Positions 1-64,000 of a DNA stretch of 64,000 bases are shown here, one piece after another. Both the position numbers and the translations under genes were made by a program. Source of the stretch: a gamma proteobacterium SCGC AAA076-P13 (GTDB lineage: Bacteria > Pseudomonadota > Gammaproteobacteria > Magnimaribacterales > D2472); assembly GCA_000384935.1 (NCBI GenBank), contig ARRA01000001.1, positions 167,810 through 231,809 on the forward strand. The letters are read 5' to 3'. The first letter of the stretch is position 1; every line of letters begins with the position of its first letter. The notes under the pieces are model-generated. The model worked only from the letters and a program-made list of their open reading frames with translations, had not been told where the DNA came from and did not search any database.

Positions 1-1877
1 CCCAAGATACCCTGAGAGTTATTATCCAATTCAGCTGATATCTCATCCTCAGTAAGTGATTCTGGATTGGGATGTAATGGTATTGTGAGTATGTCATCAA
101 TACTTGCCTTGGATCGTGTTTGAATTTTTTCTTGTTCAGCATCTACCAGTATTTGGTGATAGTGAATAGCATGAAGTGATGCTGCTGTTGGTGATGGAAC
201 CCAAGCACAGTTAGCACCTGCTTTCGGATGCATTGTTTTTGTATTGTACATTCCTAGCATTTCATCAGGCATTGGCCACATACCTTTACCAATTTGAGCA
301 TTACCCCTAAACCCAGTCTCAAGACCAGTATCAACATTCCAGTCTTCGTATGCTGCAATCCAGGGTTGCTGCTTCATGTCTGCTTTGGCAATCATTGGAC
401 CGGCCTCCATACTGGTATGGATTTCATCTCCAGTTCTGTCCAAGAATCCTGTATTAATAAAAATAACTCTGTCCTGTGCTGCCTTGATACATTCTTTAAG
501 ATTAACTGTTGTTCTTCTCTCTTCATCCATAATGCCAACTTTTATAGTCAAAGGCTTAATATTGAGTGCCTTTTCAACTGCTGCAAATAAATCACATGTA
601 AAGTTAACCTCCTCAGGCCCATGCATTTTTGGCTTAACTATATAAACACTACCAGTTTTAGAATTTTTAAAATTACTATTGCCATTAAGATCATGCATAG
701 CTATACAAATAGTAAACATTGCATCAAGAATTCCTTCAGGTATTTCTTCTCCACTTGCATCTATTACTGCTGGATTTGTCATTAAGTGGCCTACGTTTCT
801 AACCAACATAAGACTCCTTCCTGGCAAAGTAAACTCTCGCCCTTGAGGAGACTTATAGGATCTATCCTGACTTAACTCTCTAGTCATTTCTTGTCCATTC
901 TTTAAAAATGTTTCTTGCAAGCTTCCTTTCATTAAGCCTAGCCAGTTTCTATACACTACAGTCTTGTCAGCACCATCTACAGCAGCTACAGAGTCCTCGG
1001 CGTCTTGGATTGTCGTAATAGCTGATTCAATTAATATATCTTTTATCCCAGCCGGGTCTGACTTCCCAATAGGGTGTGATTTATCTATCTGGATTTCAAA
1101 ATGTAAATTATTATTTTTGAACAGCAATCCAAATGAATCATTTCCACTATCAACATATCCCATATAAGACTCTTGATTAACAAGACTTACAGTCGACCCA
1201 TCATTCAATGACATTGAAAGAGTCTCATCACCAAAATCAAACCCATTAACATTAGCAAATGAGCCATTTACCAAAGGAATTGTTGAATCAAGAAAGTCTT
1301 TGGCAAATGCAATAACTTTATCGCCTCTAACCGGATTATAAGCACCAGCTTTTGTAGCGCCATTATCCTCAGATATCACATCTGTTCCATACAAAGCATC
1401 ATATAAACTTCCCCAACGAGCGTTAGCTGCATTTAAAGCAAACCGCGCATTCATAACAGGCACTACAAGTTGAGGACCAGCGATTGTCTTAATCTCATCA
1501 TCAACATCTGAGGTAGATATTGTGAAATCTCCAGTATCAGGAACTATATACCCAATCTCTTTTAAGAAATCTTTATATTCTTCATGGTTATGCTCAGTAT
1601 TTTTTCTTGCAAGGTGCCACTCATCGATTTGCGATTGAATAACTTCCCTTTTATGCAAGAGTGCTTTATTTCTAGGACCAAATTCTGCAAGGATTGATTC
1701 AAGTGAATTCCAAAAATGCTCAGGGCTAATATCTAAACCTTCTAGAACTTCATTCTCTAGAAAACTTTTTAATTCCCCTGAAACTTGCATAGATTGTGGT
1801 TCTTGGCTTTCAGATTTGACTGAACTAGTGTCCGTTTGAGTTTTAAAAAAAGAGGCTATTTTGTTTAAGATATTCAT
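1..1877 (-). CDS. glcB: malate synthase G, first ~625 codons (C-terminal end lies beyond the window start)
   Basis: Not in the ORF track because it is edge-truncated. My translation of the minus strand from the ATG at 1877 gives ...GPQLVVPVMNARFALNAANARWGSLYDALYGTD... and, at the window edge, ...EDEISAELDNNSQGILG. Both are conserved GlcB blocks. An alternative start M at 1790 (MQVSGELKSFLENEVLEG) aligns better with the E. coli N-terminus. Confidence 0.9.
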   Translation of the reverse strand, partial: MNILNKIASFFKTQTDTSSVKSESQEPQSMQVSGELKSFLENEVLEGLDISPEHFWNSLESILAEFGPRNKALLHKREVIQSQIDEWHLARKNTEHNHEEYKDFLKEIGYIVPDTGDFTISTSDVDDEIKTIAGPQLVVPVMNARFALNAANARWGSLYDALYGTDVISEDNGATKAGAYNPVRGDKVIAFAKDFLDSTIPLVNGSFANVNGFDFGDETLSMSLNDGSTVSLVNQESYMGYVDSGNDSFGLLFKNNNLHFEIQIDKSHPIGKSDPAGIKDILIESAITTIQDAEDSVAAVDGADKTVVYRNWLGLMKGSLQETFLKNGQEMTRELSQDRSYKSPQGREFTLPGRSLMLVRNVGHLMTNPAVIDASGEEIPEGILDAMFTICIAMHDLNGNSNFKNSKTGSVYIVKPKMHGPEEVNFTCDLFAAVEKALNIKPLTIKVGIMDEERRTTVNLKECIKAAQDRVIFINTGFLDRTGDEIHTSMEAGPMIAKADMKQQPWIAAYEDWNVDTGLETGFRGNAQIGKGMWPMPDEMLGMYNTKTMHPKAGANCAWVPSPTAASLHAIHYHQILVDAEQEKIQTRSKASIDDILTIPLHPNPESLTEDEISAELDNNSQGIL

Positions 1878-1924
1878 GTTCAAAATTATAGCAACTTTAT
1901 ATGATTATCCAACATGCAAAAATA

Positions 1925-3073
1925 TTAACTAATTTTTTTTATTTCAACATCTGGGTCATAGCCCCATATTGAATTCGGTTTTAGTGCGGCAACCGGTGTG
2001 TACTTCATTAAAAAATTTCTGCAAAAGGCAATAAGAGGATTTGAAATATGATTTAATTTTCCTTGTAGCGCTGAGTCTTTATATATTTTTTTTACTCTTT
2101 TGTATCTAAGTTTTTGATACATTATTTGAGATGTTTTCATACTATCATTTAGTTTAATTAGCTTTCCAAAGATATATGCATCCTCCAATGCCATGCAGCC
2201 TCCCTGCCCTAAAAACGGAACCATTGGATGTGCAGTATCTCCTAAAAAAGTAATATTGTTATCGAATAATTGATCGGGTATTTTTTTTGTATATACGCCC
2301 CATTTATATATCTCATTGCTGTCTTGAAGTGCTTCATAGATATGCCTTGTTGATTCTGGCAGGTCATAACATAGGCCCTCATATGTCCCTTTAGTCTTCC
2401 AGGACTCTTCTGTCTTTTTTGAGTTCTTTATGGCGGCTACAAAACTGGTTCTAGTATTGTTGATTGGATACGTCACTATGTGGAAGTTAGGTCCAAGATG
2501 GATATGATTCTCGCTTTGATTTTCTTCAAGAATCCCTCTCCATACCGAATATCCACTGTAAACTGGTTGCTCACCATCTTTATATATTAATGACCTGCAT
2601 TTTGATTTAATCCCATCACAGGCTGCAATATGATTTACATTGAAGGAATTACCATTTGTAAAAGATATACTTGGATCAATTAAGTTAATACCTGAAACTT
2701 CGTGATCAAACAAAACTTCGCCGCCTAAGGAAAGATACTTATTAAGTAAATTTTTATACAGACATTGTCGTGATGTGGTCACAATATCTACTGGAAATGA
2801 GGTTAATTTATTTTGTTTATAGAAAAATTGAACTTCTTTAGGGTTGCCAGATTCGTTTCGCAGCTCTTTTTCTATGCCAATGTTTCTGATAACTCTTAAC
2901 CCATTTGGAGAAATTGATATTCCAGCACCTTGCTCACTAGCAGTTGATGATTTTTCAAAAATAATCACTGGTACGCCTGATTCCTTTAATACACATCCAA
3001 GTGTTAAGCCTGAAATGCCTGCTCCAATAATTGCTATATGCGATGAATAATCTTTCATGTAAATATTATGCAC
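1925..3073 (-). CDS. FAD-dependent aromatic-ring monooxygenase (salicylate/3-hydroxybenzoate hydroxylase-like)
   Basis: 382 aa. N-terminal dinucleotide fold IAIIGAGISGLTLG, plus DGIKSKCR and FLGDTAHPMVPFLGQGGCMALEDA motifs typical of class A flavoprotein monooxygenases. Confidence 0.8.
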   Translation of the reverse strand: MHNIYMKDYSSHIAIIGAGISGLTLGCVLKESGVPVIIFEKSSTASEQGAGISISPNGLRVIRNIGIEKELRNESGNPKEVQFFYKQNKLTSFPVDIVTTSRQCLYKNLLNKYLSLGGEVLFDHEVSGINLIDPSISFTNGNSFNVNHIAACDGIKSKCRSLIYKDGEQPVYSGYSVWRGILEENQSENHIHLGPNFHIVTYPINNTRTSFVAAIKNSKKTEESWKTKGTYEGLCYDLPESTRHIYEALQDSNEIYKWGVYTKKIPDQLFDNNITFLGDTAHPMVPFLGQGGCMALEDAYIFGKLIKLNDSMKTSQIMYQKLRYKRVKKIYKDSALQGKLNHISNPLIAFCRNFLMKYTPVAALKPNSIWGYDPDVEIKKIS

Positions 3074-3088
3074 CTTTTATAAAATTAA

Positions 3089-3121
3089 GAAAAAAAAATG
3101 GGAGCAACTGCTCCCATTTTT
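3089..3121 (-). terminator. intrinsic terminator after the 3141..3917 gene (bidirectional shape)
   Basis: Stem TGGGAGC (3099-3105), loop AACT, stem GCTCCCA (3110-3116). An A-run lies on one side and a T-run on the other. It sits 20 nt past the stop of the upstream minus-strand gene. Confidence 0.6.
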
Positions 3122-3140
3122 ATAATAAAAATACTACTAA

Positions 3141-3917
3141 TTAACCTGCAGCCTTCATTGAAGAACCAAAGTATGATCTGGCGTTGTTACAAGAAAATCC
3201 TTTTAGATTTTTTGAAGCTTCAGATTCATTAATTTTTGAGTAAAACAAATCTGCATTTGAGCCCCTTTCTGAAATTGATGACGAATACATCAGTCTAATA
3301 AAATCGACTCCGTCATCAAGCTTTAAGCCTGCTTCAGGAACAATTAATTTTCTACCAACTGTATCACCTTGAGATTGTGCATAAATAGCAAAATCCTTAT
3401 AAAGATCATAAACTTTTCTCATATCATAGCCCTCATCAAGACTGCAATCAGCATAAGTTGCGTACATCATATTGCCAGCTGCCATAGAGCTAGGCGATGA
3501 AACTGTCCATTGCCATGTATCTATTTGTCTAGAATTAGTTACCGGAAGTGATTTAAGAAGATCTCCACCTCCACCTGTAATCCATTCCTCTAGTCCAGCA
3601 AATTGCTCTGAAGGGTTAGGCCATGTATTTACCCAAACAATATCTTGTGCTGCCATATCTGAATGAAAATATGGCTGCAATATTGCAGTCGTCATATTTT
3701 TATAGGTGTCGCCTTTTTCTTCCATCCATTCGGCCATATCCTCATACCAATCTACAAGGTCATCTATGTCCTTTCCTTTATTAAAGGTCCCTACGTAGTA
3801 TTCTGCTTTGTTTGTTTCTGGTTCGTATTTATTCTTGCTCTCTTCATGGTGATCAGCAAAGACTCCCATCGAAAAAACAAAAGTTAATGTAAATAATATT
3901 CTCATTCTTCTCTCCAT
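3141..3917 (-). CDS. secreted protein of unknown function with two internal repeats; distant paralogue of 17997..18821
   Basis: 258 aa with a signal peptide (MRILFTLTFVFSMGVFA). The two halves each have a Y..(x)..C/acidic...W/F...S.E pattern. The layout parallels ORF 17997..18821. Own terminator. Confidence 0.55.
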   Translation of the reverse strand: MERRMRILFTLTFVFSMGVFADHHEESKNKYEPETNKAEYYVGTFNKGKDIDDLVDWYEDMAEWMEEKGDTYKNMTTAILQPYFHSDMAAQDIVWVNTWPNPSEQFAGLEEWITGGGGDLLKSLPVTNSRQIDTWQWTVSSPSSMAAGNMMYATYADCSLDEGYDMRKVYDLYKDFAIYAQSQGDTVGRKLIVPEAGLKLDDGVDFIRLMYSSSISERGSNADLFYSKINESEASKNLKGFSCNNARSYFGSSMKAAG

Positions 3918-3997
3918 ATTAATTTAAATGTCTATTAATAATACATGAGAAGCTCTATACAGCTGGATAAAAAAGTTCTTATAAATATATATATTAT

Positions 3998-4972
3998 TTA
4001 GTCTATTTTTCCTGACAGATCGAATTGATTAATAAAAGACCATATTTCTTTGGTAGCACCAACACCATAAATAGATTCTATAGGCCATCTGTGTCCCATA
4101 CCACTACTCTTAAATAGCTCTACTCGTACATCATTTTGACAGTCTTTGTATGTTTTATGATCAACAGAAATACCAAGATCAAAAAAATCTATAACTTCAA
4201 CATCTGGAGCTGAATTGCATAAGTTGTAATTAGACCAGAACTCCAAAGTAGTTTCTATTGGCAACATTCCTAGAGCTGAATTACCATCAAATGGGACTGT
4301 TGGATCTAGCGCCCCATGAATTTGCATAACTGGTGTTGGATGCTCTGGATTACAGTCCGTCAACATTTCTGTGCTGAATGAGCCAGTTACAGATACGATT
4401 GCAGCAATTCTTGAGCTTAAGTTGCATGCAAGGTTATAGCTCATAAAGCCGCCATTGGACATTCCAGAAGAGTAGATTCTATTCTTATTAATTGCTGCTT
4501 TGTCATCTATAAGATCAATAACAGTATTGATAAAATCAATATCATCAACAGTACTGCCAATAGTCCAGGCACCAACATTCCAATGCGATGAGCTAGATGC
4601 TAAAGCAGTTTCTAATTTGTAACCTTGTGCATATACAACAATAGCTTTGTTAGTGTTCGCAAAAGATTCATGCTCCGTATAGGCCTTATGCGTTTCAGCA
4701 GATGACCCATAGCCATGCAATGCAAACAAAACTGGGGCTTCGTCATTATTGGTTATGGTTGTTGGTGTATATATTAAATAGTATCTATCTAGACCCTTAT
4801 GGGTTAGTGAACATCTTTCTGTGTTTGTGGAATAAGAAACACATGTTTCAGGTGGTTCTGATACAGGTGGTGTTGGCGATGACTCAATATCATTGCTTGA
4901 TGAGCCTCCTCCACCACATGAGACAATAATCAACAATGTCAGTGATAAGTATAAATAATTTTTAGTGATCAT
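3998..4972 (-). CDS. lipoprotein esterase, PHB-depolymerase/LpqC (CE1-like alpha/beta hydrolase) family
   Basis: 324 aa. Lipobox LLIIVSC followed by a GGGGSSS tether. LFALHGYGSS, nucleophile elbow GMSNGG, and HGALDPTVPFDG near the C-terminus. Confidence 0.72.
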   Translation of the reverse strand: MITKNYLYLSLTLLIIVSCGGGGSSSNDIESSPTPPVSEPPETCVSYSTNTERCSLTHKGLDRYYLIYTPTTITNNDEAPVLFALHGYGSSAETHKAYTEHESFANTNKAIVVYAQGYKLETALASSSSHWNVGAWTIGSTVDDIDFINTVIDLIDDKAAINKNRIYSSGMSNGGFMSYNLACNLSSRIAAIVSVTGSFSTEMLTDCNPEHPTPVMQIHGALDPTVPFDGNSALGMLPIETTLEFWSNYNLCNSAPDVEVIDFFDLGISVDHKTYKDCQNDVRVELFKSSGMGHRWPIESIYGVGATKEIWSFINQFDLSGKID

Positions 4973-5015
4973 TAAGATAATTTAACTTATAAAGATAAAG
5001 AATCAAAGGTGAAAT

Positions 5016-5091
5016 TGGTGCGGTACGCCGGTCTCGAACCGGCGGCCTTCTGCTTGGCAAGCAGACGCTCTACCAACTGAGCTAGTACCGC
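5016..5091 (-). tRNA. tRNA-Gly (anticodon GCC)
   Basis: The reverse complement reads GCGGTACTAGCTCAGTTGGTAGAGCGTCTGCTTGCCAAGCAGAAGGCCGCCGGTTCGAGACCGGCGTACCGCACCA. It has a 7-bp acceptor stem, anticodon loop TTGCCAA, a T-arm GGTTCGAGACC and an encoded CCA. Length 76 nt. Confidence 0.95.
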
Positions 5092-5102
5092 AATTGAGGA
5101 GT

Positions 5103-5131
5103 AATATAACCTTTAAGACATATCCTTTCAA
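5103..5131 (-). promoter_or_regulatory. candidate sigma-70 promoter for tRNA-Gly
   Basis: On the minus strand: TTGAAA (5131-5126), a 17-nt spacer, then TATATT (5108-5103), ending 11 nt before the tRNA 5' end. Confidence 0.45.
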
Positions 5132-5178
5132 GCATCAATTAAAAGCTATACGCGAAAAAATAGGATTGAATTAAATTA

Positions 5179-5649
5179 TTAATTTACTTTAATTTTTTTA
5201 ATTTCTTTGAAGCCAAATTCATCTTGTGAAAGCAGAATAAAATAGGCAGCATTAACAGAAACAGGAATAGCTATTTCAAAATCTTGAGCAATATATGCTT
5301 GAAAAGTAGCTTCATCTTCATAGCCTATATGGTCAATATGCAAAGTAAAAGGATCACCTAGGCCAGCTAGCATAATTTGATTTCCTTCCTCATTAAGAAC
5401 TCTAATTGCGTATTTATCTTTACGAGATATCAGTCCATATTTCTTTAAGGATTGTCTGCTAGGTTTTGCTATCTTTACATTGGTTAGTGAAATATTATTT
5501 ACGCCGCCAGTAATACTAAATATTTTAGCTTCGACCTGAGGGTTAGCTTTTAAATCTAACCTATCAAATTGTTTAATTAAATCTGCTTCCTCTGCAATGA
5601 GGTTAAAAGCAAATAAAATACAGATTATTAAATACATTTTTTTTACCAT
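5179..5649 (-). CDS. small secreted protein of unknown function, translationally coupled to the upstream M64-like peptidase gene
   Basis: The track ORF is 5179..5670. The likely start is the ATG at 5649 (MVKKMYLIICILFAFNLIAEEA, a signal peptide) or 5637. It overlaps or abuts the peptidase stop at 5643-5645. Confidence 0.6.
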   Translation of the reverse strand: MVKKMYLIICILFAFNLIAEEADLIKQFDRLDLKANPQVEAKIFSITGGVNNISLTNVKIAKPSRQSLKKYGLISRKDKYAIRVLNEEGNQIMLAGLGDPFTLHIDHIGYEDEATFQAYIAQDFEIAIPVSVNAAYFILLSQDEFGFKEIKKIKVN

Positions 5650-7994
5650 TTCGCCCAATTTATCCCCCATGTAAAACCTAAAGGACCGTTCATATAGCCA
5701 TAAGAGAACTCGCTATACTCACTTGGATCAGGTTCATATCTAAAGTCGTTACATTTATCGTTAGAATAATCAGCACACCACACAAAATAGGATTGAAGCA
5801 TCCCTTCATAAAAGTCACTATTATCTAATACATCATCAGTTGCAGTTACAGTGCCAGTTAAATCTATCACCTTGGCTGTATAAATATCAACTCCAGTAGA
5901 TCTGTTAAAAGAAACAGATTTTTGGTTTTGAAAGGCAACTCTCTCAACACCATTTACATACCACTTAAGCGTAAGCTTAGATGTGTCATATTCTGCATCA
6001 ATAGTCATCTGCCAAGCAGCATTATTATCAGTAAATCCAAAATTTACTAAATCTTCAAATGCATCATAAAAACCTTGATTTTGAATTGAGCCAATTGCGA
6101 AGCCCTCAAGATTTACATCCCCATAGCCACCACTTGAACATGAGTCCATTATTGAACAGAATGTTGGTCTATAGTTGTCAAATTCCCCATAATAATTTCC
6201 CTCAAAAAGGCCTACACCCGCACAATCAGGATTTTTTCCAATAAAAGGATAATATGGCTCGCCTCCATCTGCATCATCTGTTAGTGGACCCCATATATTT
6301 GCGAGACAACCACAATTGGTATTAACAACATACTCATCTGCGTCTCGATCATAAATACTTCCATCACCAACGTTGTAGCACACTTCAATATCTCTACCTA
6401 AAACGTTTAATTGATTATCTATATGATGATTCCATTTTAAAAGTGAAACATCATTTTGAGTTGATGTGTTGACGTTAAGTTCAGCATATTCACTAACATC
6501 CCTCTCATCATCTGATCTATACTCATCCCCCATATACCCGTGCGCATGGCCAAGCTCATGCATGAGAGTCGTGCTTGTTCTTTCAGGATCAGTATCTCTA
6601 ATCCTTTGAATATTTCTATTGCCTACATTTACCCCTCTACCTTGAACTCTTGTAAGTGAAGAGACCAAGACATAATCTGTAAGTAGATCTGCAAAAATCC
6701 CTGTATCCATATCTTCAATACAATAAATATCTTCGTCATAATCATAGCAGCCTGTTCTGATTCCTAGGGGTGATGTTCCATCTGGATCAACTGGCTCAGC
6801 AGAAATAATTGTAAAGAAGTCTTCACTAAAAAAATCTGATGCATCTGAATCATTCAGTTTATTAATTGAGGCTAGCAAGGCTCGTCTATAAAGAACAATA
6901 TCAGATGCTCCATCCAATGAATCAGCTATAAATAAATATTTAGTTTTTCCCAACGAACTTGGGTTTCCAGAAAGATAATAAACAGTATAATCTTTCGGTG
7001 TTTTAGTGCCACCATCAGCCCCAAAACCATCCTCTGGGTCATCATCCTGTTGAATAGTTATGGTTGTTTTATTGGACACAAACCAAGTTTCAAAACTTAA
7101 GGTGCCACTGCTAGTGCTATCACTAACCCTCAATTGAGCACTATAAAGACCAGCTTTTTCAAGAGCAGAAAGATTAACTTCAAAAACACCAGAACCATTT
7201 ATGTTTTCACCTGTATCAAGAGTAAAAGTGCTATTTATTGATTGATCTCCAATAAGCGTATCAAAGGTTAGATTTGCAATATCAGTATCTATGTCAGTTA
7301 CCATTACTCTAAATGTCTGCTCATCATCAAATAACATTGTATTTTTTGAAAAATCATTACTAACTTCAAATACTATCGTTGGCTTATCATCAACCGAATT
7401 AACTGTTATATTTGCATTCCCAGTTTCTGTTAGGTTTTTTTCAGCTACATTGACTGTATATTCAAACTGATCTGTTCCAAAGTAATTACTATTTGGTCTA
7501 TATGAGAAAGACCCATCACTATTTAAAGTTAAGTTGCCCGATGATACATCTGACGTTATGGAATAAGATAAAGTAACGGACTCATTGGCTGACGCTGCAA
7601 TAGAACCACTTAGTTCAGTGTCTTCATCTGTAGAAAAAATTCCTGATGCAAGAGTTAATGCAAATGCCTTTACTGTTACCGAGTCTGAACTAGAGCCGCC
7701 AGCACCAGTACAAGAAATAGAATATGTGTTATCGCCAGCTGTTGAGACAGTTACTGTCTCTGAGCCAGAAGATGTTGTCTGACTTGTCCATGAAGCCGAA
7801 CAAGCATTTGCGTTTGTTGATGACCAAGATAGCGTTGAGGTACTGTCTAATAAAACTGATAATGGATCAGCCGACAGATTAACTGTTGGTAAGGGGTTTG
7901 AGGGAATTTGAGGTGCTGGCATATCACTGCCACCACCACCTCCTCCACCACAAGAAGCAATTAAAAGGACTAGAGGAAAATATAAAAATCTCAT
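5643..7994 (-). CDS. surface/periplasmic lipoprotein with cadherin-like repeats and an M64 (IgA-peptidase-like) zinc metallopeptidase domain
   Basis: 783 aa. Lipobox LLIASC followed by Gly7. N-terminal 75-aa module shared with the 2011-aa lipoprotein. NSDGSFSYRPNSNYFGTDQFEYTV is a cadherin/VCBS-like repeat. TLMHELGHAHGYMGDEY followed by GLFEGNYYGEFDNYRPTFCSIMD is the signature pattern of the M64 family. Confidence 0.75.
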   Translation of the reverse strand: MRFLYFPLVLLIASCGGGGGGGSDMPAPQIPSNPLPTVNLSADPLSVLLDSTSTLSWSSTNANACSASWTSQTTSSGSETVTVSTAGDNTYSISCTGAGGSSSDSVTVKAFALTLASGIFSTDEDTELSGSIAASANESVTLSYSITSDVSSGNLTLNSDGSFSYRPNSNYFGTDQFEYTVNVAEKNLTETGNANITVNSVDDKPTIVFEVSNDFSKNTMLFDDEQTFRVMVTDIDTDIANLTFDTLIGDQSINSTFTLDTGENINGSGVFEVNLSALEKAGLYSAQLRVSDSTSSGTLSFETWFVSNKTTITIQQDDDPEDGFGADGGTKTPKDYTVYYLSGNPSSLGKTKYLFIADSLDGASDIVLYRRALLASINKLNDSDASDFFSEDFFTIISAEPVDPDGTSPLGIRTGCYDYDEDIYCIEDMDTGIFADLLTDYVLVSSLTRVQGRGVNVGNRNIQRIRDTDPERTSTTLMHELGHAHGYMGDEYRSDDERDVSEYAELNVNTSTQNDVSLLKWNHHIDNQLNVLGRDIEVCYNVGDGSIYDRDADEYVVNTNCGCLANIWGPLTDDADGGEPYYPFIGKNPDCAGVGLFEGNYYGEFDNYRPTFCSIMDSCSSGGYGDVNLEGFAIGSIQNQGFYDAFEDLVNFGFTDNNAAWQMTIDAEYDTSKLTLKWYVNGVERVAFQNQKSVSFNRSTGVDIYTAKVIDLTGTVTATDDVLDNSDFYEGMLQSYFVWCADYSNDKCNDFRYEPDPSEYSEFSYGYMNGPLGFTWGINWAKW

Positions 7995-8005
7995 CTAAAA
8001 AATTA

Positions 8006-8036
8006 TATATTAAATAAAAAAAAAGAGGGCTAAAAG
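8006..8036 (-). terminator. intrinsic terminator after the TonB-dependent receptor gene
   Basis: Stem AGAGGGCT (8014-8021), loop AAA, stem AGCCCTCT (8025-8032). Flanked by an A-run (8006-8013) and a T-run (8033-8036). It lies 28 nt past the receptor stop. Confidence 0.65.
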
Positions 8037-8063
8037 CCCTCTTTTTAATTCCAATAAATTGTC

Positions 8064-11000
8064 TTACAGCTTGTATCTGAAACCTAATTTGTAAACAGGT
8101 CCTTGATCTTGATATAAGAAAAGCATTTCATTGTGTCTTGCAAACAATCTTACATCTTCATCTGTAATATTTTGCGCTTCAATAAATACAACTGAATTCT
8201 CATTAACATTATATGATGCACTAAAATCAACTTGACCTCTTTCTTCAACAAATAGAGGATTGTATGAGTCCATACCAGCATATGTCTCAGCTTTTAAATT
8301 ATAAGAAATTCTTGCTGAATATTTTTCATCTTCATAGAAGACTGATAAGTTAGCTGCGTCACCAAATCCAGGTAAAGCAAACTGCTCACCAACATAAGCT
8401 GCGTCTACATCAGTGTCACCACCAACAAGAGTTGCATTAGCTAGAACACCAAAGTTATTATCAAATAAATGTTGAACTGATACTTCAAAACCATCAAGAG
8501 TTCCATCATATTTGTTAACAGGTCTGAATACTTCGAATTGTGCTAAAGGATCTCCATCAGCTGCACTTCCAACAAATACTGCATTACCATCACCGCCTGT
8601 ACTTGTAACACAACCTGCTTCAGATCTACCTGATGCGGCACAACCAAATGTGAACCCAGTTCCAGCTATCCACGCATAGTCTTGAACTTGGTTAACCCAA
8701 GGAGCACAACCCCAGTAGCCTTGACTTGCTGTCCACTGACAAAAGGCATCATTTACATTATTGTCGATTCCAGCATTCAAACCACCGGCTGTAACATCAG
8801 CAACATTATTAAATGATGTAGTTCCTTGACCAGATCCATGATAGTCAGAAATATCTTTTCTAAAGTAGTTCACAGCAAAATAGCTGCCTTCTTTATAGTA
8901 ATGTTCATAGGCAACATCAAAGTTCTCTGCAGTATATGGCTGTAAGTTAGGGTTACCTGAAAATACTTGTCTAGGTGTAAATGGAGTGTATGAAGACATA
9001 GTAAATGAACTGCTTAATGTTTCTAAAGCAGGTCTTGATAATGTCTTACTTGCACTAAATCTTACTAGTTGATTTTCAGCAAATTCGTACGAAATATTGA
9101 AGTTAGGTAAGAATGAGTCACTCGCACCTGTATCAACAAAAGTTTGTACCGGTCCATCAACCATATTAATCCTTTGCGGGCCATATGCTACACCTTCATA
9201 GCCATAGTCTCCGAATCCCCAAATTGTTGCAACAGGTAATGCTGCTGCACCAATAGATGATCTAGTAACATCTTCATATCTTAGCCCAAGCTGAGCTCTT
9301 ACCTCTCCACCATTTGAAGTTACGTATTCGAAATTAAAGTTTGCATAAAGTGATTCGATAACTTCTGAAACAGATTCATCGCTATCAACCGCACCTTTAC
9401 ACATGACTCCTCTTGTAGTTGTCTGAAGTCCAGTTGCTCCATTAGTAAGTCCGTTAGGATTGCCGTTAGCATCAACAGCATCATCAGCAGTACATTCCCA
9501 TGTATCATGACCATTAGCTGAGAACCAATTTTCTCCCATGAATGAATAGTTTAGCCAACCAGTTCTTTCAAACAAGTATTGAGCCTGTTGAGGATCCATA
9601 GCTAAGTAATGAGTATTAGTACCTGACCCTAAATAGTCAACAAGATTTACTTTTGTAAATGCTGCATCGTCCCAAAGGGCATATGCCAACATTATTGGAT
9701 TACCAGGTCCTAAGTTTGAACTTCCTTTCATATCATTTCTATACTTTTGAGCAACAAAATTTTGTTTTAATCTAGAAATACCAAACTCAACAGATGTAAG
9801 TGATTCCATTACAAGACCAGAGTCGTTATCCCATACTCCATTGAATTGAATTTGTGAATTATCACTTCTTTTATCTTCGTATACGATTGAACCTTCTCTA
9901 GCAACCATGTCTTGTGCATCGAATTCTGTTATATCATTTATTTGAGCAACACCATTAGCATCACAGCAATAAAATCTTTTATTTAACCAGCTTAACGCAC
10001 CAACAGGGTTGTTAAAATCAAATCTTCTGTCAAACATTGAACCTGCTTGTTCAAAGATTCCAGCTTGACCAAACCCAGGCCATGAACCGCCAGTAAAGGT
10101 AACGTTGTTGTCAGCATATGATCCATCTGGATTACCTTTTTTAGCAGCTGTTGAATTGTGATAATCAATTTCTAAAGTTAGAGTGTCTGAAGCAGCAATT
10201 TCAATATTTAAGCCTAAAGATTTATTAGTGCTTTTGTTTTCACCCCATGTAACTGAGTTAGTAAAGCTTTCGCCATAAAAAACGTCATTAGCTTGATGAG
10301 TTTCCATACCACTTACTACAGCGCCATTTTCATTGATAACCATTTCTCTATTGTTCCAACCAGCAAAATATGATCCAAACTGAACACCGTCAGTTTCAAA
10401 TTCAACATCTGACCATGTGTAATCTAAAGTAGTTCTAACTTTTCCTAATTCAAACTGGAAAGCAGTTTGAGCGTTATTTCTAACTCTTTTGTTATTTTTA
10501 AATTTGTAATTTAGAGCTTCAGGATAAAAAATTTCACCATCAGTTCTTTTACTGTTGTTAGTAACAACTGAGTTACTAGGAAATCTATATGTTAAGCCTT
10601 CATCAACCATCGGCAACCATGCAATTTCGTTAGTACCATCTTCTCTATTCTCTCTATCTTGATGTGATCCAGAAATTGAGAAGCCCCATGACATATCGTT
10701 GTACATATTTTTTGTAGCATATAAAAAGTCTACTTCAGGAGTAACATCCCCTTTTGAATGATCATAAGCTCTTGCAGAAACTGATCCAATTGTATCCTGG
10801 CCAATATCTAATGGTTTTGTTGTTACCATGTTTACTGTAGAACCCAGACCACCAGTAGGCAAAGTTGCGTTAGCTGATTTATAAACCTCAACAGCAGCAA
10901 TACCGTGTGCTGAAATATCACCAAAATTAAATGATCTTCCACCTACATACCTTCCTGGTACTGTTGGCATTGACCTTCCATTTAAGGTAACCAAGTTAAA

Positions 11001-11309
11001 CTCAGGCCCTAAACCTCTGACAGAGATCTTTGTACCTTCATCATTACTTCTTTCAGTTGTAACACCTACAAGCCTTGCAAGTGATTCAGCAAGGTTTCCG
11101 TCTGGAAACTTACCAATGTCTTCAGCTGAAATAGCATCAACAACACCGACATTTTTTCTTTTAATGTTGATTGCATCAATTAAGCTATTTCTAATACCAG
11201 TTGTTACGATTTCTTCAACTGCTGCTTCATCAGCTTCTTCAGCCTCTTGAGCATTTACAAACGTTGATAGTGGTAGTAATACCATTAATGATAATAAATA
11301 TTTGTTCAC
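8064..11309 (-). CDS. TonB-dependent outer-membrane receptor
   Basis: 1081 aa. Signal peptide, TonB-box-like EEIVTTG, plug region VVDAISAEDIGKFPDGNLAESLARLVGV, and a long beta-barrel ending ...YKLGFRYKL. GTG start preceded by AAAGGGGA. Confidence 0.92.
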   Translation of the reverse strand: MNKYLLSLMVLLPLSTFVNAQEAEEADEAAVEEIVTTGIRNSLIDAINIKRKNVGVVDAISAEDIGKFPDGNLAESLARLVGVTTERSNDEGTKISVRGLGPEFNLVTLNGRSMPTVPGRYVGGRSFNFGDISAHGIAAVEVYKSANATLPTGGLGSTVNMVTTKPLDIGQDTIGSVSARAYDHSKGDVTPEVDFLYATKNMYNDMSWGFSISGSHQDRENREDGTNEIAWLPMVDEGLTYRFPSNSVVTNNSKRTDGEIFYPEALNYKFKNNKRVRNNAQTAFQFELGKVRTTLDYTWSDVEFETDGVQFGSYFAGWNNREMVINENGAVVSGMETHQANDVFYGESFTNSVTWGENKSTNKSLGLNIEIAASDTLTLEIDYHNSTAAKKGNPDGSYADNNVTFTGGSWPGFGQAGIFEQAGSMFDRRFDFNNPVGALSWLNKRFYCCDANGVAQINDITEFDAQDMVAREGSIVYEDKRSDNSQIQFNGVWDNDSGLVMESLTSVEFGISRLKQNFVAQKYRNDMKGSSNLGPGNPIMLAYALWDDAAFTKVNLVDYLGSGTNTHYLAMDPQQAQYLFERTGWLNYSFMGENWFSANGHDTWECTADDAVDANGNPNGLTNGATGLQTTTRGVMCKGAVDSDESVSEVIESLYANFNFEYVTSNGGEVRAQLGLRYEDVTRSSIGAAALPVATIWGFGDYGYEGVAYGPQRINMVDGPVQTFVDTGASDSFLPNFNISYEFAENQLVRFSASKTLSRPALETLSSSFTMSSYTPFTPRQVFSGNPNLQPYTAENFDVAYEHYYKEGSYFAVNYFRKDISDYHGSGQGTTSFNNVADVTAGGLNAGIDNNVNDAFCQWTASQGYWGCAPWVNQVQDYAWIAGTGFTFGCAASGRSEAGCVTSTGGDGNAVFVGSAADGDPLAQFEVFRPVNKYDGTLDGFEVSVQHLFDNNFGVLANATLVGGDTDVDAAYVGEQFALPGFGDAANLSVFYEDEKYSARISYNLKAETYAGMDSYNPLFVEERGQVDFSASYNVNENSVVFIEAQNITDEDVRLFARHNEMLFLYQDQGPVYKLGFRYKL

Positions 11310-11389
11310 AGATTATTCCCCTTTTATGTGTAAAACAGCGGCCATTAAACAACATTGTTGTTTATACGTCAAGAATATGAAGAAAGATA

Positions 11390-11418
11390 AAATAAATGTA
11401 AATATTTTACATTTATTT
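11390..11418. promoter_or_regulatory. perfect 13-bp-arm inverted repeat upstream of the receptor gene (candidate operator)
   Basis: AATAAATGTAAA-TAT-TTTACATTTATT: arms at 11390-11402 and 11406-11418 pair at all 13 positions. It lies 81-109 nt upstream of the receptor start codon. Confidence 0.3.
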
Positions 11419-11449
11419 ATGGAGAAGAAATAATAAGTAAGTGTATATA

Positions 11450-11482
11450 AAAAACAAAACCCAGCCTAATAAGACTGGGTTT
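11450..11482 (-). terminator. intrinsic terminator after the RRM-protein gene
   Basis: Stem AAACCCAG / CTGGGTTT (11457-11464 / 11475-11482) with a 10-nt loop. On the minus strand it is followed by TTTTGTTTTTT. Confidence 0.6.
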
Positions 11483-11517
11483 AATTTAAATGAATTTGTT
11501 TAAGATTAAGTGATTAC

Positions 11518-11772
11518 TTATCTTGTTTCACGAGGTCTTGATTCATTCACAACTAATTTTCTGCCCTCTATTTCACTGTCATTTAGAGCTGCAATTGCTG
11601 CTTCAGCACCATCACTCATTTCAACAAAACCAAAGCCTCTAGAACGATTAGTCATTCTGTCAGTAATAATTTTTGCTGATGTTACAGAACCATGTTCTGC
11701 AAAAAGATTTTCAAGGTCTTGGTCGCTCATGCCCCAAGAAAGATTTCCAACGTATATATTCATAGTATCCAA
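11518..11772 (-). CDS. RRM-type (RNP-1/RNP-2) single-domain RNA-binding protein
   Basis: 84 aa. RNP-2 IYVGNL and RNP-1 RGFGFVEM at the canonical spacing. Confidence 0.9.
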   Translation of the reverse strand: MDTMNIYVGNLSWGMSDQDLENLFAEHGSVTSAKIITDRMTNRSRGFGFVEMSDGAEAAIAALNDSEIEGRKLVVNESRPRETR

Positions 11773-11824
11773 TAATTAAAAAAAACGTATCTTACAATAA
11801 AAATAACACTAATTGTTAAATTAT

Positions 11825-12763
11825 TTAATCTTTTAAAAACTCTAAGGTTTGCTCTCCAAACTCTGACCACCAGTTCATACCCATCAAATGTATTTTTTCT
11901 AAGTTAAGATCAGAGCTGTCATCAAGAATTTTATTGATATCGCCAAGCGGTGAATTGATTCTAAGGTATGAATCACCAATGATATCTTCAGCGATATCGT
12001 GATGAATTTCTGAGTCGAGCATCATACCCATAATATCATTTCGTAGCCAACCAACTCCACCCCAAACAGATGATGTTTCACCATTAATTTTCATCTTATT
12101 GAGGCCAGCCCCAATACTAAGAATTTTTATCTTGTCTGTTCCAAAGTACTCCTTTGCCTGCGCAAAGCCAATCATAGACGGGTTGTTGGTAACCACACCA
12201 CCGTCTATCATCCATAAACCATTCTCCATTTGATATGTTGGAAAATACATTGGTGCTGCGCTTGAGGCGCATACTGCATCAATAATGCTGATTTCAGGAG
12301 AAGAAAAATTACTATGAATGACATGAGATCTATTTTCAACATCATACGCTAATGTGACTAAAGGTTTTTTTACCTTTCCAAGCAAGTCTGTCGAGAATAT
12401 TTCATTCAATACCCCGACCCTCCCCTCAGATTCATATCTTGGTCTGGCTTGAACAAGAGATGCTTTATCCCAGAAAAATGAGGTTTTCATGATTCGTCCA
12501 AGATATTCTCTAGACCAGTATTTTTTTAATTCTGATGCTTGCATCCCATCATAAGCAAGGCAGGCTGCATTAAATGCTCCAGCACTAGTGCCAACAAACA
12601 TATCAAAGGAATCAAAGATTTTTTTTCCAGACTCTGCTTCAAGTTTTTTTAAAAAAACAATACCAGCGATAGCTCTAACTCCTCCGCCATCGAGTGAAAG
12701 AACTTTTTTAAACTTAGGCTGCTGCGAAGATTTTTTAAAAATATTAAAAAAATTATTCATCAC
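11825..12763 (-). CDS. patatin-like phospholipase
   Basis: 312 aa. Oxyanion motif LDGGGVRA, nucleophile GTSAG, and catalytic Asp in IDGGVVTNNP. Confidence 0.85.
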   Translation of the reverse strand: MMNNFFNIFKKSSQQPKFKKVLSLDGGGVRAIAGIVFLKKLEAESGKKIFDSFDMFVGTSAGAFNAACLAYDGMQASELKKYWSREYLGRIMKTSFFWDKASLVQARPRYESEGRVGVLNEIFSTDLLGKVKKPLVTLAYDVENRSHVIHSNFSSPEISIIDAVCASSAAPMYFPTYQMENGLWMIDGGVVTNNPSMIGFAQAKEYFGTDKIKILSIGAGLNKMKINGETSSVWGGVGWLRNDIMGMMLDSEIHHDIAEDIIGDSYLRINSPLGDINKILDDSSDLNLEKIHLMGMNWWSEFGEQTLEFLKD

Positions 12764-12795
12764 TTTATTGTAAACAGATAAATAATTTTAGATAT

Positions 12796-12822
12796 AAAAA
12801 AGGGCCTACAAAGACCCTTTTT
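12796..12822 (-). terminator. probable intrinsic terminator after 12838..13128
   Basis: AAAAAGGGCC..(loop)..GACCCTTTTT hairpin with one internal mismatch, followed by a T-run on the minus strand. Confidence 0.45.
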
Positions 12823-12837
12823 ATTTAATGCTGGTAA

Positions 12838-13128
12838 TTAGTTCTTAAGCCCAGAAACTGCATCTGTGTTTTCAGTTTCTTTAGTAACTGTTTTTAAGAT
12901 TGTGCAGCTGCCTTTTGATGAATCAAGCGTAAAAGCAACACAAGATGATCTGCTAGTGCAAAGAGCCTGACAGCTTTCTACTGTTCTGAATTTTTTTGAT
13001 GTTTTTACAGTTGCTATTTTTCCTGAGAATGAAATATCAGCTTTAGGCGTGAAGTTCATATCTGCAGCAAAAGCAGGAAGTGCAAACAATACAGCTGTTA
13101 ATGCAAAAATCGATGTTAGTTTTTTCAT
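12838..13128 (-). CDS. small secreted protein with a PAN/Apple-like four-Cys domain
   Basis: 96 aa. Signal peptide ending AFA, then ESCQALCTSRSSCVAFTLDSSKGSCTILK (C-x3-C-x5-C-x11-C, PAN-like spacing). Confidence 0.5.
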   Translation of the reverse strand: MKKLTSIFALTAVLFALPAFAADMNFTPKADISFSGKIATVKTSKKFRTVESCQALCTSRSSCVAFTLDSSKGSCTILKTVTKETENTDAVSGLKN

Positions 13129-13249
13129 ATTTATACCTTTATAGGGGGTTAGAAAATTAATATTTAGACCTACTTATGTAAGCACCGAACACATTCTAAA
13201 GAAATATGTATGCACTGTATACATTAAAAGTATATAGATAATGAGTCTA

Positions 13250-13564
13250 TTATTTGACTACTTTTAAATTTAGGAGATTGCTGGCCTGCTCTAGGCTTCC
13301 AGCGTTGGTAACATTTGAATATCCAGCATCAATTAATATTTGAGTGGCTCTTCCTGATCTATTTCCGCTTCTGCAATACAGATAGATTTGTTCATCTTTG
13401 TTTACAGAGTTTTTGATATTTAAAATATCTTGCCATTCTATATTTTTGGTGCCTTCTAAGTGGCCTGCTGACCACTCATCAGGAGTTCTAACATCAATTA
13501 CTATATTTGCATTTATTAAAGGCAGGAATAACATACCTAGAAGAAGTCTCTTATAAAAAGTCAT
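13250..13564 (-). CDS. periplasmic single-domain rhodanese (thiosulfate sulfurtransferase, PspE-like)
   Basis: 104 aa. Signal peptide, IDVRTPDEWSAGHLEG, and active-site loop YCRSGNRS. Its start overlaps the upstream stop (TAATG). Confidence 0.85.
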   Translation of the reverse strand: MTFYKRLLLGMLFLPLINANIVIDVRTPDEWSAGHLEGTKNIEWQDILNIKNSVNKDEQIYLYCRSGNRSGRATQILIDAGYSNVTNAGSLEQASNLLNLKVVK

Positions 13565-15243
13565 TAAGCCCAGTCCTCTAAAATCATATCTGATGCTTTT
13601 TCACCTATCATGATTGTTGGAGCATTTGTATTGCCCCCAACCAAGGTAGGCATAATAGATGCGTCTATTACCCTTAAACCAGATACCTTATGAACTTTCA
13701 ATCTTTCATTTACAACTGACATCTCATCACTACCCATTTTACATGTTCCAACCGGATGATAGACAGTGTCTGCGTCCTCTCTAATAGCTTGCTCAATGTC
13801 TTCATCATTATCTAAGTCAACTGGTCTTTGAACATGACCGCTTGTGTATTTCGATAAAGGTTCTTTATTCATAACTTTCATCATTTTTTTATAACCAGCA
13901 ACCATATCTCTCATATCGTCTGGATGAGATAAAAATTTCGGGTCTATTTTTGGATCATCTGTTGGATCTGCGGATTGAAGCGTAACCTCCCCTCTAGATT
14001 TGGGTCTAAGTAGGCACGTATGACAACTTAGCCCAGTGCCCCAGACACTTTCTCTTCCATGATCTACAACCATTCCTGGTGCAAAATGGAGTTGAATATC
14101 AGGAACTGTAATATCGTTTCTTGATCTAATAAAGCCACCAGCCTCAGCAACGGTTGAAGTAAACATTCCAGTCTTTATAAGAAGGTATTTAATAAGCTCA
14201 TACGGATACTTTAAGAAAATTGTTCCTAAAGAAAAACCAAATAGATTAAGAGACTTATATTTGTGAACAGATAAGTAATCTATGTGATCTTGAAGATTCT
14301 TCCCAACACCAGGCAAATCAACTTTATGCTCAATACCGTGCTTCGTAATCTCTTGCTCTGGCCCAATTCCAGATCTAAGCAATACCTGAGGAGAGCCAAA
14401 AGCGCCCGATGACAACAAAACTTCTTTAGTAGCATTAAGTGTGAACTCCTCGCCATCTTCTCCAATACATGACACACCGGTGGCCCTACTATCATTTACT
14501 AAAATTTTATTTACATTAGTGTCCGTTAAAACTGTCAAGTTTTCTCTCTCCAGTGCGGGGACTAGATATGCCTTAGCAGCACTACATCTCTTACCGTTTT
14601 TTTGAGTAGTTTGATAATACCCAATGCCCTCTTGGCTTTCGCCATTAAAGTCTTCATTAAAACCAAAAACCGATGATCCTGTTTCAACAAAATCGTCTAC
14701 AGGTTTATTTTTGTGACGAATATTAGCTACATTTAAGGGGCCATTCTGGCCATGGAAATCATTTTGATGAATTTCGTTGTGCTCTGCTTTCTTAAAGTAA
14801 GGTAGGATCTCATCATATGACCAACCATTATTTCCAAGCTCAGACCAGTGATCATAATCCCACTTGTGACCTCTAACATATAACATTGCATTGATTGAAC
14901 TAGAGCCGCCTAATGTTTTGCCTCGTGGTTGATATCCTCTTCTATGGTCTTCGACTTCAGATTCCACCTCATGTACGCCACCTGCTGAATCTACCATGGC
15001 CTTAACTGGCTCGGTTACTTTTACTTTCGCGAACTCTTTTTGAGGTTCAGTATTATAATTCCAGCTGTATTTACTTCCCGCTCCAAGGAATGCAAAGCCC
15101 AAGGGGACATGAAGTCGTACGTCAGTATCTCTTGATCCTGCTTCAATTAAACATACATTAAAGTCTGGGTTTGAACTTAGCCTGTTAGCAAGAACACAAC
15201 CTGCGGAGCCCGCACCTAAAATTATAAAATCATATTCTTTCAT
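13564..15243 (-). CDS. GMC-family FAD oxidoreductase (choline/alcohol dehydrogenase-like)
   Basis: 559 aa. YDFIILGAGSAGCVLANRLS at the N-terminus, GGSSSINAMLYVRG, and C-terminal HPVGTCKMG. Confidence 0.9.
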   Translation of the reverse strand: MKEYDFIILGAGSAGCVLANRLSSNPDFNVCLIEAGSRDTDVRLHVPLGFAFLGAGSKYSWNYNTEPQKEFAKVKVTEPVKAMVDSAGGVHEVESEVEDHRRGYQPRGKTLGGSSSINAMLYVRGHKWDYDHWSELGNNGWSYDEILPYFKKAEHNEIHQNDFHGQNGPLNVANIRHKNKPVDDFVETGSSVFGFNEDFNGESQEGIGYYQTTQKNGKRCSAAKAYLVPALERENLTVLTDTNVNKILVNDSRATGVSCIGEDGEEFTLNATKEVLLSSGAFGSPQVLLRSGIGPEQEITKHGIEHKVDLPGVGKNLQDHIDYLSVHKYKSLNLFGFSLGTIFLKYPYELIKYLLIKTGMFTSTVAEAGGFIRSRNDITVPDIQLHFAPGMVVDHGRESVWGTGLSCHTCLLRPKSRGEVTLQSADPTDDPKIDPKFLSHPDDMRDMVAGYKKMMKVMNKEPLSKYTSGHVQRPVDLDNDEDIEQAIREDADTVYHPVGTCKMGSDEMSVVNERLKVHKVSGLRVIDASIMPTLVGGNTNAPTIMIGEKASDMILEDWA

Positions 15244-15331
15244 GAAATTCTCCCCAAAATCATTATCTACAGTTTATGTTTAACTTCTATATCTGTAAAC
15301 TTATTAATACCTATAAAGTTTATGTGCTCCT

Positions 15332-16081
15332 ATGAGTTTATTTAATATATTTATTATTTTTTGGATCCTGGTGGCTGTCGCTACATTTATATACCTTTTT
15401 TTTAATAATGCTCCCTATGGCAGGCACATAGAGGACGGATGGGGAAGAAATATATCAGCAAGAGCTGGCTGGGTCATTATGGAATCGCCTTGCGTCATAT
15501 TGATGATCATATTTGGTTTAATAGTTAGGAATGACCTAGATTTAGTCCATGAAGTATTCTTGATGATTTGGTTAACTCACTACACTCATAGAACATTTAT
15601 TTACCCATTTGTGATTGACATGACAAACCCAAAAATGCCAATAAGCATAGCTGTATCAGCATTCTGTTTTAATCTAGTGAATGTTAGTATCCAGGCCTTT
15701 GGTATATTTTATTTTACGAGTTACTCTTCTGATTGGCTTTCATCTAATGCCTTTTTTATAGGCTTATCTTTATTTTTTGTTGGTATGTTTATTAATATCA
15801 GATCAGATTATTTAATTGTAGGCCTCAGAAGGAAAATGGGACCAGGCTATCATTTGCCTAATAAGTTCCTTCATAAGTATGTATCTTCCCCTAATTATTT
15901 TGGAGAAATCATAGAGTGGATTGGCTGGGCAATATTAACCTGGAGTATTTCAGGATTAGTTTTTTTACTTTGGACAATAGCTAACCTTTTCCCAAGGGCC
16001 ATAGCACATCATAAATGGTACCAAGAAAAATTTGAAAACTATCCTAAAAATAGAAAGGCTATCATTCCAGGAATAATCTAA
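15332..16081 (+). CDS. steroid 5-alpha-reductase family membrane oxidoreductase
   Basis: 249 aa, polytopic. C-terminal YVSSPNYFGEIIEWIGWAI motif characteristic of the 3-oxo-5-alpha-steroid 4-dehydrogenase family. Confidence 0.72.
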   Translation: MSLFNIFIIFWILVAVATFIYLFFNNAPYGRHIEDGWGRNISARAGWVIMESPCVILMIIFGLIVRNDLDLVHEVFLMIWLTHYTHRTFIYPFVIDMTNPKMPISIAVSAFCFNLVNVSIQAFGIFYFTSYSSDWLSSNAFFIGLSLFFVGMFINIRSDYLIVGLRRKMGPGYHLPNKFLHKYVSSPNYFGEIIEWIGWAILTWSISGLVFLLWTIANLFPRAIAHHKWYQEKFENYPKNRKAIIPGII

Positions 16082-17076
16082 ATTAAATCGTAATCAGCGA
16101 TTTGTTTTGCAGCGGCCAAAATAGATTCTTCTGCAGTAATAGGATCCCATCCAAGCACATCCTTTGCCTTAGATGTATTGCAGTCCCTTTGTTTTCCAGC
16201 CATTTTAGAAATAGTTTTTAAGTCACTTTTAAACAAAGCCATTACTTTTAATAAAAGGTTCGGCATATTTTTTTCAGGAGCTTTGTATCCATTAGCATTC
16301 AGGACATTAGCGATATCACTCATCCACATCTCTTTTTCAGAAACAATAAACCTTTCACCATCTGAATCAGCATTCTTCATAGCTAATATATGAGCCTTAG
16401 CAACATCCCTTACATCCACAATACCTATATGGATTTTGGCAAGAGCTGGCATGGAGCCGTTAAGCATTCTTAGGACCATTGAATTAGAAATGCCAACATC
16501 ATCTGACAATGATGGCCCTAGAACTCCAACAGGGTTGATTACAGTTAATTGATAACTTACATCATTGTCCTTTACATAATCCCATGCAGCCCTTTCGGCT
16601 AAAGTCTTGCTCTTCGAATAGAAAGTCATTTTGTCATTAGAGGTATCTGACCAATGAGTTTCATTAAAACTTGTAGTACCGTCAAAAGTGTCACCGACAG
16701 CAGCAAAGGATGAGGTTAACACCACTTTTTTAATATCATGCTTGTTAGCAAATTTTAAAGCCCTTAATGCGCCTTCTACAGCAGGCTTTACAAAAAACTC
16801 TTCGGTTTCATTTGAAAGTACAAATGGTGAAGCCACATGCAGAAGATAATCACAGCCAGACATAGCCTCATCCCAACCTTCATCGCTCATCAAATCAACA
16901 GGATATAAAGTAAGGTTTTCACAAGAAGTATTATGCTTTTCAAGCGACTGTCTTACTTCAGATTCTCTTTGCATTGATCGCAGAGTTCCGTTAACTGCAT
17001 AGCCTTGATCAAGAAGCTGTTGTATACAATGAAGGCCTATAAAACCTGTAGCGCCAGTTACTAATACTTTTTCCAT
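16078..17076 (-). CDS. NAD(P)-dependent extended SDR (dihydroflavonol/cinnamoyl-CoA/aldehyde reductase-like)
   Basis: 332 aa. VLVTGATGFIGLH Rossmann motif and catalytic YSKSK (Y-x3-K). Confidence 0.85.
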   Translation of the reverse strand: MEKVLVTGATGFIGLHCIQQLLDQGYAVNGTLRSMQRESEVRQSLEKHNTSCENLTLYPVDLMSDEGWDEAMSGCDYLLHVASPFVLSNETEEFFVKPAVEGALRALKFANKHDIKKVVLTSSFAAVGDTFDGTTSFNETHWSDTSNDKMTFYSKSKTLAERAAWDYVKDNDVSYQLTVINPVGVLGPSLSDDVGISNSMVLRMLNGSMPALAKIHIGIVDVRDVAKAHILAMKNADSDGERFIVSEKEMWMSDIANVLNANGYKAPEKNMPNLLLKVMALFKSDLKTISKMAGKQRDCNTSKAKDVLGWDPITAEESILAAAKQIADYDLI

Positions 17077-17143
17077 GTTTACCTCTATCTATAAATTGAA
17101 TTAATCATCATACATTAATTTATTTTTATATTAAGATTAGCTA

Positions 17144-17539
17144 ATGAGTAAATTTATTACAGTATTAGTGATATCCGTTATTGGGTTTAATACACATGCT
17201 GATGAATTAAAGGAAGAATCTAGATGCATCAAAGATTCTTTAATTCAAATATTAAAATCTGATCAATCTAAAAAAGAAAGACAGATCGTATTTAATGATA
17301 CTAGTGACGATCTAGAATTAAAAAAACTATTACAGAGACTGATACCAGGCTCAGAAAATAAAACCTTCTATGTAGTTGATCTGGATACTTTATGGGATTG
17401 GGATAGAGCAAATGGAATGCAGTACATATACAAGATTCTTGATCTAATGAATAGAAACTATGATTTAGAACCTATTAGTCCTGCATTGAAGACTAAATAC
17501 CTTGAAGAGTCTAAGTTCAGGTGTGAAGGCCTAAATTAA
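17144..17539 (+). CDS. secreted hypothetical protein
   Basis: 131 aa. The N-terminus has a hydrophobic signal-like segment. I recognise no motif. Confidence 0.45.
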   Translation: MSKFITVLVISVIGFNTHADELKEESRCIKDSLIQILKSDQSKKERQIVFNDTSDDLELKKLLQRLIPGSENKTFYVVDLDTLWDWDRANGMQYIYKILDLMNRNYDLEPISPALKTKYLEESKFRCEGLN

Positions 17540-17563
17540 TAGACCTTCATCGATTAGAACATC

Positions 17564-17986
17564 TTACCTTTTAAAACCATTTATTAAGCTTCTATGATCC
17601 TTGGTGAAAGCTGACATGGCCTCTTTAAGCTCATCGCTAGTATCTCCCATTACTTGAAAATTAGTAATGATAAAGGTATCAATAAACTGTTCCTTATGCG
17701 AAGCCTTATCAAATGCATTCATGTGAAATAGAGCATCCTCATTACTATGATAGACCTCCATTAAAGATACTTTTGATTTGTCCTCTGAGATCCAGTACTT
17801 ATAGTACATTGTCTTAGGTTCTGTTTTTTTTACTGTTTTCACTAGATAATCTACGAAGCCTTGAACGCTGCCAGATTTGCCCTCAGCAACATCCATATCT
17901 AGATAAAAAATTATAGGTTCAGACTTGTGATGCATAGCCATCAGAAATGATGGCACCAGCATGGTTAGTAATAATAATTTTTTCAT
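17564..17986 (-). CDS. secreted ABM (antibiotic-biosynthesis-monooxygenase/Dabb fold)-like protein
   Basis: 140 aa. Signal peptide, then TEPKTMYYKYWISEDKSKVSLMEVYHSNEDALFHMN, which resembles the ABM core (EPGC..Y......F...E.W.s.eAl..H). Confidence 0.55.
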   Translation of the reverse strand: MKKLLLLTMLVPSFLMAMHHKSEPIIFYLDMDVAEGKSGSVQGFVDYLVKTVKKTEPKTMYYKYWISEDKSKVSLMEVYHSNEDALFHMNAFDKASHKEQFIDTFIITNFQVMGDTSDELKEAMSAFTKDHRSLINGFKR

Positions 17987-17996
17987 TTAGCTCCCC

Positions 17997-18821
17997 TTAA
18001 TTGGATGGAAAAGTGGGCATGAAATCTTTATCATCTGCATTATATAAAGTGAACCCATGGTACAAGTCAGGGACCTCTCCACAGGATGCAAATGTGCTAA
18101 ATATTGGGAACATTGTTTCCCTAACGCTTGTCTCAAATGAATCATTTGCTTTGTTCATCGACTCCTCGCTATTTGTAAAATTAGCCCAAAGAAACCCACC
18201 ACTTCCGTCAACATTGAAGTAATTTCCTAAGTGATAAGAGGTATCTGAATAATCTGCATTAGCGACGGCTTCTGTAAAACCTGATAGGAAACTTATTGCT
18301 TCTTCTTGTGAAGAGCCATCATTTAACTCGCAGATATGAACCTCACCATAGAAGTATCCTGAATCAGGAAGCTCACCATATTGAGCAGAAGCTATAGGAA
18401 AAACGCTCTCGAAACCATTTATGAGTGATTCATCGCACTGAAGTACAGATGCATACTTTTCATTCCATGCAGCAGCTTCTTTATTTTGAGACCATTCTGA
18501 CCATGCTTCTTGTGCCTCTTCTTTTGAGCCCCATTGAATTTCCCACCAACCGTTATCTGGAAAAGAGTTTGTAGCTACAGCTGGTGCATAACCCCAGACA
18601 CCTTGAAGATTTTCATTGGTAAGCAGCTTTTGCCATTCAGCGATCATACTTGTCATATTCTCAGATGTATAATCTGGTCCTGCGGTGCAGGGCATAAATT
18701 CAGTGTAATAAACCTTTGAAAGCCTATCCTCAACTGAATTAGTTGATGCGTCACTAGATTCCTCCATAGAGCAACTGACAATAAATACCAAAGGTAAAAT
18801 AAAATTAAATATGTTTTTCAT
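17997..18821 (-). CDS. lipoprotein of unknown function with two internal repeats; distant paralogue of 3141..3917
   Basis: 274 aa. Lipobox FIVSC. Repeat halves are YYTEFMPCTAG...WWEIQWGSKEEAQEAWSEW...LQCDE and YFYGEVHICELNDG...FLWANFTNSEESMNKA...FASCGE. It ends 10 nt upstream of 17564..17986. Confidence 0.6.
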   Translation of the reverse strand: MKNIFNFILPLVFIVSCSMEESSDASTNSVEDRLSKVYYTEFMPCTAGPDYTSENMTSMIAEWQKLLTNENLQGVWGYAPAVATNSFPDNGWWEIQWGSKEEAQEAWSEWSQNKEAAAWNEKYASVLQCDESLINGFESVFPIASAQYGELPDSGYFYGEVHICELNDGSSQEEAISFLSGFTEAVANADYSDTSYHLGNYFNVDGSGGFLWANFTNSEESMNKANDSFETSVRETMFPIFSTFASCGEVPDLYHGFTLYNADDKDFMPTFPSN

Positions 18822-19036
18822 AATTCTCCCTATTATGTAATTGAATATTTATTCTCTCATTTGGTAAGAGCATGTCAAATATTAAAAAAACATATAATTT
18901 TTAGATCTAAATAATAGGGATGATAGGTATATTGCAAGATACTAAAAGTAGAAGGCTTGAGATAATTATTAATATTTTCATAATGGATTGATTTATTAAA
19001 AAGTTAATTATAGTGGATAAAGAAGGGTTTTCATTT

Positions 19037-19543
19037 CTATAAATCAAGTTTTACTGACTGGCAAAAATCGTCTTTAGAAATAATAACTTCTTTTTGTTGG
19101 CCTGAAATTTTTTCCCTATAAAAACATACTCTAAAATCACGATCATCAGTAATTCTAGAATGAACTAAATTAAAAGTTTTTTCTATTTGTTTCTTTGCTG
19201 GCGCTTGCGTTGATCTTTGGTTGACAGGTAATTTTATAGACTTGTTTTCAGCACTTGCCATTGCTCGACTCTGCATTTTATTGATTTGACTTTGCCTTGA
19301 ACTCATCACGGCATAAATTGCTTGCTTATACTTATTACAGTCAAGATCCCTATTTTGTATTTCAGCCTCAAGTTTAGAAAGATCATTTTTAGAAAGGGAC
19401 TGGTTAGTAACAGCATTCACGCATAACGTGATGTTATTCATTGATTTAGCGTCTATAGAACTTAGGCCTATTAAATTACAAGCAACTAAATTAATTATCA
19501 AAAATATATAAATTATTAAATTTCTAATGAGAAGCTCCTGCAT
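19037..19543 (-). CDS. hypothetical lipoprotein
   Basis: 168 aa. Hydrophobic N-terminus with NLVAC. No recognised domain. Confidence 0.45.
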   Translation of the reverse strand: MQELLIRNLIIYIFLIINLVACNLIGLSSIDAKSMNNITLCVNAVTNQSLSKNDLSKLEAEIQNRDLDCNKYKQAIYAVMSSRQSQINKMQSRAMASAENKSIKLPVNQRSTQAPAKKQIEKTFNLVHSRITDDRDFRVCFYREKISGQQKEVIISKDDFCQSVKLDL

Positions 19544-19655
19544 ACCTGAATGTTAAAAGTTATAAGATATTTGATCAATATAATTTTATATTATTATGAA
19601 AAACCTCAATAATTCCTCTTTGATTTATCTTACATTATGGGTGCTATGATAAACC

Positions 19656-19874
19656 ATGATAAAAAAGCAGAATAACAACCCATTACATGGAATTACATTA
19701 AAAAAGATTGTTACAAGCCTTGTTGACTACTATGGATGGGCAGCTCTTTCCAAGCAAATTGATATCAACTGCTTTAAGAGCAATCCCTCTATTAAGTCAT
19801 CATTAAAATTTCTAAGAAAAACACCCTGGGCTAGAGAAAAGGTTGAGGCTTTATATTTAGCTATTTCAAATTAA
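19656..19874 (+). CDS. DUF2132/VF530-like small protein
   Basis: 72 aa. [61 protein letters not shown] matches my memory of this conserved family. Confidence 0.7.
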
Positions 19875-19912
19875 ATTTGACCTATCTTAATAAAAAAAAT
19901 GTTTTATAGAGT

Positions 19913-20164
19913 ATGAGGAAATCTAGTCTATACCCCCTTCTTTTATTGTGCATTCCTTTGATTGGAAATATTTTTGTTGATGGTTTTAATTGGAGTTTTT
20001 TTGATTTTATAATTATGGGTTCCCTAATACTGTTATTTAGTAGCGGTATAAATCTAGTTTTATTAAGACAGAAGTCTACCCTATATCGCGGAACAGTTAT
20101 TGGGGTATTGGTTTTAGTATTTCTGATAATTTGGGCTGAATTGGCAGTTGGTATTTGGAGCTAG
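19913..20164 (+). CDS. small membrane protein (hypothetical)
   Basis: 83 aa with three hydrophobic segments. Its 3' end overlaps repeat copy A. Confidence 0.4.
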   Translation: MRKSSLYPLLLLCIPLIGNIFVDGFNWSFFDFIIMGSLILLFSSGINLVLLRQKSTLYRGTVIGVLVLVFLIIWAELAVGIWS

Positions 20165-20216
20165 GAGTTTTTTCATCGATCAATAATGCCATAACCAATT
20201 GTCAAAATAAAACTCA
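20158..20216 (-). repeat. copy A of a ~59-nt direct repeat: duplicated 5' UTR plus the first 6 codons of the 21405..21794 gene
   Basis: GAGCTAGGAGTTTTTTCATC (20 nt identical), 4 nt different, AATAATGCCATAA (13 nt identical), then a similar A-rich tail ending AAACTCA. On the minus strand the remnant reads MKKLLA and stops after 20 codons. Confidence 0.8.
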
Positions 20217-20233
20217 TTGTTTAGGATAAGGGT

Positions 20234-20509
20234 ATGAAAAAATTTATATTGTTGTTACTGACATTACCTTTGATAATCACTGCTGATTCAACTCAAGACA
20301 AGAGATTGGTATCAGAACTTTCAATCAATGAACTAAAAGAGATCGTTAGGAGTATTGTGGAAGAGAGTATTGAGCAATGTGTTGTAACTGGAACAATGGA
20401 AGGAAGAGCAAAAGTTAATCTAAAAGTTGAAGGCGAAGTTATTGCCAAAATGGAATGTGAGTTTGTTAAGCCAAATAAATTAGAGCCCTCAAAAGAATCA
20501 TCTAGTTAA
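20234..20509 (+). CDS. small secreted hypothetical protein
   Basis: 91 aa. Signal peptide MKKFILLLLTLPLIITA. Confidence 0.45.
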   Translation: MKKFILLLLTLPLIITADSTQDKRLVSELSINELKEIVRSIVEESIEQCVVTGTMEGRAKVNLKVEGEVIAKMECEFVKPNKLEPSKESSS

Positions 20510-20847
20510 ATATATTCATCAAAGAGATCTTCGTATTCAACTTCTAAACTTTTATAAAGCTCATAAAGTTTTATGAAGTCCTTGTTGTCTCCATGTTTCT
20601 TTCTATATCTTGCAAAGACACCATCAATGGTTAGTGATAAAGATGTCCATACATGTTGTTTTTCTTCGAGATGAAGTTCTCCAAAGATAAACTCTACATC
20701 TGCTCTTGTATTTTGTGACCTCTCCTCTATTTCAATAACCAACTCATCATACTGATCGACAGCTAAGTCTAATATTTGAGTCATATGGTCAATGAACTCT
20801 ATGAAAGTTCCTTTCTTGAACTCACCTATGTTTGTAACTGATGCCAT
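20506..20847 (-). CDS. acidic cytoplasmic hypothetical protein
   Basis: 113 aa, with no signal peptide and no recognised motif. Confidence 0.45.
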   Translation of the reverse strand: MASVTNIGEFKKGTFIEFIDHMTQILDLAVDQYDELVIEIEERSQNTRADVEFIFGELHLEEKQHVWTSLSLTIDGVFARYRKKHGDNKDFIKLYELYKSLEVEYEDLFDEYI

Positions 20848-20907
20848 TGGTAGTATTAAAATTTATTGTTATCGAGATTATAGAACCTTTAAATTGAACG
20901 GCTCAAT

Positions 20908-21327
20908 CTAGTTTAATAAATTAGAAATTAGCCCTCTCATTGTAGTCCTATTATCTACAGTCCATCCAAAGTAATTTAGAACAAAGTCAGCAAAGAAATA
21001 TAAACATGCTAAATAAAACAAAAGACATAGAGTCGCTATAAGAATAGCTATAAAAAACTTAAACAGCTCATAACCTGATAAGTTATCTATAATTTCATTC
21101 ATACGCTTTTCATGAAAAAATATTGATATACGGCTTGTTAAATTATTAGCTAAGTTATTAGATTTTAAATAATAAAAAATAAATTTGTGAATAAGAAAAA
21201 GAAGGTAAGAAAATATAAAAACTAGAATTATCGACTCAAGGCTTACTGGTGCGCATTTATCTGACCAGTCAAAATAGGTTTTCCACCAACTGTTAGATAT
21301 TGTTTCAGATAAGCATTGAATTAACAT
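20908..21327 (-). CDS. membrane protein (hypothetical)
   Basis: 139 aa with two long hydrophobic segments. Confidence 0.45.
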   Translation of the reverse strand: MLIQCLSETISNSWWKTYFDWSDKCAPVSLESIILVFIFSYLLFLIHKFIFYYLKSNNLANNLTSRISIFFHEKRMNEIIDNLSGYELFKFFIAILIATLCLLFYLACLYFFADFVLNYFGWTVDNRTTMRGLISNLLN

Positions 21328-21404
21328 GTGATAATGAGATTGAGGTTATTTTTGATTAAAAAAAGATAGTTTAATATAGGTGTAGGTTTATTAGATTTGA
21401 ATAT

Positions 21405-21794
21405 TTATATGACATAAGTAAATCTATGCATTACATCACTCACTTCATATTCTTGCATTGGATAAGTTAATTTTTTAGTAGCTTTAATTGCAGATTTATT
21501 GAATAGATTACATTCAAATAATTCTTTAAATTCACCATATTCAGGTTTGTGTGTTGAGCAGAAACCTTCAATGGCTTTGATATTTTTTACAGAACCATTT
21601 TTACGGATTGTGAAGCTCGTTACAACATACCCACTAAGATTTTTATTCAATGCCTTGGAGGGATAAAATGGGTTCACCTTAAAGGTTGGAATATAAGAAG
21701 GTGTTTCATTTATGCAAGATTCACCTTCACATTTTATAATCATATCTTCACTAACCAAAGGCGATAGAAGTAATAGAGCTAGGAGTTTTTTCAT
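21405..21794 (-). CDS. secreted protein with a TonB-C-terminal-like domain
   Basis: 129 aa. Signal peptide, then NPFYPSKALNKNLSGYVVTSFTIRKNGSVKNIKAIEG, which resembles the TonB_C core (P.YP..A...g.eG.V.v.f.i..dG.v). Confidence 0.5.
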   Translation of the reverse strand: MKKLLALLLLSPLVSEDMIIKCEGESCINETPSYIPTFKVNPFYPSKALNKNLSGYVVTSFTIRKNGSVKNIKAIEGFCSTHKPEYGEFKELFECNLFNKSAIKATKKLTYPMQEYEVSDVMHRFTYVI

Positions 21795-21834
21795 CCCTTA
21801 ATAATGCCATAATCTAGGTGTAATAAAAACTCAC
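21777..21834 (-). repeat. copy B of the ~59-nt direct repeat (functional 5' end of 21405..21794)
   Basis: Same 20-nt and 13-nt identical blocks as copy A. It contains the ATG at 21794 and the upstream leader. Confidence 0.8.
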
Positions 21835-22050
21835 ACCCTTCTTGGTTCGTTTGCTAAGATAGAACCTATGAGAAACATTAAAAACAGAAACCTTAGAGAT
21901 ATTTTTTATTTAGTAATGGGTTTTTGTATTGGTCTTAATTTGGGTGGCGTTATTTTTGCTTAAATCAAATCTAGTTAACACCCCAAAACCTTTCAAAATA
22001 TTCAACCACTAGATATATACCCACCCCACCCGGCTGGTACTCCTGCCCCG

Positions 22051-22150
22051 TGGACACATTTTTATAATGTATGGAAACATTTGTGGAAACATGCGTTTTG
22101 TAGAAATGCTTAATCTATCAGGGTGGTGCATGGAAACACTATGGAAACAT
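22051..22150. repeat. five direct copies of a TGGAAACA(T/C) motif in the intergenic DNA downstream of tRNA-Glu
   Basis: TGGACACAT 22051, TGGAAACAT 22072, TGGAAACAT 22084, TGGAAACAC 22131, TGGAAACAT 22142. Two tight pairs have 12-nt and 11-nt periodicity. Confidence 0.75.
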
Positions 22151-22157
22151 CACCCAT

Positions 22158-22181
22158 AAAAAAAGCCTACAGTTGTAGGCT
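22158..22181 (-). terminator. intrinsic terminator after tRNA-Glu
   Basis: Stem AGCCTAC (22164-22170), loop AGTT, stem GTAGGCT (22175-22181). The A-run at 22158-22164 gives a T-run on the minus strand. It lies 12 nt past the tRNA 3' end. Confidence 0.7.
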
Positions 22182-22192
22182 TCTTAGTAAAT

Positions 22193-22268
22193 TGGCATCC
22201 CGTAGGGGAGTCGAACCCCTGTTGCCGAGATGAAAACCCGGTGTCCTAGGCCTCTAGACGAACGGGAC
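22193..22268 (-). tRNA. tRNA-Glu (anticodon UUC)
   Basis: The reverse complement GTCCCGTTCGTCTAGAGGCCTAGGACACCGGGTTTTCATCTCGGCAACAGGGGTTCGACTCCCCTACGGGATGCCA is close to E. coli tRNA-Glu. Anticodon loop TTTTCAT, encoded CCA, 76 nt. Confidence 0.95.
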
Positions 22269-22282
22269 TAGATGCGAAACGT

Positions 22283-22310
22283 ATTATATGGAATCGAGAG
22301 CAATTAGCAA
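22283..22310 (-). promoter_or_regulatory. candidate sigma-70 promoter for tRNA-Glu
   Basis: On the minus strand: TTGCTA (22310-22305), a 16-nt spacer, then TATAAT (22288-22283), ending 14 nt before the tRNA 5' end. Confidence 0.5.
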
Positions 22311-22321
22311 AGGGAAAAAAC

Positions 22322-23047
22322 TTATTTTATCTTCTTATTTATAGCTGCTAAAAAACCTCTGAGAAAACTAGCTTCCATCTCATCGGGATGGAGCCTACTG
22401 AACATTCTTTTTATTCTAGAAATAATTTTCTTTGGGTTATCTGGATGAATGACATCAATGTTTACTGCCGTTTCAATAAAGTGATCTATGAGCATCTGCA
22501 AGTTAGCAGAATCAACTTCCGGATAGTCATGCCAATCTCTCGCCTCGGTATTATTGGAGGCTTTAAAAATCTCATAACATAGAATCTGTGCAGACATAGC
22601 TAAGTTAAGAACCGGGTATTCTGGATTGGCGGGAATCTCGATATGGGTGTTAGCTAATTGAAGCTCCTCATTGGTAAGACCCCTATCCTCCCTTCCAAAT
22701 AATATTGAGACGCCCTTCTCGTTATTTGATTGATCACAAATAGTTGATGCGGCTTGCTCTGAATTTAATGTTGGCCACTGGATAGTTCTGTTTCTTGACG
22801 AAGTTGCATACACATAAGTACTGTCCTTAATTGCTTCTTCGATTGAAGTAAAGACCGATGCGCTTTCAAGCACATCGGTAGCATTACCCGATAGAGCATT
22901 TGCCTCACCCGAAGGAAAGTTTCTAGGGTTCACCAAGGAAAGCCTTGAAAGACCCATGGTTTTCATAGCTCTTGCCACCGAACCAATGTTACCTGGGTGA
23001 GATGTTTCTACTAAAACAATATTAATTAAATTACTTTGTAAACTCAT
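22322..23047 (-). CDS. trmJ: tRNA (cytidine/uridine-2'-O)-methyltransferase TrmJ (SpoU family)
   Basis: 241 aa. IVLVETSHPGNIGSVARAMKTMGL, FGREDRGLTNEEL and PANPEYPVLNLAMSAQI are near-identical blocks to E. coli TrmJ. It is divergent from suhB, as in E. coli. Confidence 0.9.
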   Translation of the reverse strand: MSLQSNLINIVLVETSHPGNIGSVARAMKTMGLSRLSLVNPRNFPSGEANALSGNATDVLESASVFTSIEEAIKDSTYVYATSSRNRTIQWPTLNSEQAASTICDQSNNEKGVSILFGREDRGLTNEELQLANTHIEIPANPEYPVLNLAMSAQILCYEIFKASNNTEARDWHDYPEVDSANLQMLIDHFIETAVNIDVIHPDNPKKIISRIKRMFSRLHPDEMEASFLRGFLAAINKKIK

Positions 23048-23082
23048 ATGCCTATTATCTCCATTTCCATTACAATAGCGAC

Positions 23083-23880
23083 ATGTCTATACCAGCTTTA
23101 TTAAATGTAAATCAACTTGCGGCCCGAAAAGGAGCTCATGAGCTTGAGTTTTCAGTAAAAAAAGTACACAGCCTCGATACGTCTAAGGGTGGTCCTGAGG
23201 GATACCTTAAGGCTATAAAAAGAAGAGTAGAGGAAATGGTAATAGAAGAGATCAGAAGGTTCTATCCTGAGGACAACTTTTTCGGAACAGAAACTGGTTC
23301 AGAAGTGAACAACTCAAATATCACTTGGCTTTTAAAGGCTATTGATGGTGAAACAAACTTCATAAATGGATATCCTCACTTTGCAATTTCTTTGTGCTCA
23401 ATGATCGACTCAGTTCCAACGACAGCGGTAATAATTGATCCTGTTAGAAGAGAAGAGTTCTCTGCCTCAAAAGGTGCAGGTGCTGATCTGAACAATGGAA
23501 AGATCAGAGTAAGTAAACAAAATGGTCTTGATGATTCAATACTAACTTACTCAACCTCAAAAGATGTTCCAAAGGATTATGTATATGATTTTGAGCAAAC
23601 ATACAAAGAGCTAGCGAATCAAAACCTAGCAATCAGAAATTCAGGATCTATAGCACTTGATCTTGCTTATATTGCCACAGGAAGACTGGATGGCATGTGG
23701 GCGCACAATGTTAGATTATGGGATGTAGCTGCCGGCTTGTTAATAGCTCAAGAATCTGGAGCATTGATTAGTAACTTTAACGGTGATCCAAAATACCTTG
23801 ATGGAGATCACTTCGTTTGTTCTACACCAAAGGTATATAAGTCGATTTTAAAATCAGTTAAGCCTTACTTTAAAGCCTAA
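23083..23880 (+). CDS. suhB: inositol monophosphatase family protein SuhB (variant active-site motif)
   Basis: 265 aa. ETNFINGYPHFAISL, RNSGSIALDLAYIATGRLDG and WDVAAG match SuhB. The canonical W-x-(I/V)-DP-x-DGT reads WLLKAIDGET. Confidence 0.82.
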   Translation: MSIPALLNVNQLAARKGAHELEFSVKKVHSLDTSKGGPEGYLKAIKRRVEEMVIEEIRRFYPEDNFFGTETGSEVNNSNITWLLKAIDGETNFINGYPHFAISLCSMIDSVPTTAVIIDPVRREEFSASKGAGADLNNGKIRVSKQNGLDDSILTYSTSKDVPKDYVYDFEQTYKELANQNLAIRNSGSIALDLAYIATGRLDGMWAHNVRLWDVAAGLLIAQESGALISNFNGDPKYLDGDHFVCSTPKVYKSILKSVKPYFKA

Positions 23881-24791
23881 AGAATATCATCAAAGTCAGC
23901 GCCTTCAGGCTCTGGTATCGCTAAGTCCTCTTGGGTAAGTGTTAATGACATAAGCATGTTTGCAACAACATATATCGATGAGTAGGTTCCTACAACAACA
24001 CCTAAGATTAACGCAAGACTGAAGCCTTTAATCATCTCTCCGCCAAAAATAAATAAGGCAAAAAGTACAAGCAAGGTTGTTAATGATGTGACGACCGTTC
24101 TTCCAAGAGTTTGATTCAGAGATAGGTCAATCATGCCCTGGGGACCTAGCTCCCTTTGAGTTCTAAAGTTCTCTCTGATTCTATCGGATACTACTATAGT
24201 GTCATTAAGTGAGTAGCCTATAACCGCAAGGAGTGCTGCAAGCACAGTAAGATCAAAGTCCCAACCAAATATAGAGAATAGTCCAAGAATAATTACAACA
24301 TCATGACCAAGAGCCGATACCGCTCCCAATGCAAATTTATATTGGAATCTGAATGCTACATAAAAAAGAATCATAAATAGCGCTACTAGCATACCAAGAC
24401 CACCCTGGTCTCTTAGCTCAGCTCCGACCTGCGGCCCTACAAACTCAACTCTTTTAAGTTCTCCACTAAAGCCATTGGATTCTAATAGATTATAAATATT
24501 TTCACCAACCGAGCTATTGCCGTTCTGATCAGCAACTTTAATTAGTACGTCTAAGTTAGTTCCAAAGTTGACTACCTGAGAATCGTCATAGCCGTTGTCG
24601 ATAAGTGTGTTTCTAATTGACTCAAGCTCAACCGGAGTCTCGTATGTGACTTCTACTAATGTGCCGCCACTAAAGTCTAGGCCTAAGCTAAGACCTCTGA
24701 ACGTTAGAGACAGAACAGAAACTGTAAACAGAGCGATAGATGCCATAGCGGCAATCTTTCTGTACTTCATGAATTGGAATCTAATATCCAT
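23877..24791 (-). CDS. secF: protein translocase subunit SecF
   Basis: 304 aa. GLDFSGGT, polytopic C-terminal half, located directly after secD. Confidence 0.95.
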   Translation of the reverse strand: MDIRFQFMKYRKIAAMASIALFTVSVLSLTFRGLSLGLDFSGGTLVEVTYETPVELESIRNTLIDNGYDDSQVVNFGTNLDVLIKVADQNGNSSVGENIYNLLESNGFSGELKRVEFVGPQVGAELRDQGGLGMLVALFMILFYVAFRFQYKFALGAVSALGHDVVIILGLFSIFGWDFDLTVLAALLAVIGYSLNDTIVVSDRIRENFRTQRELGPQGMIDLSLNQTLGRTVVTSLTTLLVLFALFIFGGEMIKGFSLALILGVVVGTYSSIYVVANMLMSLTLTQEDLAIPEPEGADFDDIL

Positions 24792-26647
24792 TATATTTTT
24801 AATTCCTTAATGTTTTTATTTCCGTAGATTAAATTAACCATAGCTCTTGTGCACATGATAGCTGTGAACATTGAGGTGATAATTCCAATTGAAAGTGTTA
24901 TTGCAAAACCCTTAACCGGTCCAGTACCGATGACATAAAGTATAAGGGCTGCTATAAGCGTTGTTACGTTGGCATCAAAAATGGTAACAAAGGCCCTTGA
25001 GAAACCATCATGAATTGCTGACTGAGGGTCTTTCTCTTTAAGCTCTTCTCGTATTCGAGCAAAGATTAGAACGTTAGCATCCACGGCCATACCAACAGTA
25101 AGAACAATACCTGCAATACCAGGAAGTGTAAGAGTTGCGCCCAAGAGTGACATGATTCCAGTAATAAGAACTAGGTTCAAAAATAGTGAGACATTAGCGG
25201 CAATACCGAAGACCCTATAGTAAAGAGTCATAAATATAACAACTAGAGTAAATCCAATCATAATAGATCTCATACCGAGTTCAATATTTTCTTTTCCAAG
25301 GCTTGGTCCAACCGTTCTCTCTTCCACAAACTTCATTGGAGCAGCCAGAGCACCTGCCCTTAATAAAAGAGCTAACTCACTAGCTTCTTGAGGATTACCG
25401 ACTCCTGTAATTCGAAAACTTGTTCCAAGGGATGCCTGAATGGTAGCAAGACTGATAATATTTTTTTCAATGTAAGTCGTTTGTTCTATTACGTTATTGC
25501 CGTTCTCGTCAGTTACTAGCTCTGATTTACTTTTTTGTTCAACAAATAGAACTGCTAGCTTTCTTCCAATATTTCCTGATGTGGCTTTCTGCATAGCTCT
25601 ACCGCCTTGCATATCTAGAGAAATATTTACTTGAGAGAAGCCGCTTTCATCAAAGCCTGTATTAGCGTTTGTTACCCTATCACCAGAAACTACCACTGCT
25701 TTTTCTAAAAATGCAGTTGCGTAATCGTTATCTTTAAAATTAAATTCTTCTTTTCTTAAAGGTGAGGTTCTTGAATTGGCCTCTAGTCTAAATTCAAGGT
25801 TAGCTGTTTTACCAATAATTTTCTTAGCAGCTGTTGGGTCTTGAACCCCAGGAAGCTGAACAACAATTCTAGTAGCACCTTGTCTTTGCACAATTGGCTC
25901 TGACACACCGAGCTCATTTACTCGATTTCTTAAAGTTGTTAAATTTTGGCCAACCGCATAATCCCTAATTTCTTTTAAAGCGATGTCTGAGTATTCTAAA
26001 AGCAATGTTTTTGAACTTGGTCTTTCGGTAATAATATACTGAAGGCCTGTTAAGCCAGGGCTATCGTTCCTATATTTTTTAAGAGCACTGTTATAGCTCT
26101 CTTGATCTCTAAATGTGAAGTGCAATGCAAGATCTTTTATTGATGAATCACTAAATTTAATCCTGTCTTCCTTGAATGTTTTTCTGTAGGTATCAAGAAG
26201 AAGTTCTAGTCTGCCTTGCTTAGCAGTATCAATGTCGACCTCTAATAAGAAGTGAACTCCACCAGATAAATCAAGACCTAGCTTCACAGGCTTACCGCCT
26301 AAATCTTTAAGCCAATCAGGAGTACTGGGCTCAAGGTTTAGAGCAATGATAACTCTATCGAGAAGCTTATTTTGTAATACTGTTTTAGAGTTAAGTTGTT
26401 GATCTAGGGTAGAAAACTTAATAACAATTTTATTATCTCTTAAGAAAATCTCATCATATTCTGAGCCAGTATTCTCTAGTATGTTTGTTAACTCATTCAT
26501 CAATAACTGATCAGCGGACTTACCAGATTCTGTATAAGCTACTTGAATCGATGGCTGGGTTGGGTAAAGATTTGGGAGCGCATAAGTAAAGCCCAATACT
26601 ACAACAAAGAGTATTATGAGGTATTGGGATATTGAGAACTTATTCAC
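24791..26647 (-). CDS. secD: protein translocase subunit SecD
   Basis: 618 aa. LGLDLSGGVHFLLEVD, a large periplasmic domain and C-terminal TM bundle. yajC-secD-secF order. Confidence 0.95.
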   Translation of the reverse strand: MNKFSISQYLIILFVVVLGFTYALPNLYPTQPSIQVAYTESGKSADQLLMNELTNILENTGSEYDEIFLRDNKIVIKFSTLDQQLNSKTVLQNKLLDRVIIALNLEPSTPDWLKDLGGKPVKLGLDLSGGVHFLLEVDIDTAKQGRLELLLDTYRKTFKEDRIKFSDSSIKDLALHFTFRDQESYNSALKKYRNDSPGLTGLQYIITERPSSKTLLLEYSDIALKEIRDYAVGQNLTTLRNRVNELGVSEPIVQRQGATRIVVQLPGVQDPTAAKKIIGKTANLEFRLEANSRTSPLRKEEFNFKDNDYATAFLEKAVVVSGDRVTNANTGFDESGFSQVNISLDMQGGRAMQKATSGNIGRKLAVLFVEQKSKSELVTDENGNNVIEQTTYIEKNIISLATIQASLGTSFRITGVGNPQEASELALLLRAGALAAPMKFVEERTVGPSLGKENIELGMRSIMIGFTLVVIFMTLYYRVFGIAANVSLFLNLVLITGIMSLLGATLTLPGIAGIVLTVGMAVDANVLIFARIREELKEKDPQSAIHDGFSRAFVTIFDANVTTLIAALILYVIGTGPVKGFAITLSIGIITSMFTAIMCTRAMVNLIYGNKNIKELKI

Positions 26648-26656
26648 GATATTTAA

Positions 26657-26950
26657 CTAGATAGAATCTATGGTTCCTTTTGGTAAAATATTTGCTATGG
26701 CACTCTTTTGAAGTTTAATAACAGTTCCAGATGCTATCTCAATTGAAACATATAGATCCTTAACTTCTGTTACTTTTCCAAGTATACCGCCTGCAGCAAT
26801 AATTTCAGTGCCCTTTTCAACTTGAGCAACCATATCTGCTATTTCTTTATTTCTTTTGTTTTGTGGTCTTATGATCATGAAGTACATAAACACAAATAAA
26901 AAACCTACAAATATTAATGGTGATAATAATGATCCTTGAGCTGGTTCCAT
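26657..26950 (-). CDS. yajC: preprotein translocase subunit YajC
   Basis: 97 aa. Single TM, then IIRPQNKRNKE...GTEIIAAGGILGKV. Confidence 0.9.
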   Translation of the reverse strand: MEPAQGSLLSPLIFVGFLFVFMYFMIIRPQNKRNKEIADMVAQVEKGTEIIAAGGILGKVTEVKDLYVSIEIASGTVIKLQKSAIANILPKGTIDSI

Positions 26951-26959
26951 AATCTAATC

Positions 26960-29084
<2,125 letters not shown>

Positions 29085-29132
29085 AAGAAGCTGATTTTAA
29101 ATTAGATAATACTTAGCTACAATGCCCAGCAA

Positions 29133-29217
29133 GCCCCATTGGCGGAATTGGTAGACGCGCGCGATTCAAAATCGCGTTCCTTTGGGAGTGCCTGTTCGAC
29201 TCAGGCATGGGGCACCA
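29133..29217 (+). tRNA. tRNA-Leu (anticodon CAA)
   Basis: GCCCCATTGGCGGAATTGGTAGACGCGCGCGATTCAAAATCGCGTTCCTTTGGGAGTGCCTGTTCGACTCAGGCATGGGGCACCA. Acceptor GCCCCAT/ATGGGGC, anticodon loop TTCAAAA, long variable arm, encoded CCA. Length 85 nt. Confidence 0.95.
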
Positions 29218-29240
29218 CTTAAATCTAACCTAATAAGAGT

Positions 29241-32200
29241 CTAATCATCCTGAACAGTTAATCTAGTAGGAATATTTCTTCCAGATTTGGCATTAGAAGT
29301 GTTCATTATGATTTCAAATTCAATAAACTCCTGTTTTTCTTGAAGGTTATCATCTGCAGGAGAGTTAAATATTACACATTTTTGTGAAGTACCTTCATCA
29401 ATAGTTAGAGTGGTTGAGGCAAAATTTACCTCCTCTGGTTTTAGGAATCCAGGTTTATTTCTATACACTGGATTAATTCTAAAAGTTATATCATCTTCTG
29501 CAGCCCATGCAGTATTAAAACAAATATCTGTATCCTTATCTTCTCCAAATATTATTGGCAGATAATAACTATATACTGAATTAGATGGATTTTCTGACAC
29601 CCCAAATATCCCAGCAATAATTGATGATGTCTGATCATAATCATCTAAAACAGCATATTCACCTAAATCAATCTTATATGAATATGCAGAATCATTTTTA
29701 AAGAAATTTTTCACAGCTTGAAGTTCAGATAAGTTAAATTGATCTCTCACCTTACCAAGTAAAGATTTTAGGAAATCAAAATCACTAAATGTATAGCTTC
29801 CTTTTGGTATTGTTCTTGAAATATCCCCACGATTATTGACCACTTGCTTTGTTAAAACTGTGTCGCCTTCTATGATTTTAAATGTAATCTTACCTTGATC
29901 TAACCAAGTGACTTGAACAGCTCCAGAGGCAAGAGTTTCAATTTTTAGCTCAACAATGAGTTCTAAATATTCTGATGTTTTTGCATACTCTTCATTTGAA
30001 AAAATTTGGAGTTTAAAATCCTCAACACTTGTGAATGGAGCATCCACATTTAATGATAAATTAAATTTAGTATCAGCTGTATAGCTTCCCTCAATAAATG
30101 CATCCATTGAAGCTTTAGAGATTTCTGATCCAACTAAAGAGGCATCAATCCAATTTGTTGAAGTATTTAATCTTGGAAAAATTCTATAATCTCTATTTTT
30201 ACCATCAATCAATCTATCGTAAAAAATAATGCCATTATTACTCTCTGATTCAAATAATATATTAGATTTGGGAGCGGTGGTTCCAATAAAATTATCATAA
30301 TCATATTTAGAGCCACTCATTATATTAAAAATAGCATCCCTAGCGTCTTGGCCATATAAAGTTTCACCAATATCATTACATCCTCCTTCAGCAGGGCATT
30401 CTGAAGCACTATACTGATCATCTCGAGGCACAGATGAGACTCGATAATTATAAGTTTTAAATGTTTCACCATTATCTCGATCAGGTGATGTATTTGGAGA
30501 ATAATAATAAAATGCACTTTCTCCATAAGATAGAAGCTTTCTCATTTCATCAATTTCAGATAATGCTGCTGGTATTTGTGCTACTTCTTTAATTAAGGAT
30601 TCAGGATCTAAATTATCATTATCAATAATGTTGTAAACTTTGCTTTCGGTTAATCTGGAAGTTCCATGGTTATTTACTGAAAATTGAATAGCCCAAGTTG
30701 GAGCAGTATCAGGAAAATTATCTCCTCTTCCTTGTTTTTCAATTCTAAGTCCAATTGCTGGACCATAATTTGGAAGTAAAGAACAGGTTTTAAGGTTATT
30801 TACACCTCTTCCAAATCCGTACCTATACTCCATTTGTAAACCTTTTGAATCTTGGGGTCCTACAAATTGTATCGTTTCTTGAGACTCACAATATGACTCT
30901 GCAGTTGAATCCTCGTTTCTAATACCGCTAGACTCGCTACCTCTTATATTGATATTTCCAACAACCCCATCAACTGAAAAGTTATCGTTATTAATATTAA
31001 CCTGCCTGTGATACCTTTTTGATGCATCAGCAACACCAGTTAGAGATAGGTTAGAAATACTACAATTTGTATTATTTTCTAATGTGCATAAATATCTCTT
31101 TAGGCTTCCATCAGCATTAACAGAGGCACCAGTCGAGCTTATTTCGTCTATATTATAAAACCCTTTTAAATTTTTCTTAGTTTTGTAAATTGAAAAGAAC
31201 TCTAGAGGAAGGGTCGTAAACTCACCTGTTTTTAATATCGCATCTAAAGAGTCGCTAGATAAAGATACATTGGGAGTTACATCTTTACCATACCTTGTTG
31301 AAAGTTCAGAAGATATATCTTCTTTGATAGCGTTATAAGATGGGAAGAATGCAGCTACCTTTTGAGCTAGCTCTTCAGTTATGCTACTTGAACCATCACT
31401 AGCAATAAAATCAACGATTAAGTTATCAAAAGTAATACCATAATTGTTTTCAATATTGCTAATTAAAGACGAAACTTGAGAAGAAATTTTATTCGCTACT
31501 GCATCACCCTCAGATTGACATCCTTCAGTGACGGATAAATCTTCAGTTAAATCTGCATCATTTTTCCCTTTTAAAATAGCCTCGCCAATAAGAGATGTAA
31601 AAGGAGAAATAACAAGCTCATTTGAGCCAGCATCGTTAACTGAAGGTAAAAGCATTTGATATGCTTTTGTTACTGTTCCCAAAGTTGAGTCTTCTGCACC
31701 AACAGGGATATTGGCAACAATAGGTCTAGCCTTGATACATGCTAGATCGCCATCATTTACCTTAATCTCAAAAGTACCATCTGCGTTAGTTATTGCGTTG
31801 TATTCACCAGCATCAAGTCTTTGATTGAAATTAACATCAAAAAAGACTGTAGCACCAGAAATATAGCCATCAATAGTTTTACCAGTTAATGATGTTCTTT
31901 GGTCAGTGACAGCAGATGACCCATTAAACTCAGAATTATTAAAAGCTTTTGATTTAGAGTTAATTGTAGAAAATAAATCATCCCTAGCTTGCTGGCCTGA
32001 TGAATTTATAACCTCAGTTCTTATAGAGCCTGTATCTGAATTCTCATATGTGGCATATTCAAAATTATCATTATCAGGATTATGTGATAGTAGCATCATT
32101 GAGCTTTCAGTAATCTGACTTGATGAATTTCTTTTTGTCCAATATATTCTTATAACATCTGTAGATGTTGTGCTGAGCTTATCTCTCAAGATGTTCATTG

Positions 32201-35200
32201 CCTTAAATGTTCTGGGCACAGATGCGATTTCCTGTATCAATGGATCTACATTAATATTGCTTCTATTGTTATAAACATCATTTAACTTATTAGTAAAAAA
32301 TGTTGATTTACTGTAATCAGCATTTTTTATCCTAATATCTATTTCTTCAAAATTAACGCCATCGTCATACTGGTCCACAAGGGCTACAAAAAGTGCCTCA
32401 TCTTTACCTGAAAGCTCTTCAACGCATTTATCATTCCCCTCACTGCCTGAGGCAACACCTGTATTATATCTATCGTTAGTAGTAAAGTTTTCTCTTTGAT
32501 TGACTGGAACTAAATATAACCAGTTTTGTAAAATACAAATTCTACTCGAAGGATTACCATCAAAGTCAAAGTCAACTCTTTGTTCATCTTCAACAACAAG
32601 TTGATAGTTGTATGTTGATGGATTGTAGTTATTATTTATGAAGGAACTTGTTCTTGTATATCTTTGGGAGGCATCTCTCAATGAAACTAAACTAATATCG
32701 CTAGTCGAGCAGTTATCACTATCTCCAAAACATGTATAGTGGTTCATTTCACCTGTATTGTTTAACTTGGCGCCAAAGGCTGTAATTTTTTCTTGAATGA
32801 ACCACCCTTGATCATTAGGTTCTGTTTTATATATAGCAGAGAAGCTAACTGGTATTTCTTCAATAGATGAATTTGCCAAGATTGAGTTGATTGAATCCTT
32901 TTCAATTGTTACATCAGTATTAATTGTTTTATCATGAATAATTGAAAGTTCGGAATCAAACTCATCTGTTAAATCTTTAAAGTATGGAAAAAACTTCGCA
33001 ATATTTTGTGCAGATGTCTCAGTAATTATTGAGCTAGAAGTGTCAGCAATAAAATCAATAACCAAATCATCATATGAAATATTTAGACTTGTGCTTAATG
33101 TATTTTTAATTTGAGTTAATTCATTTGAAATACTCGAAGCAATGCTATTGCCAATATTACTACAACCCTCAACTAAAGTTAGTTCATCAGTTATGGAAGA
33201 AGACCTTTTGGCTTGTATAACAGCGTCACCCAACAGGCTTGTAAAAGGAGAAATTACAATTGATGAATTGCCAGTGTCATTTATAGATGGCAATACCATC
33301 CTATATGCCTTAGTCACATCACCTAGGCTTGAATCTATAGCACCAACGGGCACATTAGCAACTATAGGTCTTGATTTTAAACAGTTATACAACTCCAAAT
33401 CATCTGTAGAAATATTAAAATTGCCATCTGAATTAGTTATAGAACTTATCTCTCCATCATCAAGTCTAAAATTGAAATTCTGATCCAGATAAACCTCTGC
33501 TCCTTCAATATATCCATCTATTGTTTTGCCTTCAAAAGTATATTCACCTTTCTTAATAACAGAAACAGTAATATTTTTTGTCACGGTTTCTGTGCCATCT
33601 GTTAAAGAGAGAGTGATTGAATATGAGGATTTATCAGCATAACTAGCTGCTTCTTTAAGGCTAAGAACATTTTCATTTGAAAGATTAAAACTATTAGCAT
33701 CAACACCCTCAATAGAAAGTGTTAGTTCATCTCCATCAATATCAAAAATAGAAATAGTTGTGATAGCGGTCTCATCCTCTAAAATACTAATAACAGAAGC
33801 AGTATTTATCGATGGTTTATCATTAGTAGCTTCAATAGTCACTGAAACATTTGCAGATGATGTTTTGCTTCCTTGAGTAATAGAATAACTAAAAATATCA
33901 GTTCCATTGAAGTCGGCGTTCGGGGTATAAACAACTTGTTCGGGCGAAGATTCGGCCAAGAGTGTTGTCCCATTAGAACCGTTGCCAGATACTATTGATA
34001 TTGGAGATGACGTTAAGTAAGAATCATTAGCTAATACATTAATTGTTACTGATGTATCCTCTAAGGTAGAAGCAGAATCAGCCACAGCTGTTACTGAGGG
34101 TGCAATATTACCCGAATCGATGTTTTGGTCTTCTGCTATATAATTTAAAATATCACCTGTGTAACTAGCTATTATTTCATCTGAAGCGGTTCCATTTGCA
34201 ATAGCTTGAATATCTGTTTGAAGGGTTGATACTGCAAAGCGGATTACTGATGTGGTCAAATCATCAGTAGACTTAACCTCAATAACTGGCATGACACCTG
34301 ATAGTGCTTTTGTAGTATTGGCTTTAGCGGCATCAGTAATAGTTAAGGTTTTTGCTTCAATAATATTATTTACAGTTTTAGTTATAAAGTCTTCAGTTTC
34401 TATGTCTACTTTCGCGGTTGTTTCTGTGTATTCCTTTTCCAGTTCTTCTGTAATAGCCTTGAAGTAATCTTGAGTCGTTTCGGTTGTGGTATTTAAATTA
34501 TTAGTAATATTTTGCAGTGCATAAGCAAGAACCGTTAGCTGGTTGCCCTTTTCATATAAATAATCATTTATACCACCATCGCCCTTATTAGCCACTGGAT
34601 CAAAAATAGAAACATCAATAGAAGAATCAATTCCCAGAGCAGCATTTACATTAGTAGCATCTGTCATAAATGCAGCAACCGAAGTAACAGGTGTTACAGC
34701 TTTAAAGTCTGAGTGGCCAGTAAGTTTATGAGTAATTAAAAGATTATCTAAAAGGGTTTGAGAATCTAAGTCAGTTCCACCAATGGAAATTAAACTCCCA
34801 TTTGCATACTTAATAGTAAATTTACCATCATTATCTGAAGTCGTTGTGCTTTCATCGGAGTTACAAGTCCAACTTTCATCTTCGTCAATGCATACTTCAG
34901 CACCAGATATGTAGCCATCAACAACTACACCATCAGTGTTTCTATAGCCCTCAACTGTTACTGATACAGATTTAGAACCTCCAGCTCCAGTACAAGAAAT
35001 AGAAAAAGTATTATTGCCAGCTGATGATATCGAAACTGCTTCAGAACCAGAAGCAGATGTCTGGGTCGTCCAACTAGCTGAACAAGAAGTTGTGTTCGTT
35101 GAAGACCAAGTTAAAGTTGAAGTGTTATCAAGCAGAACTGAAACTGGATCAGCAGAAAGATTAACAGTTGGTGCTGGCGTTGTTGGTGTAACTGGGGAAG

Positions 35201-35276
35201 CGCTCCCGCCGCCGCCGCCACCTCCACAAGAAGATATTAAGAATATAAGTGGTAGTAAAAATGAAAATTTATTCAT
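29241..35276 (-). CDS. giant (~2011 aa) lipoprotein of unknown function with cadherin-like repeats and a large internal duplication
   Basis: The track ORF extends to 35312. The likely start is MNKFSFLLPLIFLISSC at 35276 (lipobox followed by Gly7). It shares a 75-aa N-terminal module with 5643..7994. It has three DGYIxGAxV...DG.F modules, two cadherin/VCBS-like repeats (YTPNADFNGTDIFSYSI; DKPSINT...), and two ~549-aa tandem repeats. I see no catalytic motif. Confidence 0.8.
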   Translation of the reverse strand: MNKFSFLLPLIFLISSCGGGGGGGSASPVTPTTPAPTVNLSADPVSVLLDNTSTLTWSSTNTTSCSASWTTQTSASGSEAVSISSAGNNTFSISCTGAGGSKSVSVTVEGYRNTDGVVVDGYISGAEVCIDEDESWTCNSDESTTTSDNDGKFTIKYANGSLISIGGTDLDSQTLLDNLLITHKLTGHSDFKAVTPVTSVAAFMTDATNVNAALGIDSSIDVSIFDPVANKGDGGINDYLYEKGNQLTVLAYALQNITNNLNTTTETTQDYFKAITEELEKEYTETTAKVDIETEDFITKTVNNIIEAKTLTITDAAKANTTKALSGVMPVIEVKSTDDLTTSVIRFAVSTLQTDIQAIANGTASDEIIASYTGDILNYIAEDQNIDSGNIAPSVTAVADSASTLEDTSVTINVLANDSYLTSSPISIVSGNGSNGTTLLAESSPEQVVYTPNADFNGTDIFSYSITQGSKTSSANVSVTIEATNDKPSINTASVISILEDETAITTISIFDIDGDELTLSIEGVDANSFNLSNENVLSLKEAASYADKSSYSITLSLTDGTETVTKNITVSVIKKGEYTFEGKTIDGYIEGAEVYLDQNFNFRLDDGEISSITNSDGNFNISTDDLELYNCLKSRPIVANVPVGAIDSSLGDVTKAYRMVLPSINDTGNSSIVISPFTSLLGDAVIQAKRSSSITDELTLVEGCSNIGNSIASSISNELTQIKNTLSTSLNISYDDLVIDFIADTSSSIITETSAQNIAKFFPYFKDLTDEFDSELSIIHDKTINTDVTIEKDSINSILANSSIEEIPVSFSAIYKTEPNDQGWFIQEKITAFGAKLNNTGEMNHYTCFGDSDNCSTSDISLVSLRDASQRYTRTSSFINNNYNPSTYNYQLVVEDEQRVDFDFDGNPSSRICILQNWLYLVPVNQRENFTTNDRYNTGVASGSEGNDKCVEELSGKDEALFVALVDQYDDGVNFEEIDIRIKNADYSKSTFFTNKLNDVYNNRSNINVDPLIQEIASVPRTFKAMNILRDKLSTTSTDVIRIYWTKRNSSSQITESSMMLLSHNPDNDNFEYATYENSDTGSIRTEVINSSGQQARDDLFSTINSKSKAFNNSEFNGSSAVTDQRTSLTGKTIDGYISGATVFFDVNFNQRLDAGEYNAITNADGTFEIKVNDGDLACIKARPIVANIPVGAEDSTLGTVTKAYQMLLPSVNDAGSNELVISPFTSLIGEAILKGKNDADLTEDLSVTEGCQSEGDAVANKISSQVSSLISNIENNYGITFDNLIVDFIASDGSSSITEELAQKVAAFFPSYNAIKEDISSELSTRYGKDVTPNVSLSSDSLDAILKTGEFTTLPLEFFSIYKTKKNLKGFYNIDEISSTGASVNADGSLKRYLCTLENNTNCSISNLSLTGVADASKRYHRQVNINNDNFSVDGVVGNINIRGSESSGIRNEDSTAESYCESQETIQFVGPQDSKGLQMEYRYGFGRGVNNLKTCSLLPNYGPAIGLRIEKQGRGDNFPDTAPTWAIQFSVNNHGTSRLTESKVYNIIDNDNLDPESLIKEVAQIPAALSEIDEMRKLLSYGESAFYYYSPNTSPDRDNGETFKTYNYRVSSVPRDDQYSASECPAEGGCNDIGETLYGQDARDAIFNIMSGSKYDYDNFIGTTAPKSNILFESESNNGIIFYDRLIDGKNRDYRIFPRLNTSTNWIDASLVGSEISKASMDAFIEGSYTADTKFNLSLNVDAPFTSVEDFKLQIFSNEEYAKTSEYLELIVELKIETLASGAVQVTWLDQGKITFKIIEGDTVLTKQVVNNRGDISRTIPKGSYTFSDFDFLKSLLGKVRDQFNLSELQAVKNFFKNDSAYSYKIDLGEYAVLDDYDQTSSIIAGIFGVSENPSNSVYSYYLPIIFGEDKDTDICFNTAWAAEDDITFRINPVYRNKPGFLKPEEVNFASTTLTIDEGTSQKCVIFNSPADDNLQEKQEFIEFEIIMNTSNAKSGRNIPTRLTVQDD

Positions 35277-35366
35277 GTTAAAAAAAAATTTATTTATATA
35301 TAAAAATAACATAGGTTGACTATATTGGTATAGCTTTATAGTTATTTTTTTATATATAATAAAAAT

Positions 35367-36518
35367 ATGATTTTAAATAAAGAACATCTAGCAATTCGTG
35401 AAACTGTTTCGGCTTTCATTGAAAAAGAAATTAATCCTCACACAGATAAATGGGAGCAAGAAGGAATCTTTCCTGCTCATGAACTTTTTAAAGAGATGGG
35501 AAATCTTGGTCTTTTAGGTATTTCTAAACCAACTGAGTATGGAGGAATGGGTCTCGATTATAGCTATCAAGTTGTCTTCTCTGAAGAGCTTGGAAAAATC
35601 AGCAGTGGCGGTGTTTCGATGGCAATTGGTGTCCAAACAGATATGGCAACCCCTGCCCTCGCAAAATATGGAAGTGATGAATTAAGAAAGGATTTTCTTG
35701 CTCCAGCAATCTCTGGTGATATGGTTTGCTCTATTGCTGTCAGTGAGCCGAGCGCTGGTTCAGATGTCTCTGCAATAAAAACATCTGCAGTTAAAGATGG
35801 GGATGACTATATTATTAATGGCACGAAAATGTGGATAACGAACTCTACTCAGGCCGACTTCATTTGTCTTCTAGCTAATACATCTGATACTAGTCCTCAT
35901 AGCAACAAGTCGCTTATTGTTGTACCTATGGATTTACCAGGTATTACTCTTTCAGAAAGGTTCAATAAGCTAGGTATGAGATCATCCGATACTGCTCAAA
36001 TATTTTTTGATGACGTTAGAGTTCCACAAAGATATTTAATTGGTGAAGAAGGTAATGGGTTTAGGTACCAAATGGAGCAGTTTCAAGAGGAAAGAATATT
36101 TGGTGCGGCCGGAGCTCTGAAAATGCTGGAACAAGTTATTAAAGATACGATTGAATACACCAGCCAAAGAAAAGCATTTGGTAAATCAATTCTTGATAAT
36201 CAAGTTGTCCATTTCAGACTGGCCGAACTTCAAACCGAAGTAGAGCTTTTAAGAGCTTTAGTCTATACCGCAACCGAGGAATATATTAATGGAGGCGATG
36301 TAACCATGAAGGCCTCTATGATGAAATTAAAGGCAGGTAGGCTTGGGAGAGAAGTTACAGACAGTTGCCTTCAGTACTGGGGCGGAATGGGATATATGTG
36401 GGATACTCCGGTATCTAGGGCCTTTCGAGACGGTAGGCTAACTTCTATTGGCGGTGGCGCTGATGAAATTATGCTTGGAATTATTTCTAAGCACATGGGC
36501 ACAGCACCTAAAAGATAA
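35367..36518 (+). CDS. acyl-CoA dehydrogenase
   Basis: 383 aa. SIAVSEPSAGSDVSAIKT, GTKMWITN, and C-terminal QYWGGMGY...RDGRLTSIGGGADEIM. Confidence 0.9.
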   Translation: MILNKEHLAIRETVSAFIEKEINPHTDKWEQEGIFPAHELFKEMGNLGLLGISKPTEYGGMGLDYSYQVVFSEELGKISSGGVSMAIGVQTDMATPALAKYGSDELRKDFLAPAISGDMVCSIAVSEPSAGSDVSAIKTSAVKDGDDYIINGTKMWITNSTQADFICLLANTSDTSPHSNKSLIVVPMDLPGITLSERFNKLGMRSSDTAQIFFDDVRVPQRYLIGEEGNGFRYQMEQFQEERIFGAAGALKMLEQVIKDTIEYTSQRKAFGKSILDNQVVHFRLAELQTEVELLRALVYTATEEYINGGDVTMKASMMKLKAGRLGREVTDSCLQYWGGMGYMWDTPVSRAFRDGRLTSIGGGADEIMLGIISKHMGTAPKR

Positions 36519-36523
36519 CACGA

Positions 36524-36859
36524 CTAGTTACTAAATCTTACCAAGTTCTTAGCCATTTTTTTTGAGTACCTTTTAAAGATTTTTAAGGCCTTATTGAGGT
36601 CCTTCTCAATTTCCTCTTCAGCTAGAGAATACCCATCCCAATATGAAACCTTATAAACTTCTTCTAATTTAATAATTTCTATTGATGCAGCGTCTGGGTT
36701 AGATTGATCATTATGCTCAATAATGACTGATTCATCATTGAGGGTTATTGAAGTGTTAGGAACTTCTGTAAAAATAGATTTAAACAGGTTTTCTATTCTG
36801 AGATGGCTATTTTTTATATTTGTGTTGATCATAGGAATGGTGCCTACCTTCAACACCAA
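36524..36859 (-). CDS. hypothetical protein
   Basis: 111-aa ORF. Its 5' end overlaps the upstream gene by up to 53 nt (an internal M at 36832 is possible). No motif recognised. Confidence 0.4.
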   Translation of the reverse strand: MVLKVGTIPMINTNIKNSHLRIENLFKSIFTEVPNTSITLNDESVIIEHNDQSNPDAASIEIIKLEEVYKVSYWDGYSLAEEEIEKDLNKALKIFKRYSKKMAKNLVRFSN

Positions 36860-37070
36860 ATTCTCTCAAGCCCACATGTTTGGTTTTTCTTCCTCGGGCC
36901 CTTTTTCTCCAAAGCGTATAGCTATTCTTTTTTAAGTTATCTCTCATAAGGTCCTCGACCTGATTTTGATTAAGGCCATAAGTTGCTTCAATTGCATCGA
37001 AAGGAGTTCTATCCTCCCAAGCCATTTCAATGATTCTTGAGACATCTGATTCTTTAAGCTCCATGGTCAT
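36807..37070 (-). CDS. DUF2805/TIGR03643-like small protein
   Basis: 87 aa. IIEMAWEDRTPFDAIEATYGLNQNQVEDLMRDNLKKNSYTLWRKRARGRKTKH matches my memory of this family. Confidence 0.65.
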   Translation of the reverse strand: MTMELKESDVSRIIEMAWEDRTPFDAIEATYGLNQNQVEDLMRDNLKKNSYTLWRKRARGRKTKHVGLREFGVEGRHHSYDQHKYKK

Positions 37071-37079
37071 AAAATAAAG

Positions 37080-37247
37080 TTAACCTTTTAACTTATTTAC
37101 CTCTGCTTCGAGCTCAGCAATTCTTCTTTTCATTGGCTCAAGCTCATCTTTTTTTACAAATCCTGCTTCCTTCATAAATTTTTCTAATGCCGGCTTCATC
37201 ATTTTTTCCATGTTCTTGGCATCTTTCATCATTGCAAATGGGTTCAT
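37080..37247 (-). CDS. ubiK: UbiK/YqiC (BMFP)-like small coiled-coil protein; ORF below the track length cutoff
   Basis: My translation: MNPFAMMKDAKNMEKMMKPALEKFMKEAGFVKKDELEPMKRRIAELEAEVNKLKG (55 aa). The F-V-x-x-(D/E)-E-(F/L)...R-I-x-x-L-E pattern is as in UbiK. Confidence 0.55.
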   Translation of the reverse strand: MNPFAMMKDAKNMEKMMKPALEKFMKEAGFVKKDELEPMKRRIAELEAEVNKLKG

Positions 37248-37274
37248 TGCATTACTCCTTTTTTGTAAGTCTTA

Positions 37275-38009
37275 TTATATATAAATATCAAATCGAGTGG
37301 ACTTACCTTTGACTTGATAGTTAATGTTTTTGTCTATTATGTCGGCTTTGATAGGCCTTTTTAAAATAATCTTTTTAAAATTACTATTCTTAATATCAAA
37401 AAAGACTGCATCTCCATCATCAGCAATATTCTCAATATCTAAAATATGATTGATGGTACTTATATCTCCTGATCTAAGAAGGTTTTTGCTTGGTTCTGGG
37501 TACATAGGATCGAGATAAACAATATCAATATCATCAGTTTCTTTGTATTGGGTCTCCGACTTGGCATTTAAAAAAAGCAAATTTTTAAGAAATGGTAACT
37601 CGGATTTGGATCGCTCTATAGCGTCATTAACTAAAAGAAATATGATCTTGCTCTGCTCGCAAGCAACAACCTTATGACCGAGGGCTAAAAAAATAATAGT
37701 GTCCGATAAAAGTCCGGCCGTACCATCAAAAATAGTTATGTCTTCCTTGTTTTTGCCTATGGCTTTTTTTATGGAGGTCTCATGCTCGGTTCTTTTTAAT
37801 CGCCAGCCCATGGACCCAGACAAAAAGTCTACATGGAGGGAGCTTGATAAATTAGTAGAGTCCTTTGTAAAGTGAAGGCCGTTCATTCTTAAATCGATAA
37901 AAGAGCCAGACAAAGGAATCTCATTGACAATCTCCATATCCAGATAGTCAGAAATATACTGAATGTATTCTGAATCTTGATCAGGGTGAGCAAATATACA
38001 ACAACTCAT
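37275..38009 (-). CDS. rsmJ: 16S rRNA (guanine1516-N2)-methyltransferase RsmJ
   Basis: 244 aa. VDFLSGSMGWRLK, IFDGTAGLLSDT, VYLDPMYP, ILKRP, STRFDIYI. All blocks are colinear with E. coli RsmJ (YhiQ). Confidence 0.82.
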   Translation of the reverse strand: MSCCIFAHPDQDSEYIQYISDYLDMEIVNEIPLSGSFIDLRMNGLHFTKDSTNLSSSLHVDFLSGSMGWRLKRTEHETSIKKAIGKNKEDITIFDGTAGLLSDTIIFLALGHKVVACEQSKIIFLLVNDAIERSKSELPFLKNLLFLNAKSETQYKETDDIDIVYLDPMYPEPSKNLLRSGDISTINHILDIENIADDGDAVFFDIKNSNFKKIILKRPIKADIIDKNINYQVKGKSTRFDIYI

Positions 38010-38797
38010 ATTAGAAGAACTAATAGGACCCCAAGAATAACTCTATAGATAACAAATGGATACATACCAATTCTCTCAACAAATGCTAAGAAATATTTAA
38101 TCGTTATGAATGCAAAAACCATGGACGTTATTAAACCAATAAACATTGGGAGCAAATCAATTGACCCATCAAAAGACATCATATCTTTTAACAAGAAAAC
38201 CAAGGCTCCCAAAATAGTGGGAATGGCTAAAAGAAAGGCAAATCTTGATGCATCCTTTAAATTTAAGCCAATTAAGAGCGCAGCTGTGATGGCAGTGCCT
38301 GATCTAGAAGCTCCAGGGAATAGCGCAAAAACTTGAAAGAATCCAATAAATATCGCTGCAAGTACTGATAGCTGTATGAGCTCCTTTGATCTGGAACTAA
38401 ACTTGTAAGCAAGCAGAAGAAGTGCTGCAAAAATTATATTTGCAAGAGCAATATTTTCAATACTATCCCTGTTATTGTTCACTAAGTCAGACGCAAACAA
38501 GCCGAAGAAAACTATTGGCAAGGTGGCAAGGATTAATTGATAGGATAGTTTCCTGTGGCCCAATACATTTTCTGTATTAGTAAATACAGCTACTGTCATA
38601 CCAGTGAGCTCAGATCTAAAATAATAAATCACAGCAACTAGCGTTCCCGCATGAACAGCAATATCAAAGGACAGTCCGAGATCATTGGTACCAAATAATA
38701 AACTTGGAAACAGTAAGTGGGCTGAACTTGATACTGGTAGAAATTCAGTGAGCCCTTGAATAAGGCCAAGAATAAAACTTAAAAAAAGATCACTCAT
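38006..38797 (-). CDS. uppP: undecaprenyl-diphosphate phosphatase
   Basis: 263 aa. GLIQGLTEFLPVSSSAHL and PGASRSGTAI motifs, polytopic. Confidence 0.95.
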   Translation of the reverse strand: MSDLFLSFILGLIQGLTEFLPVSSSAHLLFPSLLFGTNDLGLSFDIAVHAGTLVAVIYYFRSELTGMTVAVFTNTENVLGHRKLSYQLILATLPIVFFGLFASDLVNNNRDSIENIALANIIFAALLLLAYKFSSRSKELIQLSVLAAIFIGFFQVFALFPGASRSGTAITAALLIGLNLKDASRFAFLLAIPTILGALVFLLKDMMSFDGSIDLLPMFIGLITSMVFAFITIKYFLAFVERIGMYPFVIYRVILGVLLVLLI

Positions 38798-39221
38798 TTA
38801 TTTTTTTATATTGAGGATCTGTGGCATATATAGGATTGGCATCATCAGGATTAAACATTGACGCATCGCAATCGGATTGCATAAAATTATCTAAAGCTAA
38901 TTTGGCAATTGAGTCGGCTGAAAGCTTATCTATGTTGTCTGCACTGATCGCCATAAGCGGCCTATCCAGTGCCACACAAATTCCTTTGAGGTAACTTGCA
39001 ACACTTCTGGTTGCTGTGTAAGACCCTGTGCTGTTGGCATATGCAAAGAGGTCGATGTCTGCAAGAAAAAAACTTGAATTTAATCCTAGGTTAGATAGCA
39101 TCTTGTTCCAGTCAGGTCTGTCTTTCCTTTCATGGTCTAAAGAATAACAAAGAATGTCATCATTATTAATAATACTAACTGAGGTCTGATCCCCAGAACT
39201 TTGAACTGCGATAACCTTCAT
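38790..39221 (-). CDS. tsaB: TsaB (YeaZ)-like protein, internally shortened
   Basis: 143 aa versus about 230 normally. MKVIAVQSSGDQTSVSI and LADIDLFAYANSTGSYTATRSVASYLKGICVALDRPLMAIS align to the TsaB N-domain. The C-terminal PIYATDPQYKKI resembles the TsaB tail. Confidence 0.55.
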   Translation of the reverse strand: MKVIAVQSSGDQTSVSIINNDDILCYSLDHERKDRPDWNKMLSNLGLNSSFFLADIDLFAYANSTGSYTATRSVASYLKGICVALDRPLMAISADNIDKLSADSIAKLALDNFMQSDCDASMFNPDDANPIYATDPQYKKINE

Positions 39222-39224
39222 TAA

Positions 39225-39869
39225 CTATATCTGGTCTGATATTTCTTTAAATACCGTTTCAACAGTTCTTGAGCCATCTACGCTAAAATATGCAAGATCA
39301 CTGCTCAATGATTTATTTTTATAGAATTCGGATAAAGGCTTGGTCTGCTCATGATAGACATCTAGTCTTTTTAGAACAGTCTCGGGCTTATCATCCTCTC
39401 TTTGAATTAAGGGCTCACCCGTATCATCATCAACACCTTCATTTAATGGAGGGTTGAAATCAATATGATAATTTTTTCCCGACCCTGGGTGCACTCTTCT
39501 TCCAGACATCCTATTCACTATAACTTCGTCATCAACACTTATCTCAATGACATGAGTAAAATTTACGCCCATTTCATCAAGCTTGCTAGCTTGACCAAGC
39601 GTTCTGGGAACGCCATCAAATAGTGAGCCATTGGCACAATCTGGCTTGGTTAGCCTGTCTTCAATTAAAGAGCCAATGATCTCGTCTGAGACCAATCCAC
39701 CTGTGTTTAATATATGGGATACCTTTTTTCCAAAATCACTTCCAGAAGCAACGGCCTCTCGAAGCATATCGCCAGTACTAATTTTTGGAATATTGCATAA
39801 TTCGCATATCAAGTCTGCTTGAGTACCTTTTCCAGCCCCTGGAGGACCTAATAAAATAATATTTTTCAT
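39225..39869 (-). CDS. adk: adenylate kinase
   Basis: 214 aa. IILLGPPGAGKGTQ and GRRVHPGSGKNYH lid motifs. Confidence 0.96.
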   Translation of the reverse strand: MKNIILLGPPGAGKGTQADLICELCNIPKISTGDMLREAVASGSDFGKKVSHILNTGGLVSDEIIGSLIEDRLTKPDCANGSLFDGVPRTLGQASKLDEMGVNFTHVIEISVDDEVIVNRMSGRRVHPGSGKNYHIDFNPPLNEGVDDDTGEPLIQREDDKPETVLKRLDVYHEQTKPLSEFYKNKSLSSDLAYFSVDGSRTVETVFKEISDQI

Positions 39870-40243
39870 ATTTCTAATATAGCAAATGCTGTTGCGTAGT
39901 CTCTTTCGTCTGCAAGACTAACATGTGTCTTTGTAATTCCCAAATCTATCATTTTCTCTGCAAGTTCATTTAAGGGGTTGAAAATAGGTTTGCCCGCCTC
40001 ATCTCGAAGTACTTCTATGTTATTCATTTGAATTGAATTTTTAAAGCCGGTACCAAAAGCTTTTGCGATTGCTTCCTTGCTAGCAAATTGTTTAGCTAAG
40101 AAAGATGCTTTCTTAGCATCTTTGGTCTCGTGGAAAATACTAAGTTCATTTTCAGATAATATTTTATTTGCGAAAGCATCAAAAGATTTCATCTTTGCAA
40201 TTCTTTTAATTTCAACAATATCTGTTCCAATTCCATGAATCAT
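39866..40243 (-). CDS. acpS: holo-[acyl-carrier-protein] synthase
   Basis: 125 aa. GIGTDIVEIKRI and FASKEAIAKAFG. Confidence 0.9.
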   Translation of the reverse strand: MIHGIGTDIVEIKRIAKMKSFDAFANKILSENELSIFHETKDAKKASFLAKQFASKEAIAKAFGTGFKNSIQMNNIEVLRDEAGKPIFNPLNELAEKMIDLGITKTHVSLADERDYATAFAILEI

Positions 40244-40947
40244 ATCTTTATCCTCTTAAAGATATCTCTGCTCTCAAGATCCCTACCATCTAAACAAAAA
40301 TGGATAGCTGTTTGGGTGAGGTGTTTTAGGTATTTTTTTGATACCTTTGAAAGTTCTCTTGTTCTTATATTAATAATATCAGCACCAGAAAAATTTGAAT
40401 TCATAGATTCTCTAAATCCTCTTTCAGGAATGAACGAATAGTTCTTCTCTGATTCAATGGCCTCATTTCTATCGATATCATTTTCAAAATCTAACCCGTA
40501 TCCCAGCATGTCTAGAAGATCTAACTCAAAGTGCCTCAAGGTTATTTCTAGCTCATCTCCCCTAGCTACCTTATGTAAAAATTCTTCATATAAAAAAAAT
40601 AGGTCTTCCTGTGCGGCATCCTTAGGGAGCAACCTCATGAGCAATTCATTAATATATAAAAGGCTGTAACTAGTTTTTGAAAAACTATTGGTTGTAGTCG
40701 AAAAGTCCCTATCTATATTAGTCAGAGTTTTCATATCTGACCTTCCTGAATAAGTTACCTGAAGCTTAGTAAAGGGTGTTAAATATCCAAAGAACTTGGA
40801 TTTTGGTTTCTTTGCGCCTCTTGCCATAAGAGACATTTTTCCGTTATTTTTACTGAAGACCTCTGCTATTAGGCTTGTTTCTCCAAATGATCTTTGATGA
40901 AGTAAGAAACACTCATCCCAGTCACTAAGACTCATAGCTGCCGCCAA
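40240..40947 (-). CDS. recO: DNA repair protein RecO
   Basis: 235 aa (the start may be the M at 40935). LLHQRSFGETSLIAEVFSKNNGKMSLMARGAKK OB-fold N-terminus. Position between era and acpS as in other Gammaproteobacteria. Confidence 0.85.
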   Translation of the reverse strand: MAAAMSLSDWDECFLLHQRSFGETSLIAEVFSKNNGKMSLMARGAKKPKSKFFGYLTPFTKLQVTYSGRSDMKTLTNIDRDFSTTTNSFSKTSYSLLYINELLMRLLPKDAAQEDLFFLYEEFLHKVARGDELEITLRHFELDLLDMLGYGLDFENDIDRNEAIESEKNYSFIPERGFRESMNSNFSGADIINIRTRELSKVSKKYLKHLTQTAIHFCLDGRDLESRDIFKRIKI

Positions 40948-41833
40948 CTCCTAGACTCTGAATGTAATCTGAATCCGTATTCCAATTTTTCTTTACCTTA
41001 ACCCAGGTTTTTAAAAATACTTTTTTACTAAAGTATTCCTCCAGCTCTATTCTTGCCTGCTGCCCTATCTTTTTAAGTGTTGAACCACCTCTACCAATGA
41101 CTATCTGTTTTTGACTATCACGCACAACATAGATCACTGCATGGATTTTTAAAATGTGCTTCTCGTCCTCTAACAGCTCGACCTGGACAAAAGTGTCATG
41201 AGGAAGTTCATCGCCAAGCATTCTTATTATCTTTTCCCTAATCAACTCAGATATCATGAAAGTATCCCTATGTTGACTCTCGATACCCTCCTCACCGTAG
41301 ATATGTTCGTTTTCAGGCAAGTACTTGTGAATGAGCTCTTCTAGATTGGATATACCCTCATCATTAATTGCAGATATAGGAATGATATCTAAGAAGCTAT
41401 ATTCATCCATTAACCTAGCCATCATAGGAAGGAGTTTATTTTTATCTGTAATTTGGTCTACTTTGTTCACAACACATATAACCTGAGAACCTGCCTCTTT
41501 AAGCTTTTCAAGCACTGACAAGTCTTGTTCATCGAGGGTTAGTCGCTGAACTACAAATAGAATAAGATCAGAGTCATCTATCAAGCTTTGAGCTGAACGA
41601 TTTAAAACCTTATTCATAGTCTTTGGGGATTTGATGTGCATCCCTGGCGTATCAGCAAATATCATTTGTTTATTATCTGATGTCTTTATTCCCAATATAT
41701 TGTTTCTAGTGGTCTGAGATTTTCTGGAAGTTATAGATATTTTTTTTCCAAGAATATGATTCAAGATTGTAGACTTACCTACATTGGGTTTGCCAATAAT
41801 AGAAATGTAACCGCAGTAATTAGTCATTAACAT
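40925..41833 (-). CDS. era: GTPase Era
   Basis: 302 aa. G1 GKPNVGKST, G3 DTPG, G4 NKVD, and a C-terminal KH domain. Confidence 0.96.
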   Translation of the reverse strand: MLMTNYCGYISIIGKPNVGKSTILNHILGKKISITSRKSQTTRNNILGIKTSDNKQMIFADTPGMHIKSPKTMNKVLNRSAQSLIDDSDLILFVVQRLTLDEQDLSVLEKLKEAGSQVICVVNKVDQITDKNKLLPMMARLMDEYSFLDIIPISAINDEGISNLEELIHKYLPENEHIYGEEGIESQHRDTFMISELIREKIIRMLGDELPHDTFVQVELLEDEKHILKIHAVIYVVRDSQKQIVIGRGGSTLKKIGQQARIELEEYFSKKVFLKTWVKVKKNWNTDSDYIQSLGVGGSYES

Positions 41834-42482
41834 TCCTCATGTACTCTAAAACTTTGGTAGCAGTCGATGTTTCTGCTGAACGCTTTGTAATCCCAGATGA
41901 AGTAAAGACATTATCATCGTAATTAACTCTACAATTAAATCCCCCGCCAACAATTTCTTCAATGGAATAGATAGGAAGGTCGAGTTTCATTGACTGAAGT
42001 AGTTCTTGTAATTCAGTTTTTGGATCCTTGAAACTCATATCAGCTGATAAATGCTTAAGTTCGTTATTAAAAATTCCTAAGACGATCATATTTACCTGAT
42101 CCCAGCCAGAGTCTAAAAATATAGCACCAATAGTAGCTTCAAATGAATCTTCTAAAATTGAGTTCTTACGTTCTCTTGAGAGATTGGCTGTCCCTTTCGA
42201 TAGTTGGATATAATCGATAAGACCGAGCTCCTCAGCTTTCATTGTGAGAGTCTCAGCTTTAACAAGATAAGCCCTCATTCTTGTCAAAAGCCCTTCCTTC
42301 TCGTTACTAAATTTTAAAAAAAGATACTGAGATATGACGGTATTGAGAATAGAGTCACCCAAAAACTCCAGTCTTTCATTATTGGTAGTGTTGCTATAGC
42401 TTTTATGGATAAGAGCCAGTTTAAGTAGTTCAATATTTTTAAAGCTATACCCAAGCTTGGTTTGGAGTTCCTTATATGACAT
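41820..42482 (-). CDS. rnc: ribonuclease III
   Basis: 220 aa. NERLEFLGDSILN signature plus a C-terminal dsRBD. Confidence 0.96.
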   Translation of the reverse strand: MSYKELQTKLGYSFKNIELLKLALIHKSYSNTTNNERLEFLGDSILNTVISQYLFLKFSNEKEGLLTRMRAYLVKAETLTMKAEELGLIDYIQLSKGTANLSRERKNSILEDSFEATIGAIFLDSGWDQVNMIVLGIFNNELKHLSADMSFKDPKTELQELLQSMKLDLPIYSIEEIVGGGFNCRVNYDDNVFTSSGITKRSAETSTATKVLEYMRNVND

Positions 42483-43429
42483 TAATTAATCTTACCAGCT
42501 CTTGAGAAGTGCGGAATACAAGTCCAGCATTCCCAGGTCATGAAAAGAAAACTTGCACTGCCAAAAAAATTCTCTCTTGGAACAAAGCCTACATCTTTTG
42601 TACTATCATTTGAGTTATCCCTGTTATCGCCCATTACAAAGTAATGGCCTGATGGGATAGTCCATTCAGAGGGGTATTGAACATTCTCGCCTCTAATATT
42701 TCTAGTGGTAAATACCGCATCTCCAAGAGACTCAGAAAAATAATCTACTACAACCTCTTTCTCACGTGTAAAGATTTCTCCAGAAGAATTTCTAAACCTT
42801 TTAGTAATAGTTTCCTTCTCTGATTTTAAGAAATCTTTTTGAACTGGCGTGCCGTTTATATATATTTTTTTATCTATTATTCTGATTGAGTCGCCAGGTT
42901 TACCGATGAGTCTTTTTACGTAAGGCACAGGATTATTACGAGGTATAAAAACTACAACATCGCCATATTCAGGGTCATGATCTAATGCAAAAGGGCCACC
43001 TACTCTATTCACCTTCAAGCCGTATGAATTTTTATCAACAAGCAAAAAGTCGCCAACCTTCAAACCTGGCATCATTGAGCCTGATGGAATCTGATAAGGC
43101 TCGTATAAAAAAGTTCTTAAAATAAAAATAATAAATAAAGGAATAAAATAACCTCTGGAAGTTGATATTATCTCTTTGTTTTTAAGTCCAATCCCAATCA
43201 CAAGAACGATAAGCGCAATAAGCGATCCAAATAAAAGAATGATTCCAAGGTCACCTGCGTTGATAAAAATACTGACAAGCATAAGCATGCCAAATACAGT
43301 TGAAATTGAAGAGATATTCTCAACAAGAAAACTTTTAGTCTCTGGCTTTTTTATGGTGTCATTAACCCAAACACCAAGACATACACCCATTCCTAATAAA
43401 GAAAGTATAAATAAAGGATCCGTTAACAA
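42482..43429 (-). CDS. lepB: signal peptidase I
   Basis: 315 aa. IPSGSMMPGL (catalytic Ser), YVKRLIGKPGD (Lys), GDNRDNSNDS. Confidence 0.92.
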   Translation of the reverse strand: MLTDPLFILSLLGMGVCLGVWVNDTIKKPETKSFLVENISSISTVFGMLMLVSIFINAGDLGIILLFGSLIALIVLVIGIGLKNKEIISTSRGYFIPLFIIFILRTFLYEPYQIPSGSMMPGLKVGDFLLVDKNSYGLKVNRVGGPFALDHDPEYGDVVVFIPRNNPVPYVKRLIGKPGDSIRIIDKKIYINGTPVQKDFLKSEKETITKRFRNSSGEIFTREKEVVVDYFSESLGDAVFTTRNIRGENVQYPSEWTIPSGHYFVMGDNRDNSNDSTKDVGFVPRENFFGSASFLFMTWECWTCIPHFSRAGKIN

Positions 43430-43430
43430 A

Positions 43431-45218
43431 TTACTCTCCTGATTTAAAATAATTTAAGAAAGCATCTTGTGGTATTGAAACCTTACCAAACTGTTTCATT
43501 TTCTTCTTTCCATCTTTTTGTTTTTCAAGAAGCTTCTTTTTTCTACTAATATCTCCACCATAGCATTTTGCAGTAACGTTCTTACGAAGAGCTTTTACTG
43601 TTTCTCTAGAGATAATTTTTGAACCTAACGCTACCTGAATTGGGACATCAAACATTTGCCTTGGTATTAACTTTTGTAAATTTGCTGCAATTTCTCTAGC
43701 CTTTTGATTCGAGAATGATTTATGAACAATCATTGATAAAGCATCGATTTTTTGATTATTAATAAGGATATCTATCTTAGTTAGATCAGATTTTATAAAC
43801 CCAATTAGTGAGTACTCAATGGATGCAAAACCTTTAGTAGATGATTTTATTTGATCAAAAAAATCTACAATCACTGACGATAAAGGAAGTTCAAAAACAA
43901 TTGATACCTGATTACCAAAATAAGTCATATCCTTTTGGATGCCTCTTTTACCGGTACATAAAGTTATTACATTGCCAACATATTCGTTAGGAGTAAGGAT
44001 TGTTGTATTAACAATAGGTTCTCTGATTTCATCTATATCATTTGGAGCAGGAAGCTGAGAAGGATTATCACATTTTAGGACAGTGCCATCCGTCTTCAAG
44101 ACTTCATATTCAACAGATGGAGCTGTTGATATAAGATCTAAATCATATTCTCTTTCTAGCCTCTCTCTGATAACTTCCATATGAAGAGTTCCAAGGAACC
44201 CGCATCTAAAGCCAAACCCTAGTGCATCAGAAACCTCTGGCTCATATACTAATGAGGAATCATTAAGAACAAGTTTTGATAAGGCATCTCTAAATCTTTC
44301 GTAATCATCAGAGTTCACAGTAAACATTGAAGCAAAAACTTTAGGATTTACTTTTTTGAATCCGGGCAGAACTTCTGTAGTTTCATCTGCTGAGTTCATG
44401 ATCGTGTCGCCAACAGGGGCGCCTTTGATATTTTTAATTCCCGCAACAAGGTAACCAACTTCTCCAGCAGAAAGCTTTTGCTTCTTCACTTTTTTTGGAG
44501 AAAAAATGCCAATCTCATCTGCGTTATGACTTAGGCCTGTTGAATGAATTTTAAATTTTTGCCCGCTACTTAAAGAGCCGTTCTTTATTCTGATTAAAGA
44601 GACCACACCCAAATAGGAATCGAACCATGAATCTACTATAAGAGCTTGAAGCGGTGCTTCAGGGTCTCCTTCGGGCGATGGAATATCTGATATCAGCATA
44701 TCTAAGAGGTCTTCTATTCCTGCCCCGGTCTTGGCACTAACAAGAGGTGCAGAGATTGCATTTATACCAATCATATCTTCTATTTCTTGCTTAACTCTAT
44801 CTGGTTCAGCCTGAGGTAAATCAATTTTATTAATTACAGGAACCACCTCTAATCCTTGGTCAACAGCTGTATAGCAGTTTGCAAGAGTCTGGGCTTCTAC
44901 GCCCTGGGAGCCGTCAACGACCAATAATGCCCCTTCGCATGCTGACAGAGATCTTGATACTTCATATGAAAAATCTACATGACCTGGTGTGTCAATAAAA
45001 TTAAGAAGGTATTGAACATCATCTTTTATATATTCTAAAGTTACTGCCTGAGCTTTGATAGTAATTCCTCTCTCCCTTTCAATATCCATAGAATCAAGGA
45101 TTTGCTCTGACATCTCTCTTTTGGTCAGGCCGCCACAATGCTCTATCAATCTATCTGACAGAGTTGATTTGCCATGATCAATATGGGCAATAACTGAGAA
45201 GTTTCTAATATGTTTCAT
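43431..45218 (-). CDS. lepA: elongation factor 4 (LepA)
   Basis: 595 aa. [34 protein letters not shown], and a LepA-specific C-terminus. Confidence 0.97.
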
Positions 45219-45278
45219 AAGATGCTGCTATTTTACATTCATATAGGGCAACTTTGGAGCTATTGCTCCTTATATATG

Positions 45279-46718
45279 CTAATTAATAGTTATTGATCTT
45301 ATTAGACGAGAACCATTTCTATTTATATGAAATGCCACCTTATCTCCAGAAGAAAAGTTTTCTAAAGCTAGCTCAAAGGATTCGATATCTTCAAACTTAA
45401 ATTTCTTTCCTTTATGCTGCATCATTGTGATGACATCTCCGCGGGATATCTTTCCTGAAGCAGGTGAACCTTGATTAACTCTTGAAACTATAACGCCCTC
45501 AGGAAGGCTCGACATTGATGGGTTGTCTCTATCAATTTCAGCAACTTTTAGACCAATTGGATCAGAAGAGTTCTGAGATTTAGCAGGAACGAAGGATTCT
45601 TTATTTGCTGGAAGCTCGCCAAGAGAAAAACTAAGCTGTATTTCTTCACCATCTCTGATTACTTTTGCATATGTTTTTGTCTCTGGTTGAAGCTGGCCAA
45701 CTACATGAGGAAGGTCAGTGCTGAATTTTATTTCTTTGTCATCGAATTCGATTATAACGTCACCAGGAAGCAAGCCTGCGTTATCAGCAGATTCTCCCTC
45801 TTCGACATCATTGATTAGTGCGCCATAAGGTTTTTTCATGCCTAGCGCGTCAGCAAGGTCACTATCCACCTCACTCATTCTTACACCTAGATATCCTCTT
45901 AGAACTTCACCTGTATTAATAATTTGATCTGCAACATCTATGGCCACATTAACTGGAATAGCAAAAGCAAGGCCTTGGTAGCCTCCGCTTCTTGAATATA
46001 TTTGCGAGTTAATTCCAACAACATTTCCGTCAAGATCAAACAATGGACCGCCAGAGTTACCTGGATTAATAGCTACATCGGTCTGAAGAAAAGGAACATA
46101 ATTACCAATATTGTTATTTTGAATACTTCTTCCCTTGGCGCTAACAATTCCTGCTGTAACCGAGAAATCAAAACTAAAAGGGGATCCTATGGCAACAACC
46201 CAATCCCCAACTTTTAGCTTATCGCTATCTCCAACCTTGACCTTTGGAAGTTTATTGCCATCCACCTTTAGTACTGCTAAATCAGACAATGCATCTACTC
46301 CAATAATCTCGGCCACAAACTCTCTTCTATCAGCGAGAGAAACAACAACCTCTGTTGCATCTTTAACAACATGGTAGTTTGTTAAAATATAATTATCTTT
46401 TAAAATAAAGCCCGACCCATATGAAACAGACTCTCTGGTTCTTTCAGGAGCTTCTCTGTATTGTCTTGGGATGCCAAATCTTTCGAGCATCTCTTCCGGA
46501 ATGCCTCCATAACCAAATGACTGACCTTGTTTTACTTCTCTTTTTGAGGTTATATTCACTACCGCAGGAGCAGCATCGTCAACTAATTCCGATATATTCT
46601 CTGGTAAGCCTGAAGCATAAAGGCTTGATGCAAATGATAAAGATATAATCAATGAAGATAATTTAGTTTTTGTGATATTCATAATTGTTAGTATGTTATT
46701 TTTTAATATTTTCAGCAA
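45279..46718 (-). CDS. periplasmic serine endoprotease DegP/MucD (HtrA family, two PDZ domains)
   Basis: 479 aa (the start is more likely MNITKTKLSS at 46682). TNYHVV (His), DLAVLK (Asp), GNSGGPL (Ser), and two PDZ-like C-terminal segments. Confidence 0.9.
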   Translation of the reverse strand: MLKILKNNILTIMNITKTKLSSLIISLSFASSLYASGLPENISELVDDAAPAVVNITSKREVKQGQSFGYGGIPEEMLERFGIPRQYREAPERTRESVSYGSGFILKDNYILTNYHVVKDATEVVVSLADRREFVAEIIGVDALSDLAVLKVDGNKLPKVKVGDSDKLKVGDWVVAIGSPFSFDFSVTAGIVSAKGRSIQNNNIGNYVPFLQTDVAINPGNSGGPLFDLDGNVVGINSQIYSRSGGYQGLAFAIPVNVAIDVADQIINTGEVLRGYLGVRMSEVDSDLADALGMKKPYGALINDVEEGESADNAGLLPGDVIIEFDDKEIKFSTDLPHVVGQLQPETKTYAKVIRDGEEIQLSFSLGELPANKESFVPAKSQNSSDPIGLKVAEIDRDNPSMSSLPEGVIVSRVNQGSPASGKISRGDVITMMQHKGKKFKFEDIESFELALENFSSGDKVAFHINRNGSRLIRSITIN

Positions 46719-47376
46719 TTTCTATAGCTGATTTAGTATCAATGTTTCCATAGATGGTTACAACAGTTCCGTCATTCAAAGGTACTAGATAAATCATTTT
46801 ATTATTATGTTTCCAGTATCTAACCTTATTAAGTCCTAAATTCTTTTTTTCAACTCGTAGGGTAAAGTTTTCATTACCTCTTCTAAAAGTTCTTCTTTGA
46901 TCGTTCTGAGATGCAAAGCCAACATTTCTTAAATCAATATTTTGACTTGTTGCATTCATGAAATCCGGATTATTAATAACATTCAAGACATGATCCACTA
47001 AATTATTGCCGCTATTTTCTATAATTTCTTGTGCTTCATTGCTATTAATTGCAACTGCAAGTTTATCTTGAGCATCAGAATTTACAGACATTCTTGAAAA
47101 GCTGCCTTCGTTTAATATTAGAACGGTCATTAACACTGATGCAGCTGCAGTTAGGCCGCTTGTTAGCCAAATATTTGGATTTTTTGTTTTGTTTATAGAG
47201 TCTATTGATATTATTTTAGAATCTTTATCGTTCATTGCTGAGTGAATTAAGGCATAGTCAGCTAATTCATTTTGCAATTCCTTGTCTGACTCCAACAAGG
47301 TTAAAACTTCACTAGACTCAACATCATTTAGTTGGCCATCAAATAATGCTGATAGTCTTTCTTTATTCTTATCCAT
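46696..47376 (-). CDS. anti-sigma-E factor, RseA/MucA-like
   Basis: The track ORF extends to 47394. The likely start MDKNKERLSALFDGQLNDVE at 47376 overlaps the rpoE stop (ATGGATAA). The RseA_N pattern (LSALxDGE...Y.LI..A) and a single TM (IWLTSGLTAAASVLMTVLIL) are present. Confidence 0.68.
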   Translation of the reverse strand: MDKNKERLSALFDGQLNDVESSEVLTLLESDKELQNELADYALIHSAMNDKDSKIISIDSINKTKNPNIWLTSGLTAAASVLMTVLILNEGSFSRMSVNSDAQDKLAVAINSNEAQEIIENSGNNLVDHVLNVINNPDFMNATSQNIDLRNVGFASQNDQRRTFRRGNENFTLRVEKKNLGLNKVRYWKHNNKMIYLVPLNDGTVVTIYGNIDTKSAIEIAENIKK

Positions 47377-47944
47377 GATTTTCGTTTCCTCCATTAATAT
47401 AATTAATGATGCTTTCTCTTGCTCTAAAAATTCTTGATCTTACTGTACCAATAGGTGTATTTGTAATAACAGATATCTCTTCATAACTTTTTCCATCAAC
47501 CTCTCTAAGAGTAAAGGCTGTTTTGAGAGATTCTGGTAATGTTTTTACATATGATTGAATATTTTGTAGTGATTGTTTATGCATTAAAGAAATTTCAGGA
47601 TTTTCATAAGATGGGATATCTATTTCCAGGTCATCTGAGGATATATTTACTTTATCTTTTTTAGATGCAGAGCTAGCAAAATGATTTTTTGCAAGGTTAA
47701 TTGCAATTCTATATATCCAAGTAAAAAAAGCACTATCACCTCTAAACGAATTAATCTTTTGCCATACCTTAATAAAAGTTAGCTGTGTTAAGTCTTCAGA
47801 GTCCTCTCTTGATTTGGTAAATGCAAAAAGAGATGCATAAACTCTAGGATAGTATTTGGTCATCAAAAATTTAAAAGCTCCTTCATCTCCATTTTGTGCC
47901 TTAATTATTAAAAGGTCATCTTCGTTGTGGACATTAGTTTTCAT
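47369..47944 (-). CDS. rpoE: ECF sigma factor RpoE/AlgU (sigma-24)
   Basis: 191 aa. Region 2 (DLTQLTFIKVWQKINSFRGDSAFFTWIYRIAIN) and region 4 (SYEEISVITNTPIGTVRSRIFRARE). Confidence 0.9.
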   Translation of the reverse strand: MKTNVHNEDDLLIIKAQNGDEGAFKFLMTKYYPRVYASLFAFTKSREDSEDLTQLTFIKVWQKINSFRGDSAFFTWIYRIAINLAKNHFASSASKKDKVNISSDDLEIDIPSYENPEISLMHKQSLQNIQSYVKTLPESLKTAFTLREVDGKSYEEISVITNTPIGTVRSRIFRARESIINYINGGNENHG

Positions 47945-47982
47945 TAAAATTAATTCCTTTTACTTTAAGACAGGCAAATAGA

Positions 47983-48240
47983 TCAAAAGTTTCCTTGCTT
48001 GGTAAATTTTTTTAAGTTGTTGTTGATAAAGGATTCATGTTGCAGATTGTTAAGAGATACGCCCTTAAATATATAATCAAAAAGCTTCTGGTCATCATAA
48101 TCAAGGATCGAATCAAAGACGTTAACATCCTTTTCATCCAGCATAGGTAATTTTTCCTGAGCAAATTCTCTTAATAGAAGATCTATTTCTCTCATTCCTC
48201 TTCTGCATTTCCAGTATATTCTGTTTATTTGTTGATTCAT
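47983..48240 (-). CDS. sdhE: FAD assembly factor SdhE (YgfY)
   Basis: 85 aa. RIYWKCRRGMREIDLLL and DDQKLFDYI are colinear with E. coli SdhE. Divergent from ygfZ, as in E. coli. Confidence 0.85.
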   Translation of the reverse strand: MNQQINRIYWKCRRGMREIDLLLREFAQEKLPMLDEKDVNVFDSILDYDDQKLFDYIFKGVSLNNLQHESFINNNLKKFTKQGNF

Positions 48241-48422
48241 TAGTTAATATAGTTTTAGTTGTTGAATAATTTTACAAGAAAATAGATATACAAAATAAAT
48301 TAATATCATTTGGTTCGCTGTATTTAAGATCTTTAAAAGTCTTACATATTAAAGGTGATGATCAAAAGATAAAAGACTTTCTTCAAGGCCAGGTTTCTTC
48401 AGATATTAATGAGCTTAATAAT

Positions 48423-49094
48423 TTGTCATCTCAGCTCTCTTGCATATGTAACCAAAAAGGTCTTGTAATGGCAGGATTCTTGATTCAAAAAGTTAATAAG
48501 AATTTTAAAATAATTATTGAAGAATCCTTAATAGAAACATTTGTTGAGGATTTAATGCCATATGCTAAATTTTTTGGAGTTACTTTTCATATGGGAGACG
48601 AGAATGTTATGGGTCATGTTGTTGATAGCCTGGAAAGGTCAAACAGCAATTCGTTTCTTACAAATGGTAGTTTTAATCTTGAGGTAGAGATTGAAGAAGA
48701 TAAAAAATCTATTTCTAATGAAATAAGCCAAGATAAATGGCAAATTGCTAATAAAATAGCACTTAACCACTCCCTTTGTTTTGATGATATAGCGTTATAT
48801 AGGCCACTAGAGCTTAATTATGACAAGTTAAGAGTTTCCTTTACTAAAGGTTGTTTTAGAGGACAAGAAATAATAGCTAGAATGCATTACTTGGGTGTGA
48901 ATAGGAGATCTTTCTGTGCTGTTATTGAAAATACTGAGCACCCAATAGAAAATAATATCAAGCCTCTGGGTGAAAAGTTAGAATGTAAAAACTATAAAAT
49001 TTATAATTGTTTTATAGAGCAAGATATTCAAAACGAGCTGCTCAAATCAAACAAGCATGAGTTATTTACTATGCCTACCAATCAATCGGACTAA
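48423..49094 (+). CDS. ygfZ: folate-binding Fe-S cluster repair protein YgfZ (5' end uncertain; homology continues upstream to about 48300)
   Basis: KGCFRGQEIIARMHYLGVNRR signature. The same frame stays open back to 48270 and encodes ...LKVLHIKGDDQKIKDFLQGQVSSDINEL, which is the YgfZ N-terminal block. See the finding. Confidence 0.8.
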   Translation: MSSQLSCICNQKGLVMAGFLIQKVNKNFKIIIEESLIETFVEDLMPYAKFFGVTFHMGDENVMGHVVDSLERSNSNSFLTNGSFNLEVEIEEDKKSISNEISQDKWQIANKIALNHSLCFDDIALYRPLELNYDKLRVSFTKGCFRGQEIIARMHYLGVNRRSFCAVIENTEHPIENNIKPLGEKLECKNYKIYNCFIEQDIQNELLKSNKHELFTMPTNQSD

Positions 49095-49752
49095 TTTTAT
49101 TTTTTAATAAAAAAGAATTGGTCTTTGAGAAGTGTCTACACCCTAAAAATCCTCTATACGAAGAAAGCGGCGATGGATGAGGAGCTGTAAATACAGCATG
49201 CCTTTTTTCGTCTATTAAATGCCTCTTACTGATAGAATTTGCACCCCATAATAAATACACTAAATTATGCTTTTTATTTAAAATCTCGATGATGGATTCA
49301 ACTACATTTGACCACCCAATTGAAAAATGAGATCCAGGTTTTGAATCCTCTACAGTTAATGCGAAATTAATTAATAGTACGCCTTGACTGGCCCAGCAAC
49401 TTAGATCACCAGAATGATGAGTTACAGACCCTAAATCAGAGTGGATTTCTTTATAAATATTTCTTAGAGATGGAGGGATTTTATTTCCCTTTTTAACAGA
49501 AAATGCAAGGCCATTTGCTACGCCTTTTTGGTGATATGGATCTTGTCCAAGTATGACAACTTTTGTATCTTTAAAACTACATAATTTAAATGCATTATAG
49601 ATATCATTAGCTTTCGGATAGAAATGTTTATTATTTTTAAATAGCGTGTCTAGTTCATCAATTGGCTTGGATAAATCGATAGCGACACCCCCTTCTTTAA
49701 GGGTCTTATGCCAATCGCTCGGCAATTTAAGTAGGTGGTTAAATTTATTCAT
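49075..49752 (-). CDS. ung: uracil-DNA glycosylase
   Basis: 225 aa. VVILGQDPYH, GVLLINFALTV, HPSPLS. Confidence 0.95.
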   Translation of the reverse strand: MNKFNHLLKLPSDWHKTLKEGGVAIDLSKPIDELDTLFKNNKHFYPKANDIYNAFKLCSFKDTKVVILGQDPYHQKGVANGLAFSVKKGNKIPPSLRNIYKEIHSDLGSVTHHSGDLSCWASQGVLLINFALTVEDSKPGSHFSIGWSNVVESIIEILNKKHNLVYLLWGANSISKRHLIDEKRHAVFTAPHPSPLSSYRGFLGCRHFSKTNSFLLKNKISPIDW

Positions 49753-49765
49753 TTTCTATGAAATT

Positions 49766-49800
49766 TTATCCACAGAATCTGTGGATAAAGTTATGGATAA
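49766..49800. promoter_or_regulatory. cluster of three DnaA boxes (two perfect and inverted, one with a single mismatch)
   Basis: TTATCCACA at 49766-49774; TGTGGATAA at 49780-49788, forming the 10-bp-arm palindrome TTATCCACAG-AAT-CTGTGGATAA; TATGGATAA at 49792-49800. The cluster lies 14-48 nt upstream of the ung start codon. Confidence 0.6.
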
Positions 49801-50011
49801 CTTTATTTTTAATACCTCAAACCTATATAAAATAAGGGTTTGGTAAAGTTGTCTAAAATTTATACAATAATACATTTAAATACCGCAAATCAATAACTTA
49901 GATAAAATATGTCAAACATAATGTACACAATATGTAAAAAAGTTACATAACTCAATAACACTTAAATCCACTGTTGACAAGTAATTTTTATAATGATTTT
50001 TATATATTAAC

Positions 50012-50031
50012 AAAAAAGAACATAAGTTCTT
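50012..50031 (-). terminator. probable intrinsic terminator after serA
   Basis: Stem AAGAAC, loop ATAA, stem GTTCTT (50016-50031), with an A-run at 50012-50015 (T-run on the minus strand). It lies 35 nt past the serA stop. Confidence 0.5.
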
Positions 50032-50065
50032 ATTATTTCAAGAATTTAGAGATAATTTCCGTAAA

Positions 50066-51241
50066 CTATTTACAGAGTCTAACGCTTATAACATGGTCAA
50101 TATTTTTAATATTTTCTACCAGTTCTTTTGATGGCTTCTCATCTAAGTCTATTAAACTAATGCCAATTGAATCTCTGCTTTTGTGTGTCATGTCAGCAAT
50201 GTTAATTTTATTGCTACCAAGCTCATCTGTAATTTTACCTATCATTCCAGGCTCATTTTTATTGATAATAACCAGCCTATGTTCTGCTGTTTTTCCAAGC
50301 TTTATTCTTGGAAAATTAACCGAGTTTATTATCACACCATTTTTTAAAAAATTTGTTACCTGATCCGCAGCCATAACTGCACAATTAACCTCAGCCTCTT
50401 TTGTGCTTGCGCCGATATGCGGAAGCAAGATTACATCATGAAATGAAGAGGACCTTTCAACCAATTCGGGGGTCGGAAAATCTGTAACAAAGCTAGATAA
50501 TATTTTTTGATTTAATGCATCAATAATATCCTCATTATTTACAATTCCTCCCCGTGATAAATTGATAAGTTTTGCACCTTTTTTAATGAATTTAATTGTC
50601 TCTTTAGAGATTAGATCTTTTGTAGCTTCTATCAGAGGGACGTGAAGTGAAATATAGTCAGAATTACTTAAAAGGTACTCCATAGTCTCTGCCCTTTCGA
50701 CGTCTCTTGGAAGCCTCCATGCCGAATCTACAGAAATATGAGGGTCGAATCCAATTATTTTCATACCCATTACTTCTGCCGTTTGGGCTAATAATGAGCC
50801 AATAGCTCCAAGACCGACGATACCTAATGTCTTACCTTTTAATTCATTGCCTTTAAAATTCTTCTTTTGAGACTCCATAGAGGCATTAAGCAATGCATTG
50901 TCTTGGCCAGACAGTGTTTTAGCGTAAGCATTTCCCTGAATAATACCCCTTGAGGATAAAAGCATGCCACACACAACCAGCTCCTTTACAGCATTTGCAT
51001 TAGCTCCAGGAGTATTGAATACAACTATTCCTTTATTTGTTGCGTCTATAACAGGAACGTTATTAGTCCCAGCGCCCGCTCTTCCTATACATTTTAATGA
51101 TTGATTGAGATCGCTATCGGTTAAAACCTGGCTTCTTATTAATAGTGAATCAGGATTAATTTCATCTATATGAAGATCATTTTTAGCCAATATCTCAATT
51201 CCATCCTCTGCGATGTTGTTATAAATTTTGTATGTATACAT
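50066..51241 (-). CDS. serA: D-3-phosphoglycerate dehydrogenase (2-hydroxyacid dehydrogenase with C-terminal ACT domain)
   Basis: 391 aa. NAD fold GIVGLGAIGS, catalytic RGG...H region (LSRGGIV, LPHIGAST), and an ACT-like tail. Confidence 0.88.
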   Translation of the reverse strand: MYTYKIYNNIAEDGIEILAKNDLHIDEINPDSLLIRSQVLTDSDLNQSLKCIGRAGAGTNNVPVIDATNKGIVVFNTPGANANAVKELVVCGMLLSSRGIIQGNAYAKTLSGQDNALLNASMESQKKNFKGNELKGKTLGIVGLGAIGSLLAQTAEVMGMKIIGFDPHISVDSAWRLPRDVERAETMEYLLSNSDYISLHVPLIEATKDLISKETIKFIKKGAKLINLSRGGIVNNEDIIDALNQKILSSFVTDFPTPELVERSSSFHDVILLPHIGASTKEAEVNCAVMAADQVTNFLKNGVIINSVNFPRIKLGKTAEHRLVIINKNEPGMIGKITDELGSNKINIADMTHKSRDSIGISLIDLDEKPSKELVENIKNIDHVISVRLCK

Positions 51242-51327
51242 TTTTTAAAGGGTTAAATAAAAAAAATTATTATATAGCTATATTTAAAAAAGATTTAAAT
51301 ATCTTTTTATAAACCAAAATATAGTAC

Positions 51328-52779
51328 CTATTTTAACGATGAATCTATAAACATCTTCCAATCTGCATAATCTTTTTTATAGAAATTATTTAATTTACTA
51401 TTTGGTCTATATCTGCCTTCGATTAATGTTTTAATCTCTTCTATAGCAACCCCATCAGCAATCTGACAAACTATGCAAGCCCCAAGTGCTGTTGATTCAG
51501 TATTGCTTGGCTTTGCGACCTCTTTTTCAAGGGAATCTGCAAGAATTTGTAAAAAAGATTCGTTTGCAGTCATTCCACCATCAACAAGCAAACTGTTGAT
51601 TAAAATACCATTAGATTCAAGAATAGTAATAATATCCTTTGTTTGATAGCAAATAGATTTAAATGCAGCAGTGATCATATCCTCCTTACTTGAATTCTGA
51701 GTGATGCCGCTAAAACCAGCTCTGATATCAGAGTTCCAATATGGTGTGCCAAGACCATTAAATGCTGGTAAAAACTTAACATTATTTGACTCACCATTTT
51801 TTTCAATGAATGCCTCGCTATCGACGGAAGAGCTAAAAAATTTCATTTTATCTCTTAACCACTGAATAATGTTGCCACAAGAATATATGCTACCTTCAAG
51901 TGCATAACTCGTTTGATTGTTTAGTCTGTACCCCACTGTTGTTAGCAAACCTTCTTTAATAGTTACCGGTGTCTCTTTTGTGTTAACCATTAAAAAACAG
52001 CCAGTTCCGTAAGTTGACTTCAGATCTCCATTATTGAAACAAGCTTGGCCAACTAAAGCGCTCTGCTGGTCTCCAATAACCCCATTGATTCTAATATCAA
52101 CTCCATCAATATCTAAAGTTCCAAAAAAAGAATCACAATCCCTTACTTCAGGCATCATCGAAATTGGGATGTTAAACAAATTCAGGAGGTCTAAATCCCA
52201 GGACATGGTGTGAATATTAAAAAGCATGGTTCTCGATGCATTCGTAACATCTGTTACGTGATTTTTTTCTTTGGACAACTTGTATATCAAAAATGAATCA
52301 ACAGTACCAAACATCAAATTACCAGATTCTGCATCACTTCTAGCATTTGGAACATTGTCTAATATCCAACTAACTTTAGAAGCAGAAAAATATGGATCTA
52401 GCAATAAACCAGTTTTGTTGGAAACCATTTCCTCATTCCCATCTGCTTTTAGATTGGAGCACATTGAACTAGTTCTTCTATCTTGCCAAATAATTGCTGG
52501 GTAAATAGGATTGCCTGTTTTTTTTGACCAAACTATAGTCGTTTCTCTTTGGTTTGTTATGCCACATGATGTGATATTAAAATTATTACTCTTAGTAACA
52601 TCCTTTATTGTTGCAAGAACGGTATTTAGAATTTCTCCAGGATCAGCTTCAACCCAGCCATCCTTAGGATAAGACAATTCATATGCCTTCTGAGAATCTT
52701 TAATTGAATTCAAATCTGAATCAAAAATGATTGATCTAGAACTTGTTGTTCCCTGATCAATGGCTAAATAATTTTTCAT
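51328..52779 (-). CDS. glpK: glycerol kinase
   Basis: 483 aa. YLAIDQGTTSSRSIIFD, GITNQRETTIVW, TYGTGCF, VDGGMTAN. Confidence 0.95.
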   Translation of the reverse strand: MKNYLAIDQGTTSSRSIIFDSDLNSIKDSQKAYELSYPKDGWVEADPGEILNTVLATIKDVTKSNNFNITSCGITNQRETTIVWSKKTGNPIYPAIIWQDRRTSSMCSNLKADGNEEMVSNKTGLLLDPYFSASKVSWILDNVPNARSDAESGNLMFGTVDSFLIYKLSKEKNHVTDVTNASRTMLFNIHTMSWDLDLLNLFNIPISMMPEVRDCDSFFGTLDIDGVDIRINGVIGDQQSALVGQACFNNGDLKSTYGTGCFLMVNTKETPVTIKEGLLTTVGYRLNNQTSYALEGSIYSCGNIIQWLRDKMKFFSSSVDSEAFIEKNGESNNVKFLPAFNGLGTPYWNSDIRAGFSGITQNSSKEDMITAAFKSICYQTKDIITILESNGILINSLLVDGGMTANESFLQILADSLEKEVAKPSNTESTALGACIVCQIADGVAIEEIKTLIEGRYRPNSKLNNFYKKDYADWKMFIDSSLK

Positions 52780-52800
52780 AATTTCACATCCTTTGTATAA

Positions 52801-52809
52801 TTATCCACA
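52801..52809 (+). promoter_or_regulatory. perfect DnaA box in the glpK/nrdA divergent region
   Basis: TTATCCACA, 22 nt from the glpK start codon. Confidence 0.55.
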
Positions 52810-52851
52810 ATTTATCAACTGATTACCAACAGCAAAAAAACACCTTATATA

Positions 52852-52894
52852 CACTATATAGTGAAAAAAAATGAAATTGTCACAATATATAGTG
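52852..52894. promoter_or_regulatory. two NrdR-box-like palindromes upstream of nrdA
   Basis: CACTATATAGTG (52852-52863) is a perfect 12-bp palindrome, 2 bp shorter than the canonical core. CACAATATATAGTG (52881-52894) is a good match to the NrdR-box core CACwATATATwGTG. Centres are 30 bp apart. Confidence 0.7.
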
Positions 52895-52911
52895 TTTTTT
52901 TACTTGATTCT

Positions 52912-52920
52912 TTATCCACA
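52912..52920 (+). promoter_or_regulatory. perfect DnaA box inside the putative nrdA promoter spacer
   Basis: TTATCCACA lies between a candidate -35 TTGATT (52904-52909) and a candidate -10 TAATAT (52926-52931). Confidence 0.55.
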
Positions 52921-53043
52921 ACAAGTAATATTAGCAGTAAGAGAAATTTAAGGTGATTGCTAAAAAGCAAATACAAAACCTCTTTCAAACAGTTATAAAA
53001 AACTCATTTGAGTAAGTATTTTTTTGGGGACAAAATAAAAAAG

Positions 53044-55920
53044 ATGGAAACACAACAAGAAGCAAGCAAAACAATAAACGTCCAAGAACAACCACTAGTT
53101 AATGATATTGAAACTACAGCTCCTGGAAAACTAAGAGTAATAAAAAGAAATGGAAAAGTAGTTGCATTTGAAGAAGACAAAATAAAGGTAGCTATTACCA
53201 AGGCATTTCTTGCAACAGAGTCTGGGAATGCAGCTGCAAGCGAAAGAATACACAAAAAAGTAAATCAAATCTCAACAGGCATTATTGAGGTTTTTGAAAG
53301 AAGAATGCCATCTGGTGGAACACTGCATATTGAAGAAATACAAGATCAAGTTGAATTGCAACTTATGAGAACAGAGGAGTTAAAAGTCGCAAGAAGTTAT
53401 ATTTTATATAGAGCTGAGAGAACGCAAGAAAGAAAAAAAGAGGCTCCAGAAATTGATATAGCTAATAGACCAGAAATTAATATTAAAAAAAATGATGGAA
53501 CCTTAGTTCCTTTAGATATTGATAAAGTTGCAATGCTAATCAACGATGCTTGCGAAGGACTTGAAGCTGTTTCAATGAATGAGGTTCTTGAAGAGGCGCT
53601 CAAAAATCTATATGACGGGGTGTCACTGGCAGATATGAGAACAAGCCTTGTTATGTCAGCAAGAACAAAGGTTGAAAAAGAGCCCAATTATTCTTTTGTT
53701 ACAGCAAGAATACTAATGGATCAAATTCGAAGCGAAGCTTTAGGATTTCTTGGTGTTGCTGATGAGGCAACATATGATGAAATGGAAAATCATTACCCAA
53801 AAGCACTAAATGCATACATAGATAAAGGAATAGAGTTAGATATTCTAGACCCAGTACTTAAAACATTTGACCTAGACAAGATGGGGGCTGCCATAGACCA
53901 CACAAGAGATAATCAGTTTACATATTTAGGACTTCAAACTCTTTATGACAGGTATTTCATTCATAGTGATGATGTTAGGTATGAGTTACCACAAGTATTC
54001 TTTATGAGGGTTGCTATGGGATTAGCTGTTGAAGAGGAAAATAGGGAAGATAGAGCAATAGAATTTTATAAATTACTATCAAGCTTTGACTACATGAGCT
54101 CAACTCCTACCCTTTTTAATTCCGGAACAAAAAGACCTCAACTATCATCTTGCTATTTAACAACAATACCAGATGATTTAGATGGAATATTTGGAGCAAT
54201 GAAAGATAATGCTTTGCTCTCAAAATGGGCTGGTGGGCTTGGTAATGACTGGACTTCAGTTAGAGCTATGAACTCATATATAAAAGGAACGAATGGAAAA
54301 AGCCAGGGTGTGGTTCCTTTTCTTAAGGTTGCGAACGATACTGCTGTTGCGGTAAATCAAGGTGGAAAAAGAAAAGGTGCTATGTGTGCATACCTTGAAA
54401 CATGGCATTTAGATATCGAAGAGTTTTTAGAATTAAGAAAGAACACTGGCGATGAAAGAAGAAGAACCCATGATATGAATACTGCAAACTGGGTTCCAGA
54501 TTTGTTTATGAAAAGAGTTGAGCAAGGCAAGAACTGGACATTATTTTCACCAGGAGAAACACCAGAACTTCACGATCTTATTGGAAAAGATTTTGAAAAG
54601 AAATATGAAGAATATGAAAGGAAAGCTGCGGCTGGAGAAATGGATCAGCATAAATCACTTCCAGCAAAAGAGCTTTGGAGAAAAATGCTTACAATGCTTT
54701 TTGAAACTGGTCATCCTTGGATTACATTCAAAGATGCCTGTAATTTAAGGTCTCCACAGCAACATGCAGGTGTAATTCATTCATCAAACCTTTGTACAGA
54801 AATAACACTTAACACAAGTGCAGATGAGATTGCGGTATGTAATTTGGGTTCTGTAAACCTTGCAAGACACATGAAAGATGGAAAGCTTGATCAAGAAAAA
54901 ATTAAGAAGACTGTCTCAACAGCCATAAGAATGCTCGATAACGTTATCAATATTAACTACTACTCCGTAGAAACAGCAAAAAACTCAAACCTTAAGCATA
55001 GACCAATAGGTTTAGGAATGATGGGCTTCCAAGACGCATTATATGTTCAAGATATAGCTTACTGCAGTGATGAAGCTGTTGAATTTGCAGACAAAAGTAT
55101 GGAGCTAATAAGCTACTATGCAATTCATGCCTCTACAGAGCTTTCAAAAGAAAGAGGAAGCTATAAATCATATGAAGGATCTCTCTGGAGCAAAGGAATT
55201 CTTCCAAAAGATTCAATTGAGATACTAGCTGAGAATAGAGGAAACGAATATATCAATATTGATAGGTCTGAAACTCTTGACTGGGATACACTGAGAAAGA
55301 AAGTTATAGCTGATGGGATGAGAAACTCAAATGTTATGGCCATAGCCCCAACTGCAACCATATCTAATATTACAGGTGTAACACAATCAGTCGAACCAAC
55401 TTATCAAAACCTATATGTTAAATCTAACCTATCAGGGGAGTTTACAATCGTAAATCCTCATCTAGTAAATAAACTTAAAGATCTTAACTTATGGGATGAC
55501 GTTATGATCAATGATCTCAAATATTTTGAAGGCAGTCTAACAGAAATATCTAGAATTCCAGATGATATAAAAACCATTTACTCTACTGCATTTGAAGTAG
55601 AGCCAAGATATATAGTTGAAGCAGCTAGCAGAAGACAGAAATGGATAGATCAAGGTCAGTCATTAAACCTATATATTGGGAATGCTGATGGTAAAAAACT
55701 TGATATCACATACAGAATGGCATGGTATTCAGGACTAAAAACTACATATTATTTAAGATCTATTGCTGCTACATCAACAGAGAAATCTACAGTACAGCAA
55801 GGAAAACTAAACGCAGTGAGTTCAGGTGAAACTGAAGCTGCACCACAAGAACTTGGGGCGCCGGCTCCAGTTCCTTCAGCTTGCTCTTTGGAAGAACCAG
55901 ATTGCGAAGCTTGCCAATAA
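53044..55920 (+). CDS. nrdA: class Ia ribonucleotide reductase alpha subunit (two N-terminal ATP-cone-like segments)
   Basis: The track ORF starts at a TTG at 53008; the ATG at 53044 (METQQE) is more likely. LRVIKRNGKVVAFEEDKI and INIKKNDGTLVPLDIDKV are ATP-cone starts. Catalytic NLCTEI. C-terminal redox pair CEAC. Confidence 0.96.
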   Translation: METQQEASKTINVQEQPLVNDIETTAPGKLRVIKRNGKVVAFEEDKIKVAITKAFLATESGNAAASERIHKKVNQISTGIIEVFERRMPSGGTLHIEEIQDQVELQLMRTEELKVARSYILYRAERTQERKKEAPEIDIANRPEINIKKNDGTLVPLDIDKVAMLINDACEGLEAVSMNEVLEEALKNLYDGVSLADMRTSLVMSARTKVEKEPNYSFVTARILMDQIRSEALGFLGVADEATYDEMENHYPKALNAYIDKGIELDILDPVLKTFDLDKMGAAIDHTRDNQFTYLGLQTLYDRYFIHSDDVRYELPQVFFMRVAMGLAVEEENREDRAIEFYKLLSSFDYMSSTPTLFNSGTKRPQLSSCYLTTIPDDLDGIFGAMKDNALLSKWAGGLGNDWTSVRAMNSYIKGTNGKSQGVVPFLKVANDTAVAVNQGGKRKGAMCAYLETWHLDIEEFLELRKNTGDERRRTHDMNTANWVPDLFMKRVEQGKNWTLFSPGETPELHDLIGKDFEKKYEEYERKAAAGEMDQHKSLPAKELWRKMLTMLFETGHPWITFKDACNLRSPQQHAGVIHSSNLCTEITLNTSADEIAVCNLGSVNLARHMKDGKLDQEKIKKTVSTAIRMLDNVININYYSVETAKNSNLKHRPIGLGMMGFQDALYVQDIAYCSDEAVEFADKSMELISYYAIHASTELSKERGSYKSYEGSLWSKGILPKDSIEILAENRGNEYINIDRSETLDWDTLRKKVIADGMRNSNVMAIAPTATISNITGVTQSVEPTYQNLYVKSNLSGEFTIVNPHLVNKLKDLNLWDDVMINDLKYFEGSLTEISRIPDDIKTIYSTAFEVEPRYIVEAASRRQKWIDQGQSLNLYIGNADGKKLDITYRMAWYSGLKTTYYLRSIAATSTEKSTVQQGKLNAVSSGETEAAPQELGAPAPVPSACSLEEPDCEACQ

Positions 55921-55935
55921 TAAAGGAGAAAAAGA

Positions 55936-57198
55936 ATGTTGAATTGGGATGATTACGGTAAGGAAGAAAACAATACACCCGCTGTAGTAAATGTTAGCGA
56001 AAGTGTGAAAGAAGTACAGAAAGCAGAAGCTCCTGCAAAACCAGTAATGGATACAGCAGCGCCAGTGCCTTCTGCAGAAAATAAAATCATAGAAGAAGGA
56101 ACAAGAGCAGAAACAGCAAGAGAAGCTGTTAAGAACCTTGATGAAGCAGCAGGCATTGCTGAACTTGATCAAGTGATGGGTTCAAGAGTTCAAGTCGACG
56201 ATAAAATGATGATCAATTGTAATGCGGACCTCAATCAGTTAGTTCCATTTAAATACGATTGGGCATGGCAAAAATATCTTGATGGAAGTGCTAACCACTG
56301 GATGCCTCAAGAAATAAATATGACAAATGATATTGTTTTATGGAAATCAGAAGATGGTCTAACAGAAGATGAAAGAACAATAGTTAAAAGAAATCTAGGC
56401 TTCTTTTCTACTGCTGATTCATTAGTGGCTAACAACCTTGTTCTTGCTCTTTACAGGCTAATAACAAATCCTGAATGCAGACAGTATATTTTAAGACAAA
56501 GTCTTGAAGAGGCAATTCATACTCATGCATATCAATATTGTATTGAGTCGCTAGGTATGGATGAAGGTGAAATATTTAATATGTATAGAGAAATACCTTG
56601 CGTAGCAAGAAAGGCCTCATGGGGATTAAAATATACACAAGAAATTTCTAACCCTGAGTTTAAAACAGGAACAGTTGAAACAGACAAACAACTACTCAAG
56701 AACTTGATTGCTTTTTACTGCGTTCTTGAAGGAATATTCTTCTATTGTGGATTTACTCAAATCTTATCAATGGGAAGAAGAAATAAAATGACAGGAACAT
56801 CAGAGCAATTCCAGTACATCCTTAGAGATGAGTCAATGCATGTAAACTTTGGTATTGATGTTATCAATCAAATAAAAATTGAGAATCCTCATCTTTGGGA
56901 TGAAGAACTTAAATCCGAAGCTGCTCAAATGATTCTTGAAGGAACGGAGCTAGAAATTCAATATGCAAGAGATACGATGCCAAGAGGCGTACTAGGTATG
57001 AACGCTGCAATGATGGAAGAATATCTCAAATTTATTGCTAATAGAAGATTGACGCAAATAGGTCTTGAAGAAGAATTCAAAGGTGTGAGCAATCCTTTCC
57101 CTTGGATGTCAGAAATTATAGATCTAAGAAAAGAGAAAAATTTCTTCGAAACAAGAGTTACCGAATATCAAGTTGGTGGAGCTCTGAACTGGGAATAA
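55936..57198 (+). CDS. nrdB: class Ia ribonucleotide reductase beta subunit (with a ~90-aa N-terminal extension as in Pseudomonas-type NrdB)
   Basis: 420 aa. Diiron ligand motifs [10 protein letters not shown] and RDESMHV. The [12 protein letters not shown]-terminus resembles the Pseudomonas NrdB start. Confidence 0.95.
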
Positions 57199-57215
57199 AG
57201 AAGTCAATAAAAATT

Positions 57216-57845
57216 ATGAAGAAGCCCCTTTTAAGGGGCTATTTTCATGAGTGGATGTTCTTCGTATCTATCGGAGCCTGCATCCCACTAATATCAAAAA
57301 GTTCAAATTCAATTGAGTTAACAGCAACTATTGTTTACTCGATTGGTATATTCATGATGTTTGGGTTTAGCGCACTTTATCACAGAGTAAAATGGAGACC
57401 TAAAGTCTTAAAAATCATGAGGAGACTTGATCACTCATCAATTTTTATAATGATAGCTGGAACTTTTACACCAATATGTCTTTTAGTGCTTCCTAAAGAA
57501 ACAGGCTTGCAACTCCTGTTGATAATTTGGGTAATAGCTGGAATTGGTATATTACAGGCTATATTATTTACAAACTTGCCGAGAATGCTAAGAGCAGGCT
57601 TATATCTAACAGCAGGCTATGTAGCAATCCCCTACCTTTCAATAATGTCATCCGTGATGGGTATTACTAATCTAGCATTGACCATAGCTGGAGGCACCAT
57701 ATATTCAGTTGGGGCTATAAGTTATGGCTTGAAATTTCCAGACTTTAGTCCTAAGTACTTTGGCTATCATGAATTCTTTCATGTGATGGTCTGTATAGCT
57801 GCAATACTTCACTTTATTGTAATTTATTCAATAGTTGGAAACTAA
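57216..57845 (+). CDS. hemolysin III/PAQR-family membrane protein
   Basis: The track ORF begins at 57102, inside the nrdB 3' end. The likely start is MKKPLLRGYFHEW at 57216. Seven TM segments, with SALYH, LDHSSIF and HEFFH motifs. Confidence 0.85.
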   Translation: MKKPLLRGYFHEWMFFVSIGACIPLISKSSNSIELTATIVYSIGIFMMFGFSALYHRVKWRPKVLKIMRRLDHSSIFIMIAGTFTPICLLVLPKETGLQLLLIIWVIAGIGILQAILFTNLPRMLRAGLYLTAGYVAIPYLSIMSSVMGITNLALTIAGGTIYSVGAISYGLKFPDFSPKYFGYHEFFHVMVCIAAILHFIVIYSIVGN

Positions 57846-58460
57846 ATGATGAAACTATATTCAAGTAAATTTGCTCCAAGTCCTAGAAAAGTTCTTATAT
57901 ATTTAAAAGAGAAAAATATATCAGATATAGAAATCATCGATCTTGATCTCGGAAAGCTTGAGCATAAGACTCCCGAATATAGAGCAATAGCTCCAAACTC
58001 AAGAGTCCCCGCCCTTCAATTAGATGATGGAACAGTTATATTAGAAACTACTGCGATGTGCAGATATCTTGAATGCCTGTATCCAGAACCAAATATGTTT
58101 GGAGAGAGCCCAATAGAAATAGCTTCAATTGAAATGTGGTACTCAAGGGTATCATTTGAATTGATGATGCCTTTGATGCATGGATTTAGGCACACTCATC
58201 CGCACATGAGTGCAATGGAGAATCAAAATGAGGAATATGGACTTGCTCAAAGAAAATTAGGAATCAAAGAGCTTGAAAATTATGACACTATTATTCAGTC
58301 AAGAGAGTTTATAGCAGGTGATAGATTTACATATGCAGACTTGCAAATGGTAACTTCTCTTCAGTTTTTAGTTCAATTAAATAAATTAAATATCGAGGAC
58401 TATGGAAACCTGAATGAGTATATTATTCAGGTTTCCAGCCGTCCAAGTTTTTTGATATAA
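57846..58460 (+). CDS. glutathione S-transferase family protein
   Basis: 204 aa. N-terminal thioredoxin-like fold (KLYSSKFAPSPRKVLIYL; RVPALQLDDGTVILET) and a helical C-domain. Confidence 0.78.
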   Translation: MMKLYSSKFAPSPRKVLIYLKEKNISDIEIIDLDLGKLEHKTPEYRAIAPNSRVPALQLDDGTVILETTAMCRYLECLYPEPNMFGESPIEIASIEMWYSRVSFELMMPLMHGFRHTHPHMSAMENQNEEYGLAQRKLGIKELENYDTIIQSREFIAGDRFTYADLQMVTSLQFLVQLNKLNIEDYGNLNEYIIQVSSRPSFLI

Positions 58461-58461
58461 A

Positions 58462-59364
58462 TTACTGCTTACTAATTAACTCAAATATTTTAAGGGTTTG
58501 CTCTCCTCCGTTTTGAAGAGCTCTAGCATCATCCATATCTGAAATAGTATCCCAGTTAGCTGCTATATTTTCTGGGGTCATGTCTTCTCCAGTGCCCAGT
58601 GAAACTCCCATTGTTTCATGGGTAATTATCCTGGCATAAACTCCTGCTCCGGCAGCAATAATAACTCCATTTGGTGCATCTTTTCCTGACAGATAAATTA
58701 CAGCAGGAGTAACGTACTCGGGCTGTAAATTCTTTCCAAAATCTTCTGGAATTAAGCCTTCTGTCATTCTTGTATAAGCAACTGGGGTAATTGAATTTGA
58801 AAAAACATTATATTTTTGGCCTTCAATTTTTAATGTATTCATCAGACCGACTATTGCCATTTTTGCAGCACCATAGTTGCTTTGACCAAAGTTTCCGTAA
58901 ACCCCGCTAGATGAACTTGTAAAGACTATTCTTCCATATCCTTGCTCTCTCATGATCGGGTAAATAGTATGAGTACAATTTAATGTTCCCTGAAAATGAA
59001 CATCCATGACTAAATTGAAATCATCAAGAGTAACATTATGGAAACTTTTATCCCTTAAAATACCAGCATTATTGACAAGAATATCGATTCTTCCCCATTT
59101 ATCCATAACTTCTTTAACCATGTCCTGTATAGCTGATAAATCTGTAACGCTTGCGCCATTAGCGATAGCTTCGCCGCCTTCATCTTTAATTTGCTGAACT
59201 ACAGCTTCTGCTGCATCACTAGTCCCACTTCCATCAACGCTTCCACCTAAGTCATTTACAACGACTTTGGCGCCTCTTCTTGCAAGCTCTAGGGCGTGCT
59301 CTTTACCAATTCCTCCACCCGCACCTGTTACTATTGCAACTTGATCATCAAATCTTATACTCAT
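58462..59364 (-). CDS. short-chain dehydrogenase/reductase, MFE-2 (3-hydroxyacyl-CoA dehydrogenase)-like
   Basis: 300 aa. VAIVTGAGGGIGKEHALELARRGAKVVVNDLGG, NNAG, and catalytic S...YGAAK. Confidence 0.85.
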   Translation of the reverse strand: MSIRFDDQVAIVTGAGGGIGKEHALELARRGAKVVVNDLGGSVDGSGTSDAAEAVVQQIKDEGGEAIANGASVTDLSAIQDMVKEVMDKWGRIDILVNNAGILRDKSFHNVTLDDFNLVMDVHFQGTLNCTHTIYPIMREQGYGRIVFTSSSSGVYGNFGQSNYGAAKMAIVGLMNTLKIEGQKYNVFSNSITPVAYTRMTEGLIPEDFGKNLQPEYVTPAVIYLSGKDAPNGVIIAAGAGVYARIITHETMGVSLGTGEDMTPENIAANWDTISDMDDARALQNGGEQTLKIFELISKQ

Positions 59365-59443
59365 CTTGTGTCTCCTTTTTGTTCGAAGTCATTCTTTGTT
59401 TTAAAATAGACAATTATTCTAATCAAAATTTAAATTTTTTACT

Positions 59444-60037
59444 ATGTTAAAAAAATATGAGCCTGAGGATTATCCAAATCTTGGTATAACCATTTATGAA
59501 AATATTGAACATATATCAATATTAAATAGTTGGCATGAAACATGTTTACAAAATATAAATTGGGTAGAAGGAGAAATTAAAATTTTTGGGAAAATCCATA
59601 AAATTCCTCGCCTTCAAGCCTGGTATTCTGATCATGGAATAAATTATTCATACTCGGGAAAAGTTCTTGATCAAAATATTTGGAATAAAGAATTGTTTGA
59701 AATAAAAATACTGATCGAATCAGTTTGTAAATGCACATTTAATTCTGTTTTAGCAAACCTTTATAGGAATGGCTCTGACTCTATGGGTCTTCATTCCGAT
59801 GATGAGAAAGAACTTGGTTTAAGACCCCTTATTGCATCTTTGTCGCTTGGAGAAGAAAGAGAGATCACATTCAAACATAAATATGATGATGTTAGTCTAA
59901 AAATCCCCCAACACCATGGTCAGCTTCTTGTTATGCATGGAGATACACAAACATATTGGAAACATGAAATAAAAAAGACAAAAAAATTTAAAAAGCCAAG
60001 AATTAATTTAACTTTTAGGAATATAATTAGTTATTAA
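59444..60037 (+). CDS. alkB: alpha-ketoglutarate/Fe(II)-dependent dioxygenase AlkB (ALKBH2/3-like)
   Basis: 197 aa. LANLYRNGSDSMGLHSDDE (H-x-D), HGDTQTYWKHEI (distal His), RINLTFR. Confidence 0.85.
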   Translation: MLKKYEPEDYPNLGITIYENIEHISILNSWHETCLQNINWVEGEIKIFGKIHKIPRLQAWYSDHGINYSYSGKVLDQNIWNKELFEIKILIESVCKCTFNSVLANLYRNGSDSMGLHSDDEKELGLRPLIASLSLGEEREITFKHKYDDVSLKIPQHHGQLLVMHGDTQTYWKHEIKKTKKFKKPRINLTFRNIISY

Positions 60038-60065
60038 TTTTAATAAATTTCATAAAGGAAAAAAA

Positions 60066-61064
60066 ATGAGCTCAAGAGTAAAAGTAGTTGTAACAGGCGC
60101 AGCTGGTCAAATCGCATATTCATTGATACCAAGGCTAGTAGATGGCAAAACTTTTGGGGATAGAATTGTTGATTTATGTCTTGTTGAAATTCCTCAAGTT
60201 GTCAGCAAGTTAGAAGGTCTTGTTATGGAATTAGAAGATTCCTATTTTCCTCATATGGGTGAAGTTACGTATACTGATAATTTTGAAGAGGCTTCGCATG
60301 ATGCTGATTGGTTTTTACTCGTGGGAAGCATCCCAAGAGGTATCGTATATGAAGGGAAGAAAATTGAAGAAAGGTCAGATCTTCTAAAAATTAATGGTGG
60401 TATTTTTGTAAATCAAGGGAAAGCCATTGGCAGCAACGCCAAAGATGATGCAAAGATACTAGTGGTAGGAAACCCAGCAAATACAAATGCGCTAATTGGA
60501 AAAAATGCATCTGGTAAAGACAGCCAGCTATGGATGGCTATGACTATGCTTGATTCTAGTAGAGCTAAATCAGTGTTAGCTAAAAAAACTAATGTAAATG
60601 TAGATCAAGTATCTAATATGATTATTTGGGGTAATCATAGTCCGACTATGTACCCAGATATAGAAAATGCAGTAGTTAATGGTGAATCGATTTCTTCAGT
60701 TATTAATGACATGGGTTGGGTTGAAAATGAGTTTCTTCCAACTGTTCAACAAAGAGGCAAGGCTGTTATAGATGCTAGAGGTGCATCCTCTGCAACTTCG
60801 GCTGCTAAGGCTGCTCTAGATACCGTAATTGCATGTGAAAACCCTACTGATAGCAATGATAGTTTTAGCGCTGCTGTTGAAAGCGATGGCTCATATGGGG
60901 TACCTGAAGGTTTGATTTGTGGTTTTCCGCTTTCTACAGATGGCAATGGCGTAGTTACAATCAAAAAGGGTTTAGAATTATCTGATTTTGCTAAACAAAA
61001 ATTTCAAGTATCGATTGATGAACTCATTTCTGAGCGCCAAGCGGTAGAGCATTTAATGAAATGA
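60066..61064 (+). CDS. mdh: malate dehydrogenase (NAD, LDH-like type)
   Basis: 332 aa. VVVTGAAGQIAYSL, VVGNPANTNA, IWGNHS. Confidence 0.95.
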   Translation: MSSRVKVVVTGAAGQIAYSLIPRLVDGKTFGDRIVDLCLVEIPQVVSKLEGLVMELEDSYFPHMGEVTYTDNFEEASHDADWFLLVGSIPRGIVYEGKKIEERSDLLKINGGIFVNQGKAIGSNAKDDAKILVVGNPANTNALIGKNASGKDSQLWMAMTMLDSSRAKSVLAKKTNVNVDQVSNMIIWGNHSPTMYPDIENAVVNGESISSVINDMGWVENEFLPTVQQRGKAVIDARGASSATSAAKAALDTVIACENPTDSNDSFSAAVESDGSYGVPEGLICGFPLSTDGNGVVTIKKGLELSDFAKQKFQVSIDELISERQAVEHLMK

Positions 61065-61522
61065 TCCAAGAAAATAAATTTATTTTCAAATTTATATATG
61101 GAGTCCTTATTGACGAGTTATGTGAATCAGCTCAATTAATAACAAATCATGACTTATCAAGGTTAGCCAAAAGCTTAGAAAATACTCATGTCAAAAATAT
61201 TAATATAAGTCCAAGTTTGGTTGACATACCTCAATCTGATGATGATATTTTTATTGTTCTTGATGATGTTAATTTATCACCAACTGATATTGGAAAAATA
61301 AAGAACCTTCTAAGTCAGAAGATTCTAATATGTACGAAGTCAGAAAAATCTATTGAAACCCAAGAAATGATGACAAAGCTTGGTTTTCAACTCGAGTTTA
61401 ATAATACAGAGGAAGAGAAAATGTGCTTTTCTTATAATCTTAAAACATATAATAATAAAAGATCATGGAATAACTCTGAGGGATGGGCAAACCCTGAGAA
61501 TTTTGATAAATATAGATGGTAA
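61061..61522 (+). CDS. hypothetical protein coupled to mdh (ATGA overlap)
   Basis: 153 aa. No motif that I can name with confidence. C-terminal ...WNNSEGWANPENFDKYRW. Confidence 0.5.
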   Translation: MIQENKFIFKFIYGVLIDELCESAQLITNHDLSRLAKSLENTHVKNINISPSLVDIPQSDDDIFIVLDDVNLSPTDIGKIKNLLSQKILICTKSEKSIETQEMMTKLGFQLEFNNTEEEKMCFSYNLKTYNNKRSWNNSEGWANPENFDKYRW

Positions 61523-61523
61523 G

Positions 61524-63233
61524 CTACTTAAAGCTTGCCAGAAACTGAAGGAACTCAACCCTTCCTCCATCGACCTCGATATCACCTGATGCAATAGACT
61601 GAACAGGGTTTTTCAAACCTGATAGAGCTAGTTTAAGTTCTGACTCGTCACTTTTAACAGTAATATTACATTCTTCTAGTTTATTAGAAGTTTCTGCAAC
61701 ATCATTCCTGATAGTTATTGTTTTTACTAATCCTGAGGTAAATACAAAACAAGCTACATAGTTATTCTTATAAATATTATCTGGGTTTATTCTTACCGAA
61801 AGAAGGTTAAAAAAAGTATCTGTAGATATTTCATTAACCAAATCTAAAGAGCGTTCTGCAGCTGGAAAGCCAGCAAAACTTTCATCTAGCTCTATAGCAG
61901 AAGTTAAAAAATAGTTTCTTTTGTTAGGATTTGATGATCGCTCGCCAATATATATTAATGCCTTTTTTCTTAAAGCTCTTGTTTCATCTAACATAAACTC
62001 TAGAGCAATCAACCTATCGCTTAACTGGAGAGCCCATTGCATGTCCTCTTCAGCTATTGCTGTATTTAATGATTTAAGAAGCTCCTCGTTACCACCAGCT
62101 AATTTGGAGAATTGTTTTGCCTCTTCGATTCTTGATAAGGGATCTAGGTCAGATGGATTTCCGTTAAACCATCCTAAATAGCCGTTAAAGATACTTTTAA
62201 CAGACCATCGTACTGTTCCATAAAATTCATATAAAAATGGTGATTCTTTTACCTTTATTGGTAAATCAATCATATCGACAATCTGATCGGGATAGTAACC
62301 TTCATTCATAAGTCTTACAGTCTGGTCATGCACAAACTGAATAGCATCTCTATATAAAGTTAATGCTTCTGATACATCTGGTCCAACTATAGGCTTTGTA
62401 TGGCTTGGAAATAAAAATTTTGAGTCTAGTCTTCTCATATGATCTAGACTACCTATCCAGCCCATTACATCTCTATGAGTGGTTCCTCTAATTGTATACA
62501 GGTTAGGAAAGGTCTTATAAATATTGTCACCCGGCATAAGTGATTCATGTTTTGGCAACCAAACAAATAACTGGTCATTAGTTTCTCCGGGGGCATGAAA
62601 TAATTGAATATCAATACCTGCTATATCGAGTATTAATTTATCTTTAAAGGTGGTATCTGGTTTTACATAACCTGGTGGTGATTTAGATACATTGAGACTC
62701 TTACCTATTCCAACGTTTATCAAGTCCTCTTCAGGTAATTGAGTTCCAAACATTCGGGCGCTTCTAACTGAAACAATAGGATTAATTATCCCTAATATTC
62801 TTTGCATATAATAGTCTGTAGATTCATGTGCAATAATTTTTGGTCTCTCTGCTTGAGAGGTTAAATAAAATGATGTTCCAAAGGTATGATCGCCATGATT
62901 ATGAGTATAGATAACAGCTTTTATGGGGTTTGAATTTTTTTTCTTAAAAAATGAATAAATCTCTTCTGCTTCAAATACGCTATCTGCCGAATCGATAATA
63001 ATATTGCCATCTATGCCCTCAACCATGATTGAATTGGCAATACCGAAGCCAATAGCTACATGAACTCTCCCACCAGGAGTCTGATAGGTTAATATTTCTT
63101 TATTGAACTCCTCCGAGTGCTTTATTAGTTTTTCAACTTTAGAGATCTTGGGAACTTCAACAGACTCTGATTGAGAGCATGCAGAAATAAGAATACAAGC
63201 AATAAAGATAAAACAAAAATTAAATAGTCTCAT
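61524..63233 (-). CDS. alkyl/aryl-sulfatase, metallo-beta-lactamase fold (SdsA1/BDS1-like) lipoprotein
   Basis: 569 aa. Lipobox LISAC. IYTHNHGDHTFG MBL motif, a long helical dimerisation region and an SCP2-like C-terminus. Confidence 0.82.
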   Translation of the reverse strand: MRLFNFCFIFIACILISACSQSESVEVPKISKVEKLIKHSEEFNKEILTYQTPGGRVHVAIGFGIANSIMVEGIDGNIIIDSADSVFEAEEIYSFFKKKNSNPIKAVIYTHNHGDHTFGTSFYLTSQAERPKIIAHESTDYYMQRILGIINPIVSVRSARMFGTQLPEEDLINVGIGKSLNVSKSPPGYVKPDTTFKDKLILDIAGIDIQLFHAPGETNDQLFVWLPKHESLMPGDNIYKTFPNLYTIRGTTHRDVMGWIGSLDHMRRLDSKFLFPSHTKPIVGPDVSEALTLYRDAIQFVHDQTVRLMNEGYYPDQIVDMIDLPIKVKESPFLYEFYGTVRWSVKSIFNGYLGWFNGNPSDLDPLSRIEEAKQFSKLAGGNEELLKSLNTAIAEEDMQWALQLSDRLIALEFMLDETRALRKKALIYIGERSSNPNKRNYFLTSAIELDESFAGFPAAERSLDLVNEISTDTFFNLLSVRINPDNIYKNNYVACFVFTSGLVKTITIRNDVAETSNKLEECNITVKSDESELKLALSGLKNPVQSIASGDIEVDGGRVEFLQFLASFK

Positions 63234-63258
63234 GTTAATTTTTATTTATAGAAAGGTC

Positions 63259-63786
63259 CTAGAGAAAACTAATCATTATTTCATCTACAAGAACATCAGA
63301 TTTATCCTCATTAGCAATAGCACTTGAGTAATCAGATCTCCAGACAGTAACCACAGTCCATAGGGTTGTATCTTTGGATGCATCCTTGAGATTTATTCTT
63401 AAAATATTTTCAGTAATAGTTCGTACATTATTGTCGTACATATAATTGTTCCAATAATATCTTGAATAGTGAAAGTTAGACCTATCAGATTGGACTTTAT
63501 CCTTACTGCTTAAGTTGATATTAAAAACTAAGCTTGAGTCGGATGAATATTTTAAGCCTCTCGATTCAAGAGCATTTTTTAGATTATTTTTAAACCTCTC
63601 TAGTTCAATTGGATTTATTTCTGCACTTATATTTGATTCGTTTATATTTATATAAAAGTCGTTATAATTGCTTAAGTTAAAAGTATCGATCGAATCAACT
63701 TCGATGTTGGATTGAGTGGTGGCGCAGCCTACCAAAATTAATATACTGGCTAATTTTGTAATTATTTTCATAGAATAAGTGTACAT
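63259..63786 (-). CDS. small lipoprotein (DUF4136-like, tentative)
   Basis: 175 aa (the start is probably MKIITK at 63771). Lipobox LILVGC. The family assignment is weak. Confidence 0.45.
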   Translation of the reverse strand: MYTYSMKIITKLASILILVGCATTQSNIEVDSIDTFNLSNYNDFYININESNISAEINPIELERFKNNLKNALESRGLKYSSDSSLVFNINLSSKDKVQSDRSNFHYSRYYWNNYMYDNNVRTITENILRINLKDASKDTTLWTVVTVWRSDYSSAIANEDKSDVLVDEIMISFL

Positions 63787-63805
63787 GTTTTTATAGAATT
63801 TTATT

Positions 63806-64000
63806 ATGTTTAAACTTCAAGACCAAAAATATATCCCTTTATTAGATCTCAATGCTCAAATATATAATGAATCTGAATTCAATTGCAAGCATGTTCACTT
63901 AGATTCAGATAGCGATGAAATGGTCTTTATGGTTGCTTTTAGGACGATACCTGAAGATTCTACTGGTGTTGCACATATTCTTGAACATACCGCCCTATGC
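63806..64000 (+). CDS. M16-family (insulinase/PreP-like) metallopeptidase, first 65 codons (continues beyond the window)
   Basis: My translation from the ATG at 63806: MFKLQDQKYIPLLDLNAQIYNESEFNCKHVHLDSDSDEMVFMVAFRTIPEDSTGVAHILEHTALC. It contains the inverted zinc motif HxxEH (HILEH). Confidence 0.8.
   Translation, partial: MFKLQDQKYIPLLDLNAQIYNESEFNCKHVHLDSDSDEMVFMVAFRTIPEDSTGVAHILEHTALC

Follow-up and report, generated by a model that had tools for sequence, protein, structure and literature searches.

Surface lipoproteins of the Bacteroidota, among them glycosidases and glycan-binding proteins encoded in PULs, carry BACON or Ig-like domains behind the lipidated cysteine that are thought to be spacers, and their genes often lie beside a TonB-dependent transporter. 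Glycine-rich stretches behind the lipidated cysteine are typical of a second group, the neisserial surface lipoproteins that pair with TonB-dependent receptors (TBDRs) in the manner of TbpB and TbpA and are dependent on Slam. For outer-membrane lipoproteins of E. coli, El Rayes et al. (bioRxiv 10.1101/2021.01.05.425367) report that disordered N-terminal linkers are required for optimal sorting by the Lol system. None of the papers listed on SAR86, lipoproteins and TonB-dependent transport concerns, by title and opening of the abstract, the N-terminal cassette described here, which is shared by two lipoproteins encoded in the window, the whole stretch of 64,000 nucleotides analyzed from the gamma proteobacterium SCGC AAA076-P13. 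The two genes and their relevant neighbors have the following features.

3998..4972, minus strand: esterase-type lipoprotein with a lipobox and Gly4 (CGGGGSSS...), no module (Pfam Abhydrolase_2)
5179..5670, minus strand: 163-aa ORF overlapping the 3' end of the M64-like gene (no Pfam match)
5643..7994, minus strand: M64-like lipoprotein ORF, 783 aa
5643..7664, minus strand: M64-like payload, a cadherin-like/Big_9 domain followed by an M64-type metallopeptidase region with HELGH (Pfam)
7665..7889, minus strand: 75-aa two-Cys Ig-like module, residues 36-110 of the M64-like lipoprotein (alignment, AF2, VIA)
7890..7928, minus strand: Pro-rich linker SDMPAPQIPSNPL, residues 23-35 of the M64-like lipoprotein (ortholog DNA and protein alignments)
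7929..7949, minus strand: Gly7 run, residues 16-22 of the M64-like lipoprotein (translation and lipobox scan)
7950..7994, minus strand: signal peptide and lipobox Cys15 (MRFLYFPLVLLIASC) of the M64-like lipoprotein (translation and lipobox scan)
8064..11309, minus strand: TBDR directly upstream of the M64-like gene (Pfam Plug and TonB_dep_Rec_b-barrel)
29241..35312, minus strand: giant cadherin-type lipoprotein ORF, 2023 aa, or 2011 aa from the MNKFSF start at 35276
29241..34946, minus strand: giant payload, cadherin-like/Big_9 repeats and large uncharacterised repeats (Pfam)
34947..35171, minus strand: 75-aa Ig-like module, residues 48-122 of the giant lipoprotein (alignment, module tree)
35172..35225, minus strand: Gly7 run and Pro/Thr/Ser linker (SASPVTPTTPA) of the giant lipoprotein (translation and lipobox scan)
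35226..35276, minus strand: signal peptide and lipobox Cys (MNKFSFLLPLIFLISSC) of the giant lipoprotein (translation and lipobox scan)

Re-alignment of the two modules returned, without gaps, the same 56 identities in 75 positions (75%) that the sequence-only reading had counted by hand between residues 36-110 and 48-122, and the identity of the underlying DNA, put there at roughly 70%, was measured at 74%. BLASTP of the two N-termini aligns 73 of 106 residues as identical (E=1e-29), and both modules are indeed preceded by a signal peptide, a lipobox cysteine (IASC and SSC) and exactly seven glycines. The remainders of the proteins had been described as unrelated except for cadherin-like repeats, and the cadherin-like/Big_9 region is the only other part that matches (30% over 128 aa, E=3e-7); the resemblance of the modules, which would have been of little interest had it been no higher than that of other shared repeats, is thus far greater (75% vs 30%). 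Both lipoboxes match the pattern [LVI][ASTVI][GAS]-C (...LLIAS-C in the M64-like and ...FLISS-C in the giant lipoprotein), as do those preceding the three other module copies of the source genome. At position +2 both have Gly where Asp, by the rule established for E. coli, would signal retention in the inner membrane, and an outer-membrane or surface location would be expected for these lipoproteins. The M64-like payload scores 40.5 bits for Big_9 and, marginally, 28.5 bits for Peptidase_M64 (PF09471) against a cut-off of 26, and its HELGH sequence, an HExxH zinc motif, is invariant across the 9 aligned homologs; by cut-off and motif it is a putative peptidase of family M64, the IgA peptidase family. 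The overlapping 163-aa ORF is fused to the M64 protein in the distant homolog P0204, where it resembles the C-terminal extension (BLASTP, 29% over 117 aa, E=3e-15); this ORF, the 258-aa ORF of the window and the ORF upstream of the giant gene's paralog at C1:36240 had no match in Pfam.

The module is confidently predicted to be an Ig/PKD-like two-sheet β-sandwich. Structure prediction, proposed in the sequence-only reading, gave an all-β AF2 model of six strands with a pLDDT of 94.9; in the model and the alignment, two invariant cysteines lie on the strands at module positions 27-32 and 53-62 and are probably joined in a disulfide. Structural comparison by VIA placed the module with Ig/PKD-like domains (Z 8.6-8.0 over 71-75 residues; 736 chains at Z≥5), the top neighbors being accessory domains of glycosidases, a lyase, an S-layer protein and an invasin. 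Named sequence families gave no equivalent: against Pfam the module alone had no match above threshold (best Big_1, E=0.11, 13 bits vs a cut-off of 34.9), NCBIfam gave nothing relevant, the module profile found no PDB chain sequence below E=0.2, Foldseek found nothing in the PDB at E≤1e-3 (best the PKD domain of 1l0q, TMq 0.72), and an ESM Atlas feature search returned solely unnamed 'hypothetical protein' clusters. In 12 multi-copy relatives, matches to DUF5979, Filamin, K319L-PKD and other Ig-like families were all below threshold.

The family alignment nevertheless yields a signature of its own, L-x-W-S-S-x-N-x-x-x-C-x-A-S ... S-G-S-E ... C-x-G, the elements of which (W / C-x-A-S / S-G-S-E / C-x-G) are visible in the relatives P0058, P0105, P0129 and P0135. 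A search with the profile of our module alignment, which defines the family here, returned 9413 representative clusters (at 50% identity) at E≤1e-3 and 3293 at E≤1e-10, with the best matches spanning the full length (positions 1-73/74). A recount of domains in the top 150 matches found 4-25 tandem copies in each, at arbitrary positions, and the first copy lies within 45 aa of a lipobox-like cysteine in just 29 of the 150. A generic and widespread Ig-like fold at arbitrary positions was what the sequence-only reading had named as speaking against a special cassette, and on this point its proposal fails: the module represents a bacterial repeat family that is both common and very large, and is not a private address tag. 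With more than 9000 clusters and no match above threshold in the Pfam and NCBIfam copies used, the family is worth a family model.

Within the genus and the order, a single module takes the leading folded position in a wide range of secreted proteins and lipoproteins that are not otherwise related. Each of the five copies in the source genome stands behind a lipobox, 6-8 glycines and a linker. Across 20 genomes of the genus, 35 of 43 loci have a lipobox cysteine with the module starting 17-25 residues on, 32 of these 35 with a run of at least three glycines, and two further loci have a cysteine and poly-Gly that the pattern missed. In the order's other families, all ten loci studied likewise encode the module ahead of any other domain behind the signal peptide, whether or not poly-Gly is present. 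In the source genome, poly-Gly tether and module do travel together: poly-Gly occurs in about 6 of some 28 candidate lipoproteins, of which 5 are module proteins, a rough proportion from a crude regular-expression scan that misses true lipoproteins, including three module genes. The two elements are separable, because the esterase-type lipoprotein at 3998..4972 has Gly4 without a module. The resulting architectural rule for exported proteins (signal peptide or lipid anchor, tether, one Ig module, payload) can aid the annotation of surface enzymes in an abundant, uncultivated marine group.

The payloads behind the module in the genus comprise 16 GH16, 11 cadherin-type and 8 FG-GAP proteins, together with CotH, YHYH+ricin, M64 and unknowns. 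The lead of GH16 glycosidases among them would fit a ligand-binding domain, CBM-like or binding the cell surface, that fixes the payload to a polymeric substrate or to glycans of the cell's own envelope, as would structural neighbors such as a β-sandwich CBM and accessory domains from glycosidases and lyases (Z 8.3-8.6), the signs of purifying selection on the module described below, and two invariant aromatic positions, W22 and W34. We consider binding of this kind unlikely: a Z of about 8 is usual for a generic Ig-like sandwich, the payloads also include non-glycan enzymes and adhesin-like proteins, the invariant tryptophans are equally likely to be core residues, and no binding-site motif was identified in the module. 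Following the default reading of accessory Ig-like domains, we take the module to be most likely a rigid spacer or stalk behind a flexible tether.

The comparison of orthologs indicates how the M64 gene came to carry it. The module is absent from all 11 genus orthologs of the gene, which are 61-80% identical to it from residues 92-110 onward and proceed from lipobox through poly-Gly (4-8 Gly) and a short linker directly to F-A/S-L-T. In DNA alignments with the three closest orthologs, the 3' end of the TBDR gene, a terminator hairpin and the signal peptide are aligned and the module region forms a clean gap of ~250 nt. Most of the SDMPAPQIPSNPL linker is part of this insertion specific to the source genome, and the signal peptide is native to the M64 gene, since in protein alignments it is similar to those of the module-less orthologs. 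The M64 gene thus gained the module by in-frame insertion of ~80 codons. In the module tree, all 7 M64 modules fall together with 42 cadherin-type modules in a 50-row clade (SH-aLRT 96), which points to the cadherin-type giant lipoprotein genes, here represented by the giant gene of the window, as the probable donor family. Spread by domain shuffling, one of two routes suggested in the sequence-only reading, is borne out by the insertion and by this nesting.

An artifact was also considered, in which the M64 fusion is an assembly chimera formed at repeated poly-Gly coding sequence; several genes do contain such poly-Gly/lipobox DNA, and a contig end truncates one paralog. The inserted codons, however, preserve the reading frame, and of the two junctions the 3' one lies in unique sequence. 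Metagenome contigs from runs X1, X2 and X3, belonging to three studies, bridge both junctions, one covering all of 7300-8300 (these are contigs and not raw reads, and one run may be the window's own source), and the same architecture occurs in several diverged metagenome clusters of M64 proteins with 92%, 85%, 78% and 56% core identity. With the bridging contigs a chimera is ruled out for practical purposes. Because the fusion is still present in M64 lineages whose core identity is only 78% or even 56%, the module presumably does something useful, a role that could be binding rather than spacing. In P0155, the module is 83% identical to that of the window and the core 56% only, a contrast that hints at further transfer or stronger constraint. 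A maximum-likelihood tree of the M64 cores needs 2 changes for the module; this does not establish two or more independent gains into M64 genes, as the AU test does not reject a tree that unites the six closer M64 proteins with the module in one clade (p-AU 0.19). The case documents natural domain shuffling in which donor family, module-less orthologs and diverged descendants are all visible in ocean metagenomes; it is ordinary shuffling and reveals no new mechanism.

The second suggested route, gene conversion between the two loci, would keep the modules alike through ongoing concerted evolution, and the setting is favorable, with copies 27 kb apart on the same strand and flanking lipobox/poly-Gly coding sequence in common. 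The divergence of the copies makes it highly improbable. Synonymous divergence between the M64 and giant modules is near saturation (pS 0.55, dS 0.98; dN/dS 0.17) and as high as that between the giant gene and its paralog (dS 0.95), the paralogs in the source genome lying at C2:282274 and C1:36240-38021. The modules cluster by host-gene family and not by genome, with 14 changes of payload label on the tree against a mean of 36.6 for shuffled labels, and the five copies of the source genome occupy separate places. No gene-conversion tract was recognized, and dS and the module tree together exclude recent conversion. In the comparison of dN/dS between the module and the rest of the genes, suggested in the sequence-only reading as a means of detecting conversion, the module did not exceed the neighboring 450 aa in conservation (76% vs 78% identity; dN/dS 0.17 vs 0.10). 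With dN/dS ranging from 0.14 to 0.20, the module is under purifying selection, and its present likeness in the two genes seems to stem from common descent with such selection on the fold, not from continuing conversion.

The sequence-only reading had itself favored a common address or docking domain, with the adjacent TBDR as a possible partner. So understood, the module would be a specific docking domain for the neighboring TBDR or for a machine that exports or anchors surface lipoproteins, and the cassette would mark surface display. The neisserial precedent for glycine-rich tethers counts in its favor, as do the small share of poly-Gly proteins among the candidate lipoproteins and their overlap with module genes in the crude scan. 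Of the five module genes in the source genome, two, the M64 gene and the giant gene's C2 paralog, lie just downstream of a TBDR gene, more than would be expected by chance. Against this, none of 17 module genes in five relatives has a TBDR match within 10 kb, and every module-less M64 ortholog still has lipobox and poly-Gly, while the three whose neighborhood was checked (G018, G003 and G006) also have the adjacent TBDR gene. Neither conservation no higher than that of the rest of the protein nor the occurrence of the same domain in tandem arrays at arbitrary positions in thousands of proteins would be expected of a docking domain, and we regard this role as improbable. Slam (DUF560, PF04575) had no match in the 87%-complete source genome; as it likewise had none in any of 14 control genomes, that search is not validated.

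The best overall explanation, and in our estimate a reasonably probable one, is that a spacer module was acquired by the M64 gene from the giant-lipoprotein family. The lipobox cysteine of the type-II signal peptide would take the lipid anchor, the Gly7 run with a Pro/Ser/Thr linker of ~12 residues would form a flexible tether, and the compact Ig/PKD-like sandwich would act as a rigid stalk keeping the payload, enzyme or adhesin, off the membrane. A gene for a cadherin-type giant lipoprotein would have been the template from which the M64 gene received the module and a portion of the donor linker, and the common lipobox/poly-Gly/Pro-linker coding sequence may have aided a recombination of the kind we infer. 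A bolder proposal, which we hold to be doubtful, is that in this streamlined marine lineage the lipobox, Gly6-9, Pro/Ser/Thr linker and single two-Cys Ig module together form a portable surface-display cassette, its tether and module being read by a machinery, independent of Slam, for flipping or retaining lipoproteins on the cell surface. If so, genes would become surface enzymes by mere acquisition of the cassette, as the M64 peptidase did, and the cassette would be a proteobacterial counterpart of the lipoprotein export signal of Bacteroidota.

Compared with known systems, the module is closest to the bacterial Ig-like and PKD-like accessory domains (E-set type, PKD, Big), which it resembles in its size of ~75 aa, in its all-β sandwich and in occurring singly or in tandem as an accessory of secreted enzymes, adhesins and S-layer proteins; the nearest structures (9fyo, 5no8, 1l0q and 1cwv) superpose with Z 8.1-8.6 and an rmsd of ~2 Å over 71-74 residues. 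In contrast to those families, it reaches no Pfam or NCBIfam threshold and has its own signature. With the spacer lipoproteins of Bacteroidota it has in common a lipidated cysteine, a flexible linker, a small β-sandwich and a catalytic or binding payload; it differs in phylum and domain family, in having a poly-Gly tether in place of an acidic export signal, and in that no SusD partner was seen. The neisserial TbpB/TbpA type is matched in the lipobox cysteine followed by a glycine run and in the TBDR gene directly upstream of the M64 gene, whereas there is no relationship between the payloads, and the majority of module genes have no adjacent TBDR. Lastly, Gly7 and the Pro/Ser/Thr residues place ~20 unstructured residues directly behind the lipidated cysteine, like the E. 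coli linkers of El Rayes et al. (10.1101/2021.01.05.425367), whose work concerns the linker only, with neither a folded Ig-like domain nor poly-Gly specifically.

The N-termini of two lipoproteins encoded in the window resemble each other far beyond chance (73/106 identities, E = 1e-29, BLASTP).

5643..7994, minus strand: M64-like peptidase lipoprotein (M64 protein), 783 aa
29241..35312, minus strand: giant cadherin-type lipoprotein (giant protein), 2023 aa, or 2011 aa counted from the MNKFSF start

The cassette of lipobox, Gly7 and 75-residue segment that the sequence-only reading had described was borne out: the segments encoding a two-Cys Ig-like domain (the module; nt 7665-7889 and 34947-35171) align gap-free with 56/75 residues identical, and in both proteins the lipobox Cys and exactly seven Gly are followed by a Pro-rich linker of 11-13 residues leading into the module. 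The DNA of this block, put at ~70 percent by eye, is 74% identical, and the statement that the two proteins are otherwise unlike save for cadherin-like repeats also held, similarity outside the N-terminus being confined to the cadherin-like/Big_9 region (30%).

The source assembly (1.31 Mb, 39 contigs, 87% complete, ~35% G+C), whose window stretch is present in marine metagenome runs of 17 studies, contains five module copies by whole-genome search, two within the window and three elsewhere.

Contig C1: on a 593-aa cadherin-type paralog
Contig C2: on a giant-protein paralog, cut by the contig end
Contig C15: diverged (28% identity), on a 431-aa GH16 lipoprotein

All five follow the order lipobox, 6-8 Gly, linker, module. 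A sixth poly-Gly lipoprotein, an esterase (window 3998-4972), lacks the module, and a crude scan yielded ~22 more candidate lipoproteins without poly-Gly. The giant-protein paralog (C2:282274-284104; loci L003/L007) shares ~78% identity in its first 600 aa and ends at the contig end; paralogous giant genes are probably the cause of the assembly breaks.

The module occurs in 20/24 other genomes of the genus (1-8 matches apiece) and in 2/6, 0/5 and 4/5 genomes of other families of the order. All 43 genus loci were retrieved: a lipobox Cys precedes the module in 35, the module starting 17-25 residues past it, and 32 of these have a run of 3-11 Gly after the Cys, the range of run length seen among intact genus genes. 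Two further loci have Cys and poly-Gly outside the pattern used and so fall beyond the 35, one is truncated at the start of its contig, and in five (L011, L015, L020, L047, L053) poly-Gly and module lie in different frames, the poly-Gly being read as WWRWWW or AVAEAEE-type strings, which slippage of the GGN repeats or an assembly error there could explain. The payloads behind the modules are mutually unrelated, comprising 16 GH16, 11 cadherin-type and 8 FG-GAP-type proteins together with singletons (CotH; YHYH plus ricin lectin; M64; no Pfam match). In the other families the module is the first domain past the signal peptide in 10/10 loci, preceded by a lipobox and acidic linker, a lipobox and Gly4, or a non-lipoprotein signal peptide. 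In one of these families (L067-L069, L072, L073) the acidic linker after the lipobox Cys, e.g. C-S-D-K-E-E-P-L-E-E-L, replaces poly-Gly; in L070, L071, L074 and L075 the signal peptide appears to be an ordinary non-lipoprotein one. A word-based search with the first 200 M64 residues as seed, and biased towards that N-terminal architecture, returned a single module copy in 40/77 module-bearing matches, 39 of the 40 having lipobox, poly-Gly and module start by residue 60. Two cadherin-type-cluster proteins of a genus relative, G003 (L034, L041), carry two tandem modules behind the lipobox and are intermediate between single-copy use in the genus and long arrays elsewhere.

Structure prediction, which the sequence-only reading had proposed, gave an all-beta model (AlphaFold2, five-sequence alignment, mean pLDDT 94.9). 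VIA-align against 48,161 PDB representatives returned Ig/PKD-like accessory domains of a lacto-N-biosidase, a polysaccharide lyase and an archaeal S-layer protein, along with a CBM-type sandwich, invasin and animal Ig domains (Z 8.6-8.0, rmsd ~2 A, 71-75 residues), and 736 PDB chains matched at Z>=5; the module is thus predicted to be a generic Ig-like sandwich. PDB searches by Foldseek and by sequence gave no significant match, and no Pfam or NCBIfam model exceeded threshold on the module or its multi-copy relatives, leaving a very large Ig-like repeat family matched by no such model: when 1.84 billion representative proteins were searched with a module profile, 9413 clusters passed E<=1e-3, of which 3293 also passed E<=1e-10 and 632 passed E<=1e-30. 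Among the best 150 of the 9413, a list biased towards many copies, proteins have 4-25 module copies with the best-scoring one anywhere from residue 17 to 1653; a lipobox-like Cys lies <=45 residues ahead of the first copy in just 29/150, and lipobox plus >=3 Gly occurs in 12/150. The module is therefore what the sequence-only reading had said would make it uninteresting: a generic, widespread Ig-like fold that turns up in unrelated proteins with no fixed position.

Full-length M64 orthologs from 11 other genus genomes (61-80% identical, 694-728 aa) align only from residues 92-110 onward, and the module is absent from 11/11; each has a signal peptide, lipobox, Gly4-8 and a 5-12-residue linker, then F-A/S-L-T. 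At the DNA level the three closest orthologs align across the 3' end of the upstream TonB-dependent receptor (TBDR) gene, the terminator hairpin, start codon, signal peptide and poly-Gly, and show a clean gap of ~250 nt that stops just ahead of GCATTTGC (A-F-A). The M64 signal peptide (MRFLYFPL...) resembles that of the module-less public protein P0198 (MKYLYFPL...), not that of the giant protein. The module therefore arrived by internal insertion rather than by a 5'-end swap; microhomology could have been provided by short strings common to the DNA that encodes the Pro-Ala-Pro linkers.

An assembly artefact is ruled out by diverged protein clusters and by contigs from runs of three studies, one of which may be the window's own source, that bridge both junctions with 4-9 differences over 7300-8035 or all of 7300-8300. 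Several module-bearing M64 clusters exist in the public protein collection, as do many module-less ones (703-726 aa).

Identity of public module-bearing M64 proteins to the window M64 protein, module vs core
P0153: 92% vs 93%
P0152: 96% vs 85%
P0158: 79% vs 78%
P0155: 83% vs 56%
P0204: 47% vs 39%

In a core-region tree of 30 rows (two fragments <600 aa omitted), the five module-bearing proteins that make up the window's clade are nested inside module-less ones, P0155 and P0204 branch outside it on long branches, and the tree requires two changes; a single clade uniting the six closer module-bearing proteins was not rejected (AU test, p=0.19). M64 genes have gained the module at least once.

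Modules in a tree of 86 sequences, built on only 77 columns and with many forks unresolved, sort by payload family (14 label changes vs a shuffled mean of 36.6), and one branch (SH-aLRT 96) holds 42 cadherin-type modules, all 7 M64 modules and one truncated ORF. The position of the M64 modules within this branch points to a cadherin-type giant lipoprotein gene resembling the window's as the probable donor. The five copies of the source genome do not cluster in this tree. The two window modules differ at pS=0.55 and dS=0.98 (dN/dS=0.17); when the giant protein is compared with its C2 paralog, dS is 0.95 in the module (76% identity) and 1.45 over the next 450 residues (78% identity, dN/dS 0.10). 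Module conservation is no higher than that of its surroundings, and no low-dS tract was found among these comparisons, so there has been no recent conversion. The sequence-only reading had offered domain shuffling or gene conversion; the insertion and the donor clade bear out the former, and the dN/dS comparison that it proposed goes against the latter.

It had also considered the module a common address or docking domain, e.g. for the adjacent TBDR (8064-11309, minus strand). This receptor, one of 14 TBDR matches in the source genome, is encoded 70 nt upstream of the M64 gene, and a second lies 1.2 kb upstream of the C2 paralog, separated from it by a tRNA-Ala gene; on the DNA available (just ~2.8 kb for C15) no TBDR is near the remaining three module genes. 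Five relatives have 65 TBDR matches between them, and 0/17 of their module genes, some on short contigs, lie within 10 kb of one; the module-less M64 orthologs of two genus relatives (G018, G003) still adjoin their TBDR. Because module-less orthologs keep the receptor and most module genes lie away from TBDRs, the pairing is a property of the M64 payload gene rather than of the module, and the docking proposal is unsupported.

On the minus strand at 3998-11309, the TBDR, the M64-like lipoprotein, a 163-aa ORF and a Cys-Gly4 esterase-type lipoprotein without the Ig module are consecutive, an arrangement resembling a small locus for uptake and degradation. The 163-aa ORF (5179-5670, minus strand) overlaps the M64 gene end and has no Pfam match; it is homologous (29% over 117 aa, E=3e-15) to the C-terminal extension of P0204, a distantly related M64 homolog of 950 aa, and since the counterparts are fused there, its product and the M64 protein probably act together. 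A terminator-like hairpin with T-run (8014-8047) separates the TBDR and M64 genes; in 4/4 metagenome runs summed contig depth spikes there and loose contig ends are numerous, which suggests a short hairpin element common to many loci or organisms. A 96-aa ORF (12838-13128, minus strand) matches models of the PAN/Apple domain (PAN_1, 27.1 bits vs a cut-off of 21.4), which is best known from eukaryotes.

The evidence best supports a modular N-terminus, in which a lipid anchor would be followed by a flexible tether rich in Gly and Pro, a single rigid Ig-like stalk and the payload, the stalk role being inferred from fold class, position and payload variety. The module is under purifying selection and the fusion has persisted, which shows that the module is useful, so a role in binding glycan or envelope is a real rival to the stalk. 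The bolder reading, that tether and module form a surface-display cassette, is improbable. Acquisition of the module by the M64 gene is an ordinary kind of event, unusually cleanly documented. As part of this anchor-tether-stalk arrangement, the Gly/Pro tether fits the disordered N-terminal linkers of outer-membrane lipoproteins that are reported to support Lol sorting (bioRxiv 10.1101/2021.01.05.425367).
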